A stretch of 64,000 bases of DNA, taken from Beijerinckiaceae bacterium. GTDB taxonomy: Bacteria > Pseudomonadota > Alphaproteobacteria > Rhizobiales > Beijerinckiaceae. The translations under genes were made by a program, and so were the position numbers. Below the pieces are notes generated by a model. It saw only the letters and a program-made list of their open reading frames with translations, made no database searches and was not told where the DNA came from. Below are positions 1-64,000 of this stretch, piece by piece. Each line of letters starts with the position of its first letter. Positions within the stretch are counted from its first letter, which is position 1. The stretch covers positions 1,029,175 through 1,093,174 of the forward strand of contig CBDICN010000002.1 in the NCBI GenBank assembly GCA_965277355.1, given 5' to 3'.

Positions 1-2
1 TG

Positions 3-740
3 ACGATCCAGGTGCGGCCCACTCCCGGCCACGACCTCGATGCGATGACCGCCGCCGCCGCGGCGCTCGCGCGGGCCACGCCCGGCGTCGCCTCCGTCGA
101 TCCCTACACCAAGGTCGAAAGCGAGAAGCTGCTGCAGCCCTGGCTCGGCGCCGGGCTGGACCTCGGCGATCTGCCGGTGCCGCGCCTCATCGTCGTCAAG
201 CTAGACCCCTCGAAGCCGCTCGACATCATCGGGCTGCGCAGCGCGCTCGCCGACAAGGTTGCCGGCGCGAGCGTCGACGACCACAGGATCTGGCTGGCGC
301 GGCTCGCCTCCATGGCGAATGCGACGGTGGCGATCGGGCTGGTCATCTTCACGCTCGTGGTGACCGCGATGCTGTTCGCCGTCGCCTTCGCGACGCGCGG
401 CGCGATGGCCGGCGCCAAGGAGATCATCGAGGTGCTGCACTTCGTCGGCGCGGCGGACGGCTACATCGCGCGCCAATTCCAGAGCCATTTCTTCCGGCTC
501 GGCCTGCGCGGCGGCGCGATCGGCGGCGGCGCGACGATCCTGTTCTTCCTGCTCGGCGGCCGAATACTCGGCATCTGGCGCACCAGCGCCGGCGGGGAGC
601 AGATCGAGGCTCTGTTCGGCAGCTTCGGCCTTTCCTTGAAGGGCTATGGCGCGATCGTCGCCATCGCCGCCGCCAATGCCGTGCTCACCGGCATCGTCTC
701 GCGGATGATCGTCTACCGGCACTTGCGCAACATGGTTTGA
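3..740 (+). CDS. ftsX: FtsX-like cell-division ABC permease (5' truncated by window edge)
   Basis: Frame open from the window start; SVDDH..W..RL..MA then TM helices and FATRGAMA...IIEVLHFVGA.DGYIARQFQ.HF, typical of the alphaproteobacterial FtsX C-terminus. Confidence 0.8.
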   Translation, partial: TIQVRPTPGHDLDAMTAAAAALARATPGVASVDPYTKVESEKLLQPWLGAGLDLGDLPVPRLIVVKLDPSKPLDIIGLRSALADKVAGASVDDHRIWLARLASMANATVAIGLVIFTLVVTAMLFAVAFATRGAMAGAKEIIEVLHFVGAADGYIARQFQSHFFRLGLRGGAIGGGATILFFLLGGRILGIWRTSAGGEQIEALFGSFGLSLKGYGAIVAIAAANAVLTGIVSRMIVYRHLRNMV

Positions 741-786
741 CGCGCCGGAATTGCTCCGCGCGAGAGAGAACGCTTCCGGCTCGATC

Positions 787-1572
787 CTACACGACGACCG
801 CGTCGCCGACCCGCATCGCGCCGTCCCCGATTACTTCGAGGTACACGCCCATATAAGGATGGCCGTAGAAGGCCAGCAGTTCCTTGGGCAGCGACATGTC
901 GCGGGCGCCGGTCAGAGGATCGACGTTGATCGCCGCGCAGCGCTTGGTCTCCATCACACAGCGGAAGCGAGCCGAGCCGATCGTCAGCTCGCAATCGAGC
1001 CAGTCGACTTCCGCGAAGGCCGGCAGACCCTCGATGTAGACGTTGGCGCGAAAGCGCAGCGGGTGGATCGGCCGGCCGAGCCGTCTCTCGAAGTCGCGGA
1101 CGGAGGCAAGATTGATCAGCGAAACCGCCTTCATCATCGCGGGCGAGATGACGCTGACGTCGGTGAACTTGTGCCCTTCCGCCTCCACGAGCCGCGGCTG
1201 CCCTTCGCAGGCCTCGCCGAGATAATCGGAGAAGAACCCCTCGATGGCGGCGCGACCCGCCGGCGCCGTCATGTCGGCCTCAAGGCTGGGACGCTCCGGC
1301 GCCGCGACGGAAAAGGTGCCGCGTCCCTCGTCGTAGTGCGTCGAGAGGGCCGCGAGTTCCTCGTTGCGGCGGAGCATCAGGAAATATCCCTTGTCGAGCG
1401 GCTCAGGGCGGGCGGGGTCGAAGCGCGTGGTCCCGAGCGCGAGCGCGAAGCGCCGGTCGTCCTCGAGGCCGCCGCGCGCGGTCGCCTCGAGATGATCCGT
1501 TGCCTGCGGCGACAATCCCTTGACGGGATAGCGGTAGAGCGTCGCGACCTCGGCCTGCTTCGCATCCTGCAT
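787..1572 (-). CDS. MOSC domain protein (MOSC_N + MOSC)
   Basis: VATLYRYPVKGLS, DRRFAL, LRFRANVYIEG, RCAAINVDP; GGAGA RBS before ATG at 1572. Confidence 0.85.
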   Translation of the reverse strand: MQDAKQAEVATLYRYPVKGLSPQATDHLEATARGGLEDDRRFALALGTTRFDPARPEPLDKGYFLMLRRNEELAALSTHYDEGRGTFSVAAPERPSLEADMTAPAGRAAIEGFFSDYLGEACEGQPRLVEAEGHKFTDVSVISPAMMKAVSLINLASVRDFERRLGRPIHPLRFRANVYIEGLPAFAEVDWLDCELTIGSARFRCVMETKRCAAINVDPLTGARDMSLPKELLAFYGHPYMGVYLEVIGDGAMRVGDAVVV

Positions 1573-1656
1573 CGTTCTCCACCTTTCGTTTCGCCTTCGA
1601 AGCATCGCCCGGGCAAGGCCCGATGGTCCGCGCAAAGCCGCGTTCTGCCGAAAGCT

Positions 1657-1668
1657 ATGGTTAACCAT
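1657..1668. promoter_or_regulatory. Perfect 12-bp palindrome ATGGTTAACCAT (two overlapping TTAACCAT CtrA-type half sites)
   Basis: Read directly in the divergent intergenic region between the MOSC gene and the lytic transglycosylase. Confidence 0.35.
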
Positions 1669-1838
1669 CGGCGGGCATCCTGCACGAATGGCGCCGCCCA
1701 CGTCTCGACGAGATGGTCCGCGAGCCGCCATCTTTCGCTGCTAGGCAACACCATCGCGAGACGGCTTCACCCATGATGAGCGCCAGGCGGATGCAGATTA
1801 GACCATTGCCGTTGATCCTCGTCGTGCGCGCGGGTCGA

Positions 1839-3032
1839 ATGCCTTTCCTGCGTCACGCGGCGGTCTTCGCGGCGCTGGCGCTCGCCGCCAGCCCGGCCCA
1901 CGCCGACTTCCGGTCCTGCGTCGCCGGCTTGCGCGGCGCCGCGGAGGCCAAGGGCGTGTCGCCGCAGACGTTCGCCGCGCTGACCCAGACTCTCGAGCCC
2001 AACCCCGACGTCCTCAAGGCCGAGGCCTATCAGCCCGAGTTCAAGACGGCAATCTGGGACTATCTCGCCGGCCTCGTCGACGAGGAGCGCGTGCAGGACG
2101 GCGCGGCGGCAATGCAGCAGAACGCCCAGGCGCTGGCCTCCGCGCAGCGCCGCTTCGGCGTTCCGCCTCACGTCGTCACCGCGGTCTGGGGCGTCGAATC
2201 GAACTTCGGGCGCAACTTCGGCTCGAAGCCGGTGATCCAGTCGCTGGCGACGCTGACCTGCGCCGGCGGGCGCCGCGCCGGATACTACCGCGGCGAGCTG
2301 CTCGCGGCGATGAAGATCGTGCAGTCCGGCGATATCGATCCGGCCGACTTCAACGGCTCCTGGGCCGGCGCCTTCGGACACACCCAGTTCATGCCGTCGA
2401 CCTTCCTCGCCACCGCCGTCGACGGCGACGGCGACGGCCGCCGCGACCTCGTCCATTCTCCGGCGGACGCGCTGGCCTCGACGGCGAACTACCTGCGCAA
2501 GGCCGGCTGGCAGCAGGGCCTGCCTTGGGGCTTCGAGGTGCGCCTGCCCGACGGCTACCGCGGCCCCTCCGGGCGAACCCACAAGCAGCCGATGTCGGCC
2601 TGGGCCGGGCGCGGCATCACCCGCATCGACGGCCGCCCGCTCGGCGACGATAACTCGAGGACAGAGAACGCCGGCCTGCTGCTGCCCGCCGGCCCCAACG
2701 GCCCGGCGTTCCTCGTGACGCGGAACTTCGACGCGATCTACGGCTACAACGCCGCCGAGAGCTACGCGCTCGCGATCGCGCTGCTGTCCGACCGGCTCGC
2801 CGGCCGGCCCGGGCTGCAGAGGCCGTGGCCGACCAACGATCCCGGCCTATCGCGCGCCGACCGCCGCGAGCTGCAGAGCCGGCTCGTCCAGCGCGGCTAC
2901 GACCTGCAGGGCAAGATCGACGGCGTGATCGGCGACAAGACCCGCGAGGCGATCACCGACTACCAGGGCAAGGCGGGGCTGCGCCCCGACGGCCGCGCCA
3001 GCCAGTCCGTGCTCAGCGCGCTCCGGCGATGA
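1839..3032 (+). CDS. Lytic murein transglycosylase (MltB/SLT_2 family) with C-terminal peptidoglycan-binding domain
   Basis: Signal peptide; AVWGVESNFG (catalytic Glu), GSWAGAFGHTQFMPS, YNAAESYALAI, DGVIGDKTREAI; start could be further upstream. Confidence 0.9.
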   Translation: MPFLRHAAVFAALALAASPAHADFRSCVAGLRGAAEAKGVSPQTFAALTQTLEPNPDVLKAEAYQPEFKTAIWDYLAGLVDEERVQDGAAAMQQNAQALASAQRRFGVPPHVVTAVWGVESNFGRNFGSKPVIQSLATLTCAGGRRAGYYRGELLAAMKIVQSGDIDPADFNGSWAGAFGHTQFMPSTFLATAVDGDGDGRRDLVHSPADALASTANYLRKAGWQQGLPWGFEVRLPDGYRGPSGRTHKQPMSAWAGRGITRIDGRPLGDDNSRTENAGLLLPAGPNGPAFLVTRNFDAIYGYNAAESYALAIALLSDRLAGRPGLQRPWPTNDPGLSRADRRELQSRLVQRGYDLQGKIDGVIGDKTREAITDYQGKAGLRPDGRASQSVLSALRR

Positions 3033-3289
3033 GGCGACACTCCGGCCTCGCGGCGACGCTCGCGGCGCTCCTCGTGTCGTCGTGCGCCGTACCGGCGCAG
3101 GCGCAGGCGATCAAATGCTCGGCCTTCCTCGACGAGGGCGGCGGCTCCTGGCGCAGCTTCTTCACCGGGGAGGTGATCGGCCTGCATGGTCCGATCGCGG
3201 TCAAGACCGGAGAACGCCTACGCCGCGGCGACGGCGGCGGCAGGGGCGAGGTCGCCGCCCTGCTCGACCGGCTGTGCGGGTCGCCGTAG
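3029..3289 (+). CDS. Small secreted hypothetical protein (86 aa, two Cys)
   Basis: ATGA overlap with the transglycosylase stop; N-terminal signal peptide ending AQA. Confidence 0.6.
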   Translation: MRRHSGLAATLAALLVSSCAVPAQAQAIKCSAFLDEGGGSWRSFFTGEVIGLHGPIAVKTGERLRRGDGGGRGEVAALLDRLCGSP

Positions 3290-3343
3290 CTCCAATTTAG
3301 AAAAGAGTAGCAGCGCCGGCCATATCCTCCCCCACCGCGGAAA

Positions 3344-3375
3344 GAGGCGCACCGTCGGAGGGGCGGGTGCGCCTC
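3344..3375. terminator. Hairpin between convergent genes
   Basis: GAGGCGCACC-N12-GGTGCGCCTC perfect 10-bp stem; no U-tract. Confidence 0.35.
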
Positions 3376-3468
3376 GCATTCACCCTTTCGAGTATCCGTC
3401 GCCTCAATGCGAGATCGAAGAGGCGGCTGCCCCTCCGCCATGCTTCGGATGGTCGCTCCCCCGCTAGG

Positions 3469-4719
3469 CTACGCGCGCATGGGAGGATCCGCCTCCGCTC
3501 CGATCCGCGAGCCCCGCCCAGCGCGGCGCGGCAGCAGATATGGTACCGCGCTCGCCGCCTCCAGCACCGCCAGCGCCGCCCACACAAGCCGATGCGCCTC
3601 GGGCGGAAAGTGCCCGCCGTGGCTCGGCCACAGCCCGAGCACCATCCCGATGCCGGCCTGCAGCACGAAGATGAGCACGAACAGCACCAGCGTCAGCGTC
3701 GTGGTCACGCGCCCGACCATCGCGGGAGCGACCGCCTCGGCCAGCACCGCATAGGTTAGGATGCCGGTGCTCCCGAAGAAGCCGTAGGCGCTCCATAGCA
3801 CCGCCGCCGGCAGCGGCGCACCGGCAACGATCAGGATCTGGTCGACGACGAACAAACCCATTCCGATGCCGCTGAAGGCGATCAGGCTCAAGCCGCGCCG
3901 CTCGAGCGCGCGCGCCGCGACCCCGAAGCCCACGCTGCCGGCCATCATCGCCACGCCGAGGATCGAGACCAGCGAGGCGGCACGGTCGATGTCGAGGCCG
4001 GACACGTCGCGCATGTAGGCGCCGACCCACAAGGACTGCGCGGCGTAGAACACGCCCTGCGTCAGCGCCGAGAACGGCACCACCCGCCAGAAGAAGCCGG
4101 AGCGCAGGATGGCGGCGGTGCCGCGCAGCTGGCCGGCGATGCTGGTGCCGCGCTCGGGCTCCGGCAGCTCCGGCGTGGCGAGCATCAGCAGCGCCGCCGC
4201 GCTCAGCGTGATCAGCGCCAAGCCGATGGCGGCCGTCCGCCAGCTCGCGACGGCAAGCACCCGGGTGAGCGGCGTCCCGACCAGCACCCCGCCGAAGCCG
4301 CCGATCGCCAGCACCAGCCCGTAGAGCAGCGGCAGCTGTCGCGCGGAGAACTGCCGGGCGATCGCCTTGTACGCGCCGCCGAGGCAGACCGACACGCCGA
4401 CGCCGATCATCAGCCGCCCGAGCATCAGCGCCGCGAGCCCGTTTGCCGCGCCAAACACCAGGATGCCGGCGGCCGCGACCACCAGCAGAGCCGCGTCCGT
4501 GCGCCGGGCACCGAAGCGGTCGAGCGCCACGCCGGCCGGGATCTGCGCCGCCGCGAAACCGAGGAAGTAGAGACTCGTCAACAGCCCGAGATCGCCGGCG
4601 CTCAGCCCCAGGTCGTGCGTGATCTGCGGCGCGAAGCCGATGTTCACGCCGCGAAACAGATACGAGACGAAGTAGCCGAACGCGAAGGTCGCGAAGACGC
4701 GGAGGCGGAGAAAGGCCAT
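3469..4719 (-). CDS. MFS transporter
   Basis: 416 aa, about 12 hydrophobic segments, motif A-like GVALDRFGARR. Confidence 0.9.
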   Translation of the reverse strand: MAFLRLRVFATFAFGYFVSYLFRGVNIGFAPQITHDLGLSAGDLGLLTSLYFLGFAAAQIPAGVALDRFGARRTDAALLVVAAAGILVFGAANGLAALMLGRLMIGVGVSVCLGGAYKAIARQFSARQLPLLYGLVLAIGGFGGVLVGTPLTRVLAVASWRTAAIGLALITLSAAALLMLATPELPEPERGTSIAGQLRGTAAILRSGFFWRVVPFSALTQGVFYAAQSLWVGAYMRDVSGLDIDRAASLVSILGVAMMAGSVGFGVAARALERRGLSLIAFSGIGMGLFVVDQILIVAGAPLPAAVLWSAYGFFGSTGILTYAVLAEAVAPAMVGRVTTTLTLVLFVLIFVLQAGIGMVLGLWPSHGGHFPPEAHRLVWAALAVLEAASAVPYLLPRRAGRGSRIGAEADPPMRA

Positions 4720-4822
4720 GGCGCCGTCTTAAGGCCAGACCGCGTATCGCGCGAGACCCCGCGCGAACGAGCAGGTCTCGCATCGGTCCAACGCAACTCG
4801 CTCCTTGCGGGCGGTGCCGGCG

Positions 4823-5590
4823 TCAGCCGTGCTTCGCCGCCTCGACGAAGCGTCGGCTCTCGGTGATGGCGCGCTGCGCATCCTGCGCGGTGGCGTCGGC
4901 GCCCATCCGCAGGGCCATCTCGGGGTTCTCGACAAAGTACCGGCCGCCGACCAGGACCGCCACGGACCGATTGAGCGAAGCGTCCCGGACGCGGGCGATC
5001 AGCGTCTCGGTCGCGCCGGCATGATCGTCGAGGCTCATCGAGAGGCCGACGACGGCGAACCATTCGTGCGTCACCCCTTCGACGATCTCGTCCGCCGAGG
5101 ACGCCGGCAGCGCGCAGACGGACCAGCCGGAGCGGCGAAACAGCTCCTCGATCATCACGACGCCGAGAAGATGCTGGTTGCCGGGCACGGCAGCGATCAG
5201 GACGCGGCCGAGAGAAAGGTCGAGAACGGCTTGCTCGTGCCGCGAAAAGGCGCGGACCATGCGGTGCAGCTTGCACAGCGCCAGCGTGACGTCGGAGAAC
5301 GAGCACTCGTCGGTGTCCCACAGCTCGCCGAGCCGAACCGCCACGGGCGCGAACACGTCGAGGAACACGGCCTCGAGCGAGGTGCCGGTCGCCAGCAGCG
5401 TGGCGACCGCCGCATAGACGTCCTCGATGCCCCGGGCGAGTACGAGCTGGGTGAAGGTGGCGACCTTCGCGCTCGGCGCCGCACACGCAGGCTCGAGCCC
5501 TTCGCAGCGCCCCGCGCGCGTCAGGAAGAGGCGGGGAATGATACGGGTTTCGACAAGGCGTGCCAGCGCCAGACGGCTCGTTTCGGACAT
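4823..5590 (-). CDS. Cobalamin(B12)-binding domain protein, AerR/PpaA-like
   Basis: IIPRL, LGELWDTDECSFSDVT, PGNQHLLG, VVGLS, VLVGG; start uncertain (frame open to 5716). Confidence 0.7.
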   Translation of the reverse strand: MSETSRLALARLVETRIIPRLFLTRAGRCEGLEPACAAPSAKVATFTQLVLARGIEDVYAAVATLLATGTSLEAVFLDVFAPVAVRLGELWDTDECSFSDVTLALCKLHRMVRAFSRHEQAVLDLSLGRVLIAAVPGNQHLLGVVMIEELFRRSGWSVCALPASSADEIVEGVTHEWFAVVGLSMSLDDHAGATETLIARVRDASLNRSVAVLVGGRYFVENPEMALRMGADATAQDAQRAITESRRFVEAAKHG

Positions 5591-5713
5591 CGCGCCGCCG
5601 GTTGTCGCGAGAGATCGGCCGAACGATGGACCCGCAGGTGGCGCCGCGTAGCGCTCTTCAAAGCTATCGACCACGAGCCCCCCTGCCGCGCCTCTCGCGC
5701 CCGACAATTCGTT

Positions 5714-5747
5714 CAACCGCTTCTTTCTTCCAACCGCTTCTTTCTTC
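5714..5747. repeat. Perfect 17-bp x2 tandem repeat CAACCGCTTCTTTCTTC
   Basis: Read directly, upstream of the B12-binding gene. Confidence 0.9.
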
Positions 5748-5957
5748 TCGGTACGGCCCGCGGCTAGCTTCTCGGCACTGCCCGCAGCCAGGCGTCTTCG
5801 TGCCAGGATCGTCAGTCCAAAAAGATAGACTCAAGCCGGTTGGCGGATCGACTGCTCTTTCGTCGGACGGCAGCGATGGGAAGGGCGTCGATTGCCGGGT
5901 TGCGGCGACCGTACGGGTGCGCTACATAGGACCATCATCCTCATCGCTAGTCGTTTG

Positions 5958-5984
5958 AGAGTGGGCCGCCGGGTCCGCTCTTTT
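5958..5984 (+). terminator. Leader hairpin/attenuator of the rimP-nusA-infB operon
   Basis: AGAGTGGGCC-GCCG-GGTCCGCTCT followed by TTT, about 50 bp upstream of rimP. Confidence 0.55.
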
Positions 5985-6034
5985 CTGGTTTGCGGCGCAT
6001 CTTATCCGCGCCGAATGCTTCCGGAAGGCCTTGA

Positions 6035-6856
6035 TTGAACGGAATCGACCTTGCCTTGCTCGACGAGCCCCGCCTCTCGGAAGAGAGCGGCATGGCCCTC
6101 GCCGCCGCGCGGATCGCGGCGCCGGTTCTCCGCGGGCTTGGATTCCGGCTCGTGCGGGTGAAGCTATCGGCGCAGGACGGCACCACGCTCCAGATCATGG
6201 CGGAGCGCCCGGACGGTACGCTCACGGTCGACGATTGCGAGGCGATCTCCGAGGCCCTGTCGCCGGTTCTCGATGTCGAGGACCCGGTCAAGCAGGCCTA
6301 TCGGCTCGAGATCTCCTCGCCCGGCATCGATCGGCCGCTGATGCGCGTGTCCGATTTTCGCCGGGCTGTCGGGTTGGAAGCCAAGATCGAGATGAGCGAG
6401 CTGACCGAGGGCCGCAAGCGCTTTCGCGGTCTCATCGAGCGGCTCGACGAGGACGGCGACGCCGTCATCGTCGTGACGCGCCACGACGCCAAGCCCGGCG
6501 AGCCCGAGAGCGTCCGATTGGCGCTGTCTTCGATCACGGACGGGCGCCTGGTGCTGACCGACGACCTGATCCGCGAGACGCTTCGGGCGGCGAAGGCCGC
6601 GCGCGAGGCTGCCGGCGAAGAGGACGACGAGGTGCCCGAAGACGGCTGTCAGCACGGTGGCGACGGGCCTTCCGAAGCCGCCCCCGCCAAAGGCCCCGGA
6701 CGCTTCGCTGCCCGCAACGCGGCCAAAACCGATGCCGCCAAAACTCACTTCGCTAAGACCGATGCCGCCAAGACCATCAAGGCCCGGCCCGTTCTGCCGG
6801 CCGGCATCAGAGCGCAATTCAAGAACAAAACGAACGGCGCGCGCAAGCCCCGCTAG
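6035..6856 (+). CDS. rimP: Ribosome maturation factor RimP (long C-terminal tail with 15-bp repeats at 6722-6781)
   Basis: [25 protein letters not shown]; first gene of the conserved operon; TTG start uncertain. Confidence 0.92.
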
Positions 6857-6881
6857 GGTCCGCGCAACAGGGAGAGCCGCC

Positions 6882-8486
6882 ATGGCGATATCCGCCAATA
6901 AACTCGAGCTCCTGCAGATCGCCGACGCGGTCGCGCGGGAAAAATCCATCGACCGGCAGATCGTGCTGGAGTCGATGGAGGACGCGATGCAGAAGGCCGC
7001 TCGCTCGCGCTACGGCCAGGAGACGGAAGTCCGCGCCGAAATCAACCCGAAGACCGGCGAGGTGCGGTTCTCGCGCCTCCTGCTCGTCGTCGAAGAGATC
7101 GAGAACGACGCGACGCAGATCCTGCCGGCCGATGCCCGCAAGAAGAACCCGGCCGCCCAGGTCGGCGACTGGATCGCCGAGACGCTGCCGCCATTCGACT
7201 TCGGCCGCATCGCCGCGCAGTCCGCCAAGCAGGTCATCGTGCAGAAGGTGCGGGAGGCCGAACGCGACCGCCAGTACGAGGAATACAAGGATCGCATCGG
7301 CGACATCGTGAACGGCGTCGTGAAGCGCGTCGAATACGGCAACACGATCATCGATCTCGGTCGCGGCGAGGCGACCATCCGGCGCGACGAGGCGATCCCG
7401 CGCGAGCTGTTCCGGCCCGGCGACCGGGCGCGCGCCTTCGTCTACGACGTGCGCCGCGAGCAGCGCGGGCCGCAGATCTTCCTGTCGCGCACCCATCCGC
7501 AGTTCATGGCCAAGCTGTTCCGTCAGGAAGTGCCGGAGATCTACGACGGGGTCATCGAGGTGAAGTCGGTCGCACGCGATCCCGGATCGCGTGCCAAGAT
7601 CGCGGTTACCTCGCGCGATACCTCGATCGATCCGGTCGGCGCCTGCGTCGGCATGCGCGGCTCGCGCGTTCAGGCGGTGGTGCAGGAGCTGCAGGGCGAG
7701 AAGATCGACATCATCCCGTGGTCGCCCGATTCCGCGACCTTCATCGTCAACGCGCTGCAGCCGGCCGAAGTGGTCAAGGTCGTCCTCGACGAGGACTCGA
7801 ACCGTATCGAGGTCGTCGTCCCCGACGACCAGCTGTCGCTGGCGATCGGCCGGCGCGGCCAGAACGTGCGGCTCGCCTCTCAGCTGACCGGCTGGGACAT
7901 CGACATCCTGACCGAGGCGGAAGAATCCGAGCGCCGGCAGAAGGAGTTCAACGAGCGCACGCAGACCTTCATGGAGGCACTCGACGTCGACGAAGTGGTC
8001 GGCCAGTTGCTCGCCTCAGAAGGCTTCCGCTCGGTGGAGGAACTCGCCTATGTCGAGCCGGACGAACTCGCCGCTATCGAAGGCTTCGACGAGGAGACCG
8101 CGACCGAGATCCAGCAGCGCGCGCGCGACCATCTCGGCAAGATCGACGCGGAGATCGACGCCAAGCGCGTCGCGCTCGGCGTGAACGACGAGTTGAAGAC
8201 GATCGAGGGCGTCACCCTGCCGATGTTGGTGAAGTTCGGCGAGCACGATATCAAGTCGATCGAAGACCTTGCCGATTGCGCCACCGACGATCTGTCGGGC
8301 TGGAACGAGCGCACCGGCACCGATATCGTGAAGCACGACGGCGCGCTCGACGGGCTCGACGTCTCGCGCGACGACGCGGAACTGATGATCATGCGCGCCC
8401 GCCTCGCGATGGGTTGGATCGACGGCTTGCCGGAGCTGTCGAGCGACGAGGAACCGGCCGAACAGACGGTGGAGCACCGGGCCTAG
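6882..8486 (+). CDS. nusA: Transcription termination/antitermination factor NusA
   Basis: [49 protein letters not shown]; GGAGAG RBS. Confidence 0.97.
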
Positions 8487-8508
8487 GCGCGCCGCGACGG
8501 GACTGGAC

Positions 8509-9144
8509 ATGTCCGACGACGACGAGCGCGGCCCGGAGCGGACCTGCATCGTGACCCGGCGCAAGGGCGCGCCGGAGACGATGATCCGCTTCGTGATCGG
8601 ACCGGAGGAGATCGTCGTGCCCGACGTCCGGCGCAAGCTGCCCGGTCGAGGCGTCTGGGTCAGCGCCGAGGAGACCGCGGTCGCGGAGGCCGCGCGCAAG
8701 GGCAGCTTCGCCCGCGGTTTCAAAGCGAAAGTGCTGGTCCCAGACACTTTGGCGCTCGACGTGGGGGATCTCCTGCGACAGGACGCGCTTCAATCGTTGG
8801 CGATGGCGAACAAGGCTGGTGCGGTCGTGGCCGGCTTCGCCAAGGCGGAGGCGGCGATCGCCAATGGCAAGGTGGCGGCGGTACTCCACGCTATGGAAGC
8901 GGGCGAGGACGGTGTCCGCAAGATCGATTCGCTGCTGCGTCGCTCCGCCGTGCGGCCAACCGCGATCAAACTCTTCGCGGCCGAGCAATTGGAATTGGCT
9001 TTGGGGCGCACAAATGTAATACACGTGGCGCTTGCCGCGGGCCCGGCGAGCCAAGCTTTCCTCACGCGCTGTCACCGGTTGATCCACTATCGATCGGGCG
9101 CGGTGCATGATCAGGGCGCCGACGCGACGGTGGCGTCTGCTTAG
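8509..9144 (+). CDS. YlxR/DUF448 RNA-binding protein with L7Ae-like domain
   Basis: PERTCIVTR, LPGRGVWV; position between nusA and infB. Confidence 0.88.
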   Translation: MSDDDERGPERTCIVTRRKGAPETMIRFVIGPEEIVVPDVRRKLPGRGVWVSAEETAVAEAARKGSFARGFKAKVLVPDTLALDVGDLLRQDALQSLAMANKAGAVVAGFAKAEAAIANGKVAAVLHAMEAGEDGVRKIDSLLRRSAVRPTAIKLFAAEQLELALGRTNVIHVALAAGPASQAFLTRCHRLIHYRSGAVHDQGADATVASA

Positions 9145-9277
9145 ATCGGCCATGTGAAAGTGGCCGTGACGGCCTATCTTTTGGTTTCCACGTCGGGCGC
9201 GGCTGTAGGGTCGCCATCACGTGTTCACACCTGGTGCGTCGGCGCATCACTCGGACGTTTGTTGGGACGCGATACAT

Positions 9278-12013
9278 ATGAATGATACGAAGACTCCTTC
9301 CAAAACGCTGTCGCTGAAGCGACCGGTCGAGGCAGGCGTCGTAAGGCAAAGCTTCTCGCACGGCCGGACCAAGACCGTCGTCGTCGAGAAGGTGAAGCGT
9401 CGCGCCATCGGACCTGGCGAGCCCCTCGCCCCGGCCCGGGAGCCAGCGCCGCCGCTGGCGGCCAAGCCGGCCGCTGCGGCGCCCCCCACACGGGTTCCCG
9501 TTGCCGCTGCGCCTGTGCCGGCTGCCCCTGCCGTCGCAGCACCGCCACCTGCCAGCGCGGCGCCGTCGGCTGGCGCCGCGCCGCAGTCTCCGCGTGTCGC
9601 GGCCGTGGCGGCGCCACGCACGGCGACGGCGGCCCCGCGCCCCATCGCGCCGCGCTCGCCGAGCGGCGTCGTGCTGCGTACGCTGACCGAGGAGGAGCGT
9701 GACGCGCGGACCCGCGCGTTGTCCGGCGCCCGTGAGCGCGAAGAGGAAGACCGTCGCCGCGCCGAGGCCGAAGCCAAGGCGCGTACCGAACGCGAGGAGC
9801 GCGAGCGCATCGAGCGCGCTGCCGCCGAGGCTCGCAAGAAGGATGAGGAGGCACGACGCCTCCACGAATCCGAAGCCAAGCGCCGCGCCGAGGCCGAGGC
9901 GTCGCGCCGGTTTGCCGGCGGCGAGCCCGCGCCGGCCGCCTCGCCGAGCCAGGTTCGACGTCCTCCTCCGCCGTCCAGCACCGCCGCTCCCGTCGGCCTG
10001 ACACCGGCCGCGCCGCGCGCCGTGACCAGCGAAGAGGACGACAAGAAGCGCATCATCCGCCGTCCCGGTATGCCGACCAAGGTCGTGCTGCCGCCGCGCC
10101 CGACCCGCGCCGGCCCTCAGAAGGACCGCGGCCGTCTCACCGTCGCCACCGCGACCGGCGATACCGCCGAGGAGCGGACTCGTTCGATCGCCGCCTTCCG
10201 CCGTCGCACGCAGCGCCTCAAGGGTCACGTCAGCGAGCAGAAGGAGAAGATCTCCCGCGAGGTGCGGTTGCCCGAGACCATCACGATCCAGGATCTCGCC
10301 AACCGCATGTCCGAGCGCGCGGTCGACGTCATCAAGCTGCTCATGAAGCAGGGTCAGATGGCGACGATCAACGACGTGATCGACGCCGATACCGCACAGC
10401 TGATCGCCGAGGAACTCGGTCACACGGTGAAGCGTGTCGCGGAGGCGGACGTCGAGGAAGGCCTGTTCGACAGCCCGGACGGAGACGATCACCTGCTGCC
10501 GCGTCCGCCGGTCGTGACGATCATGGGTCACGTCGACCACGGCAAGACGTCGCTGCTCGACGCGCTGCGTCACGCCGACGTGCAGTCCGGCGAGGCCGGC
10601 GGCATCACGCAGCACATCGGCGCCTACCAGATCACCACGCCGGCCGGCGCGGCGGTCACCTTCATCGACACGCCCGGACACGCCGCCTTCACCCAGATGC
10701 GGGCGCGCGGCGCCAAGGTGACCGACGTCGTGGTGCTGGTGGTCGCGGCTGACGACGGCGTCATGCCGCAGACGGCGGAAGCCATCGCCCACGCCAAGGC
10801 GGCGGGCGTGCCGATCATCGTCGCCATCAACAAGATCGACAAGGCCGACGCCAAGCCCGAGCGCGTCCGCAGCGAACTGTTGCAGTACGAGATCCAGGTG
10901 GAGACCCTCGGCGGCGAGGTGCTGGAGGTCGAGGTCTCCGCCACCAAGAAGACCAACCTCGACAAGCTGCTCGAGATCATCGCGCTGCAGGCCGAACTGC
11001 TCGACCTCAAGGCCAACCCCGACCGCGCGGCGGAAGGCACCGTCATCGAATCGCGGCTCGACCGCGGTCGCGGTCCGGTCGCCACCGTGCTTGTGCAGCG
11101 TGGCACGCTGAAGGTCGGCGACCTCGTGGTCGGCGGCTCGCAATGGGGTCGCGTGCGCGCGCTCCTCGACGACACGGGCGAGAACGTGACCTCGGCCGGC
11201 CCCTCGATGCCGGTCGAGATCCTCGGCTTTTCGGGATCGCCGGAAGCCGGCGATCGAGTCGGAGTCGTCGAGAACGAGAGTCGCGCGCGCGAGATCACCG
11301 AGTACCGCGACCGTCAAAAGCGCGAGATCGCCGCCGCCCGCGTCGGCGGGACCCGCGCCTCGCTCGTCGACATGATGAGCCAGCTGAAGACGGCCGGACG
11401 CAAGGAATTCCCGCTCGTCATCAAGGGCGACGTGCAGGGATCGGTCGAAGCGATCCTCACCACGCTCGAGGAGCTCAACACCGACGAGGTCGCGGCGCGC
11501 GTTTTGCAGGCCGGCGTTGGCGGCATCACCGAATCCGACGTTACGCTCGCCGAGGCGTCGAACGCGATCATCATTGGCTTCAACGTCCGTGCGCTGAAGG
11601 AGGCGCGCACCGCCGCCGAGCAGGCCGGCGTCGAGATCCGCTACTACAACGTCATCTACAATCTCGTCGACGACGTGAAGGCGGCGATGTCGGGCATGCT
11701 CGACCCGACGTTGCGCGAGGACATGCTCGGCAATGCGCAGATCCTCGAGATCTTCGACATCTCCAAGGTCGGCAAGGTCGCCGGCTGCCGGGTGACCGAT
11801 GGCCGCGTCGAGCGCGGCGCCCATGTACGCCTCATCCGCGACAGCGTGGTCGTGCACGAGGGCATGCTCTCGACGCTCAAGCGTTTCAAGGACGAGGTCA
11901 AGGACGTCGTCGCCGGCCAGGAGTGCGGCATGGCCTTCGAGACCTACAAGGACATGCGCGTCGGCGATATCATCGAGTGCTACACCGTGACCTCGATCAA
12001 GCGATCGCTGTAG
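9278..12013 (+). CDS. infB: Translation initiation factor IF-2
   Basis: [24 protein letters not shown] GTPase motifs. Confidence 0.98.
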
Positions 12014-12027
12014 CGGTCGCGGTCTCA

Positions 12028-12186
12028 TCCTTCTCCCGCTCGCGGGAAGGTCTCGCCGCGAAGCGGTAACGGATGCGGGGACTCTCCGTCAGCTTCGTTG
12101 CTTCGTCAATTGAGAATCCCGTTGCGGCGCCGCTCATCCGACCTCGCCTGACGCCGGGGCCACCTTCTCCCGCAAACGCGGGAGAT
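12028..12186. repeat. Paired long palindromic intergenic element (CIR/RIME-like, family B)
   Basis: Left arm CCTTCTCCCGCTCGCGGGAAGG..GGATGCGGGG, inverted right arm CTCATCCGACC..CACCTTCTCCCGCAAACGCGGGAGA; two internal GANTC sites; related arm at 46685. Confidence 0.75.
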
Positions 12187-12219
12187 GCGATCAACGCACC
12201 AGCAAAAGACCATCGAATT

Positions 12220-12636
12220 ATGTCCCGTACCCACCAGCAGGGCGGCGAGCCGTCCCATCGCATGCTCCGCGTCGCCGAACTGATCCGGCACGCGCTGTCC
12301 GATCTTCTCGCGCGCGGCGTCGTCAACGACCCCGTGCTGAACGGTCACGTCATCACCGTGCCGGAAGTGCGGATGAGCCCGGACCTGAAGCTCGCCACCG
12401 CCTATATCATGCCGCTCGGCGGTGGCGACATCGCGCCGGTGATCGAAGCGCTCGACCGCCACCGCAAGGCGCTGCGCACCGAGATCGCCCACCGCATCGA
12501 CATGAAATTCGCGCCCGACTTGCGTTTCAAGGTCGATCAGAGCTTCGATTACGGCGCCAAGATCGACGCGCTTCTGGACTCGCCCGAAGTCAGGCGGGAC
12601 CTGACCGCCGAGGAAAAAGATAAGAGCGGCAAATGA
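12220..12636 (+). CDS. rbfA: Ribosome-binding factor A
   Basis: [39 protein letters not shown]. Confidence 0.95.
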
Positions 12637-13037
12637 CCGAGGGAAAAGCTGTTCTGCTGGGTTTCCTCGCGGTCGCGGCGGCCATGGTCGCGGTTCCGGT
12701 TTTCGCATGTGTCGCGATGGTTAGGAACGAGCCACAGCCACCCGGACCGTCGGATGCCGCCCTGGTCAAGGCGTTTCTCGCCAGCAAGCCCGGGACGGAA
12801 ACGCCCATCACCGTCACCGGCATCGACCAGATCTTGCCCGCCGGCCTGCCGCAAGCTGATGCCATCCGCCTGATCAATGCCAACGGCTTTACCTGCGGCC
12901 AAGCCTCGACCGAGATCATCTGCACGCGAAGCGTCCGATGGGCCTCGGGGCTTGGTTGGTGGCACCGTCACCTGACGTTCGACAGCCGGTCGCTACTCCG
13001 CTCGAGCGTGGGTCTGAGCCGGTCGACTTTTCTATGA
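12633..13037 (+). CDS. Hypothetical membrane-anchored/secreted protein (134 aa) between rbfA and truB
   Basis: ATGA overlaps at both ends; N-terminal hydrophobic segment. Confidence 0.6.
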
Positions 13038-13948
13038 TTAACCGCCAGGATCAGGTCCGCTCCAAACGCGTCGACGTCAACGGTTGGGTCGTGCTCGACA
13101 AGCCGGTGGGGATCGCCTCGACCAATGCCGTGTCGCGTTTGAAACGCATCTACAACGCCAAGAAGGCGGGTCATGCCGGCACGCTCGACCCGCTGGCCTC
13201 CGGCATCCTGCCGATCGCCTTCGGCGAGGCGACGAAGACCGTGCCCTTCGTCCAGGACGGCGAGAAGGCCTACCGCTTCACCGTCGTCTGGGGCGCCGAG
13301 ACCGACACCGACGACCGCGACGGCAGCGTCGTCGCGCGCTCGGATCTGCGCCCGAGCGAGGCGGCCGTGGCCGCCCTGCTGCCGCGCTTCATCGGCACGA
13401 TCGACCAGAAACCGCCGGCGTATTCCGCGATCAAGATCGCCGGCGAGCGGGCCTACGATCTCGCCCGCGGCGGCGAGCCGGTCGACATCGCTCCGCGCGC
13501 CGTGACGATCCACGAATTCACCATGGTCTCGATGACGGCGGACGAAACCGTCTTCGAGACGCGCTGCGGCAAGGGCACCTACGTCCGCGCGATCGCCCGG
13601 GATCTGGGTCGCGCGCTCGGCTGCCTCGGTCACGTCAAGGCACTGCGGCGCACCCGCGTCGGGCCCTTCCTGGAGGCGGACGCGGTAGCGCTCGAGGCTC
13701 TCGAGCAGCTCGGCACGGCGGAGGCGGCGTTGTTGCGCGTCGAGGCAGGTCTCGGCGAGCTCACCCGCGTCCTGATCGACCGCTCGGATGCCGCACGGTT
13801 GCGTCGAGGCCAGTCGATGCTGCTGCGCGGTGCCGATGCGCCTCCCGCCGGGAAGGCCTATGCCGCCTGTGCGGGCGTCGTGATCGCGATCGGCGCGATC
13901 GAGGGTGGCGAACTCGTCCCCGCGCGCGTCTTCAACCTACCCTTCTGA
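13034..13948 (+). CDS. truB: tRNA pseudouridine(55) synthase
   Basis: GWVVLDKP, GHAGTLDPLASG, CGKGTYVRAIARDLG. Confidence 0.97.
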   Translation: MINRQDQVRSKRVDVNGWVVLDKPVGIASTNAVSRLKRIYNAKKAGHAGTLDPLASGILPIAFGEATKTVPFVQDGEKAYRFTVVWGAETDTDDRDGSVVARSDLRPSEAAVAALLPRFIGTIDQKPPAYSAIKIAGERAYDLARGGEPVDIAPRAVTIHEFTMVSMTADETVFETRCGKGTYVRAIARDLGRALGCLGHVKALRRTRVGPFLEADAVALEALEQLGTAEAALLRVEAGLGELTRVLIDRSDAARLRRGQSMLLRGADAPPAGKAYAACAGVVIAIGAIEGGELVPARVFNLPF

Positions 13949-14060
13949 CCCGGACCGCCGCGGAGGCAAAACGCCGCGCGGGAACGGCACGAGTGGCACG
14001 ATCCCCTCGCACGGGCGCGCGATCCGGCCTAAGCTTGGGGCATCATCGGAGAATGGCGCC

Positions 14061-14531
14061 ATGAGTAAGCTCCGCGTTTTGGCCGCGGCCACCGCCTTCG
14101 TGTTCGCGCTGGCACCTGCCGCGCGGGCGACGACGCTCCCGGACGACGAGACCACGAGGGGGAAGGGCGGCGCCGACGATGCCGCGACGAAGAGCGAGAT
14201 CGAGTCGGTGATCACCAAGCAGCTCGACGCGCTGCGCCGGGGCGATGCGGCAGGCGCCGAAGCGTTCGCCGCGCCGGCGATCCAGGAGCAGTTCGGCGAG
14301 CCGGACAAGTTCATTGACATGGTCAAGGAGCATTACGCGGCCTTGATCAATCCCAAGAGCACGTCCTTCGGCGAAACAGCCGCTTCGCCGCACGGCCCGC
14401 TTCAGAAGGTGACCGTCGTGGCCGCGGACGGCACGGTGTGGACGGCGGTCTACTCCTTCGAGCGCGTCAGCGGCGCGTGGCGCATCAGCGGGGTGGGACT
14501 GATGAAGAACGAAGGTCAGCAGGACATCTGA
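14061..14531 (+). CDS. DUF4864-like secreted protein
   Basis: Signal peptide; VITKQLDALRRGD...FAAPAIQEQFGEPDKFIDMV...Y, WRISGV. Confidence 0.7.
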   Translation: MSKLRVLAAATAFVFALAPAARATTLPDDETTRGKGGADDAATKSEIESVITKQLDALRRGDAAGAEAFAAPAIQEQFGEPDKFIDMVKEHYAALINPKSTSFGETAASPHGPLQKVTVVAADGTVWTAVYSFERVSGAWRISGVGLMKNEGQQDI

Positions 14532-14538
14532 CGCAACT

Positions 14539-14847
14539 TCAATCGTCCTCGCCGAAGCGACGCGTGACGAGGGCCTCGATCGCGTCGAGCGCTTCCCGCG
14601 CCTGGGCACCGCGAGCGGCGACCGTGATGATGCAGCCGATGCCGGCTCCGAGCGTGAGGATCCCCATGATCGACGTGCCGCCCACCGTCTCGCCATGACG
14701 CGTCACGGTTACCTCGGCGTCGTAGCCCTCCACGAGCTGAACGAATTTGGCGGTGGCCCGCGCGTGCAGCCCTTTGCGATTGATGATCTCGATCTCGCGC
14801 GTGATGATCGGGCGGTCGGTCTCGCCGGAGCCGGCTTCCATCGTCAT
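14539..14847 (-). CDS. ptsH: HPr/NPr phosphocarrier protein
   Basis: GLHARATAKFV (His15 motif), TSIMGILTL (Ser46 motif). Confidence 0.92.
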   Translation of the reverse strand: MTMEAGSGETDRPIITREIEIINRKGLHARATAKFVQLVEGYDAEVTVTRHGETVGGTSIMGILTLGAGIGCIITVAARGAQAREALDAIEALVTRRFGEDD

Positions 14848-15245
14848 TTTCCGCTGAGAACGCGGCTCGCGACGTAGATGTACTTGCGCCCGGCGTCCTG
14901 CGCCTGGATGACCGCCTGTTCGAGACTCGCCGCGTCCCGCACAGAGGCGAGCTTGATCAGCATCGGCAGGTTGATACCGGCGACCACTTCGACGTGGTGG
15001 CCGTTCATGACCGATATTGCGAGGTTGGACGGCGTGCCGCCGAACATATCGGTCAGCAGCACCACGCCGGCCCCGCTGTCGACGGAGCTGACGGCATCGA
15101 TGATGTCGCCGCGACGGCGCTCGATGTCATCCTCGGGTCCGATCGAGATCGTGGCGACCTGCTTCTGAGGCCCGACGACGTGCTCGAGCGCGGCGCGAAA
15201 CTGGGTCGCAAGCTCGCCATGTGTGACGAGTACCATTCCGATCAT
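14844..15245 (-). CDS. PTS EIIA component, mannose/fructose type (ManX-like)
   Basis: MIGMVLVTHG, LLTDMFGGTPSN, GINLPML. Confidence 0.93.
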   Translation of the reverse strand: MIGMVLVTHGELATQFRAALEHVVGPQKQVATISIGPEDDIERRRGDIIDAVSSVDSGAGVVLLTDMFGGTPSNLAISVMNGHHVEVVAGINLPMLIKLASVRDAASLEQAVIQAQDAGRKYIYVASRVLSGK

Positions 15246-15454
15246 GGCCGGCAACGCGCCCATCGGGCCCCTCTCGCCGCTTGCTCGCCGGTCGCAATCC
15301 GACGTCTACCCACGGGAAACACTCTCACAGGATCAGCTTGCCCGGAACGTCATGGCCGGAAGGCGGGTATATATGAGCCCGCTTTTCTTACCAATTCTAA
15401 TCTTATGTGACGGATTAGCGCCGCCACGCTTCGTTTCCGGCACACCTGTGGTGC

Positions 15455-15961
15455 TTATGCCGCGCGCATGATGCCGCTCCACCAGCCGAGCACCGCATCG
15501 CGTTGATCTGCAATGGCAATTGTTCTTACGATCGCGAGGACGGGAAAGTTCTTCCGGCCGATCAAGCACGTGGTCTTAGGTCCGATCGCAGCGGGCTCGG
15601 CGATACCCTCGACGAGATCGACGACGCAACCCACCAAGGCTTCGCTCACGAACGGCACGGCGACGATCCCCAGGCCGCGCCGCTCGATGAATCCGGCGAT
15701 CCGCGGGTGCGGACGCACCACGACGGACCCCTGCACCCGGGAAAGTAGAACGCGGTCGTCGCCCACCAGAACGATGGGTCGCCGCCTTGTGGAAACCGCG
15801 ATGAGGCCCAACGCAAGCCGGCTCTTGCCGGCCTTGGATGGCGCTCGGATCAGCAGCGCACGCGAGCCGATCGCGACTGCGGTCGCATGAACCGCGGCCG
15901 GCCTCCGATCGAAGGCGTCGCCGCAACCGGACACCGTGCGATCAGCATCGTGCTGGTCCAT
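15455..15961 (-). CDS. hprK: HPr kinase/phosphorylase, short alphaproteobacterial type, divergent
   Basis: VHATAVAIG, APSKAGKS P-loop, LVGDDRV, IERRGLGIV; upstream of EIIA/HPr; start uncertain. Confidence 0.75.
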   Translation of the reverse strand: MDQHDADRTVSGCGDAFDRRPAAVHATAVAIGSRALLIRAPSKAGKSRLALGLIAVSTRRRPIVLVGDDRVLLSRVQGSVVVRPHPRIAGFIERRGLGIVAVPFVSEALVGCVVDLVEGIAEPAAIGPKTTCLIGRKNFPVLAIVRTIAIADQRDAVLGWWSGIMRAA

Positions 15962-16013
15962 GGTTTGGAGAAGCTCCGATTGAGATTGGTCCAAAGCGTC
16001 TGTCGGGTTGGTG

Positions 16014-16032
16014 CTAGGGTCAAAACTCAATT
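16014..16032 (-). mobile_element. Possible IS5-family right-end relic (AATTGAGTTTTGACCCTAG)
   Basis: Resembles the ...TGAGTCnnnCCCTAG ends of IS5-family elements; marks the edge of the HxlR/SDR insert. Confidence 0.3.
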
Positions 16033-16080
16033 GCGATGACAGCCAAGCCGCTGTCATCGGTCATATGCAAGATGCCGGAC

Positions 16081-16476
16081 TTAAGGCTGCGGTTTGATTT
16101 GGAAGTGGCACCAACCTACGCGGGCTTCCTGTTGTGACGAGCGCGCGATCATGATCTCCTCGACTTGAACTCGATGCGCGTTACCCCACTCGCAAAGCGG
16201 CATGAGTGCTCGCACGAGCGTCATGCCGAAAGGGGTCATGGTGTAGTCCACCATCGGTGGCACCCGCTGGTAGTCGTGGCGGACCAGCACGCCCGCTGCG
16301 ACCAGCTCGCGCAGCTGCTGGATCAGCACCTTCTCACTGATGCCCGCGACCAGCCGCCTGAGGTCCCCGAACCGCTTGGGGCCTGAGTTGAGGTGGTAGA
16401 GGATCAGCGGCTTCCATTTCCCGCCCATCACCGCCAACGCGACATCGAGGCCGCACACAGGTTCTCCGGTCGTCAT
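16081..16476 (-). CDS. HxlR-family winged-helix regulator
   Basis: CGLDVALAVMGGKWKPLILYHL, GISEKVLIQQLREL, PPMVDYTMT. Confidence 0.9.
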   Translation of the reverse strand: MTTGEPVCGLDVALAVMGGKWKPLILYHLNSGPKRFGDLRRLVAGISEKVLIQQLRELVAAGVLVRHDYQRVPPMVDYTMTPFGMTLVRALMPLCEWGNAHRVQVEEIMIARSSQQEARVGWCHFQIKPQP

Positions 16477-16567
16477 GATCCCACTCCCATACTTACCTTT
16501 AGGTAGGTTCTACCGTGGCTGAGGGTGATGGTCCATATCGCGTCCGTCAGCGGACAGGAGACAGCGT

Positions 16568-17317
16568 ATGGATAGGCTCAGGGGCAAAGTGGCGGTCATC
16601 ACGGGCGCCAGCAGCGGCATAGGGCTGGCGAGCGCGAAGCGCTTCGCTCGTGAGGGCGCGCGCGTGTTCATGACCGGTCGACGACAGGCTGAACTCGACG
16701 CGGCAGTGGCCGCGGTCGGAGGCAACGCCCGTGGAATCCAGGGCGACATCGCGAACTTGGGCGAACTCGATCGGCTCTACGGTATCGTGCGTGAGGAGGC
16801 TGGGCAGATCGACGTTCTGTTCGCGAACGCCGGCGGCGGCGAGTTCCTTTCGCTACCCGAGATCACGGAGGAGCACTACGACCGCACCTTCGCCAGCAAC
16901 GTCAAGGGCACGCTGTTCACCGTGCAGAAAGCGCTGCCGCTTCTGCGCGACGGTGCGTCTGTGATCCTGACCGGATCGACGGCCGGCAACACGGGGGTGC
17001 CGTCATTCAGCGTATACAGTGCAAGCAAGGCGGCCATTCGCAACTTCGCCCGAAGTTGGATCCAGGAGCTGGCACCACGCCGCATCCGCGTGAATGTGCT
17101 CGTGCCGGGCGCGACGTCCACACCGGGCTTCCATGGACTCACCAAAACCGAGGAGCAGAACCGCGGATTTGTGGCTGCCTCGGAAGCGGCGGCGCCGCTC
17201 GGCCGGATGGGTGATCCCGACGAAATAGCTGCTGCGGCTCTCTTCCTCGCTTCGGATGACAGCAGCTACGTCACCGGCAGCGAGTTGTTCGCCGACGGTG
17301 GTTCAGCTCAGGTATAG
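16568..17317 (+). CDS. SDR family oxidoreductase
   Basis: TGASSGIG, NAG, YSASK; divergent from the HxlR gene. Confidence 0.93.
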   Translation: MDRLRGKVAVITGASSGIGLASAKRFAREGARVFMTGRRQAELDAAVAAVGGNARGIQGDIANLGELDRLYGIVREEAGQIDVLFANAGGGEFLSLPEITEEHYDRTFASNVKGTLFTVQKALPLLRDGASVILTGSTAGNTGVPSFSVYSASKAAIRNFARSWIQELAPRRIRVNVLVPGATSTPGFHGLTKTEEQNRGFVAASEAAAPLGRMGDPDEIAAAALFLASDDSSYVTGSELFADGGSAQV

Positions 17318-17348
17318 CGGGACTGTCCTGAACCCACCTTCGACGCCA

Positions 17349-17505
17349 TCAGCACCAGAACGCAACAACGGCGGCGAGCGCGACGGCGGAGGCGAAGTTG
17401 GCCGCAAGCTTGTCGTAGCGGGTGCCGACGCGCCTGAAATCCTTCAGGCGGCAGATCGCGGCCTCGATGCGCCAGCGGTCGCGGTAGCGCGCCGATACGT
17501 CTGGA
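17349..17505 (-). pseudogene. IS5-family transposase C-terminal fragment
   Basis: YRDRWRIEAAICRLKDFRRVGTRYDKLAANFASAVALAAVVAFWC*; only about 50 codons, directly after the chvG stop. Confidence 0.8.
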
Positions 17506-17514
17506 CTGGATGGA

Positions 17515-19356
17515 TCAGAACTCGCGGTTCGCGGCCGGAAGCCATACCGTGAAGCGCGCACCGATGATCGCGTTCGTCTCGCCGTCGACGTCGTGGACCG
17601 GCTCGGTCCTGTTGACGCCCGAGACGTGGCCGCCGTGCGCCTCGACGATCTGGCGTGAGATCGACAGACCGAGCCCGGAATTCTGCCCGAAGCCGTGGTC
17701 GGGCCGATCGGTGTAGAAACGCTCGAAGATGCGTTCGAAGGCGTCGGCCGGAATGCCGGGACCGTCGTCGTCGACGATGATCTCGAACCCATGATGCGGC
17801 GAGCCGCCTGTCGGCGATGCACTTCGCAGCGGCCCGATGGAGACGCGCACGCGGCCGCCGTCCTTCGAGAAGGATCGCGCGTTGTCGATGAGATTGTTGA
17901 AGACCTGCCCCAGACGAGAATCGTAGCCTAGCACCGTGTAGGTGTCGGACGGCTCGTCCGTCAGCGCCTTCACGTCAAGGCTGACGCGGATGCCGTTTTT
18001 GCCGATGCCGTTGGCGACCGCCACCACCGCCTCCAGCACCTGAACCAGGTCGACCTCGCGATCGTCGGCGCGCGCCAGTTCGGCATCGAGCCGCGACGCG
18101 TCGGAGATGTCGCTGATCAGGCGGTCGAGCCGTTTGACATCGTGCTGGATGATGGCGAGCAGACGCTCCTGCGCCGACGATGTTCGCGCGATCGGCAGTG
18201 TCTCGACGGCGCTGCGCAGCGACGTCAGCGGGTTCTTCAACTCGTGCGCCACATCGGCGGCGAAACGCTCGATCGCCTCGATGCGGTTGTAGAGCGCCTT
18301 GGTCATGTCGCGCAGCGAGCCGGAAAGATGACCGATCTCGTCCTCGCGCCCGGTGAAATCCGGGATCTCCTGACGCGATTTGGTACCGCGGCGTACGCGG
18401 TCGGCCGCTTCGGCGAGCCGGCGCATCGGCTCGGCGATGGTGCCGGCGAGGAACAGCGACAGCAGGAACATGATGACGGCGGAGATGAGGAAGATGCGCA
18501 CGATCGCCCAGCGCTCGGTCGCGATGATCGAATCGATGTCGCCACCGAGGGTCGAGAGCAGCAGTGCCCCCTTGACCGAACGCAGCTGCATGATCGGCAC
18601 CGCGACCGAGATGATCGTGTCGCCTTTCGCGTTCACGCGCACCACGTTCTGGACGTTGCCCTTGAGAGCGTCGGCGACTTCCGGCAGAGTCTGGCCGTTG
18701 CGGCCCGAGAATTCCGCGGCCTGTGGCGCATCGGTCTTGCCGAAACGGCCCTTGACCGCGTTCCAAGTGCGCTCGATCAACGTCATCGCCTCGTCTGGCG
18801 CCGGGCTGGCCGGGAGTTCGGAGCGTTGGATCGAATCGCGATGGTTGAAGGACCGCGAATCGAGGAGCAGGTAGCCCTCGTAGTCGAAGATGCGTGCCCG
18901 CGTCCGCGTCGGCAGCACGAGCTGGCGCAGGACCGGACCGATCCGCTCCGGGTTGATCGAGAATTCGAGCGAGGGGCTCGCGTCGTCCTGGGCCTTGGTG
19001 CTCTGCCCCGGCGCAAGCTGCAGCAATTTTTCGGGATCGACCTGAATGGTATCCGTCTCGACGCTCGCCGACCCGGAGATCGCCGCGGCGATGATCTCGC
19101 CCTGGGTCTGCAGGCTCTGCACGCGGGCATCGATCAGGCCCTCGCGGAACTGATTGACGTAAAGGAAGGCCACCGCGAGCGCGACCAGGCCGCCGAGGTT
19201 GAGGAAAACGATTCGTCGCGTGAGCGAGGAGGCGAACCGCGCGGAAAGAATCCGGATGAGAGCGCGGCTTCTGCGGGACAGCCCGCGCTTCATCAGGCGC
19301 CGGCGGCGACCGGCGACGGCAAGCGCCTCAGGCAGTGAGTGCGCGCCGAGACTCAC
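17515..19356 (-). CDS. chvG: Sensor histidine kinase ChvG/ExoS
   Basis: SSLTRRIVFLNLGGL, QFREGLIDARVQSL, DVAHELKNPLTSLRSA, NSGLGLSISRQIVEAH; start could be 19293. Confidence 0.93.
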   Translation of the reverse strand: MSLGAHSLPEALAVAGRRRRLMKRGLSRRSRALIRILSARFASSLTRRIVFLNLGGLVALAVAFLYVNQFREGLIDARVQSLQTQGEIIAAAISGSASVETDTIQVDPEKLLQLAPGQSTKAQDDASPSLEFSINPERIGPVLRQLVLPTRTRARIFDYEGYLLLDSRSFNHRDSIQRSELPASPAPDEAMTLIERTWNAVKGRFGKTDAPQAAEFSGRNGQTLPEVADALKGNVQNVVRVNAKGDTIISVAVPIMQLRSVKGALLLSTLGGDIDSIIATERWAIVRIFLISAVIMFLLSLFLAGTIAEPMRRLAEAADRVRRGTKSRQEIPDFTGREDEIGHLSGSLRDMTKALYNRIEAIERFAADVAHELKNPLTSLRSAVETLPIARTSSAQERLLAIIQHDVKRLDRLISDISDASRLDAELARADDREVDLVQVLEAVVAVANGIGKNGIRVSLDVKALTDEPSDTYTVLGYDSRLGQVFNNLIDNARSFSKDGGRVRVSIGPLRSASPTGGSPHHGFEIIVDDDGPGIPADAFERIFERFYTDRPDHGFGQNSGLGLSISRQIVEAHGGHVSGVNRTEPVHDVDGETNAIIGARFTVWLPAANREF

Positions 19357-19392
19357 CGCGCGCGATCGGCAGAAAATAGACCCAACCCGACG

Positions 19393-20088
19393 CTATTCCT
19401 TGAAACGATAGCCGACACCATACAGCGTCTCGATCATCTCGAAATCGTCATCCACCGACTTGAACTTCTTGCGCAGCCGCTTGATGTGGCTGTCGATGGT
19501 GCGGTCGTCGACGTAGACCTGATCGTCGTAGGCGGCATCCATCAGCGCGTTGCGGCTCTTCACGACACCCGGGCGGGTGGCGAGGGCCTGAAGAATGAGG
19601 AACTCGGTGACGGTCAGCGTCACCGGATCGTTCTTCCAGGTGCAGGTGTGACGCTCCGGGTCCATCTTGAGGAGACCGCGCTCGAGGACCTTGGCCTCCG
19701 ACTCCTTCTGGGCCGCCGCTTCCTTCGGATTGGCGCGCCGCAGGATCGCTTTCACCCGCTCCACGAGCAGGCGCTGCGAGAACGGCTTTCGGATAAAGTC
19801 GTCCGCGCCCATCTTGAGACCGAACAGTTCGTCGATCTCTTCATCCTTCGAGGTCAGAAAGATCACCGGCACATCGGACTTTTGCCGAAGCCGGCGCAAC
19901 AGTTCCATGCCGTCCATGCGGGGCATCTTGATATCGAAGATCGCGAGGTCCGGCGGGTTGGTCTTGAGCCCGTCGAGCGCCATCGAACCGTCGGTGTAGG
20001 TCTGCACCCTATATCCTTCGCCCTCGAGGGCGATCGACACGGAGGTCAGGATATTGCGGTCGTCGTCGACCAAAGCGATGTTCGGCAT
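19393..20088 (-). CDS. chvI: Response regulator ChvI
   Basis: [39 protein letters not shown]. Confidence 0.96.
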
Positions 20089-20431
20089 CTTCGTCTCACT
20101 TACCTTGACCGTCGAGGGCCGGCGATCGTCGTTCTCGTCAACTGCCTCCCTCACGCATCAGCTCGGGCGAACGCTGGCGTGACAACCGTTATCCCAGTCA
20201 TGCCGGCCGAAATGTGGCAGCCATGTACTTAAACGCTCAACTGCTAAGATGAGGCATGTCCACGGCAACGTCAATTATCGCGTTTGCTAAGCGCACGGCT
20301 TTTATCGGACGCCTTTATTTTGCCGGAGCGGTCGCAAACCGGGAAGACAGAAGCACTCTTCAACGCCTGTTCATATTGCCGGGAGGCGGGAGGCCCGCGC
20401 AGGCACGCGACGGGCACCCGCCGGCCGAAGC

Positions 20432-20935
20432 TTAGAAATTCACCGTCTTGTTCTCGCCCATGCCCTTCGGCGACTCGCCCGTGAGCCGGGCCTTGGCATA
20501 ACCGTAGGCGTAGACCCAGGTGGAGGACGGCGAATCCCAATACTCGGCGCTGTCGACCTCCACGCAGATGAGCGCCAGTTCCGGGTCGTCGGGGCCCTTG
20601 GGGAACCACACGCGTAGCCCTTCGCTCCACAGCTCCTTCATCTTGGAGGTGTCGCGGTGAATGCTGGCATGGCCGGCAACCGAAACGTAATCCTGACTCT
20701 TCGGCTCGGAGTAGGCGAGCAGCACGTGCGCATTCCCTTCGATCTCGTCGAGCTTGGGAGCGTGCTCGCGAGAGGCGAACCAGAGGCGGCCGTTGAAGTC
20801 CTTGTTCAGCGCCGCCATCGGTCGGCCGCGCATCTGGCCGCCGTCGCCGGTGGTGACCATCAGGGCGATCTTGATGTCCTTGATGAGCTCCCAGACCTTC
20901 TGCTTGTCGTCCAGGGAGCTTGTCGTCTCGGCCAT
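20432..20935 (-). CDS. General stress protein, pyridoxamine-oxidase-like FMN-binding split barrel
   Basis: VWELIKDIKIALMVT, GRPMA, WFPKGPDDPELALI..AEYWDS. Confidence 0.8.
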   Translation of the reverse strand: MAETTSSLDDKQKVWELIKDIKIALMVTTGDGGQMRGRPMAALNKDFNGRLWFASREHAPKLDEIEGNAHVLLAYSEPKSQDYVSVAGHASIHRDTSKMKELWSEGLRVWFPKGPDDPELALICVEVDSAEYWDSPSSTWVYAYGYAKARLTGESPKGMGENKTVNF

Positions 20936-20962
20936 TTTGGTCTCCTTCTTCGATCAACGCCG

Positions 20963-20987
20963 AACAGGCCCTCGACACGATGGTTCC
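20963..20987 (-). promoter_or_regulatory. EcfG/SigT-type general-stress promoter candidate
   Basis: GGAAC-N16-TGTT (one mismatch to GGAAC-N16-CGTT), about 30 bp upstream of the general stress gene. Confidence 0.45.
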
Positions 20988-21070
20988 CCTTAGGCGGAAG
21001 GGCCGCAAGCGCGACCGTGGCGGGCTTGCCGCGCCCATGTCAGAACGAACGACGGCCAGCGGAGTCCGAC

Positions 21071-21838
21071 ATGAGCAATGACGAGCGTCCTTCCGAGCCG
21101 GAGCGACCGATTCGCGACCCAGACTTCGATCCGCTTGCCGAGGCCAAGCGCCTGCTGCGCTCGATCAGGGCCGGCTCGCTCGCGACGCTGAACGGATCCG
21201 GGGATCCGTTCGCCTCGCTGATCACGGTGGCGACCGATCACGACGGGACGCCGCTGTTTCTCGTCTCGCAGCTTTCGGCGCACACCCGGCACCTCGACAA
21301 GGATCCGCGCGCCTCGCTCCTGCTGGCGGAGACCGGGGAGGGCGACCCGCTCGCGCACCCGCGACTGACGATCGTCGGCATCGCCGCCAAGGTCGTGGAG
21401 CCGGCGGCGAGGGCGGCGGTCCGCGCGCGGTTCCTGGCGCGCCACCCGAAGGCCGCGCTTTACGCCGACTTCGGCGATTTCTCGTTCTGGCGCCTGGCGA
21501 TGGAGCAGATCCACCTCAACGGAGGGTTCGCGCGCGCGGCGCGCTTCCCGGCCGACCGCCTGCTGACGCCGCTCGGCGGTGCCGGCGAGCTGATCGCGGC
21601 CGAAGCCGGCGCCGTCGCGCATATGAACGTCGATCACGCCGACGCTTTGGCGCTTTACGCGCAGGTGATCGCCGGCAAGCCGCCCGGCGCCTGGGTCGCG
21701 ACCGGTCTCGATCCCGACGGCATGGACCTCGCCTGCGGCGACCTCGCCGCGCGCATCCCGTTCCCCGACCGGGTGACGAACGCGCACGACCTCCGCAAGG
21801 TGTTGGTGAAGCTCGCGCATGCGGCGCGTGCCGCCTAG
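21071..21838 (+). CDS. HugZ-like pyridoxamine-oxidase family protein with DUF2470 domain
   Basis: GSLATL..SGDPFASL, SQLSAHTRHL, HPRLTI, GGFARA, HMNVDHADAL. Confidence 0.85.
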   Translation: MSNDERPSEPERPIRDPDFDPLAEAKRLLRSIRAGSLATLNGSGDPFASLITVATDHDGTPLFLVSQLSAHTRHLDKDPRASLLLAETGEGDPLAHPRLTIVGIAAKVVEPAARAAVRARFLARHPKAALYADFGDFSFWRLAMEQIHLNGGFARAARFPADRLLTPLGGAGELIAAEAGAVAHMNVDHADALALYAQVIAGKPPGAWVATGLDPDGMDLACGDLAARIPFPDRVTNAHDLRKVLVKLAHAARAA

Positions 21839-21846
21839 CGCGAGCC

Positions 21847-23277
21847 TCACGACCAGCGGGCGAGGATGCGCACCAGCATGCGGCTGAACCACGTGTAGGG
21901 TGGATAGAGCATGAATCCGCTGGAAAACCGGGACTGGATGAAGACCGGCTTTTCCTTCGAAAGCCGCTCGAAGCCGTGAGCGCCGTGGTAGTGCCCGGTG
22001 CCGGACGGGCCGACGCCGCCGAACGGCAGGTCCTCCTGGACGAAATGCATCAGCGTCTCGTTGACCGAGACGCCGCCGGAGATCGTCGTTGCCAGCACCC
22101 GTTCGCGCGCCGCGGCGTTGGAGCCGAACCAGTACAGCGACAGCGGCCGCTCCCGCGCGTTCACGAAGGCGATCGCGTCGTCGACAAGGTCGTAGGGGAT
22201 GATCGGCAGCACCGGGCCGAAGATTTCCTGCCGCATGACCTCCATCGTGTCCGTCACGTCGAGCAGCAGCGTCGGCGCCATCGTCCGCGTTCCGGGCGCG
22301 GCTGCTCCGACCTCGATCACCCGGGCGCCTTTCGCCCGCGCGTCGTCGACGAGCCCGCGAAGCCGCTCGTGGTGGGACGCGCTGATGAGACTCGTGTAAT
22401 CGGGATTGCCGCCGATCGTTGGGTACTGCTTGGCGATCGCTGTTCGCAGCGCGTCGACGAACGGGTCGAGCTTGCCGCGCGCCACGAGCGCGTAGTCGGG
22501 CGCGATGCAGATCTGGCCGGCGTTGAAGAACTTGCCCCAGGCGGTTCGCTCCGCCGCCAGCTTGAGGTCGGCGGACACGTCGACGATGAGCGGCGACTTG
22601 CCGCCGAGTTCGAGCGTGACCGGCGTCAGGTTCTTGGCCGCCGCCTGCGCGACGAGCCGGCCGACGCGCGTCGAGCCGGTGAAGACGAGATGGTCGAACG
22701 GCAGCGCGGCGAAAGCCTGCCCGGTCTCGGGGCCGCCGGTGACGACCGCCACCTCGTCCTCCGCGAAGGCCTCCGCGACGGCGGCCCTCAGCGCGTCGGC
22801 GAAGAGCGGCGTCAGCTCGGGCGGTTTGATCATCGCCCGGTTGCCGGCGGCGAGCGCGCAGACGAGCGGCGCGAGCGTGAGGTTGAGCGGGAAGTTCCAG
22901 GCACCGATGATACCGACGACACCGAGCGGCTGCCGCATGATGCGCGAGGAGCCCGGCCGCGAGGCCCAGCCGGTCGCGGCGCGACGCGGGCGCATCCAGC
23001 CGCCGAGATGCCCGCGGGCGTGGCGGATCGCGGCGCGCACCGTGTTGATATCCGCGATGTGGGTGACGAGCGCCGGACGCCTGCCGAAGTCGCGCGCGAT
23101 AAGCTCCGCGAAATGCGCGGCGTTGTCCCGCACGAGAGCGTCGAGACGCCGGAGCCGGTCGTCGCGGACGGCCTTTGCCGGTGCCATGTCGCGCGCGAAG
23201 GCTTCGCGCTGGCGCCGCAGGATGGCCGCGAGATCGACGATGGTGTCCGGCGGCAGGGCAATGACGTTGGTGGTCAC
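21847..23277 (-). CDS. Aldehyde dehydrogenase (coniferyl-aldehyde dehydrogenase-like)
   Basis: IGAWNFP, FTGSTRVG, LELGGKSP, NAGQICIAPD, EIFGPVLP; GTG start with GGAG RBS. Confidence 0.9.
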   Translation of the reverse strand: MTTNVIALPPDTIVDLAAILRRQREAFARDMAPAKAVRDDRLRRLDALVRDNAAHFAELIARDFGRRPALVTHIADINTVRAAIRHARGHLGGWMRPRRAATGWASRPGSSRIMRQPLGVVGIIGAWNFPLNLTLAPLVCALAAGNRAMIKPPELTPLFADALRAAVAEAFAEDEVAVVTGGPETGQAFAALPFDHLVFTGSTRVGRLVAQAAAKNLTPVTLELGGKSPLIVDVSADLKLAAERTAWGKFFNAGQICIAPDYALVARGKLDPFVDALRTAIAKQYPTIGGNPDYTSLISASHHERLRGLVDDARAKGARVIEVGAAAPGTRTMAPTLLLDVTDTMEVMRQEIFGPVLPIIPYDLVDDAIAFVNARERPLSLYWFGSNAAARERVLATTISGGVSVNETLMHFVQEDLPFGGVGPSGTGHYHGAHGFERLSKEKPVFIQSRFSSGFMLYPPYTWFSRMLVRILARWS

Positions 23278-23444
23278 GGCGTGCTCCTCGAGCGAAGACG
23301 GCAACTCTAGCACCCGGTTACGATCGGACCAGCATACGAAGGTGGAACGGGAGAGCTCTCGTCGCGGGCGCGTCATCGAACGCGACCATGAAAAAAGGCT
23401 GGCCCGACGCTTGCTGGCCAGAGCACCAGGCCGCGGAGACTTAA

Positions 23445-24287
23445 ATGCGTTACAAGCTTGGGTGTAGGCTCGGCTATCGCCAACTCTCGCAGACCCCTTT
23501 CGTCTTTAACATCGAGGTGCAGAGCTTCGGCAACCAGAGCGTCGTTCAGGAGTGCCTCACGACGATCCCCAGGCTCGAGGTGGAGCCCTGGTTGATGCCG
23601 GAGACCGGCAACCGCTACCTCCGGCTGAACGCGCCGGCCGGCATGCTCGATGTCGAATATACCGCCGTCGTGAACTGGACACCCGAGCTGGAGGAGCCGG
23701 GGGCCGTCTCGGAGGTGACGCTATCGCGTCTCCCACTGTCGGTTTTCCCGCACCTCTATCCGAGCCGCTATTGCCAGTCCGACAAGCTCGAGCGCTTCGC
23801 CCGCAGCACTTTCGGCGGCCTCGAACGCGGCTATGCCCGCGTCAACGGCATCTGCAACTGGATCCACGACTACGTCGCCTACGAAGGCGGTGTGTCGGAC
23901 GCGCTCACCTCGGCGTTCGATACCGTCACCCAGCGTGCCGGCGTCTGCCGCGACTTCGCCCATCTCGGCATCGCGCTCTGCCGCACGCTCGGCATCCCGG
24001 CCCGCTACGCCAGCGTCTACGCCTCGCAGCTCGCCCCGCCCGACTTCCACGCCGTCTTCGAAGCCTACCTCGACGGCCCGAACGGGGGCGGCTGGTACCT
24101 GTTCGACCCGACGAGGCTCGCCGATCCGGCCGGTCTCATCCGCATCGGGGTCGGCCGTGACGCCGCCGACGTCGCATTCTGCAGCCCGTTCGCCTTCGTC
24201 ACCTTCGACAAGCCGCAGGTTTGGATCGAGCCTCTCGAACCGCTCGGCCTGCGGACCACGATGGCGATCCGTGCGCAGGCCGGCTAA
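23445..24287 (+). CDS. Transglutaminase-like protein
   Basis: PSRYCQSD, GVCRDFAH (Cys), DFHAVFE (His), FDPT (Asp). Confidence 0.9.
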   Translation: MRYKLGCRLGYRQLSQTPFVFNIEVQSFGNQSVVQECLTTIPRLEVEPWLMPETGNRYLRLNAPAGMLDVEYTAVVNWTPELEEPGAVSEVTLSRLPLSVFPHLYPSRYCQSDKLERFARSTFGGLERGYARVNGICNWIHDYVAYEGGVSDALTSAFDTVTQRAGVCRDFAHLGIALCRTLGIPARYASVYASQLAPPDFHAVFEAYLDGPNGGGWYLFDPTRLADPAGLIRIGVGRDAADVAFCSPFAFVTFDKPQVWIEPLEPLGLRTTMAIRAQAG

Positions 24288-24339
24288 GCGCGCGACCGCT
24301 CGATGCAAGCTGGGGAAACCGCGAATTTTTTCGGTTCCG

Positions 24340-24355
24340 TTAACACCCCGTTAAC
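24340..24355 (+). promoter_or_regulatory. CtrA binding site, full consensus
   Basis: TTAA-CACCCCG-TTAAC = TTAA-N7-TTAAC. Confidence 0.75.
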
Positions 24356-24432
24356 ACTTTTGGCGAAGTTTCGATCAGCTTGGTGCGCGGCGGCGGCGCC
24401 GAGTCCGACGACAATTGGAAGAGGCCTTCACG

Positions 24433-24636
24433 ATGGATCTCGCGCAAAACGCCCATAACGGCGCGGCAGCTCTGTGCGGCGTCGTCACGACGCTCCGGCG
24501 CCTCTACAGGCCGCAGTTCGAGGCGGAGCCCGCCTTCACGACGGCGCTGAGTGCGTTGCAGCGCAACGAGCAGCGGGCGCTCTCGCAGATCGCCTCGATG
24601 GCGCGCCGGCCGGCGATGAGCGGCAACCCCGCTTAA
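24433..24636 (+). CDS. Small hypothetical protein (67 aa) downstream of the CtrA box
   Basis: GAGG RBS; only sensible ORF between the transglutaminase and the convergent hydrolase. Confidence 0.55.
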   Translation: MDLAQNAHNGAAALCGVVTTLRRLYRPQFEAEPAFTTALSALQRNEQRALSQIASMARRPAMSGNPA

Positions 24637-24677
24637 GGGCGTCGCAGTTTCGCGATCGTCCGCCTCGGGCGCCAGTC

Positions 24678-25853
24678 TCAACTCTCGAGCGCGGCGTAGA
24701 TCATCGTGCGAGCCAGCGTGCGGTAGTGCTGGCGCTGCTGCGGGCTGGAGGTCTGCATCATCAAGATCGCGAAGAACCCGCGGGCGGGATCGACCCAGAA
24801 ATACGTCCCGCCGACCCCGCTCCAGAAAAAGTCGCCGACCGTGCCGGGAAACGGCGCCACGCCGGCGACGAGCCGCACCGCGAAGCCCAGTCCGAAACCG
24901 TAGCCCGGTCCCGGCGGGTAATAGGCCGCTTTGGCGATGTCGCGGCCGAGATGGTCCGCGGTCGCCAGATCGATCATCGCCGCGCCGACGACGCGCCGGC
25001 CGGCGAACCGGCCGCGCGCCAGCAGCATCCGCAGGAAGCGCGCCTGGTCGTCGAGCGTGGAGACGAGGCCGTGATTGCCGCGCTGGCCGCGCCGGGGCAC
25101 GCAGGGATCATAGAAGATCGGCCGCTCGTCCGACCGCTGCGGCAGCGGTTGCGCGACGCGCCCGCGCATCGTTGGCGGCGGCCGGAACGTCGTCTCGGCC
25201 ATGCCGAGCGGCTCGAACAACGTGTCTTCGAGCACGCCCTGGAGATCGCGGCCGGCGACGACCTCGAGCACGCGCCCGAGCACGTCGGTGGCATGGGAAT
25301 AGTGCCAGACGCGACCCGGCTGATGCTCCAGGGGAAGGGCGGCGATCCGCGCCGCGAACTCGGCGTTGCAGAGATCCTCTTCGAGCAAGCCGTCGGCGAC
25401 GTAGGCGCGCTTGGCCGCGCCGTCGCCGAGAAAGCCGTAGGCGAGCCCGGCGGTGTGCCGCATCAGGTCCTGGATCGTCGGCGCCGCCTCGGCCGCCGTC
25501 GTGGTGCCGTCCGCTCCGGCGACGCGCAGGTCGGCGAAGGCCGGGATGATGTCGGCGACCGGCTGATCGAGGCGCAGAACGCCGCGCTCGGCGAGGACGA
25601 GGGCGGCCACCGTGACGACCGGCTTGGTCATGGAATAGATTCGCCAGATCGCGTCGCGTAGCAGCGGCGCGCCGGCGGCGACATCGCGGGAGCCGGAGCA
25701 ATGGGCGTAAACGTCGTCCCCGGCATCCCCGACCAGGATCGCGGCGCCCGGGATCGCACCCGCCGCGACATCCGCGTCGAGCCGCGCGCCGATAGCCGCG
25801 AGGCGCCGCTGGTCGAAGCGCGGGGTATCCAGCAGGCGGTGTGGCTCCGGCAT
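24678..25853 (-). CDS. Serine hydrolase, beta-lactamase/PBP-like family
   Basis: RIYSMTKP (SxxK), LMRHTAGL, WHYS, FFWSGVGGTYFWVDP. Confidence 0.88.
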   Translation of the reverse strand: MPEPHRLLDTPRFDQRRLAAIGARLDADVAAGAIPGAAILVGDAGDDVYAHCSGSRDVAAGAPLLRDAIWRIYSMTKPVVTVAALVLAERGVLRLDQPVADIIPAFADLRVAGADGTTTAAEAAPTIQDLMRHTAGLAYGFLGDGAAKRAYVADGLLEEDLCNAEFAARIAALPLEHQPGRVWHYSHATDVLGRVLEVVAGRDLQGVLEDTLFEPLGMAETTFRPPPTMRGRVAQPLPQRSDERPIFYDPCVPRRGQRGNHGLVSTLDDQARFLRMLLARGRFAGRRVVGAAMIDLATADHLGRDIAKAAYYPPGPGYGFGLGFAVRLVAGVAPFPGTVGDFFWSGVGGTYFWVDPARGFFAILMMQTSSPQQRQHYRTLARTMIYAALES

Positions 25854-26039
25854 GTCGAGGCTCCTACCACGGCACGGTGATCGGCCGAAGCGCGCGCCTT
25901 CCGGCCAACTGGGCCACGCGGACGACGATCTTGCCGATAGGCTTGCCGCTTTGGCGATGCCCGAAGTTTGAAAGCGCCCTCGCCCGCTTGCCGAGCGGCA
26001 GCCCGGGCTTAAGTTCGACAGGCGGCAGGGAGAGACAGC

Positions 26040-26744
26040 GTGGCGGACAGGAAGATCGCGATCGTCGCAGGGGTCGGCCCGGGCACCGGTGCAGCGCTGG
26101 CGCGCCGTTTCGATGCCGAGGGCTATCGCGTCGCGCTGCTCGCGCGCGACAAGGCCTTCAGCGAACAGCTCGCTCCCACGCTGGACGGCGCCAAGGCCTA
26201 TGCCTGCGACGCGTCCGACGAAGGCTCCGTCGCCGCGACGATGGCGGCCGTTCGCGCCGACATGGGCGAGGCATCGGCGCTGCTCTACAACGTCGGGTCC
26301 GGCACCTTCGGCGACGTCATGTCGATCACGCCGGCGCAGTTCGAGACGACCTGGCGGGCCACGGCGTTCGGCGCGCTGCTGATGTCGCAGGCGGTGGTCC
26401 CGGCGATGAAGGCGCGCGGCGAAGGCGCCATCATCTTCACCGGGGCCACCGCCTCGCGGCGCGGCGGCCCGCGCTCGGCGGCGTTCGCCCCGGCCAAATC
26501 GGCGCAACGCGCGCTCGCGGAATCGATGGCGCGTAGCCTGTGGCCGGTCGGCATCCACATCGCGGTGATGATCGTCGACGGCGTCATCGACATCCCGCGC
26601 ACCCGCGCGATGATGCCGGACAAGCCCGACGACTTCTTCCTCAAGCCCGACGCGATCGCGCTGATCGCCGCCGATCTCGTTCGGCAGGACCGCTCCGCCT
26701 GGAGCTTCGAGGTCGAGGCGCGACCCTTCAAGGAGAGCTGGTGA
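26040..26744 (+). CDS. SDR family oxidoreductase
   Basis: GVGPGTG, YNVG, FTGATASRRG, AFAPAK. Confidence 0.88.
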   Translation: MADRKIAIVAGVGPGTGAALARRFDAEGYRVALLARDKAFSEQLAPTLDGAKAYACDASDEGSVAATMAAVRADMGEASALLYNVGSGTFGDVMSITPAQFETTWRATAFGALLMSQAVVPAMKARGEGAIIFTGATASRRGGPRSAAFAPAKSAQRALAESMARSLWPVGIHIAVMIVDGVIDIPRTRAMMPDKPDDFFLKPDAIALIAADLVRQDRSAWSFEVEARPFKESW

Positions 26745-27310
26745 GCGAGCTGCTGAGCCCTGCCGGCCGCGAGGCCGGGACCGTCGTCGCGGTCAGCATG
26801 AGCCCGACGCACGGCTTCTCGAAGACGCCGCGCCCGAGCATCACCCTGCTCGCCGGCCAGGGCGTCGAGGGCGACGCCCACGCCGGCCGCACCGTCCAGC
26901 ACCTCTACCGCGTCAAGCTCGACCCGCGCGCGGAAAACCTCGCGCAGGTGCACTTCCTCCATGCAGAACTGTTCGAGGAGCTGGCGCGGGACGGCCATGC
27001 GATCGAGCCGGGGGCGATGGGCGAGAACGTGCTGACGCGCGGCCTCGACCTGCTCGCCATGCCGGCCGGCACCCTGTTCCGGATCGACGAGGCCCTGGTC
27101 GAGATCTCCGGATGCCGCGATCCGTGCAAGAAGATCGACAGCCTCGGCAAGGGGCTGACGAAGCGGCTGTTCGGCAGGGCGCCGGACGGCAGCCTGATCC
27201 GCAAGGCCGGGATCATGGGGATCGTGCTCGAGGGCGGCACGATCCGGCCCGGCGACACGATCGCGGTGACGCTGCCGGCGCAGCCGCACCGGCGCCTCGA
27301 GGTGGTGTGA
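26741..27310 (+). CDS. MOSC domain protein (YiiM-like)
   Basis: GVEGDAHAG, GENVLTRG, RDPCKKID; GTGA overlap with the SDR gene. Confidence 0.85.
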   Translation: MSELLSPAGREAGTVVAVSMSPTHGFSKTPRPSITLLAGQGVEGDAHAGRTVQHLYRVKLDPRAENLAQVHFLHAELFEELARDGHAIEPGAMGENVLTRGLDLLAMPAGTLFRIDEALVEISGCRDPCKKIDSLGKGLTKRLFGRAPDGSLIRKAGIMGIVLEGGTIRPGDTIAVTLPAQPHRRLEVV

Positions 27311-27456
27311 GTGCCAGGAAGCCCTCGCCCGTTGGCAGGGCGCACGCCCCGCCGGACCTTACTGCGTTGCCTCTTCGAGGAGATAGGATCGTCGCCTTTG
27401 TACGGTGCGTCTCCTTCGGTTAGGATGACCCGATCGCGTGCCGCATACGTCGGCTC

Positions 27457-27492
27457 GTGACGCTTGTGACGCTTGTGACCCCTGTGACACAA
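27457..27492. repeat. Four 9-bp direct repeats with GTGAC core
   Basis: GTGACGCTT GTGACGCTT GTGACCCCT GTGACACAA in a 430-bp intergenic region. Confidence 0.75.
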
Positions 27493-27741
27493 GATTGAGA
27501 ACGCGAGAATGCTCCGCGGTCCTGCGGGTATAAGGATATGCGTTTGACCAAGGAGATACCGGGCCGCCGGCGTGCAGACAGGTCCGACCGATGGTTTTGC
27601 TCGTAGCGCATCCTCCGCGTTAGACATGACGCATCCTGACGCGTGTTTGTCGACGTTTCGGATTTTTAGACCGCGCTGAAGCGGACAGCCGCTGGCGTCG
27701 CGACAGCGCCGGGCGTCGCTCCTGCGAGAAAGAGGGGAAGC

Positions 27742-28104
27742 GTGACCACGGAGAAAGCTCCCACGGACAGCAAGATCGCCGAACGTCTCGCAGCGCTGCC
27801 GTACTGGCGCTACGCCGACGGCGCGATCCAGCGCACCTACAGGACCTCGGGCTGGCGGGCCACGCTGATGGTCGTCACCACCGTCGGGCATCTGTGCGAG
27901 GCGGCCTGGCACCATCCCGACCTCGTCGTCACCTACGACAGCGTGACGGTGAAGCTCTCGACTCATTCGGCGAAGGGCATCACCGAGAAGGATTTCGCGA
28001 TGGCGGCGAAGATCGAAGCGGTGGTCGCCTGGCAGCCGGCCAAGGAGGGCGGCGCGCTGACCGGGCCGCCGGCGAGCCACGCCTACTTGATCCACGATGC
28101 GTGA
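27742..28104 (+). CDS. Pterin-4-alpha-carbinolamine dehydratase
   Basis: IQRTY, EAAWHHPDL, HSAKGITEKDFAMA. Confidence 0.9.
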   Translation: MTTEKAPTDSKIAERLAALPYWRYADGAIQRTYRTSGWRATLMVVTTVGHLCEAAWHHPDLVVTYDSVTVKLSTHSAKGITEKDFAMAAKIEAVVAWQPAKEGGALTGPPASHAYLIHDA

Positions 28105-28115
28105 GGCCGGCTCGC

Positions 28116-28390
28116 TCACCGACGCGGTCGCGGACCTGCACGGCAGGCGCGATAGCCGGCCGGCGTCGGCTCGCGGTGGACCCGCGTCTGCAAGGTGACG
28201 GCATTGACGACACAAAGCTCGGCGATGCCGAACACCGCGTAGAGGCCGGCCTTGCGTCCGAGGTCGTAGTTCAGGCTCGAGATCGGAGACTCGTGCTCCT
28301 GGAGAATACCGCCGGCGGTCGGCGCCTCGATCTCGGCCACGGTGAAGCGGCGGCGCGGCAAGCCCTCGGCCGCCGTGGTCGTCGGTATCG
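28116..28390 (-). pseudogene. Uma2-family endonuclease relic with internal deletion
   Basis: AEGLPRRRFTVAEIEA joined almost directly to SSLNYDLGRKAGLYAVFGIAEL; catalytic core absent, no clear start. Confidence 0.7.
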
Positions 28391-28416
28391 CGGTTCCAGA
28401 ACGGTCGCGCGCTCCG

Positions 28417-29115
28417 TCAGCGCCGCAGGCAGCGCTTCCAGTCGGCGTCACCGCGGGCGCGGGCGACGATGCCGCTGGCGAGGCGGCGCTGGAACGGACG
28501 CGGATGGCCGGCGTCGCGCGAAAAGGGATTGGGCAGCGCCGTCGCCAGCAGCGCCGCCTCGCGGGCGTCGAGCTTCGCGGCGGCCTTGTGGAAATAGTGC
28601 CGGGCGGCCGCCTCGACCCCGAAGATGCCGTCGCCCCATTCCGCGATGTTGAGATACACTTCGACGGTGTGCTGCTTCGACCACAGCTTATCGAGGCCGA
28701 GCGCGATGGCGATCTCGGCCGCCTTGCGGATCTTCCAGCGCACCGGCCACAGGAACAGGTTGCGCGCGGTCTGCATGGTGATGGTCGAGGCGCCGCGCGA
28801 GGGCCCCTCGCTTTCGGCGTCCTGCATCACCTGGTGCAGGCTGTCCCAGTCGACCCCGTCGTTGCCGCAGAAGGTGGAATCCTCCGAGGCGACGACGGAC
28901 TCGACCAGCACCGGGGCGATCGCCGTCAACGGCACGTAGTCGCGCTCGTAGCCGCGAAAGGTGAGCGTGCGTGAAAGCATCAGGGTCGAGACCGGTGGCG
29001 CCACGGTGTCGATCAGGAACAGGCCGACGAACACGAGGACCAGGGTGATTGCGCCGTAAATGACGCATCGCATCAGGATTCCGAAAAGCCCCGGCCCACG
29101 CCGCCCAACTGCCAT
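28417..29115 (-). CDS. mtgA: Monofunctional biosynthetic peptidoglycan transglycosylase
   Basis: VVASEDSTF, RGASTITMQTARNLFLW, EVYLNIAEWG, FGVEAAA. Confidence 0.92.
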   Translation of the reverse strand: MAVGRRGPGLFGILMRCVIYGAITLVLVFVGLFLIDTVAPPVSTLMLSRTLTFRGYERDYVPLTAIAPVLVESVVASEDSTFCGNDGVDWDSLHQVMQDAESEGPSRGASTITMQTARNLFLWPVRWKIRKAAEIAIALGLDKLWSKQHTVEVYLNIAEWGDGIFGVEAAARHYFHKAAAKLDAREAALLATALPNPFSRDAGHPRPFQRRLASGIVARARGDADWKRCLRR

Positions 29116-29203
29116 GCGGCAGCCTTGACCCAACCCGATCGATCGGGCAAGCGGAACCAACTTGGCCGCCATTTGAGACGTTGGCCGTCGCTTGAGCGAG
29201 TGC

Positions 29204-30136
29204 ATGACGCGTTACGCCGAAAGCAGCGAGTTCCAGGATCGGTTGACCGCGGTCGCCGAGACGACGGAGCGCATGCTCGGTTCGCTCCTCGGCGACGCGA
29301 TTCTGCCGGGCGAGACGGTGCGGCCGGCGCGTTTCATGGATGCGATGCGCTACGCCGCGATGGGTGGCGGCAAGCGGCTGCGGCCGTTCCTCCTGGTCGA
29401 AACGGCGCGGCTGTTCGGCGTCGGCGGCGAGGGCGTGCTGCGCGCCGCCTGCGCGCTGGAGATGATCCACTGCTACTCGCTGGTGCACGACGATCTGCCG
29501 GCGATGGACGACGACGATTTGCGCCGCGGCCGCCCCACGACCCACAGGGCCTACGATGAGGCGACCGCGATCCTAGTCGGCGACGGGCTGCTGACCTACG
29601 CCTTCGACATCATGGCCGATCCGGCGACGCATCCCGACCCGGCGGTTCGCGCCGAGCTTGTCCTGCGGCTCGCCCGCAGCGCCGGCATCGGCGGCATGGC
29701 AGGTGGCCAGATGCTCGACCTGGAAGCGGAGGCCTCCGCCGAGCCGCATACCGCCGAACACGTGATCACCCTGCAGGCGATGAAAACGGGTGCGCTGCTC
29801 CACTTTGCCGTCGCTGCCGGTGCGCTCCTCGGCGGGGCCGATCAAGCCGCCAGGGCCGCTCTGTCGCGCTACGGCCAGGCGCTCGGCGCAGCGTTCCAGG
29901 TCGCCGACGACATCCTCGACGTCGAGGCGGACGAGGCGGCACTCGGCAAGAAGGCCGGCAAGGACGCCGAGCGGAACAAGGCGACGCTCGTCGCGGCCCT
30001 CGGGCTCAAAGCGGCGTGCGCGCGTCGCGACCGGCTGGCGGCCGTGGCGATCGCAGCGCTCGAGACCATCCCGCAAGGCCGCGATGCCGACGTCCTCAAG
30101 GATGCGGCACGCTTCGCCGTCGAGCGGAAGAGCTGA
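29204..30136 (+). CDS. ispA: Polyprenyl (farnesyl) diphosphate synthase
   Basis: GGKRLRP, SLVHDDLPAMDDDDLRRG, KTGAL, FQVADDILD. Confidence 0.93.
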   Translation: MTRYAESSEFQDRLTAVAETTERMLGSLLGDAILPGETVRPARFMDAMRYAAMGGGKRLRPFLLVETARLFGVGGEGVLRAACALEMIHCYSLVHDDLPAMDDDDLRRGRPTTHRAYDEATAILVGDGLLTYAFDIMADPATHPDPAVRAELVLRLARSAGIGGMAGGQMLDLEAEASAEPHTAEHVITLQAMKTGALLHFAVAAGALLGGADQAARAALSRYGQALGAAFQVADDILDVEADEAALGKKAGKDAERNKATLVAALGLKAACARRDRLAAVAIAALETIPQGRDADVLKDAARFAVERKS

Positions 30137-30843
30137 ACACCACCGACACCGATCACGAGCCGAGCCGCTCCCGCTACCTCGGCTACCGTCTGACACTCGG
30201 TCGACCACGCCTGCTGATCAGCGTGCTCGTGGCGGTTCTCGCCTATGTCGTGCTGCCCTCAAGCATGGAGACGGTCACGCGTCTCCTCGTCGCCTGGAAC
30301 ATCGGCACGGTGCTTGACCTCGTGCTCAACGCCATCATGATCAGCCGCTCGAGCGCCCGCAGCATGCGCTGGCGTGCATCCGTGACGGACGACGGCAAGT
30401 GGGTGATCCTGGGGCTCGCGGCCACAGCGGCTATGGCGGCGATGGGTGCGATCCTCGTCGAGATCGGGATCGCGAAAGGCCTCAAGAGCACTGCCGCGGG
30501 AGAGCATTACCTGCTCGCCGGGCTGACCATCATAAGCGCCTGGGTGTTCATCCACTTGTCCTTCGCGCTGCATTACGCCCACGAGTTCTTCGACGAGCAC
30601 AAGGCGCTGGACGGCGAGGTGTCGAGGCTGAAGGGCGGCCTCAACTTTCCGGGCACGGACGTGCCGGACTATTGGGACTTCATGTACTTCTCGTTCATCA
30701 TCGGCGTGGCCTCGCAGACCGCCGACGTGTCGATTTCCTCGAAACAGATGCGCCGGCTGTCGCTCGCCCACTCGATCCTGTCGTTTTTCTTCAACTCCGC
30801 GATCCTCGCGCTCACCATCAACCTTGCGGCCGGCCTCGTCTAG
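30133..30843 (+). CDS. DUF1345 family membrane protein
   Basis: LHYAHEFF, FPGTDVPDYWDFMYFSFIIG..SQTADV; no ATG at the expected start, in-frame CTG overlaps the ispA stop. Confidence 0.8.
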   Translation: MNTTDTDHEPSRSRYLGYRLTLGRPRLLISVLVAVLAYVVLPSSMETVTRLLVAWNIGTVLDLVLNAIMISRSSARSMRWRASVTDDGKWVILGLAATAAMAAMGAILVEIGIAKGLKSTAAGEHYLLAGLTIISAWVFIHLSFALHYAHEFFDEHKALDGEVSRLKGGLNFPGTDVPDYWDFMYFSFIIGVASQTADVSISSKQMRRLSLAHSILSFFFNSAILALTINLAAGLV

Positions 30844-31322
30844 CGAGCCGCGGGATCGATGGCCTCTCTGAAACGGCGGATTTCAGCCGCGAGCGTGGTA
30901 GCGAGGCGTCGCGCGGCATCGATCGAAGGGACGGTTTTCCTCGCGTCGAACGTTCCATAGGACCGCATCGCGATATGCCTGAACCTGCGCGTTTCATCGA
31001 GATCTGACGCGACTTCGGCCGAAAGAACCGCCGGACGGGCGTGCTCCCCGGAGAGCGGCTTGGCCAGTCGCGCGATCAGCGTCCGATGCCAGTCCTCGCC
31101 GACGGGTTGATCCTCGTCCAAAATCCGCAGGACGCGCTGCAAGGCCTTTTCCGCGGATGTGTGGGCTGCTTGCAGAGCGTGCATCAGCGCCATCCTGTCG
31201 CGATAGCCGTTGAGACCACCATCATCGAAACGGCCGCTCTCAAAAAGAGCAAGCGCGCTCGTGAAATGGCCCTCCGCATCCGTGATGTCATCCTCGACGT
31301 CGATCCATTGGGCGTTGCTCAC
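30840..31322 (-). CDS. HEPN-domain (HepT-like) toxin
   Basis: AHTSAEKALQRVL, GEDWHRTLI, LDETRRFRHIAMRSY; downstream of the MNT gene. Confidence 0.75.
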   Translation of the reverse strand: MSNAQWIDVEDDITDAEGHFTSALALFESGRFDDGGLNGYRDRMALMHALQAAHTSAEKALQRVLRILDEDQPVGEDWHRTLIARLAKPLSGEHARPAVLSAEVASDLDETRRFRHIAMRSYGTFDARKTVPSIDAARRLATTLAAEIRRFREAIDPAAR

Positions 31323-31645
31323 GAGAGCACGATCGCGTCACGCCGAACGCGGGCCATCAGCCGGTCCGAGGCTTCGGCGGCCAGATGCACGTCGGGAACG
31401 AGGCCCAATCGCCGACATACGGCCTCCGCATGATGCCGGGCTTGACGCTCGGAAGCCTCTGGAAAGTCCACGAGAACGTCGAAATCGCTCGCCGGCACGA
31501 GATCGCCCCGCGCCGCCGATCCGAACACCAGGTATCGGCCGCCACACGCGGCGGCATGGACGCGCAATTCCTCCAGCGCCGACTCCGATGCAGATCGCAG
31601 GCGCTCGATCTCCCTCGCTTTCCGGGCCGCGACGGTCACGTACAC
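31319..31645 (-). CDS. Minimal nucleotidyltransferase (MntA-like antitoxin)
   Basis: YLVFGSAARGD...SDFDVLVD. Confidence 0.85.
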   Translation of the reverse strand: MYVTVAARKAREIERLRSASESALEELRVHAAACGGRYLVFGSAARGDLVPASDFDVLVDFPEASERQARHHAEAVCRRLGLVPDVHLAAEASDRLMARVRRDAIVLS

Positions 31646-31689
31646 GCCGGTCTCATGCTCCCTGTCGAATGGTTTGGGGTGCTATTCCC

Positions 31690-32988
31690 CTATTCCGCCG
31701 CCTTCGTGCCGAAGCGGCGCTCGATATACTCCTCCACCAGCGTCTTGAACTCGCCGGCGATGTTGCCGCCCCGCAGCGTCATCGCCTTTCGCCCATCGAT
31801 GAACACCGGCGCGGCCGGTGTCTCGCCGGTGCCGGGCAGCGAGATGCCGATGTCGGCGTGCTTCGATTCGCCGGGGCCGTTGACGATGCAGCCCATCACC
31901 GCGACGTTGAGCATTTCGACGCCGGGATAGCGCGTCTTCCACTCCGGCATCGAGCGAACGATATCGTCCTGGATGTCGCGCGCCAGCTCCTGGAACACGG
32001 TCGAGGTCGTGCGCCCGCAACCGGGGCAGGCCGCGACCTGCGGCACGAAGGTGCGGAAGCCCATCGTCTGCAGAATCTCCTGCGCGACCTTGACCTCCAC
32101 GGTCCTGTCGCCGCCCGGCTCCGGCGTCAGCGAGACGCGGATGGTGTCGCCGATGCCCTGCTGCAGCAGGATGCCGAGCGCCGCGGAGGACGCGACGATC
32201 CCTTTCGAGCCCATGCCCGCCTCGGTCAGACCCAGGTGGAGCGCGTAGTCCGAGCGCGCCGCCAGCATCCGGTAGACGGCGATGAGCTGCTGCACCGCCG
32301 AAACCTTGGCCGAGAGGATGATGCGGTCGCGACCGAGGCCGATCTCCTCCGCTCGCCGGGCGGAGAGCAGGGCCGACCGCAGCATCGCCTCGCGGGTGAC
32401 CGCGCCCATGTCCTTGGGCTCGGCGAGCTTGGCGTTCTCGTCCATCAGATGGGTGAGGAGCTCCTGGTCGAGCGAGCCCCAGTTGGCGCCGATCCGCACC
32501 GTCTTGCCGTAAAGGATCGCCTTCTCGACGATGGTGCCGAACTGGGTGTCGCGCTTGGCCTTGAAGCCGACGTTGCCGGGATTGATGCGATATTTGTCGA
32601 GCGCCTCGGCGCATGCCGGATGGTCGGTCAAGAGCTTGTGGCCGATATAGTGAAAGTCGCCGATCAGCGGCACATGGCAACCGATGCGGGCGAGCCGCTC
32701 CTTGATCTTCGGGACGGCGGCCGCGGCCTCGTCGCGATCGACGGTGATGCGAACCATCTCGGAACCGGCGCGGGCGAGGTTGGCGACCTGACGCACGGTC
32801 GCGTCGATATCGGCCGTATCGGTATTGGTCATCGATTGCACGACGATGGGGGCGCCGCCGCCCACCACCACCGCCCCTTCGCCGACACCAACCGCCACCG
32901 CCACGGTGTTTCGCCTGGCCATCGGCAGGGCAACATCCTGATCGGCGGGATCGGCGGGAGAGAGCGCGGCGTCGAAGGACTGGGTCAT
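31690..32988 (-). CDS. ispG: (E)-4-hydroxy-3-methylbut-2-enyl-diphosphate synthase
   Basis: [38 protein letters not shown]. Confidence 0.96.
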
Positions 32989-33337
32989 CGGGACCTTGTG
33001 AATTGGGCCGGAGTGCGAACGCGGCAGGCCTCCGGCACCTTTCGCCGGCGACGTGCCTTCAGATAGAGCAAAGTGCTCCGAGACGGAAGACACCCGAGAT
33101 GGCCATGCGCTATCGAACGCAACGACACGAGCGGTGAAGCCGGCCGGACAGCCGATTGGAACGATCACCGAGTTGTGATAGTGACGCGGTAGAGCTGGCG
33201 TGAATGGACGATCGTGAGTTTCGATTCATGCTCAATCCGGATGGATTAAGACCTAAAGCCAATGGTCGGCCCAAGGTTTCGCTCCTATAGTGCCAGCGGC
33301 GAGGACTGCGCCATGTAAACAATTGCTGAAACGCGTG

Positions 33338-33353
33338 TTCACGGTAGGTTAAC
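33338..33353 (+). promoter_or_regulatory. Near-consensus CtrA box
   Basis: TTCA-CGGTAGG-TTAAC (one mismatch) upstream of the response regulator. Confidence 0.4.
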
Positions 33354-33426
33354 GCGCGAAGGTCGATCCAGCCTATATCAAAGTCGACACCTCGACTTGC
33401 CTGAGGGGGTAAGCTTGGAGGACACC

Positions 33427-34152
33427 ATGACCATGCTTCTCGACGAGTGCAAGACCACCGCGGACAACAAGACCGGCGAGGCGGCCGCGGAGACGGTTCA
33501 GATCATCATCGCCGATGATCACCCGCTGGTGCGCGCGGCGCTCCGGCAAGCGTTGGCCAACGGGATCGACGGCGTCGCGGTTCGCGAAGCGCAGGACCTC
33601 GCTTCGCTCAGCGCGGCGCTTCGCTGTGGCGAACCAGCCGACCTCGTGCTGCTCGATCTCGCGATGCCGGGCGTCAGCGGCTTCTCCGGCCTGCTCTACC
33701 TGCGCTCGCAGCATCCGGAGATTCCCGTCGTCATCGTCTCCGCGACGGAGGAGCACGCCATCATGCGGCGCTGCATCGAGGTCGGCGCCGCCGGTTATAT
33801 CCCGAAGAGCACCGAGGTCGAGACGATGCGCGAGGCCATTCGCGTGGTGCTCGCGGGCGAGATCTGGACGCCCAGCGATCTCGACATGGTGCTGCCGCCC
33901 GATACCGCCGTCGCCGACATGATGCGCCGGTTGTCGAACCTGACGCCGCAGCAATTGCGCGTCCTGATGATGCTGACCCAGGGCCTGCTCAACAAGCAGA
34001 TCGCCTACGAGCTCAAGGTGTCGGAGGCGACCGTCAAGGCGCATGTCTCCGCCATTCTGCAAAAGCTCGGCGTGGACAGCCGCACCCAGGCGGTGATCGC
34101 CGTCTCGAAGATCGATCAAGGCCGCTTCGGCAAGACCGGCGGCGCGGCGTGA
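33427..34152 (+). CDS. NarL/FixJ-type response regulator (REC + LuxR HTH)
   Basis: IADDHPLVR, LLDLAMPG, GYIPKS, LTPQQLRVL..GLLNKQIA. Confidence 0.92.
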   Translation: MTMLLDECKTTADNKTGEAAAETVQIIIADDHPLVRAALRQALANGIDGVAVREAQDLASLSAALRCGEPADLVLLDLAMPGVSGFSGLLYLRSQHPEIPVVIVSATEEHAIMRRCIEVGAAGYIPKSTEVETMREAIRVVLAGEIWTPSDLDMVLPPDTAVADMMRRLSNLTPQQLRVLMMLTQGLLNKQIAYELKVSEATVKAHVSAILQKLGVDSRTQAVIAVSKIDQGRFGKTGGAA

Positions 34153-34259
34153 CCGATCGCGCCGACGCGACCGGCGATGCGGTCACGATAGCGCCTCACC
34201 AGCGCCCTACCCGTTGAGCGCGCGGCCCGGATGCGCGCTTCACTGACGGACAAGACCCT

Positions 34260-34604
34260 TTGACAGAGCACCCGCCGCAAACCGAGCCGCCCCGCTACTG
34301 GTCGCAGAGCGCCACGGCGTCACGCTGGCACCAGCACGATACGCCTTTGCGGCGCTTCCTCGGCGGCTCGCCGCTGGCCGTTCTGGTCAAGCTCGTCGTC
34401 GTGTCGCTTCTCGTCGGCGTGCTGCTGATCTGGAACCACGTCACGCCGGCCGCCGTCTACCGCGCCCTGTCGAACCTGGTCGACTGGGCGCTGACGCTCG
34501 GCTTCCGCTCCGTCCAGGACTTCGGCAGCTACATCGTCGCCGGCGCGGTCATCGTCGTGCCGATCTGGCTGATCCTCCGGGTGCTCAGCTACCGCGGTCG
34601 CTGA
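34260..34604 (+). CDS. DUF6460-like small membrane protein
   Basis: RFLGGSPLAVLVKLVVVSLLVG, GAVIVVPIWLI. Confidence 0.75.
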   Translation: MTEHPPQTEPPRYWSQSATASRWHQHDTPLRRFLGGSPLAVLVKLVVVSLLVGVLLIWNHVTPAAVYRALSNLVDWALTLGFRSVQDFGSYIVAGAVIVVPIWLILRVLSYRGR

Positions 34605-34607
34605 CGA

Positions 34608-35600
34608 ATGGCGAGTGCCGAGCAGCTGCTCAGCCAAAAGCTCGAGTCCGTCTGGAAAAGCTTCATCGTCCTGCTGCCGAACATCGTCACCGGCATCATC
34701 GTGCTGATCGCGTTCTACTTCGGCTCCTGGGCGACGGAGCGTGCCGTGACGCGGCTCTTCCATGGGCGGGGCCAGATCGACCTCGGCGCGTTGCTCGGCG
34801 GCTTCGTTCGCTGGGCGCTGATCGGGTTCGGCGTCCTCGTCGCGGCAACGATCATCTTTCCATCGGTCAAGCCGTCCGACGTGCTCGGCGCCCTGGGGAT
34901 CGGCTCGGTCGCGATCGGCTTCGCCTTCAAAGATATCCTGCAGAACTGGTTTGCCGGCCTGCTCATCCTGTTGCGCCAGCCGTTCCGTCGCGGCGACCAG
35001 ATCGTCGTCGACGGCTACGAGGGCACGGTCGAGCACATCCAGGCGCGGGCCACCGCGATCAAAACCTACGACGGACGACGCGTGGTGATCCCCAACAGCG
35101 ATGTCTACACCAAGATCGTCATCGTCAACACCGCGTTCAAAACGGTGCGCTCGAGCTACGACGTCGGCATCGGCTACGCCGACGATATCGAGGCCGCGCG
35201 CAGCGTCATCCTCGATTCGCTCGACGGCCTGGAGGGAATCCTTCACGACCCGGCGCCCGAAGTGATCCCGTGGGAGCTCGCCGGATCTTCGGTCAACCTG
35301 CGGGTGCGATGGTGGAGTTCGTCGACGCGCATCGCCGTCGTGCTGGCGCGCGGCAGGGTCATCGCCGCGGTTCGCGACGGGCTCACCGGTGCCGGCATCG
35401 ACATGCCCTACCCGACCCAGGTCATGCTGTTCCACGACCAGACCGAAGAGGTCGACGGCGACCGCTCCCGGCAGCGCGAGGGCTGGCCGGCTGGCCCGCG
35501 ACCACCGGAATCCCGCGCCGCGGTCGAGCGGCGGCTCGCTCCGCCGCGCCGCCCCGAGCACCCGCGAAGCGACGCCGTGTCCTCCGAAGGCGAGTTGTAG
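34608..35600 (+). CDS. Small-conductance mechanosensitive channel (MscS family)
   Basis: AIGFAFKDILQNWFAGLLILLRQPFRRGDQI, VVIPNS. Confidence 0.9.
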   Translation: MASAEQLLSQKLESVWKSFIVLLPNIVTGIIVLIAFYFGSWATERAVTRLFHGRGQIDLGALLGGFVRWALIGFGVLVAATIIFPSVKPSDVLGALGIGSVAIGFAFKDILQNWFAGLLILLRQPFRRGDQIVVDGYEGTVEHIQARATAIKTYDGRRVVIPNSDVYTKIVIVNTAFKTVRSSYDVGIGYADDIEAARSVILDSLDGLEGILHDPAPEVIPWELAGSSVNLRVRWWSSSTRIAVVLARGRVIAAVRDGLTGAGIDMPYPTQVMLFHDQTEEVDGDRSRQREGWPAGPRPPESRAAVERRLAPPRRPEHPRSDAVSSEGEL

Positions 35601-35896
35601 CGCGCAAGTCATGTGAAAAATGCATGGACGGTCCTTCGCGCCAATGCTCCTTCTTCGGCGGACACCGTCATCCTCGCGGAAAACGGCCGTCGCAAAAGGT
35701 GATTCTTTAGTCCCTGCCATCACGATGGTTCGTCGATGATTCCCATATCGATCTTCAGCCATGCGTAAATGCATGAGCTGACTGGGCGAAGGGACATGGA
35801 GCCGCCCTTGAACTTCTTGCCGGGATCAGCCATTTCCTAGTCAAGAAACAGGCATATGCCAACTAAACCGGGCAAGCCTTTCGACAGGAGATCGCC

Positions 35897-36109
35897 ATGA
35901 ACATCCGCAGCATCGTCACCACCGCGGCCCTTGCCGCCGGCCTCGCCGCTTCCGCCGCGAGCCCGACGCTCGCCGCCGGCCGCGCCCACTCTCACAACGG
36001 CGTGTCCCGCCAATACGAGAGCCTCGTGGAGTCACGCGACGTCGTCGCCGCCCCCGTCCATCAGAGCCGCACCATCAACGTCTGGGGCAGCTACTTCACC
36101 CTCGACTAA
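35897..36109 (+). CDS. Small secreted protein, paralog 1 (70 aa)
   Basis: AGGAG RBS, signal peptide, strong similarity to the next two ORFs. Confidence 0.8.
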   Translation: MNIRSIVTTAALAAGLAASAASPTLAAGRAHSHNGVSRQYESLVESRDVVAAPVHQSRTINVWGSYFTLD

Positions 36110-36155
36110 GCTTTCCACGCCTCGATAGAGGCATATGCATCGATTGGAGATCGTC

Positions 36156-36368
36156 ATGAACCTTCGCACCGCCACCACCACCGCCGCCCTCGTCGTCGGC
36201 CTTGCCGCGACCGCGTCGACCCCGACGCTCGCCGCCGGCCGCGTCCACCACCACAACGGCGTGTCCCGCCAGTACGAGAGCCTCGTCGAACCGCGTGAGG
36301 TCGTCGCCGCCCCCGTCCATCAGGGCCGCACCATCAACGTCTGGGGCAGCTACTTCACCGTCGACTAA
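36156..36368 (+). CDS. Small secreted protein, paralog 2 (70 aa)
   Basis: GGAGATCGTCATG RBS/start; HNGVSRQYESLVE and RTINVWGSYFT identical to paralog 1. Confidence 0.8.
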   Translation: MNLRTATTTAALVVGLAATASTPTLAAGRVHHHNGVSRQYESLVEPREVVAAPVHQGRTINVWGSYFTVD

Positions 36369-36416
36369 GCCCCGAGTCACGCCTCCATGGAGGCCTAGTA
36401 TCGAGAGGAGATCGTC

Positions 36417-36641
36417 ATGAATCTTCGCCGCATCATCACCACCGCCGCAGTCATCGCCGGCCTCGCCGCGACCGCGGCGACCCCGACGCTCGCCGCCGGC
36501 CGTGGACAGACCCCCGACAGCATCGCCCGCCAGTACGAGAGCCTTGCCCTGCCGAGCGACACCTACACGGTGGGCGTCGAGCACGGCGCCCGCGCGGGCC
36601 GCACCATCGACGCCTGGGGCCAAACCTTCGCTGTCGAGTAG
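36417..36641 (+). CDS. Small secreted protein, paralog 3 (74 aa)
   Basis: Same RBS context; keeps PTLAAGR, RQYESL and RTIDAWGQTF. Confidence 0.78.
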   Translation: MNLRRIITTAAVIAGLAATAATPTLAAGRGQTPDSIARQYESLALPSDTYTVGVEHGARAGRTIDAWGQTFAVE

Positions 36642-36722
36642 GGCAGCGATGGTGACCTTGCCCCGGAGCCGCTGCCATCGAGACCAAAGGCCCACGTCGA
36701 CCTTCGACGCGGGCCTTTCTCG

Positions 36723-37856
36723 TTAATCCGCGTAATCGCCGGCACGCGAGCCCACGAGCGCCGAGAGGGAGCGCTCCGAGCCCAGACGCTTCAGCAAGCC
36801 CGCCTTGATGCCGGTCACGACGCCGGGACCCGCGAAGACCAGCGCCGAATAGAGCTGGACCAGGCTGGCGCCGGCCTCGATCTTGGCGAAGGCCGCGTCC
36901 GCGCCGTCGACGCCGCCGACGCCGATCAGCGGGAACTGCCGCTCCACCCGCACGAACGTCGCCGCCAGCATCCTCGTCGACGGCGCGAACAAGGGCCGCC
37001 CCGACAGGCCGCCGGTCTCGCCGCCGTGCTTATGGGCGGCGATCGCGGCAGGCCGGGAGATCGTCGTGTTCGAGACGATCATGCCGTCGAGGGTCCGCGC
37101 GCGCGCGACGCGCACGACCCTGTCGAGCTCGCCGAGCGAGAGATCGGGTGCGATCTTCAGCAGCACCGGCTTGCGGCCCCATCGTTCCGCCGCGGCATCG
37201 CGGGCGTCCAGCACCCGGGCCAGCAGATGATCGAGCGCATCGGGTGCCTGCAGATCGCGCAGGCCGGGCGTGTTCGGCGAGGACACGTTGATCGCGAAGT
37301 AGTCGGCCAAGTCCGCGAAGGCGCGAATGCCGGCGACGTAATCGGCGACGCGGTCGGCCGCATCCTTGTTGGCGCCGATGTTGACGCCGCGCACGATCCC
37401 GCTTTCGCGCAGGCGTTCGATCCCGCTTGTGCGCAGGCGCACGATCGCGCTTGCGCGCAGGCGCACGATCGCGCTTGCGCGCAGGCGATGGTGCGCGAAA
37501 GCATGCCCCCGGTTGTTGAAGCCGAGGCGATTGATTATCGCGTCGTGCTCGGGCAAGCGGTAAAGCCGCGGCTTGGGGTTGCCCGGCTGCGGCAAAGGGG
37601 TGACGGTGCCGACCTCGGCGAACCCGAAGCCGAGCGCGCCCATCTTGCGGGCGGCGACGCCGTTCTTGTCGAAGCCGGCGGCGAGCCCGACCGGATTGGC
37701 GAAGCGCAGCCCGAACGCGTCGACGGCGAGGCGGGGATCGTCCGGCGCCGGCGGTCGCGCCGGCATCAACGCGAGCGCCGCAAGCGTGAGATCGTGCGCC
37801 CGTTCCGGGTCGAGCGCGTGGAGCGCGGCCCGCGCCAGCGGCCAGGCTCGCATCAC
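36723..37856 (-). CDS. pyrD: Quinone-dependent dihydroorotate dehydrogenase with repeat insertion
   Basis: GLAAGFDKNG, NRLGFNN, GVNIGAN, NVSSPNTPGLR, GGLSGRPL. Confidence 0.95.
   Translation of the reverse strand: MMRAWPLARAALHALDPERAHDLTLAALALMPARPPAPDDPRLAVDAFGLRFANPVGLAAGFDKNGVAARKMGALGFGFAEVGTVTPLPQPGNPKPRLYRLPEHDAIINRLGFNNRGHAFAHHRLRASAIVRLRASAIVRLRTSGIERLRESGIVRGVNIGANKDAADRVADYVAGIRAFADLADYFAINVSSPNTPGLRDLQAPDALDHLLARVLDARDAAAERWGRKPVLLKIAPDLSLGELDRVVRVARARTLDGMIVSNTTISRPAAIAAHKHGGETGGLSGRPLFAPSTRMLAATFVRVERQFPLIGVGGVDGADAAFAKIEAGASLVQLYSALVFAGPGVVTGIKAGLLKRLGSERSLSALVGSRAGDYAD
37389..37484. repeat. 24-bp x4 in-frame tandem repeat inside pyrD
   Basis: Encodes LRASAIVR LRASAIVR LRTSGIER LRESGIVR. 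Confidence 0.9.
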
Positions 37857-38197
37857 GGCGGCAGGCAGGAGAGATCATGCCGGCCGGCGGCGTCGGCCGG
37901 GATCGGGCGGACCCACAGCACGTCGGCGAGCGCGAGCGGCGCATAGAGGTGCGGGAACAGCGCGCCGCCGCGCGACGGCTCCCATCTCAGGGCGCCACCC
38001 AGCGCGTCGGCCTCGACCGCGACGAGCAGCAGATCGCGCTGCCCGGCGAAGTGCTTGGCGGCGGTCTCCTCGACCTGCTCGGGCGTGGAGAAATGGATGA
38101 ACCCGTCGGCGAGGTCGACCGGCGCGCCGGCGAAGATGCCAGCGGCTTCGGCCTGGCGCCACAGCGCCGCCGGGACGATTTTGAGGATCAGCGGCAC
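37853..38197 (-). CDS. DUF952 family protein
   Basis: DLADGFIHFST..QV.ETA.KHF, WEPSRGGALFPHLY; conserved partner of pyrD. Confidence 0.88.
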   Translation of the reverse strand: MPLILKIVPAALWRQAEAAGIFAGAPVDLADGFIHFSTPEQVEETAAKHFAGQRDLLLVAVEADALGGALRWEPSRGGALFPHLYAPLALADVLWVRPIPADAAGRHDLSCLPP

Positions 38198-38222
38198 GAA
38201 AGCCTCAAAACATGAAAGCGCC

Positions 38223-38474
38223 CTAGTGCGAGTACAAACGCTCCAGATCATCATGAAGCGGCTTTGCAGCCTCCACTTGATCGTTCCAAAGCCCACGCAG
38301 CGCACAGAGTTTTTTCGCCTCTTGCAACGGTATCTGATAGATCTCCTTGACGGCCTTTATGGCGTCGATGATCGGCAATCCCGCGCCTTTTAATATTGTC
38401 AATATTTGGGTTTGGTCAGCGCCCAAGCGAACCTTGATCTTTCCTGCTTCGACAAGAACTGCATGATCATTCAT
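38223..38474 (-). CDS. Hypothetical 83-aa protein, lower GC, L7/L12-CTD-like helical motif
   Basis: IIDAIKAVKEIYQIPLQEAKKL; ATG overlaps the stop of the upstream start-less frame. Confidence 0.6.
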   Translation of the reverse strand: MNDHAVLVEAGKIKVRLGADQTQILTILKGAGLPIIDAIKAVKEIYQIPLQEAKKLCALRGLWNDQVEAAKPLHDDLERLYSH

Positions 38475-38806
38475 AACCGCACCGTGAGTTTTATAGCGCG
38501 TCCCGGGTTGATCGATGTGCTCGACGACACACGCACGCCCGTCAGCATCAGAAGCTCGAAACCCCAACCGCGGGCCATGTCGGCTATCGTCGCTCGCGCC
38601 GCGAGGATATTCTTCGATAACCCCGAGAGCGGTGTTTCGGAATCTGAATAGACAACGATATCTTTGAGGCTCAGCGTTTTCTTTAAAATCTCGACTTCGC
38701 TAGCATTCTCACCGGCCCCTTGGACGTCTGGATTGTCAACTCGAACAAATCTCCGGTCTTCGGCGGTGGTCGCATAGAGCGCGCGGGGTCCGCCGCGTAC
38801 CCTGCG
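38471..38806 (-). pseudogene. 111-codon start-less open frame, in frame with the mdh stop
   Basis: Hand translation shows no stop from 38806 to TGA 38473-38471; no ATG/GTG/TTG in the first ~75 codons. Confidence 0.45.
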
Positions 38807-39886
<1,080 letters not shown>

Positions 39887-39926
39887 TTACGACATGCCCG
39901 AACAGTGTCGAAAAGCTCGGTTTAGG

Positions 39927-40376
39927 TCAGCCGCACCATCCAGGGCCGGCCTTGAAGGTCACGTGCTTCTGGTCGATATCGCCGCCGCAGGTTGCGCAGA
40001 CCAGCTTGAGGCCGGCCGCTCCGCCACAAGCGTGCTGAACCACCACGGGTGCGCCTCCAGGCGACACATAAGCATCGCCCCAGGCCATCAAGGCGGCGAC
40101 CACCGGGTAAAGGTCCGCGCCTTTCTTGGACAACTTATAGCCCGCGCCATCCTTGCCGGTCGGACCGGCGACCTTTTCGACAATGCCCAAGTCGTTCAGC
40201 TTCTCGAGCCGCGAAGCCAGCGTGTTTTTGGCGATCGGTAGGCGGCGCTCGAGCTGAGAGAATCTAAGCGGCTTCACAAGCAGCTCGCGAACGATCAGCA
40301 ACGTCCAGCGCTCGCCCACCGCCTCCAGCGCGCGGGCGACCGAGCAGTTCTGGCCTTCGTAGTCGCTCCTCAACAT
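39927..40376 (-). CDS. HxlR-family winged-helix regulator
   Basis: CSVARALEAVGERWTLLIVRE, LASRLEKL. Confidence 0.9.
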   Translation of the reverse strand: MLRSDYEGQNCSVARALEAVGERWTLLIVRELLVKPLRFSQLERRLPIAKNTLASRLEKLNDLGIVEKVAGPTGKDGAGYKLSKKGADLYPVVAALMAWGDAYVSPGGAPVVVQHACGGAAGLKLVCATCGGDIDQKHVTFKAGPGWCG

Positions 40377-40502
40377 CGCTGCTAAAGTTAGGAGCCCTCG
40401 GCTGAGCGAACAAGGCGGGCTTCACCGCCCGCGGGAGCCAAAGTTGCATGAAGAGACAGAATCCGGTTGCGTGAATAGACCAAACCGCTTAGCCTCCCCC
40501 AC

Positions 40503-48660: not shown

Positions 48661-49587
48661 CTACATCCGCGTCCCCGCCGCTACCTTGGTTCCGCGCAAG
48701 AAGGCGTCGGCCGGCATCGGCGGCTTGCCGGCGCGCTGGATCATGACGAGCCGCACCGCGCCCTCCCCGCAGGCGATCGTCAGCGCGTCGTCGAGGGTGA
48801 CGCCCGGCGCGCCCTGCCCGGCCGCGAGGTGGGCGCGCAGCACCTTCACGCGCTCCGGGCCTTTGCCGAAGTCGGCCTCGAAGAAGGCGCCGGGGACCGG
48901 GGACAGGCCGCGGATGAGGTTGTGCACCTCTTCGGCCGGGGGGCGCCAGTCGATGCGGGCCTCCGCCTTGTCGATTTTTTGCGCGTAGACCACGCCCGAC
49001 TCCGCCTGCGCGCGGAAGCTCAGCGTGCCGGCCGCGAGCCGCGCCAAGGCCTCGACCATCAGACCCGCGCCGATCGCGGCGAGCCGATCGTGCATCTCGC
49101 CGGCGGTGGCGTCGGGCGGGATCGTCACCCGCTGCTCCAGCGCGATCGGCCCGGTGTCGAGCCCTTCCTCCATGCCGATGACGGCGGCGGCGGTCTCGCC
49201 GTCCCCGGCGATGATCGGGCGCTGGATCGGCGCCGCGCCGCGCCAGCGCGGCAGCAGCGACGGATGCAGGTTGAGGCAGCCGTGCTTCGGCACCGCGAGG
49301 ATCGCGGGCGGCAGCAGCAACCCGTAGCCGACCACCACCGCCAGCGCGACATCGAGTGCGGCGAGGCCGGCCACCTCGGTCTCGTCGCGCAGGCTCTTGG
49401 GAGCGAGCACCGGCAGGCCGCGCGACGCGGCGAAGGCGTGCACCGGGGAGGGTGTGAGATCGAGACCGCGCCGCCCCGCCGGCTTCGGCGCCCGGGTGTA
49501 GACGGCGGCGATGTCGTGGCGCGCCGCGATAAGCGCCGCGAGCGTCGGGACGGCGAAAGCGGGAGTGCCAAGGAACGCGAGACGCAT
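48661..49587 (-). CDS. fmt: Methionyl-tRNA formyltransferase
   Basis: MRLAFLGTPAFA, NLHPSLLPRWRGAAPIQR, EGLDTGP. Confidence 0.96.
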   Translation of the reverse strand: MRLAFLGTPAFAVPTLAALIAARHDIAAVYTRAPKPAGRRGLDLTPSPVHAFAASRGLPVLAPKSLRDETEVAGLAALDVALAVVVGYGLLLPPAILAVPKHGCLNLHPSLLPRWRGAAPIQRPIIAGDGETAAAVIGMEEGLDTGPIALEQRVTIPPDATAGEMHDRLAAIGAGLMVEALARLAAGTLSFRAQAESGVVYAQKIDKAEARIDWRPPAEEVHNLIRGLSPVPGAFFEADFGKGPERVKVLRAHLAAGQGAPGVTLDDALTIACGEGAVRLVMIQRAGKPPMPADAFLRGTKVAAGTRM

Positions 49588-49605
49588 GCCGGGCGATCCG
49601 CGACG

Positions 49606-50175
49606 TCAGGCGCGCGAGGCGGGGCGCGGGCGCGGCGCCGAACGGTCCGGCTCGTCGGCTTCCCCCCGCGCCGCCTTCTCGAACTTCTTGACGATGCGGC
49701 TGCGCTTCAACCGCGAGATGTGGTCGATGAACAGGACGCCGTCGAGGTGATCGATCTCGTGCTGGACGCAGGTGGCGAGGATGCCGTCGGCCTCGATCTC
49801 GCGGGCCACGCCGTCGCGGTCCCGGTAGGCGACCCGCACCGCCGCGGGACGCTCGACCTCCTCGTAGAACTCGGGGATCGACAGGCAGCCCTCCTCGTAG
49901 ACGCTCTTCTCCTCCGACGACCAGGTGATCTGCGGATTGACGAAGACCATCGGCTCGGGCTTGGCGTCCTCGCCCCGCCGCTTCGAGACGTCGACCACCA
50001 TGATGCGGCGCAGGACGCCGATCTGCGGCGCGGCGAGGCCGATGCCCGGCGCCTCGTACATCGTCTCCAGCATATCGTCGGCGAGCGCGCGCACCTCGTC
50101 GTCGACCGCGGCGATCGGCGCCGCCCGCTGGCGCAGCTTGGCATCGGGAATGACGAGGATCGGGCGCAGGGCCAT
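49606..50175 (-). CDS. def: Peptide deformylase
   Basis: [27 protein letters not shown]. Confidence 0.97.
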
Positions 50176-50328
50176 GGACGCTTCACTTGATCGAGCTACG
50201 CGCCGGAGATAAGGGCGCGCCGCGGCCAGGTCAATTTGCGCGGCGAGCGGACGGGCACCCGAACGCCTCGGCCTTGTCCGCGAAACGCTATGCTTGTACG
50301 CGGCCCGCGAACATGAGAATGGAGCGCG

Positions 50329-50631
50329 GTGCGCCTCATCGCCGTGTCGACACTGTCGGCTTACTGGACCAAGCATCCTGAGACGCGGATCGCGCTCGAG
50401 CGATGGGTCGACATCGTGAAAACGGCTGAGTGGCGGACGCCGGCTGACATTCAGCCGGCCTTCACCAAAGCGAGGGTGCTCAACGGCGATCGCGTGAGGT
50501 TCGAAGTCGCGAGCGGCGATTACCGGCTCATTGCCGCCTTTAAGTTTTCGCGCCAGATCGCGTTCGTCAAATTCATCGGCACACATGCCGAATACGACCG
50601 GGCTAACGCTCTGACCGTGTCGCAGTTCTGA
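50329..50631 (+). CDS. higB: HigB-family toxin
   Basis: [23 protein letters not shown]...[14 protein letters not shown]. Confidence 0.9.
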
Positions 50632-50643
50632 AAGGAGTTCGCG

Positions 50644-51015
50644 ATGGAGATCCGACCCATCCGCAACGACGATGATCACCGCGCCGCCGTTCAGGAGATC
50701 GCTCGTCTCTGGGACGCTCCCGAAGGCAGCCGCGAGTACGACACGCTCGACGTGCTCGCGACCCTGGTCGATGTCTACGAGCGCCGCCGCTGGCCGATCG
50801 CTCCGGGGACCCCCCGCGACGTGCTCGTGTATGCGATCAGCGACATGGGCCGGTCGCAGGCGGAGCTGGCGCAACTGCTCGGCTCGCGGTCTCTTGCCTC
50901 CGATCTTCTCAGCGGACGTCGGCGGCTATCCCTCGCGACGGCGCGAAAGATCAGCGCAGCGTGGGCGCTTCCGATTCAGCTTCTGGTCGCGCCGTATGAC
51001 GTGGCCGCAGCCTAG
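50644..51015 (+). CDS. higA: HigA antitoxin (HTH)
   Basis: [44 protein letters not shown]. Confidence 0.9.
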
Positions 51016-51138
51016 CCGCCGTATCGGCGTCCCGCATCTAATCCGTGTGACTGCTCGCCGCGGCGAACGGTACGCCCCCGCCGTGCCGTACACTTCGCAC
51101 GCCACATCGCGCGACTTCGCAAACCCGTCGTGGCTTGC

Positions 51139-51157
51139 GTAGGGTGGGGGGCTATGC
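51139..51157. promoter_or_regulatory. RcnR/FrmR-type G-tract operator candidate
   Basis: TAGGGTGGGGGGCTA immediately upstream of dmeR. Confidence 0.5.
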
Positions 51158-51169
51158 CAAAAGGCGCCG

Positions 51170-51448
51170 ATGGTCCATACCGTCCGCGAAAAGCAAAAAC
51201 TGCTGGCACGCGTCCGCCGCATCAAGGGCCAGGTCGAGGCGATCGAGCGCGCGCTCGATAAAGAGGCCGGTTGCGAACAAGTGATGCATCTCATCGCCGG
51301 CGTACGCGGCGCGACCGCCGGGTTGATGGCGGAAGTCGTCGAAGATCACATCCGCGCGCACCTGGTCGATGCCGAGCGATACCCGGACGCTCTCGATCCC
51401 GACGCGACGGAGCAATTGCTCGAAGTCGTCCGCGCCTATCTGAAGTGA
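51170..51448 (+). CDS. dmeR: Metal-sensing repressor, RcnR/FrmR/CsoR family
   Basis: MVHTVREKQKLLARVRRIKGQV, CEQVMHLIAGVRGA, DHIRAH. Confidence 0.88.
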   Translation: MVHTVREKQKLLARVRRIKGQVEAIERALDKEAGCEQVMHLIAGVRGATAGLMAEVVEDHIRAHLVDAERYPDALDPDATEQLLEVVRAYLK

Positions 51449-51456
51449 GGATTGCC

Positions 51457-52797
51457 ATGATCCAGGCTGACAACGCCGCGCCGTCGGGTTTTCACAGCCA
51501 TGTCTTTCCTTCTCAGAGCCATGTCTTTCCTTCTCAGAGCCATGTCTTTCCTTCTCACAGCCATGTCTTTCTCGGCGAAGGCCATGAAAGAAGCGAACGC
51601 CGGACCTGGGCGGTCATCTGGCTGTGCGGCGCCATGATGATCGCCGAGATCGTCGGCGGCCTGCTGTTCGGCTCGATCGCGCTGGTGGCAGACGGCCTGC
51701 ACATGAGCACGCATGCCGGCGCGCTGCTGCTGGCCGCGCTCGCGTACCGCTATGCCCGCAGGTACGCGAACGATCCGCGCTTCAGCTTCGGCACCGGCAA
51801 GCTCGGCGACCTCGCCGGCTTCACCAGCGCGATCGTCCTGGCGATGATCGCGGTTCTGATCGGCTATGAATCGGTGATCCGCCTCTTTTCGCCCGTGCCG
51901 ATCCATTTCAGCGAGGCGATCCCGATCGCGTGTCTCGGCTTGGCGGTCAATGTCGCGAGCGCCTGGCTGCTCGGCGGCGGCCACGGGCATGGCCATCACG
52001 GGCATGGCCGGCACGGACATGGCCAGCACGGACATCGGCAAAATGCCCATGGCCCCGAAGCTCACGACCATGACGAGGCGCACTGGATCGAGACCGCCGG
52101 CGGCAGGGTCCAGCTCGAGGTGTTCGAGGACGGCGTCCCGCCGCGGTTCCGGCTGCGCGCCGAGACCGGTGCCGCGCTCGGGGACGCGGCGATCGAGATC
52201 GTGCGGCCGGACGGGTCGCGCCGGCTCTTCGCGATGCGAGATCAGGGGGCGTACCTGGAATCGGTCGACGAGATCCCGGAGCCGCACGCCTTCACCGCCA
52301 ACGTGCGCATCGATCACGGCGAGCATCCGGTCGTGTTTCAAGAGCACGAGCACGATCATGCGGCCGCCGCCGCCGGTCGCGACAACAACATGCGAGCCGC
52401 GGTGATCCACGTCGCCGCCGACGCCGCGGTGTCGGTCCTGGTGATCGTGGGGCTGGTGCTCGCCCGCGCCTTCGGGTGGCTCTGGATGGATCCGCTCGCG
52501 GGCGTCATTGGGGCCTGCGTCATCGCCAGCTGGTCTTACGGCCTGATCCGCGACACCGGCGCGATCCTGCTCGACATGAACCCCGACCGCGGCATGGAAA
52601 CCAGGCTGCGGCAGGCCGTCGAGAGCGATGGCGACACGCTCGCCGATCTGCACCTGTGGCGGCTGGGGCCGGGGCATCTGGGCGCGATCGTCTCGGTCGT
52701 CACGACCAAGGCGCGGGATGCGGGCTTCTACCGCGGCCGCCTCGCCCGCTTCCAATCGCTCTCGCACCTGACCGTCGAGGTCCTGCATCAAACGTGA
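51457..52797 (+). CDS. dmeF: CDF-family Co/Ni efflux transporter with His-rich loop and inserted soluble domain
   Basis: SIALVADGLHMSTHA, NMRAAVIHVAADA, DLHLWRLGPGH, HLTVEV. Confidence 0.9.
   Translation: MIQADNAAPSGFHSHVFPSQSHVFPSQSHVFPSHSHVFLGEGHERSERRTWAVIWLCGAMMIAEIVGGLLFGSIALVADGLHMSTHAGALLLAALAYRYARRYANDPRFSFGTGKLGDLAGFTSAIVLAMIAVLIGYESVIRLFSPVPIHFSEAIPIACLGLAVNVASAWLLGGGHGHGHHGHGRHGHGQHGHRQNAHGPEAHDHDEAHWIETAGGRVQLEVFEDGVPPRFRLRAETGAALGDAAIEIVRPDGSRRLFAMRDQGAYLESVDEIPEPHAFTANVRIDHGEHPVVFQEHEHDHAAAAAGRDNNMRAAVIHVAADAAVSVLVIVGLVLARAFGWLWMDPLAGVIGACVIASWSYGLIRDTGAILLDMNPDRGMETRLRQAVESDGDTLADLHLWRLGPGHLGAIVSVVTTKARDAGFYRGRLARFQSLSHLTVEVLHQT
51493..51571. repeat. 21-bp x3.8 in-frame tandem repeat in the dmeF N-terminus
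   Basis: HSHVFPS QSHVFPS QSHVFPS HSHVF. Confidence 0.9.
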
Positions 52798-52915
52798 CCG
52801 TCGAGCCGGCGACAGCATCGGACGGTGATCCGGAGTCGCTTCGCGACGCTTATATGCCTGTCCTCGCTACGCTTCCTGATCGGAGCAAGTCCGCAAAAGC
52901 GGACGTTGCTCTAGC

Positions 52916-55771
52916 TCAGTGCCCGAGCCGCTCCAGCAGATCGCGCACATGGACCTGGTCGGCCTTGTAGTTGCCGGTCAGCGTGTACATCACCAGGTTG
53001 ACGCCGCCGCGCAGCGCCATCTCGTGCTGGCGCGCATCGCCCGGCACCAGCGGGTAGAGCGCCTCGCCGTACTCGTCGCCGGCCCAGCCGCCGGCGAGGT
53101 CGTTGGAGGTGAGCACGATCGGCGAGACGCCGTCGCCGGCGCGGGCCGGGCGCTGCTGGTTGTCGCCGATCGGCGGCGGCAGGGCCTCGATCCAGGTCTG
53201 CCCGGAGGCGTAGCGCCCGATAAAATTGTCAATGAGGTAGAAGGTCTTGGTCACGACGTGGTCGCGCGGGACCGGCTCCAACTCGGGAACGTCGACGCCG
53301 GCCAGCAGCTGGCGCAGCCAGGCCGCCCCGGGCGACGGCTCGCCGCTCGGATGCACGCTGAGCGCGTCGCGGGTGTCGAACACGATCGTGCCGCCCTGGT
53401 GCATGTAGGCGGCGATCTTCTCGACGGCCTGGCGCGACGGCTGCGGGTTCGCCGCCACGATCGGCCAGTACAGAAGCGGGTAGAAGGCGAGCTGGTCCTT
53501 CGCAGGATCGATGCCGATCGGCTCGCCGGGATCGAGCGAGGTGCGCGTCGCCAGCGTCGACGAAAGCGACGCCAGCCCCTGGCGGCTGATCTCGTCGACC
53601 TTGGCGTCGCCGCTGATCATATAGGCGAGCCGCGTCGTGAGCGCCGAGGCGAGATCGCGCGGCGCGATGGTGATGGGCGGCGCGGGTCCGGTCGTCGCGG
53701 GGGGCGCCGGATCGGCTCGTGCCGGGCCGGGCGCCTGGAGCAGGCCGAGGCCGGCGACGATCGCGAGCACGATGGAGGCGGTGACGGCCGCCCGTCGCGG
53801 CGCGAGGCGAAGCTTGCCGCCAAGCCAAAGCGACGCCAGGCTGTCGAGCAGGAAGAGGATGAACGCCGCGGCGATGAGCCAAGGCCGCAGATCGATCGGC
53901 TCGGCCGCCATCAGCGGCGCCTTGTCGAAGGGAAGCCCGGAGAAATCCGCCGCTGGGATCGTGTCCCCGGCCGCCAGCGTATTGATCGCCAGCAATCCGT
54001 CGCCGGTCCCGTAGAACCCCGGCGGATGCTCGGGCGACGCCACGCCGCCATAGCTTGTCGCCACCGGCTTGGCGGTCGGCGGCGGCGGCCCCAGCACGCC
54101 GAACCCGTCGAGTGTTCGGCTCGGCGAAACCGTCGCCGTGGCCGGCGCCGCGGACCCGGCTTCCGCCGCCTTGGCTTCGGTCGCCGCCGCCGCGCGCGGC
54201 GCCGCGCCCGAGAGCGCGACGATCTTTTTCAGCATGTCCACGAAGAGCCCCGAGATCGGCAGGTTGGACCAGGTGGTGTCGGCGGTGAGGTGGAACAGCA
54301 CGACGCGACCCTTGCCCCGCATCGCGGCGGTGACAAGTGGCGTGCCGTCGGACAGTTGCGCCCAGGTCTTGCCCGGCAGACCGGGCTCCGGCTCGGCCAG
54401 CACCTGCCGCATCACCGTCACCTCTTTCGGCACCTTGAGGCCGACGAACGGGCTCGGCGGCTCGAACGCCGCCAGCGTCTTGGGCTGTTCCCAGGACAGC
54501 GAACCGCCGAGCACCCGGCCGCCCCGCCGCAGCTTGACGGGGACAAGGTCGTCGGTGGCGCCCGACAGCCGCGTTCCGGCGAAACGCACCAGCAGGCCGC
54601 CGCCGTCGACCCATTGCGAGAGCCGGTCGCGGATCGGCCCGGTGATGGTGCCGACGTCGGCCAGGACCAGCACGTTGACGCGGTCGTCGAGCATCGCGCC
54701 GATCGGGTCCACCGCGCCGGGCTTGGGCTGGTGCACGTCGGCGAAGGGAGCGAGCGCCTTCGCGAGATAGTAGTCGGGTGCGAGCAGCGGCTGCGCGGTG
54801 TCCGCCGTCTCGCCCGAGACGATGCCGACGCTGCGGCGGCGCCACCGCGCATCGAGCAGGGTGACCGCGCCGGCGCTGTGGGCCGCCGCGAGCTCGAGGC
54901 GAGCGATCTCGTTGCGCAGCTCGGTGGGGAGATCGAACCTGGCATCGACGGCGTCGGCCTTGCCGAACGCGAACGGCGACTCGCCGATCGCGAGCCCCTT
55001 CATGTCGAGCGCGCGGACGATGCCCACTCCCTTCCGGGCCTCTCCGGCGCCCGACCTCAGCACGCGGACGGCGAGGCTGCCGCCGTCGTTGCGCGGGTCG
55101 GTCAAGGCGAGCACCGGCCGCGCGTCCGCCACCAGCACCGTCTTGACCGGCAGCGCGGCGAGCCGCTCGGCGAACGCCCGCGCGCCGCCGCGCTCGAGCC
55201 CGTCCGCGAGCCAGACGACGGTCGTGTCGGGCCGGGCCTTGACGAAGCGCTCCACCGCGGCGGCGGTGGGCGCGCGGTCCGGCGTGTACGGCGCCGGCTT
55301 CAACGCGCGCAGACGCTCGAGCGCGGTGGCGGCATCGACCGGAACGATGTCCCGGCCGCCCTCCGACATCGCGGCGACCGCCACCGTCTGGGCGTTCTGC
55401 CGCGCCGCCTCGATGCGCTGGGCCGCCGCCGTCACCCGGCGGTCCCAGGCCGGCGCCGCCGCCCAGCTGTCGTCGATGGCGATCAGCAGCGGCCCCTTGC
55501 CGGCGGTGCCGACGGAGAGCGGGTTCCAGATCGGGCCGGCCATCGCGAGGATCACCATCGCGGCCAGCACGAGGCGCAGGAGCAGCAGCCACCACGGCGT
55601 CGCGGCCGGCGTCTCGTCGCGCGGCCGAAGGTCGAGGATCAGCTTCAGCGGCGGAAAATGCACGCGCTGCGGCCGCGGCGGCGTCACCCGCAGAAGGACG
55701 TAGAGAACCGGCAGGCCGGCCAGCGCCAGCAGCGCGAAGGGAACGGTGAAGGCGAGCGGCAGGCCCAGCAT
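52916..55771 (-). CDS. BatA/vWA + DUF4159 domain membrane protein
   Basis: TPWWLLLLRL (BatA), IAIDDSWA, FYPLLYWP, GVNLVMYTLTGNYKADQVH. Confidence 0.88.
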   Translation of the reverse strand: MLGLPLAFTVPFALLALAGLPVLYVLLRVTPPRPQRVHFPPLKLILDLRPRDETPAATPWWLLLLRLVLAAMVILAMAGPIWNPLSVGTAGKGPLLIAIDDSWAAAPAWDRRVTAAAQRIEAARQNAQTVAVAAMSEGGRDIVPVDAATALERLRALKPAPYTPDRAPTAAAVERFVKARPDTTVVWLADGLERGGARAFAERLAALPVKTVLVADARPVLALTDPRNDGGSLAVRVLRSGAGEARKGVGIVRALDMKGLAIGESPFAFGKADAVDARFDLPTELRNEIARLELAAAHSAGAVTLLDARWRRRSVGIVSGETADTAQPLLAPDYYLAKALAPFADVHQPKPGAVDPIGAMLDDRVNVLVLADVGTITGPIRDRLSQWVDGGGLLVRFAGTRLSGATDDLVPVKLRRGGRVLGGSLSWEQPKTLAAFEPPSPFVGLKVPKEVTVMRQVLAEPEPGLPGKTWAQLSDGTPLVTAAMRGKGRVVLFHLTADTTWSNLPISGLFVDMLKKIVALSGAAPRAAAATEAKAAEAGSAAPATATVSPSRTLDGFGVLGPPPPTAKPVATSYGGVASPEHPPGFYGTGDGLLAINTLAAGDTIPAADFSGLPFDKAPLMAAEPIDLRPWLIAAAFILFLLDSLASLWLGGKLRLAPRRAAVTASIVLAIVAGLGLLQAPGPARADPAPPATTGPAPPITIAPRDLASALTTRLAYMISGDAKVDEISRQGLASLSSTLATRTSLDPGEPIGIDPAKDQLAFYPLLYWPIVAANPQPSRQAVEKIAAYMHQGGTIVFDTRDALSVHPSGEPSPGAAWLRQLLAGVDVPELEPVPRDHVVTKTFYLIDNFIGRYASGQTWIEALPPPIGDNQQRPARAGDGVSPIVLTSNDLAGGWAGDEYGEALYPLVPGDARQHEMALRGGVNLVMYTLTGNYKADQVHVRDLLERLGH

Positions 55772-56703
55772 CAGGCCATGCCCGGCATCGCGAGGTCGGC
55801 GCTCTGCTCGAGACGGATGCGCAAGGCGAGGAGCGCCTCCGAGGCCGGACGATCCGTGCGATGGATCGCGAGACTCCAGCCCTTGGACCTGCAGAGGGCG
55901 GCGATCGCATCGCGATGGGCGGCGAGCCGGCGGATATAGTCGCCGCGGAACCGCTCGGCCTGGCCGACGCGCATGGTCGCGGCCGAGTCGACGTCGCGGA
56001 ACTCGGTGTGACCGGAGAAGGGGAAGGTCTCCTCGATCGGGTCGGCGATCATCACGAGATGACCGTGGGCGCCGCGCGCGGCGATGTCGGCGATGCGCGC
56101 CTCGAGCTCGGCGATGGGCGTGAGGAAGTCGCCGAGCAGGACGGCGCGCACGCGCGGCGCCAGGGTGCCGGCCGGCGGCAGTTCATCGTTTTGCGTCGTA
56201 CCGTCGGCGATGAGCGCCTCGGCGAAGCGTTCGATGATCGCGCGCGAGGCGAGCGGGCGCGTGAGGCCGATCAGGCCGACCCGCTCGCCGCCGCGCACCA
56301 GCAGATCGGCGGCGGCGAGGCCGAGCACGATGGCGCGATCGAGCTTCGACTGCATCGCCAGGCCCGACGCGAACGCCATCGACCGCGAGCGATCGATCCA
56401 CACCCACACCGTATGCGCCGATTCCCATTCGCGCTCGCGCACGTAGATCTTGTCGTCGCGGGCGGAGCGGCGCCAATCGACGCGGACGGCGGACTCGCCG
56501 GAGACGAAGGGGCGGAACTGCCAGAAATTCTCGCCGGCACCGGCGCGCTTGCGCCCGTGGACGCCGTGCATGGCGGAGGAGGCGATCTCCTTCGCCGCCA
56601 CCACAAGCGCGGGCAGACGCCGCGCGAGATCGATCCCACCGCGCTGGTGGGCGTGGCCGACGCGCTGCTCGTCGCGTTCGAGGAGCCGGGTTTCTAGCGC
56701 CAT
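55771..56703 (-). CDS. DUF58 protein (MoxR-associated)
   Basis: HGRKRAGAGENFWQFR, DWRRSAR, REREWE, LGDF, DPIEETFPF. Confidence 0.9.
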   Translation of the reverse strand: MALETRLLERDEQRVGHAHQRGGIDLARRLPALVVAAKEIASSAMHGVHGRKRAGAGENFWQFRPFVSGESAVRVDWRRSARDDKIYVREREWESAHTVWVWIDRSRSMAFASGLAMQSKLDRAIVLGLAAADLLVRGGERVGLIGLTRPLASRAIIERFAEALIADGTTQNDELPPAGTLAPRVRAVLLGDFLTPIAELEARIADIAARGAHGHLVMIADPIEETFPFSGHTEFRDVDSAATMRVGQAERFRGDYIRRLAAHRDAIAALCRSKGWSLAIHRTDRPASEALLALRIRLEQSADLAMPGMA

Positions 56704-56720
56704 GAAAAATCTCGCCGCGT

Positions 56721-57356
56721 CTCCTCCCCTGCGCGCAGCGCGGGGGAGGGGGACCGCCGTAGGCGGTGGAGGGGGCTGCCGCAGCCGCGATGCCGAGAGC
56801 GCCGGCCCGAGCGCGTGTCTTGCGAAAGAGAAGCGGCGGCCGAGGCGGGCTGCCAACGCGCTATTTGCCGGCAGGGAGGCCGCCGGCTAAGCTCGGCGCA
56901 CCCCCTCCGAGTGCTTCCATGCGCGCTGCGGTCATCACCTTCAAGAGGGCTCGTCGCCTCCGCCGCGAGATGACGCTGCCGGAAGTCCTGCTTTGGCAGG
57001 CCTTGCGAAACCATGCTCTGGCCGATGAGCGCTTCCGCCGCCAGCATCCGTGCGGCCCCTATAGTCTCGACTTCTTCTGTGCCGCGGCGAAACTTGCGGT
57101 CGAGATCGACGGCGCTGTTCATGACGATCCGGCTCGTTTTGCGAAGGACCGGTCTCGTGACCGGTTTCTCGACGAGCAGCGCATCAGAGTTATTCGGTTC
57201 AATGCTCGCGACGTGCTCGATGTCCGGGCGCGGCAGGACGTTCTGGACACGATCAACGCCGCTGTCCGTGGTCGCATTTCGCCCTGATGGGGTACCGGCG
57301 GCCGCCCCCTCCACCATGCTTCGCATGGTCCCCCTCCCCCGCTTCGCGGGGGAGTA
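56721..57356. mobile_element. DUF559 nuclease cassette bounded by inverted palindromic arms (family C)
   Basis: Left arm 56721-56782 and right arm 57299-57356 are inverted copies of CTCCCC-hairpin-GGGGAG GGGGAC-hairpin-GTGGAGGGGGC. Confidence 0.7.
56919..57287 (+). CDS. DUF559 (Vsr-like) endonuclease
   Basis: RARRLRREMTLPEVLLW, FRRQHP.GPY.LDF, VEIDGAVH, RVIRF. Confidence 0.9.
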   Translation: MRAAVITFKRARRLRREMTLPEVLLWQALRNHALADERFRRQHPCGPYSLDFFCAAAKLAVEIDGAVHDDPARFAKDRSRDRFLDEQRIRVIRFNARDVLDVRARQDVLDTINAAVRGRISP

Positions 57357-57373
57357 TGCGACCTGCGCCTCCT

Positions 57374-58429
<1,056 letters not shown>

Positions 58430-58504
58430 GGACGGCTGGCTCCTCGGGGCTTAAGCGTCGTCTTCGGCGAGAGTGCCGACTTTCCCGTTCAATGGGTTGC
58501 AATT

Positions 58505-59134
58505 ATGTCTGACAATGCCGCCGACAAACAGGGGCAACCCGCGCCGGGGAGGCTGGCCAGTCTCGCCGAGGCGATCGGTGCGACCAAGATACGCGGCTCG
58601 GAGACACGCGGCGCGGAGATACGCGGCTCGGAGGCGCGCGGCCCGGCGCCGGTCGACACATGGCATCCGCCCTATTGCGGCGAGATCGATCTGAGGATCG
58701 CGGCCGACGGCACCTGGTTCTACGCCGGCACCCCGATCAACCGGCCGGCGATGGTCGCGCTGTTCGCCGGCATCCTGCGCAAGGACCCGGAACGCTACGT
58801 GCTGGTGACGCCGGTCGAATGCGTCGGCATCGCGGTGGACGACGTGCCGTTCGTCGCGGTGGCGATGGAGCACGACGAGGGCGGCGCGCTGCGCTTCGTC
58901 ACCAACCTCGGCGACGAGGTGGCGGCAGGGCAAGAGCACCCGCTGCGCTTCGAAACCGAGCCCGGCGGCGGCGTGAAACCCTACGTCCATGTCCGCGGCG
59001 GCCTGTGGGCGCGGCTCACCCGCGCGCTCGCGCTCGACCTGCTCGACGGCGCCGAGGAGCGCTACGAGGGCGGAGTGGCCACGGCCGGCATCGCCAGCGG
59101 CGGGTCGTTCTTTGCGATCGGACCGGCGGGGTGA
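58505..59134 (+). CDS. DUF1285 family protein (15-bp x4 repeat at 58586-58645)
   Basis: WHPPYCGEIDLRIAADGTWFY.GTPI.R, LVTPVE...I.VDDVPF, PYVHVRGGL.ARL. Confidence 0.9.
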   Translation: MSDNAADKQGQPAPGRLASLAEAIGATKIRGSETRGAEIRGSEARGPAPVDTWHPPYCGEIDLRIAADGTWFYAGTPINRPAMVALFAGILRKDPERYVLVTPVECVGIAVDDVPFVAVAMEHDEGGALRFVTNLGDEVAAGQEHPLRFETEPGGGVKPYVHVRGGLWARLTRALALDLLDGAEERYEGGVATAGIASGGSFFAIGPAG

Positions 59135-59157
59135 CTCATGTTGATGAGCTGAAGCTT

Positions 59158-59176
59158 TAGTGAAATAGTTGCACTA
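59158..59176. promoter_or_regulatory. Operator-like inverted repeat of the DUF4160/DUF2442 module
   Basis: TAGTGAAA-TAG-TTGCACTA (7 of 8 positions palindromic). Confidence 0.5.
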
Positions 59177-59190
59177 CAGGCCGATTGCGC

Positions 59191-59424
59191 ATGCCCGTTC
59201 TGCAACGCTTCGGATCGGTCAGCGTGCGGATGTATGCCGACGATCACCGGCCGCCGCACCTCCACATCGTGGCTCCTGACTTTCAGGTGCTCGTGCGGAT
59301 CTCCGATCTGGCCGTGATCGCGGGAGAGGCTCGCCCAGCCGACATCGCGGAAGCGGTCGGATGGGCGCGGGGCAACCGTGAATTACTCGCTCGCAAATGG
59401 GCGGAGTTGAACGAACGAGGCTGA
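59191..59424 (+). CDS. DUF4160 family protein (putative toxin)
   Basis: VRMYADDHRPPHLH, W...N.ELL..KW. Confidence 0.85.
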   Translation: MPVLQRFGSVSVRMYADDHRPPHLHIVAPDFQVLVRISDLAVIAGEARPADIAEAVGWARGNRELLARKWAELNERG

Positions 59425-59867
59425 TGATGCCGAAGAAAAACCTGCCTCGCATCAAGTCGGTCAAAGCGGACGACAGACCGTTGACTTTGCACGTCCGCTG
59501 GACCACGGGCGAGGAGAGTCACGTGGACGTAGCGGCCATGATCGGTGCCTACCGGCGCTACGAGCCGCTTCGCCGATCGCCGGACATGTTCCGCGATGTG
59601 CGCTTGGGTGACCTCGGAACCGACATCGTCTGGACCGACGACATCGACATGGCGGCCGACACCGTGTGGCGCCTCGTGCAGGAACAGGCCGGGGCCACCT
59701 TGTCGCCGGATGCCTTCAGGCAATGGCGCGAGCGCAATAAATACACCCTCGACACCGCCGCGGCGGCGCTCGGGATCAGCCGCCGCATGGTCGCCTATTA
59801 CGAGCAGGGCAGAAAGCCGATCCCGCGTGTCGTCGCGCTCGCCACTCGCGCGCTCGAACTCGCCTGA
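59424..59867 (+). CDS. DUF2442 + HTH protein (putative antitoxin)
   Basis: F..V.LGDLGTDIVWTDDIDM, then FRQWRER..YTLDTAAAALGISRRMVAYYEQG. Confidence 0.85.
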   Translation: MMPKKNLPRIKSVKADDRPLTLHVRWTTGEESHVDVAAMIGAYRRYEPLRRSPDMFRDVRLGDLGTDIVWTDDIDMAADTVWRLVQEQAGATLSPDAFRQWRERNKYTLDTAAAALGISRRMVAYYEQGRKPIPRVVALATRALELA

Positions 59868-59908
59868 CCAGTGCAACGGGCGTATAAGGACGCCCCGGGA
59901 GACTTGAA

Positions 59909-60157
59909 ATGGCGATCACGCTGACACCCGAGCAGCAAACGTGGCTTCAGGCGCACGTCGCGAGCGGTGCCTACGCGTCGATCGAGGAAGCCGTTCGCCA
60001 CCTCGTCGACGAGCGCATCGCCGAGGAGCACGACGATCTCGCCTGGGCCAAGCCCTATGCCGACGAGGCGCGGGCCGACATCGCGCAGGGGCGGGTCATC
60101 ACGCTGGAGGAGCACGAGAAGCGTAACGATGCTCGCTTCGACGCCATGAAAGGCTGA
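59909..60157 (+). CDS. ParD-like antitoxin
   Basis: ITLTPEQQTWLQAHVASGAYASIEEAVR. Confidence 0.85.
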   Translation: MAITLTPEQQTWLQAHVASGAYASIEEAVRHLVDERIAEEHDDLAWAKPYADEARADIAQGRVITLEEHEKRNDARFDAMKG

Positions 60158-60489
60158 TGGCACGTGTCGTCTTCACCGAGGCGGCCGACGCCGATTTGGC
60201 CGCCATTTACGACGACCTCGCACAACAAGCGGGCCTTGCCTCAGCCGCGAGATATCGGTGCTTGTTCGGAGCTTTGTTCGCGCGGCTCGCCGATCATCCC
60301 GACAGTGGACCTCGACGCCGTCATCTTGGCGCGGACATGCGGATAGGCGTGGTCTGGCCTTACCTCGTCGTCCATAGCGACGCGATGTCTGCCGACACGG
60401 TGACGATCGCGCGTATCGTGCATGGGCGCCGAAAGATCAGCGGGCGACTTCTGCTCACCTCGAGCCGACCGCCGGGGCAGACGCCTTGA
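60157..60489 (+). CDS. ParE/RelE-family toxin
   Basis: VVFTEAADADLAAIYD, LADHPDSG..R, VTIARIVHGRR. Confidence 0.85.
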   Translation: MARVVFTEAADADLAAIYDDLAQQAGLASAARYRCLFGALFARLADHPDSGPRRRHLGADMRIGVVWPYLVVHSDAMSADTVTIARIVHGRRKISGRLLLTSSRPPGQTP

Positions 60490-61163
60490 AAGCCGACCAT
60501 GCCCTGACCGCAGAGGCGGTTCATTCCTTCACCCCCGGCGCCGTGTTCGCCCGCGTCGCGGCGCGCGTCGCGCCGACGCTGGCGCCGGACGCGCTCGACC
60601 GCGCGGTGACGCCGCTCACCGGCGATCACGCGATGAACCCGTGGTCGGTCACCGCCGACTTCCTCGCCAAGGCGCGGGCGGCGGCGGTGCTGATCGCGCT
60701 GATCGAGCGCGAGGACGGCGTCCACGTGCTGTTGACCCGGCGCACCAGCGGCCTGCGCGACCATTCCGGCCAGATCGCCTTTCCCGGCGGGAAAGTGGAT
60801 CCCGACGACGCCTCGCCGGCCGCCACCGCGCTGCGCGAGGCGTGGGAGGAGGTCGGACTCGCGGCGGACCATGTCGAGGTGATGGGCTATCTCGGCGCCT
60901 ATCTGACGCGCACCGGCTTCCGCATCGTGCCGGTCGTCGCCCGCGTGCGGCCGCCGTTCGCGCTGACGCTCAACCCGGCCGAGGTGGTGGAGACCTTCGA
61001 GGTGCCGTTCGCCTTCCTGATGAGCGAGGCCAACCACACTCTCAGCCAGGCCACCTGGAAGGAGACGCCCTGGCACTTCTACAAGATCGACTACGAGGCC
61101 CGCGCGATCTGGGGCATCACGGCCGGCATCCTGCGCATCCTCTACGAGACGCTGTACCTCTAG
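60486..61163 (+). CDS. CoA pyrophosphatase, Nudix (NudL-like)
   Basis: LRDHSGQIAFPGG, ALREAWEEVGL, IWGITAGIL; start uncertain. Confidence 0.9.
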   Translation: MKADHALTAEAVHSFTPGAVFARVAARVAPTLAPDALDRAVTPLTGDHAMNPWSVTADFLAKARAAAVLIALIEREDGVHVLLTRRTSGLRDHSGQIAFPGGKVDPDDASPAATALREAWEEVGLAADHVEVMGYLGAYLTRTGFRIVPVVARVRPPFALTLNPAEVVETFEVPFAFLMSEANHTLSQATWKETPWHFYKIDYEARAIWGITAGILRILYETLYL

Positions 61164-61181
61164 CGCCGACCCCAGGCGCGT

Positions 61182-61353
61182 GTATCCTCCTCCGTGAAAC
61201 GGGGGAGGGGGACCATGCGGAGCATGGTGGAGGGGGCGGCCGCCGCTCCGATGTCTGGACGTTCGACCGAGAGCAAGCTTCGAGCTTGCAGCGGCGGCAG
61301 CCCCCTCCACCGCCTGCGGCGGTCCCCCTCCCCCGCTGCGCGGAGGAGGATAC
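61182..61353. repeat. Gene-less paired family-C element (MITE/REP-dimer-like)
   Basis: Perfect 13-bp terminal inverted repeat GTATCCTCCTCCG...CGGAGGAGGATAC; arms match those around the DUF559 gene. Confidence 0.85.
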
Positions 61354-61442
61354 GGCCCGGCACTTCCACCTTGCCGGATTCGCGCTCGAGACTCTGCCCC
61401 GGCGGCGCCGTGCTTGCCACGAATCGTGCGACAATGCTCCTC

Positions 61443-61498
61443 ATGAGCGAGCCGACATGAGCGAGCCGACATGAGCGAGCCGAGATGAGCGAGCCGAG
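61443..61498 (+). repeat. 14-bp x4 tandem repeat over the ampG-like start codon
   Basis: (ATGAGCGAGCCGAC)2(ATGAGCGAGCCGAG)2. Confidence 0.92.
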
Positions 61499-62774
61499 AC
61501 CGCGCCTGCGCCTGGCGGAGATCGTCCAGGATCGCACCCTGGCGCTGATGCTCGCGCTGGGGTTCAGCTCGGGCCTGCCGTTCCTGCTGGTGCTCGGCGA
61601 CCAGGCGCTGCGGCTCGCCGAGTCCCATGTGGCGATCGAGACGATCGGCCTGATGAGCTGGGTCGGCCTGTGGTACTCTCTAAAGTATCTTTGGGCGCCG
61701 GTGATCGACAGGGTCGACCTCCCGATCCTGGCGCGCGCGCTCGGACGGCGGCGCGCCTGGCTGCTGGTGTTCCAGCTCGCGGTGGTCGCGGGCCTGATCG
61801 GGCTCGCCTTCGCCGACCCCCGGCCGCACGCGCTCGGCCTGGCGATCGCGTTCTCGACCTTCACGGCCTTCGCCGCAGCCTCGCAAGACATCGTCATCGA
61901 CGGGTGGCGCATCGACGCCGCGCCGACGCAGCGCCAAGGCGTGATGGCGGCGACCGGCAACCTCGGCTATCGCCTCGCGCTGATCTGCACCGGCTACGTC
62001 GCTCTCGTCCTCGCCCAGCGTTACGGCTGGACCCGCGCCTACCTGGCGATGGCCGGGCTGATGACGATCGGGATCGTGGCCGGCCTGCTCTCGCCGCGTC
62101 TGCCCGAACGCGAGGGGGTCGTGCGGCCATCGCTGGCGCGGAGCTTCATCGATCCGCTGGCCGACCTCGGCAAGCGTCACGGCTGGACCTTGATCGCCAT
62201 CCTGCTTCTCGTCGCCCTCTACCGGCTGCCCGACTTCCTCACCGGCGTGATGGCCAATCCGCTCTACGTCAAGCTGCACTTCTCGAAGGACGAGATCGGG
62301 ACGATGGTCAAGCTCTACGGCGTTTGGGTCGGCATCGCCGGCGCTTTCGCCGGCGGCTTCGCGATCCTTCGGCTCGGCCTGATGCCGGCGCTCCTGATCG
62401 GCGGCGTCTGCGCGTCGGCCTCGCACCTCTGCCTCGCCCTTCTCGCCGCCTCCGACAAGAGCCTCGCGCTGCTGGCGCTCTCCGTCAGCGTCGAGAACTT
62501 CGCCGGCAATTTCGCCGGCGCGGCGCTCATCGCCTACATGTCGTCGCTGACGTCGCCGCTGTTTGCTGCGAGCCAATATGCGCTGCTGAGCTCGCTCTAC
62601 GCGCTGCTCGGCAAGTTCTTCGGCGGCTTCTCCGGCTTCGCCGTGAAGGCCTACGGCTACCCGAGCTTCTTCATCGCCTCGTCGACGATCGGGATCCCGG
62701 TCGCCCTGCTCTGCCTGTTCGTCTGGGCGCGGCAGCGCAAACCGCAGCCCGACGCCGCGCTCGTGGAAGCGTGA
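61485..62774 (+). CDS. ampG: AmpG-like MFS permease
   Basis: LGFSSGLPF, LKYLWAP.IDR, GRRRAWLL, ASQDIVIDGWRI, ASQYALLSSL. Confidence 0.85.
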   Translation: MSEPRPRLRLAEIVQDRTLALMLALGFSSGLPFLLVLGDQALRLAESHVAIETIGLMSWVGLWYSLKYLWAPVIDRVDLPILARALGRRRAWLLVFQLAVVAGLIGLAFADPRPHALGLAIAFSTFTAFAAASQDIVIDGWRIDAAPTQRQGVMAATGNLGYRLALICTGYVALVLAQRYGWTRAYLAMAGLMTIGIVAGLLSPRLPEREGVVRPSLARSFIDPLADLGKRHGWTLIAILLLVALYRLPDFLTGVMANPLYVKLHFSKDEIGTMVKLYGVWVGIAGAFAGGFAILRLGLMPALLIGGVCASASHLCLALLAASDKSLALLALSVSVENFAGNFAGAALIAYMSSLTSPLFAASQYALLSSLYALLGKFFGGFSGFAVKAYGYPSFFIASSTIGIPVALLCLFVWARQRKPQPDAALVEA

Positions 62775-62833
62775 CGGCCCCATATCGCCCTGGCCGATGC
62801 CCGCCAAGCATCGGCCTGTTCCGTCGCGCGCCG

Positions 62834-63163
62834 TTAGTCTTTCGTCGCGCTCCCGGCGGCGTGGGTGACGGCCTCGCCGAGCGCCTTGATCTTCTCGGCG
62901 CTCTTGCCGTCCGCCTTGCCGGCGATGCGCACGGTCTCCTCGCCGAGCTTCGCCATGAGGTCCTTGACCTTGGCGCCGTCGATCTCGTCGGCCTGCAGCA
63001 GCTTCCTCAACCGCTCGAGGTTGCCGTGGATGGTCTTGGCGCCGGACACCTCCGACTTCTCGAGCGTCGCCTCCCAGCCCTCGATGTTCTTCACCGCGGC
63101 GGAGACCGTGAAACCCTTGATGCCTTCCTTGAGGTGCTTGATGGTGGCGTCGAACTGCGGCAT
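62834..63163 (-). CDS. Hypothetical Lys/Ala-rich helical protein (109 aa)
   Basis: Host-like codon usage; GGGAG RBS before ATG 63163. Confidence 0.7.
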   Translation of the reverse strand: MPQFDATIKHLKEGIKGFTVSAAVKNIEGWEATLEKSEVSGAKTIHGNLERLRKLLQADEIDGAKVKDLMAKLGEETVRIAGKADGKSAEKIKALGEAVTHAAGSATKD

Positions 63164-63289
63164 TCCCAACTCCCTGGCAATCACCGTCGCCCGACGGCCA
63201 AACCGGTCAAGCTGCAAGGCGCGGGTTTGGTTCTGCCGCGCCCGCTGCGCCGCCTTGTCGCAAGCGCCGCTGTCCGCCTTACGGCCGCG

Positions 63290-63781
63290 TCAGTCGGGAA
63301 GCCGGGTGATCCGCGGCCGCCAGATGCCGAGCACGACGTTGGCCGTCGCCACCGCGAAGAGCACCCACAGCGTGGCGCGCTCCGTTGCGAGCGACCCGGC
63401 GAGCGACCCGGCGAGCGCGGCCGGATCGGCGTGGGCCGCCAGCGCCGCGGCGCTGCGCCGCGCCTCGTCGTGCATCGGGGCCTGGACGCCTTGCAGGCCC
63501 CCCTCGAAGAGGAGGACGCCGCTGACGAGCTTCACCCAGGCCCAGCCGGCGTTGTGAAAGGCGCGGTTCACGGCGATCGCGAGCAGGCCGGCCATCAGGC
63601 TGAGGCTTAGCGAGGGGAGGAAGACCCACGAGGAGATCGCGCCCATCGCCGCGCGCACCGCGGCGTAGCCGGCGAGCGAGGACTTCGGCGGCGCGACGCT
63701 CGAGAGGACGAGCAGCGAGGCCATCGCGCCCAACAGCCCGATCGCGCCCATCGTGTGGAGGAATTTCAGGAGGCGTCGCAC
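63290..63781 (-). CDS. DUF2269-like membrane protein
   Basis: LLKFLHT.GAIG, four TM segments, GWAWVK, LGIWRP; 12-bp repeat at 63387-63417. Confidence 0.7.
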   Translation of the reverse strand: MRRLLKFLHTMGAIGLLGAMASLLVLSSVAPPKSSLAGYAAVRAAMGAISSWVFLPSLSLSLMAGLLAIAVNRAFHNAGWAWVKLVSGVLLFEGGLQGVQAPMHDEARRSAAALAAHADPAALAGSLAGSLATERATLWVLFAVATANVVLGIWRPRITRLPD

Positions 63782-63900
63782 GGCGTGAAGAGGCCCCCGT
63801 TGGTCGGCTGGCCGGAACCCTACCGCGGCCGCCGGGATCGCGGTAGCGGGATCGTCCGCGCCCGTCACGTGCCGCGCTACGATCCGGTCGAGGCCACCGT

Positions 63901-63966
63901 GTATCCTCCCCCGTGAAACGGGGGAGGGGGACCATGCGGAGCATGGTGGAGGGGCTGCCGCCGCTC
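63901..63966 (+). repeat. Family-C palindromic left arm (partner probably beyond the window)
   Basis: GTATCCTCCCCCGTGAAACGGGGGAGGGGGACCATGCGGAGCATGGTGGAGGGG, near-identical to 61182-61247. Confidence 0.85.
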
Positions 63967-64000
63967 CGTTGACGAGAAGTTCACCGAGAACAGACATCCG

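Follow-up and report, generated by a model that had tools for sequence, protein, structure and literature searches.

A DUF559 nuclease gene between inverted foldable arms in a Beijerinckiaceae genome: a tentative case for a partnership of repeats and enzyme

The window (the whole stretch of 64,000 nucleotides that was analysed) carries an intact DUF559 gene inside the moxR-DUF58 operon, antisense to both neighbours and between two inverted arms, just as the preliminary description of this DNA had it, together with two elements composed of such arms but lacking the gene. The relevant features are:

55771-56703, minus strand: DUF58, downstream gene of the interrupted operon, start codon 17 nt from the arm
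56721-56788, unstranded: R-type arm read in reverse, adjoining the DUF58 start, upstream of DUF559; 94% complementary to 61288-61336, i.e. pairing with the right arm of the gene-less element
56789-56918, plus strand: 130-bp segment between arm and start codon, unique in the genome
56919-57287, plus strand: DUF559 / Vsr-like (EDxHD-type) nuclease gene, intact, 122 aa (PF04480, E=1.3e-27)
57296-57357, unstranded: L-type arm read in reverse, adjoining the moxR stop, downstream of DUF559; 62 nt, 92% complementary to the left arm of the gene-less element
57374-58429, minus strand: moxR (AAA_3 ATPase), upstream gene of the interrupted operon, stop codon 16 nt from the arm
61182-61353, unstranded: gene-less element between a NUDIX gene and an MFS gene
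63901-64000, unstranded: left part of a second gene-less element, complete as C2:1093075-1093245 (window 63901-64071)

In relatives, DUF58 overlaps or abuts the stop codon of moxR: among the 17 compared, moxR and DUF58 exhibit a TGATG overlap in three and a gap of 2-19 bp in another three, and a DUF559 gene is found at this junction in the present genome only. The 637 bp of window 56721-57357 therefore represent an insertion into the junction, and the gene is not ancestral there. The segment is a single inserted unit, a nuclease gene between two inverted foldable arms. Two genes of the moxR-DUF58-BatA operon that are normally translationally coupled are now 670 bp apart, separated by structured, antisense-coding DNA, and the expression of moxR and DUF58 may be affected. 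We also found a gene-less element with arms of type T1 (other arm types are termed here T2 and T3) at the moxR-DUF58 junction of G002. Orthology of the G000 and G002 elements was rejected, as their arm make-up and flanks differ, and for the same reason it cannot be claimed that the gene was simply acquired or lost at this site. Several unrelated palindrome families occupy the same operon junctions in different species, which suggests that such junctions are permissive or preferred. The generalization that the gene is always antisense inside operons holds for 3/3 copies in this genome and not beyond it, the neighbour orientations across 98 loci being ++ in 40, +- in 37, -- in 15 and -+ in six.

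Each arm of about 65 nt is composed of a pyrimidine/purine hairpin, a mini-hairpin and a purine tract that mirrors the stem. The arm at 56721-56788 has the outer hairpin CTCCTCCCCTGCGCG-CAG-CGCGGGGGAGG, the mini-hairpin ACCGCC-GTA-GGCGGT and the inner purine tract GGAGGGGGC, and the arm at 57296-57357 reads GCCCCCTCC, then the mini-hairpin ACCATGC-TTC-GCATGGT and the outer hairpin CCCCCTCCCCCGC-TTC-GCGGGGGAG. The term "double hairpin" used earlier for these arms is correct as to the hairpins but incomplete, as each arm also ends in the purine tract mirroring the first stem. Likewise, the statement that the same arms also form gene-less elements holds, but the two arms within one element are not identical: the mini-hairpin is ACCATGC..GCATGGT in the L arm versus ACCGCC..GGCGGT in the R arm, an asymmetry kept in about 24 copies. 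Among the stem variants of the mini-hairpin, 17 of 21 are fully paired, compared with 3.8 (maximum 9) in shuffles, and it is preserved by compensatory changes. The inner tract is better explained by a mirror reading in 127 arms and by a direct reading in 26, and A-to-T replacements in it are systematic, as in TMECO. In the TMECO/BoxC/PIT grammar a pyrimidine stem is followed by its purine partner, a linker and a purine (G/A/T) tract mirroring the purine stem (PMC4666352); to judge from their sequence, our arms match this grammar of the intrastrand-triplex (TMECO/BoxC) class, the triplex itself being putative. A search of window 55000-64000 gave no Rfam match at E values up to 0.1.

The conservation of the arms is best seen at the murB-ddl locus, where three species have a gene-bearing unit in common. 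There the arms are conserved at about 90-95%, while the non-coding DNA next to them cannot be aligned and ddl, the neighbouring gene, shows a pS of 0.37-0.49; conservation of the arms thus greatly exceeds that of neutral DNA, and they are constrained as structures. The unit is syntenic, with equal gene orientation in all three species, and mini-hairpin variants have been exchanged between its two arms in G000 as compared with G002 and G007. Such an exchange would be in line with arms serving site-specific or homologous inversion, toggling the expression of a potentially toxic nuclease relative to outside promoters, and DUF559 is indeed 14-fold enriched among computationally predicted inversion targets (PMC9881135), an enrichment to be expected, however, from any flanking inverted repeat. 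An invertible switch nevertheless seems very improbable to us: apart from the equal orientation at murB-ddl, a relative from the same DUF559 family lies at the same locus in 16/16 contigs found, and the 10 loci compared in its population are identical over 925 nt, with no inverted form among them; there is no associated recombinase gene, and the switch leaves the numerous gene-less doublets unexplained.

These doublets, of which we counted about 24 of ~170 bp in the 3.9-Mb genome, share their arms with the gene-bearing form, as proposed. The best example is the empty 172-bp element at 61182-61353, in which the L arm (61182-61247) and the R arm (61290-61353) are separated by a 42-nt centre with its own small hairpin, and the 13-bp ends GTATCCTCCTCCG/CGGAGGAGGATAC form the perfect inverted pair noted before. 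Its predicted fold is a single long hairpin (z=-9.5, nearest-neighbour folding with Watson-Crick pairs only). The third arm copy reported to start at 63901 proved to be 98% identical over 57 nt and to belong to a complete element extending beyond the window end, which as a whole is 88% identical to that at 61182-61353. Throughout the ~24 doublets the arms are conserved and the centres are unalignable. We considered whether the gene-less copies could be deletion derivatives of the copy in the window and rejected this, as the 130-bp leader has no sequence in common with the centres of the elements. In this genome, every arm pair more than 200 bp apart encloses only a DUF559 gene.

The 122-aa protein matches the PF04480 profile with 96 bits (curated cut-off 20.6) and PDB entry 3HRL with E=2.6e-12. 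In 36 homologues E22, D51, E62, D64, H68 and D77 are invariant, including the catalytic E/D/H/D set (residue roles from PMC3239194). An AlphaFold model (pLDDT 85, pTM 0.79) has as its best Foldseek matches 3HRL, the catalytic domain of the homing endonuclease I-Bth0305I (3R3P) and Vsr (1VSR), and predicts a Vsr-like fold with conserved active-site residues, hence a putative nuclease, in which the catalytic core is preceded by two N-terminal helices only, with no separate DNA-binding domain. The dN/dS of the gene is 0.07-0.25, with synonymous sites saturated, which indicates purifying selection. On the strength of this ratio, the predicted fold and the invariant catalytic set, we regard the gene as functional. 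The three small DUF559 proteins of this genome are 55-59% identical to each other; the closest relative of the window protein among 5.8 billion proteins is 69% identical, and an exact-protein look-up gave no match. DUF559 is present in 139/301 genomes sampled in the order. The 130-bp segment is missing from the other gene-bearing copies, whose arm stands 20-30 nt from the start codon; a consensus scan detected no sigma-70-like promoter in 56789-56918, and no promoter or intrinsic terminator in the element.

The association between arms and gene extends well beyond this locus. In the 3.9-Mb genome each of the three small DUF559 genes is enclosed by a pair of such arms, and, using a flank score threshold of at least 30 bits, we found arms flanking 31/56 DUF559 homologues from relatives and the order, as well as 57/80 in a sample across Alphaproteobacteria, compared with 2/1000 random 366-bp windows and 1/140 in a further control. 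The remaining homologues (25/56 and 23/80) are devoid of arms, among them a clade that is syntenic in five genomes. In both homologue samples the polarity is constant, with the outer hairpin outermost and the purine tract beside the gene. The preliminary description asked whether DUF559 genes are significantly flanked by inverted arms, and they are; neither are the homologues generally unflanked, nor is the gene ancestral at the junction with repeats landed independently on each side, the two outcomes named there as fatal to its proposal. Independent landing of abundant palindromes on either side of an unrelated small gene might be suspected given that the same junctions are hit by unrelated palindrome families in different species, but mere coincidence is effectively refuted by the control rate of 0.2% of windows, and it is also at odds with the constant polarity and the clade-specific arm types.

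Analysis of the protein tree reveals that this specificity is pronounced. T1 arms accompany six proteins, which together make up one clade (support 100/99), with T2 and T3 arms on other clades; the arm labels require 20 changes on the tree versus 27.7 when shuffled (0/200 shuffles as low), and arm and protein distances are correlated (Mantel r=0.43, 0/2000 permutations as high). The anticipated co-variation of arm sequence with protein phylogeny was thus recovered, and nuclease clade and arm type appear to be inherited and to diverge together. In 21 related and partly incomplete genomes of the genus, with kinship ignored, T1 arms are commoner where a T1-clade gene is present (p=0.028), T2 arms where a T2-clade gene is present (p=0.0034), and neither cross-type control is significant (p=0.40 and p=0.34); arm abundance would accordingly be associated with the cognate gene and not with that of the other type. 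Orphan populations also occur, e.g. 30 T2 arms in this genome, which has no T2-clade gene, and 18 T1 and 39 T2 arms in G009, which has one pseudogene only.

These correlations bear on the possibility that DUF559 is a mere passenger, i.e. a Vsr-like repair nuclease useful to the host and not acting on the arms, which are moved by host recombination, replication slippage or another factor. In a study of Caulobacter, the DUF559 protein VsrA (CCNA_02930) is interpreted as an enzyme of T:G repair with a functional tie to a cytosine methylase; in cells lacking the ScmA cytosine methylase it elicits the SOS response (PMC12907096), which is in-vivo evidence for the capacity of a protein of this sort to damage DNA. 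The strong purifying selection, the long vertical retention of the gene, the existence of the arm-less syntenic clade and the presence of three C5 methylase genes in our genome agree with such a role. None of these methylase genes adjoins any of the three small DUF559 genes, and unlinked pairs of a Vsr-type nuclease and a C5 methylase are known (PMC12907096). More seriously, a passenger would need to have been captured repeatedly by different arm families, with the same polarity and tens of bases from its start and stop codons, and the match between arm type and protein clade, as well as the arm counts rising with the cognate gene only, would go unexplained. We therefore consider this role unlikely.

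Another alternative is that the arm doublets are an older, independent repeat family spread by other means, and that DUF559, as a free-standing homing-type nuclease gene, homes into them: it would cut a doublet and be copied into its centre by break repair, as a parasite and not a mobiliser. The copy in the window would fit, being an L...R pair, as in the gene-less elements, with the gene and the unique 130-bp segment where those have their variable centre. The gene-less T1 element at the moxR-DUF58 junction of G002, the orphan arm populations and the homing-endonuclease domain as the second-best fold match point in the same direction. Against homing, the centres of gene-less copies are unconserved, so that a fixed place for recognition or insertion is not obvious there; gene-bearing T1 units mostly carry two L-type arms, while the majority of gene-less ones are L...R; and the G002 element differs from ours as described above. 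Moreover, the protein is devoid of the DNA-binding domain of known EDxHD homing enzymes, and pure parasitism does not predict that arm abundance rises with the cognate gene. On balance, homing appears improbable.

As to mobility, the preliminary description proposed a family of autonomous and non-autonomous mobile elements. The shared arms uphold this in part, but target-site duplications, near-identical copies and a transposase are all missing. The genome contains no Y1/RAYT transposase and gives no PF01797 match, in keeping with the earlier statement that no transposase is involved, so that a RAYT as hidden mobiliser could be discarded. Inspection of 43 termini for a target-site duplication gave no direct repeat, only an inverted GCGC extension; GCGC stands beside about 70% of termini and extends the inverted repeat. 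Recent transposition was rejected as well, as the gene-less copies are 77-92% alike and none exceeds 92%. A low-copy, mostly vertical partnership similar to REPIN/RAYT fits these data better than an autonomous transposon plus MITEs.

Our best explanation, which we put forward tentatively, is that repeats and enzyme act as partners, as in REPIN/RAYT systems but with another enzyme fold. We infer that the nuclease may bind and cleave the arms and have some part in their spread. The protein has no separate domain for reading DNA; its proposed target is not a long sequence but the folded arm, be it a hairpin, a cruciform or an intrastrand triplex, which it would nick or cut. Break repair from other copies (gene conversion) would keep the arms alike and now and then place a further arm pair, either carrying the gene or lacking it, at another permissive site between genes, and the gene would persist because it is seated within its own substrate. 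Some observations do not sit easily with this partnership: the missing target-site duplications and recent copies, the stable gene-bearing units, the orphan arm populations and the arm-less homologues. To our knowledge, a hydrolytic PD-(D/E)XK nuclease cannot by itself join strands. Moreover, the only DUF559 protein studied in vivo, Caulobacter VsrA, is taken in the original study for a nuclease of mismatch repair tied to a cytosine methylase (PMC12907096).

A broader proposal, possible though doubtful, is that DUF559 is the missing partner of the triplex-type and palindromic repeats of Proteobacteria (T1, T2 and the enterobacterial TMECO/BoxC), each clade cutting its own folded arm, with break-induced copying maintaining, homogenising and occasionally multiplying the arms. 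If true, this would be a second, independently evolved repeat-enzyme symbiosis beside REPIN/RAYT, in which a Vsr-like hydrolase takes the place of the transposase. The two GIY-YIG paralogues of this genome are likewise flanked on both sides by a repeat family of their own, one such pair of gene and repeats lying at 47010-47418, and since this is the same layout, the DUF559 system is perhaps one of several. For decades, catalogues have listed triplex-type and RIME/BoxC-like palindromes with no protein partner, and DUF559 is among the commonest uncharacterised small nuclease families. We found no published description of a partnership between DUF559 and palindromic arms in the literature; the reproducible, type-specific link provides a testable protein partner for an orphan class of repeats and, if functional, would change the annotation and interpretation of intergenic repeats in GC-rich Proteobacteria.

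Among known systems, MITEs with their parent insertion sequence have in common with our elements the terminal inverted repeats, the intergenic location, and a short gene-less majority beside a longer gene-bearing minority. They differ in that ours exhibit neither near-identical copies nor a target-site duplication or transposase domain, that short copies have centres unrelated to the long copies, and that the only ORF encodes the 122-aa nuclease. The EDxHD homing endonucleases (I-Bth0305I, PMC3239194) and Vsr share the catalytic fold (predicted here) and the E/D/H/D set, and the position of the nuclease gene is likewise tied to a specific DNA context. The homing enzymes, however, are associated with introns or inteins and NUMOD/HTH domains (PMC3239194), whereas the present gene encodes 122 aa only and is free-standing and intergenic, flanked by folded repeats and not inside a conserved host gene. 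Caulobacter VsrA is similar in Pfam family, small size and alphaproteobacterial host, but the accessible text on it discusses no repeat context (PMC12907096).

As to TMECO, near-identical arms occur in relatives of this DUF559 (CCCTCTCCCC..GGGGAGAGGG-CTA-GGGTGAGGGG). TMECO/BoxC elements, too, are found either alone or in inverted pairs formed from two subtypes, and their partial deletions leave a hairpin, as in the footprint in G006. The differences are that the linker of T1 and T2 arms is a covarying mini-hairpin and that a nuclease gene lies between our arms, whereas no mobility-related genes adjoining TMECO were reported (PMC4666352).

The REPIN/RAYT system, i.e. REP doublets and a REP-associated tyrosine transposase (PMC3116915, PMC3337134, bioRxiv 10.1101/2021.07.10.451892), differs from ours in its enzyme, an HUH/Y1 (IS200-like) transposase instead of a Vsr-like PD-(D/E)XK hydrolase. 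In addition, our repeat unit is a hairpin with a mini-hairpin and a mirror purine tract, its copies number tens and not hundreds with no identical "master" copies, and the link to the enzyme is one of sequence comparison. The common features are short intergenic palindromes, mostly in inverted doublets with a variable spacer, a low-copy gene flanked by repeats whose type is tied to the gene clade, and largely vertical and long-lived inheritance. Repeat populations that are larger in the presence of the gene and orphaned after its loss may be a further parallel, the association here being uncorrected for phylogeny. Should the link prove functional, it would mean that REPIN/RAYT-like partnerships arose more than once, with different chemistry.

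The window harbors an intact DUF559 gene, running antisense between two minus-strand genes of the moxR-DUF58 operon (a BatA/DUF4159 gene comes next after the DUF58 gene) and enclosed by two inverted arms, which leave 17 nt to the DUF58 start and 16 nt to the moxR stop. This organization had been proposed in a preliminary description, together with an empty element built of the same arms and a third copy at 63901, and we found all of these features as claimed, the third copy being the beginning of a second gene-less element. Folding of the empty element yields a single long hairpin (z=-9.5).

Features of the arm-bracketed locus and its surroundings (window positions)
55771-56703, minus strand, DUF58 gene
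56721-56788, arm on the DUF58 side, 94% complementary to the right arm of the gene-less element 61182-61353
56919-57287, plus strand, DUF559 ORF, 122 aa (PF04480, E=1.3e-27), here termed copy A
57296-57357, arm on the moxR side, 92% complementary to the left arm of the same element
57374-58429, minus strand, moxR (AAA_3)
59185-59424 and 59397-59867, DUF4160 and DUF2442-HTH genes, first pair of toxin-antitoxin type
59909-60157 and 60157-60489, 82-aa ORF and ParE toxin, second such pair
61182-61353, gene-less element, 172 bp, perfect 13-bp termini
from 63901, second gene-less copy, continuing beyond the window end

Together, the two small toxin-antitoxin-like pairs span 59185-60489. A 14-bp tandem repeat, CATGAGCGAGCCGA (four copies, 61442-61497), covers the start of an MFS transporter gene (61485-62774); since 14 is not divisible by three, a change of copy number would shift the start region of that gene. 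In ORF 58214-59134 the stretch that precedes the DUF1285 domains contains another tandem repeat, of 15 bp (58587-58646, 3-4 copies, 87-90% alike).

Arm searches of the whole genome (3.89 Mb, 66.5% GC), in which the window occupies C2:1029175-1093174, returned about 60 matches to this arm type, T1: gene-less doublets, about 24 in number, three wide pairs spaced 430-506 bp, and a few arms on their own. According to tblastn and HMM searches, there are exactly three small DUF559 genes, each within one of the wide pairs: copy A, copy B between murB and ddl (C2:1202722-1203084), and copy C between hsdR and hsdM (C1:1306817-1307162), which has an N-terminal frameshift. The fourth DUF559 protein (332 aa, with only a C-terminal DUF559 domain) is devoid of arms. 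Some gene-less T1 copies form an extended subfamily (C1:521088, C1:766947, C2:2277982, C2:2268118, C2:134336), with termini about 25 nt longer (..ATCTTGGYGCGCGR followed by ATCC) and, in three members, an insertion of about 37 nt within the R-arm mini-hairpin; at 89-92%, they resemble each other more closely than any other gene-less copies do.

Alignment of 24 gene-less copies from this genome reveals a conserved and asymmetric layout, in which the left (L) arm differs from the right (R) arm. The L arm comprises, in this order, ATCCTCCYCCGC-loop-GCGGGGGAGG, GGG, the mini-hairpin ACCATGC-GAA-GCATGGT, and GGAGGGGGC; the R arm is its mirror image except for the mini-hairpin ACCGCC-TT-CGGCGGT, and the centre of 45-60 nt is unalignable. 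Copy A has an L...R arm pair as in the gene-less elements, plus a 130-bp leader unique to it; in copies B and C and in their relatives both arms are of L type and lie within about 20-60 nt of the start and stop codons. Two structural features exceed what inverted repetition alone would give. Of the 21 sequence variants of the mini-hairpin stem, 17 are fully paired (shuffled halves: mean 3.8, maximum 9), and the inner purine tract repeats the purine half of the outer stem in mirror order rather than as its complement (e.g. GGGGGAGG/GGAGGGGG, GGGAGAGG/GGTGAGGG, GGGAGAAG/GATGAGGG), the mirror reading being better than the direct one in 127 arms and worse in 26. Judged from sequence, the grammar of the arms is that of purine-motif intrastrand triplexes, as described for TMECO/BoxC repeats, which formed triplexes in vitro (PMC4666352).

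Of 41 close relatives, 17 have DUF559, as do 139 of the 301 genomes sampled from the order, with 1-8 copies each. In a comparison of the 300 bp preceding each gene or control window with the reverse-complemented 300 bp following it, arms scoring at least 30 bits flanked 31 of 56 DUF559 genes from the close relatives and the order and, within the T1-like clade, 57 of the 80 members examined (Devosia, Rhizomicrobium, Brevundimonas, Caulobacter, Sphingomonas and others), versus 2 of 1000 random 366-bp windows of the studied genome and 1 of 140 windows in unrelated loci. Mere coincidence of gene and arms is thus scarcely credible. The polarity is constant, with the outer hairpin distal to the gene and the purine tract proximal. 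On the protein tree all six T1-armed proteins fall in one clade (support 100/99), T2 arms (CCTTCTCCC..GGGAGAAGG..GGATGAGGG) characterize two further clades, a fourth has T3 arms, and one clade has no arms and is syntenic in five genomes, i.e. its gene is stationary. Co-variation of arm sequence with protein phylogeny, for which a test had been proposed, was borne out: arm labels require 20 changes on the tree versus 27.7 when shuffled (0 of 200 shuffles as low), and protein distance correlates with arm distance (Mantel r=0.43; 0 of 2000 permutations as high).

The arm counts were also compared with gene presence in 21 genomes of the genus, several of them incomplete. After subtraction of the arms flanking the genes, T1 arms number 1-24 in genomes with a T1-clade gene versus 0-18 in those without (one-sided p=0.028), and T2 arms 2-132 versus 0-39 (p=0.0034), in this small, phylogeny-uncorrected sample; cross-type comparisons in the same genomes gave p=0.40 and p=0.34. 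Such type-specific dosage is the pattern predicted by a cognate partnership, in a small sample in which kinship is ignored and clear orphans exist: the genome under study has 30 T2 arms, chiefly as doublets, and no T2-clade gene, and one relative (G009) has 18 T1 and 39 T2 arms, its sole gene being a pseudogene. A solo T2 arm lies in the window at 46689-46741 (CCTTCTCCCGCTTGCGGGAGAAGGTGGCCC..GGGTCGGATGAGGG).

The moxR-DUF58 junction was compared in 17 relatives, labelled as Beijerinckiaceae MAGs. Three of them show a TGATG overlap of the two genes and another three a gap of 2-19 bp, and the remaining junctions contain assorted palindromic elements: a gene-less T1 in G002, T2 in G017, and, in four genomes, members of a third family. 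This survey shows copy A to be an insertion, not ancestral, at a junction used repeatedly, in species too diverged for a base-exact empty-site comparison. In G007 the junction (locus L042) spans 883 bp with four copies of the third palindrome family (GTCATTCCGG...CCGGAATGAC), within which we found a 95-aa GIY-YIG gene (PF01541, E=2.3e-11).

The murB-ddl junction behaves likewise. Gene-bearing T1 elements with synteny on both sides occur in G000 (the genome under study), G002 and G007, an empty 37-bp spacer in G001, and T2 or other families in other genomes. G006 (L085) has a solo perfect terminal hairpin, ATCCTCCCCCGCGAAGCGGGGAGGAT, at the site where three other species have the DUF559 element, resembling what a deletion between the two terminal palindromes would leave behind. 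In G015 (L088) a complete R arm, 9 bp and a complete L arm, with neither centre nor gene, form an "inside-out" pair whose outer termini abut, resembling a circle junction or a pair of truncated neighbours. Among the gene-bearing elements (L018, L003, L002) mini-hairpin variants trade places between arms (ACCATGC upstream and ACCACGC downstream in G000, the reverse in G002 and G007), and gene orientation is constant.

In these three species the arms are about 90-95% conserved, whereas the DNA from arm to start or stop codon is unalignable and pS in the adjacent ddl gene is 0.37-0.49; the arms are therefore either constrained in each copy or homogenised by gene conversion that is still under way. 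The T1 clade shows dN/dS of 0.07-0.25, at saturated synonymous sites, and the catalytic set E22, D51, E62/D64, H68, D77 is invariant among 36 homologues. The AlphaFold model of the window protein (pLDDT 85) matches the DUF559 structure 3HRL, the catalytic domain of the homing endonuclease I-Bth0305I, and Vsr. Homing of the gene into doublets already in place is an unlikely alternative explanation of the association. We likewise regard as improbable that DUF559 is a Vsr-type repair enzyme and a mere traveller between repeats, for which speak a study of Caulobacter VsrA (PMC12907096) and three C5 methylase genes in the genome (C2:803714-804832, C2:1179047-1180270, C1:1165046-1165993). Two of these have a gene-less T1 element (C2:806842, C2:1184019) at a distance of 2-4 kb, and the third is 3.5 kb from the 332-aa protein (C1:1169511-1170506).

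We tentatively prefer a nuclease-repeat partnership, in which the protein would recognise and nick the folded arm, and break repair using other copies as template would keep the arms uniform and from time to time duplicate them. The papers found to mention DUF559 yield only a PD-(D/E)XK catalogue, the VsrA study (PMC12907096) and a table of predicted inversion targets that includes DUF559 (PMC9881135), and no link to flanking repeats was found in literature mentioning DUF559. Arms acting as an inversion switch, to which that table would point, are very improbable.

A second nuclease fold has a DUF559-like layout in the same genome: a 98-aa GIY-YIG gene (47073-47369, plus strand) lies between inverted arms of about 36 nt (unit 47010-47418) that belong to another repeat family (CTCATGGTGAGGAGCGC..GCGCGTCTCGAACC, 26 cores), and its sole paralogue (C2:201898-202182, 75% identical) is bracketed likewise.

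The proposal of an autonomous/non-autonomous mobile family stands insofar as gene-bearing and gene-less forms share arms; active transposition is disfavoured, as we found no target duplication at element termini and no near-identical gene-less copies in the genome. GCGC beside about 70% of termini was considered as a target duplication and rejected as an extension of the inverted repeat. As had been stated, no transposase is involved, neither a transposase nor a RAYT being found in the genome. No close relative of the window protein was found among 5.8 billion proteins (69% at best), and one family member occupies a single fixed locus in 16 of 16 contigs found, the 10 loci compared being identical over 925 nt. 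To our knowledge, a hydrolytic nuclease is incapable of strand transfer. Taken together, these observations make the system look like a low-copy, mostly vertical gene with a slowly turning-over repeat population. Nearly identical arms to those of TMECO, near which a triplex-repeat survey did not find mobility functions (PMC4666352), are carried by some relatives of the window gene, and the system resembles the published picture of REPIN/RAYT more closely than that of an insertion sequence with MITEs.
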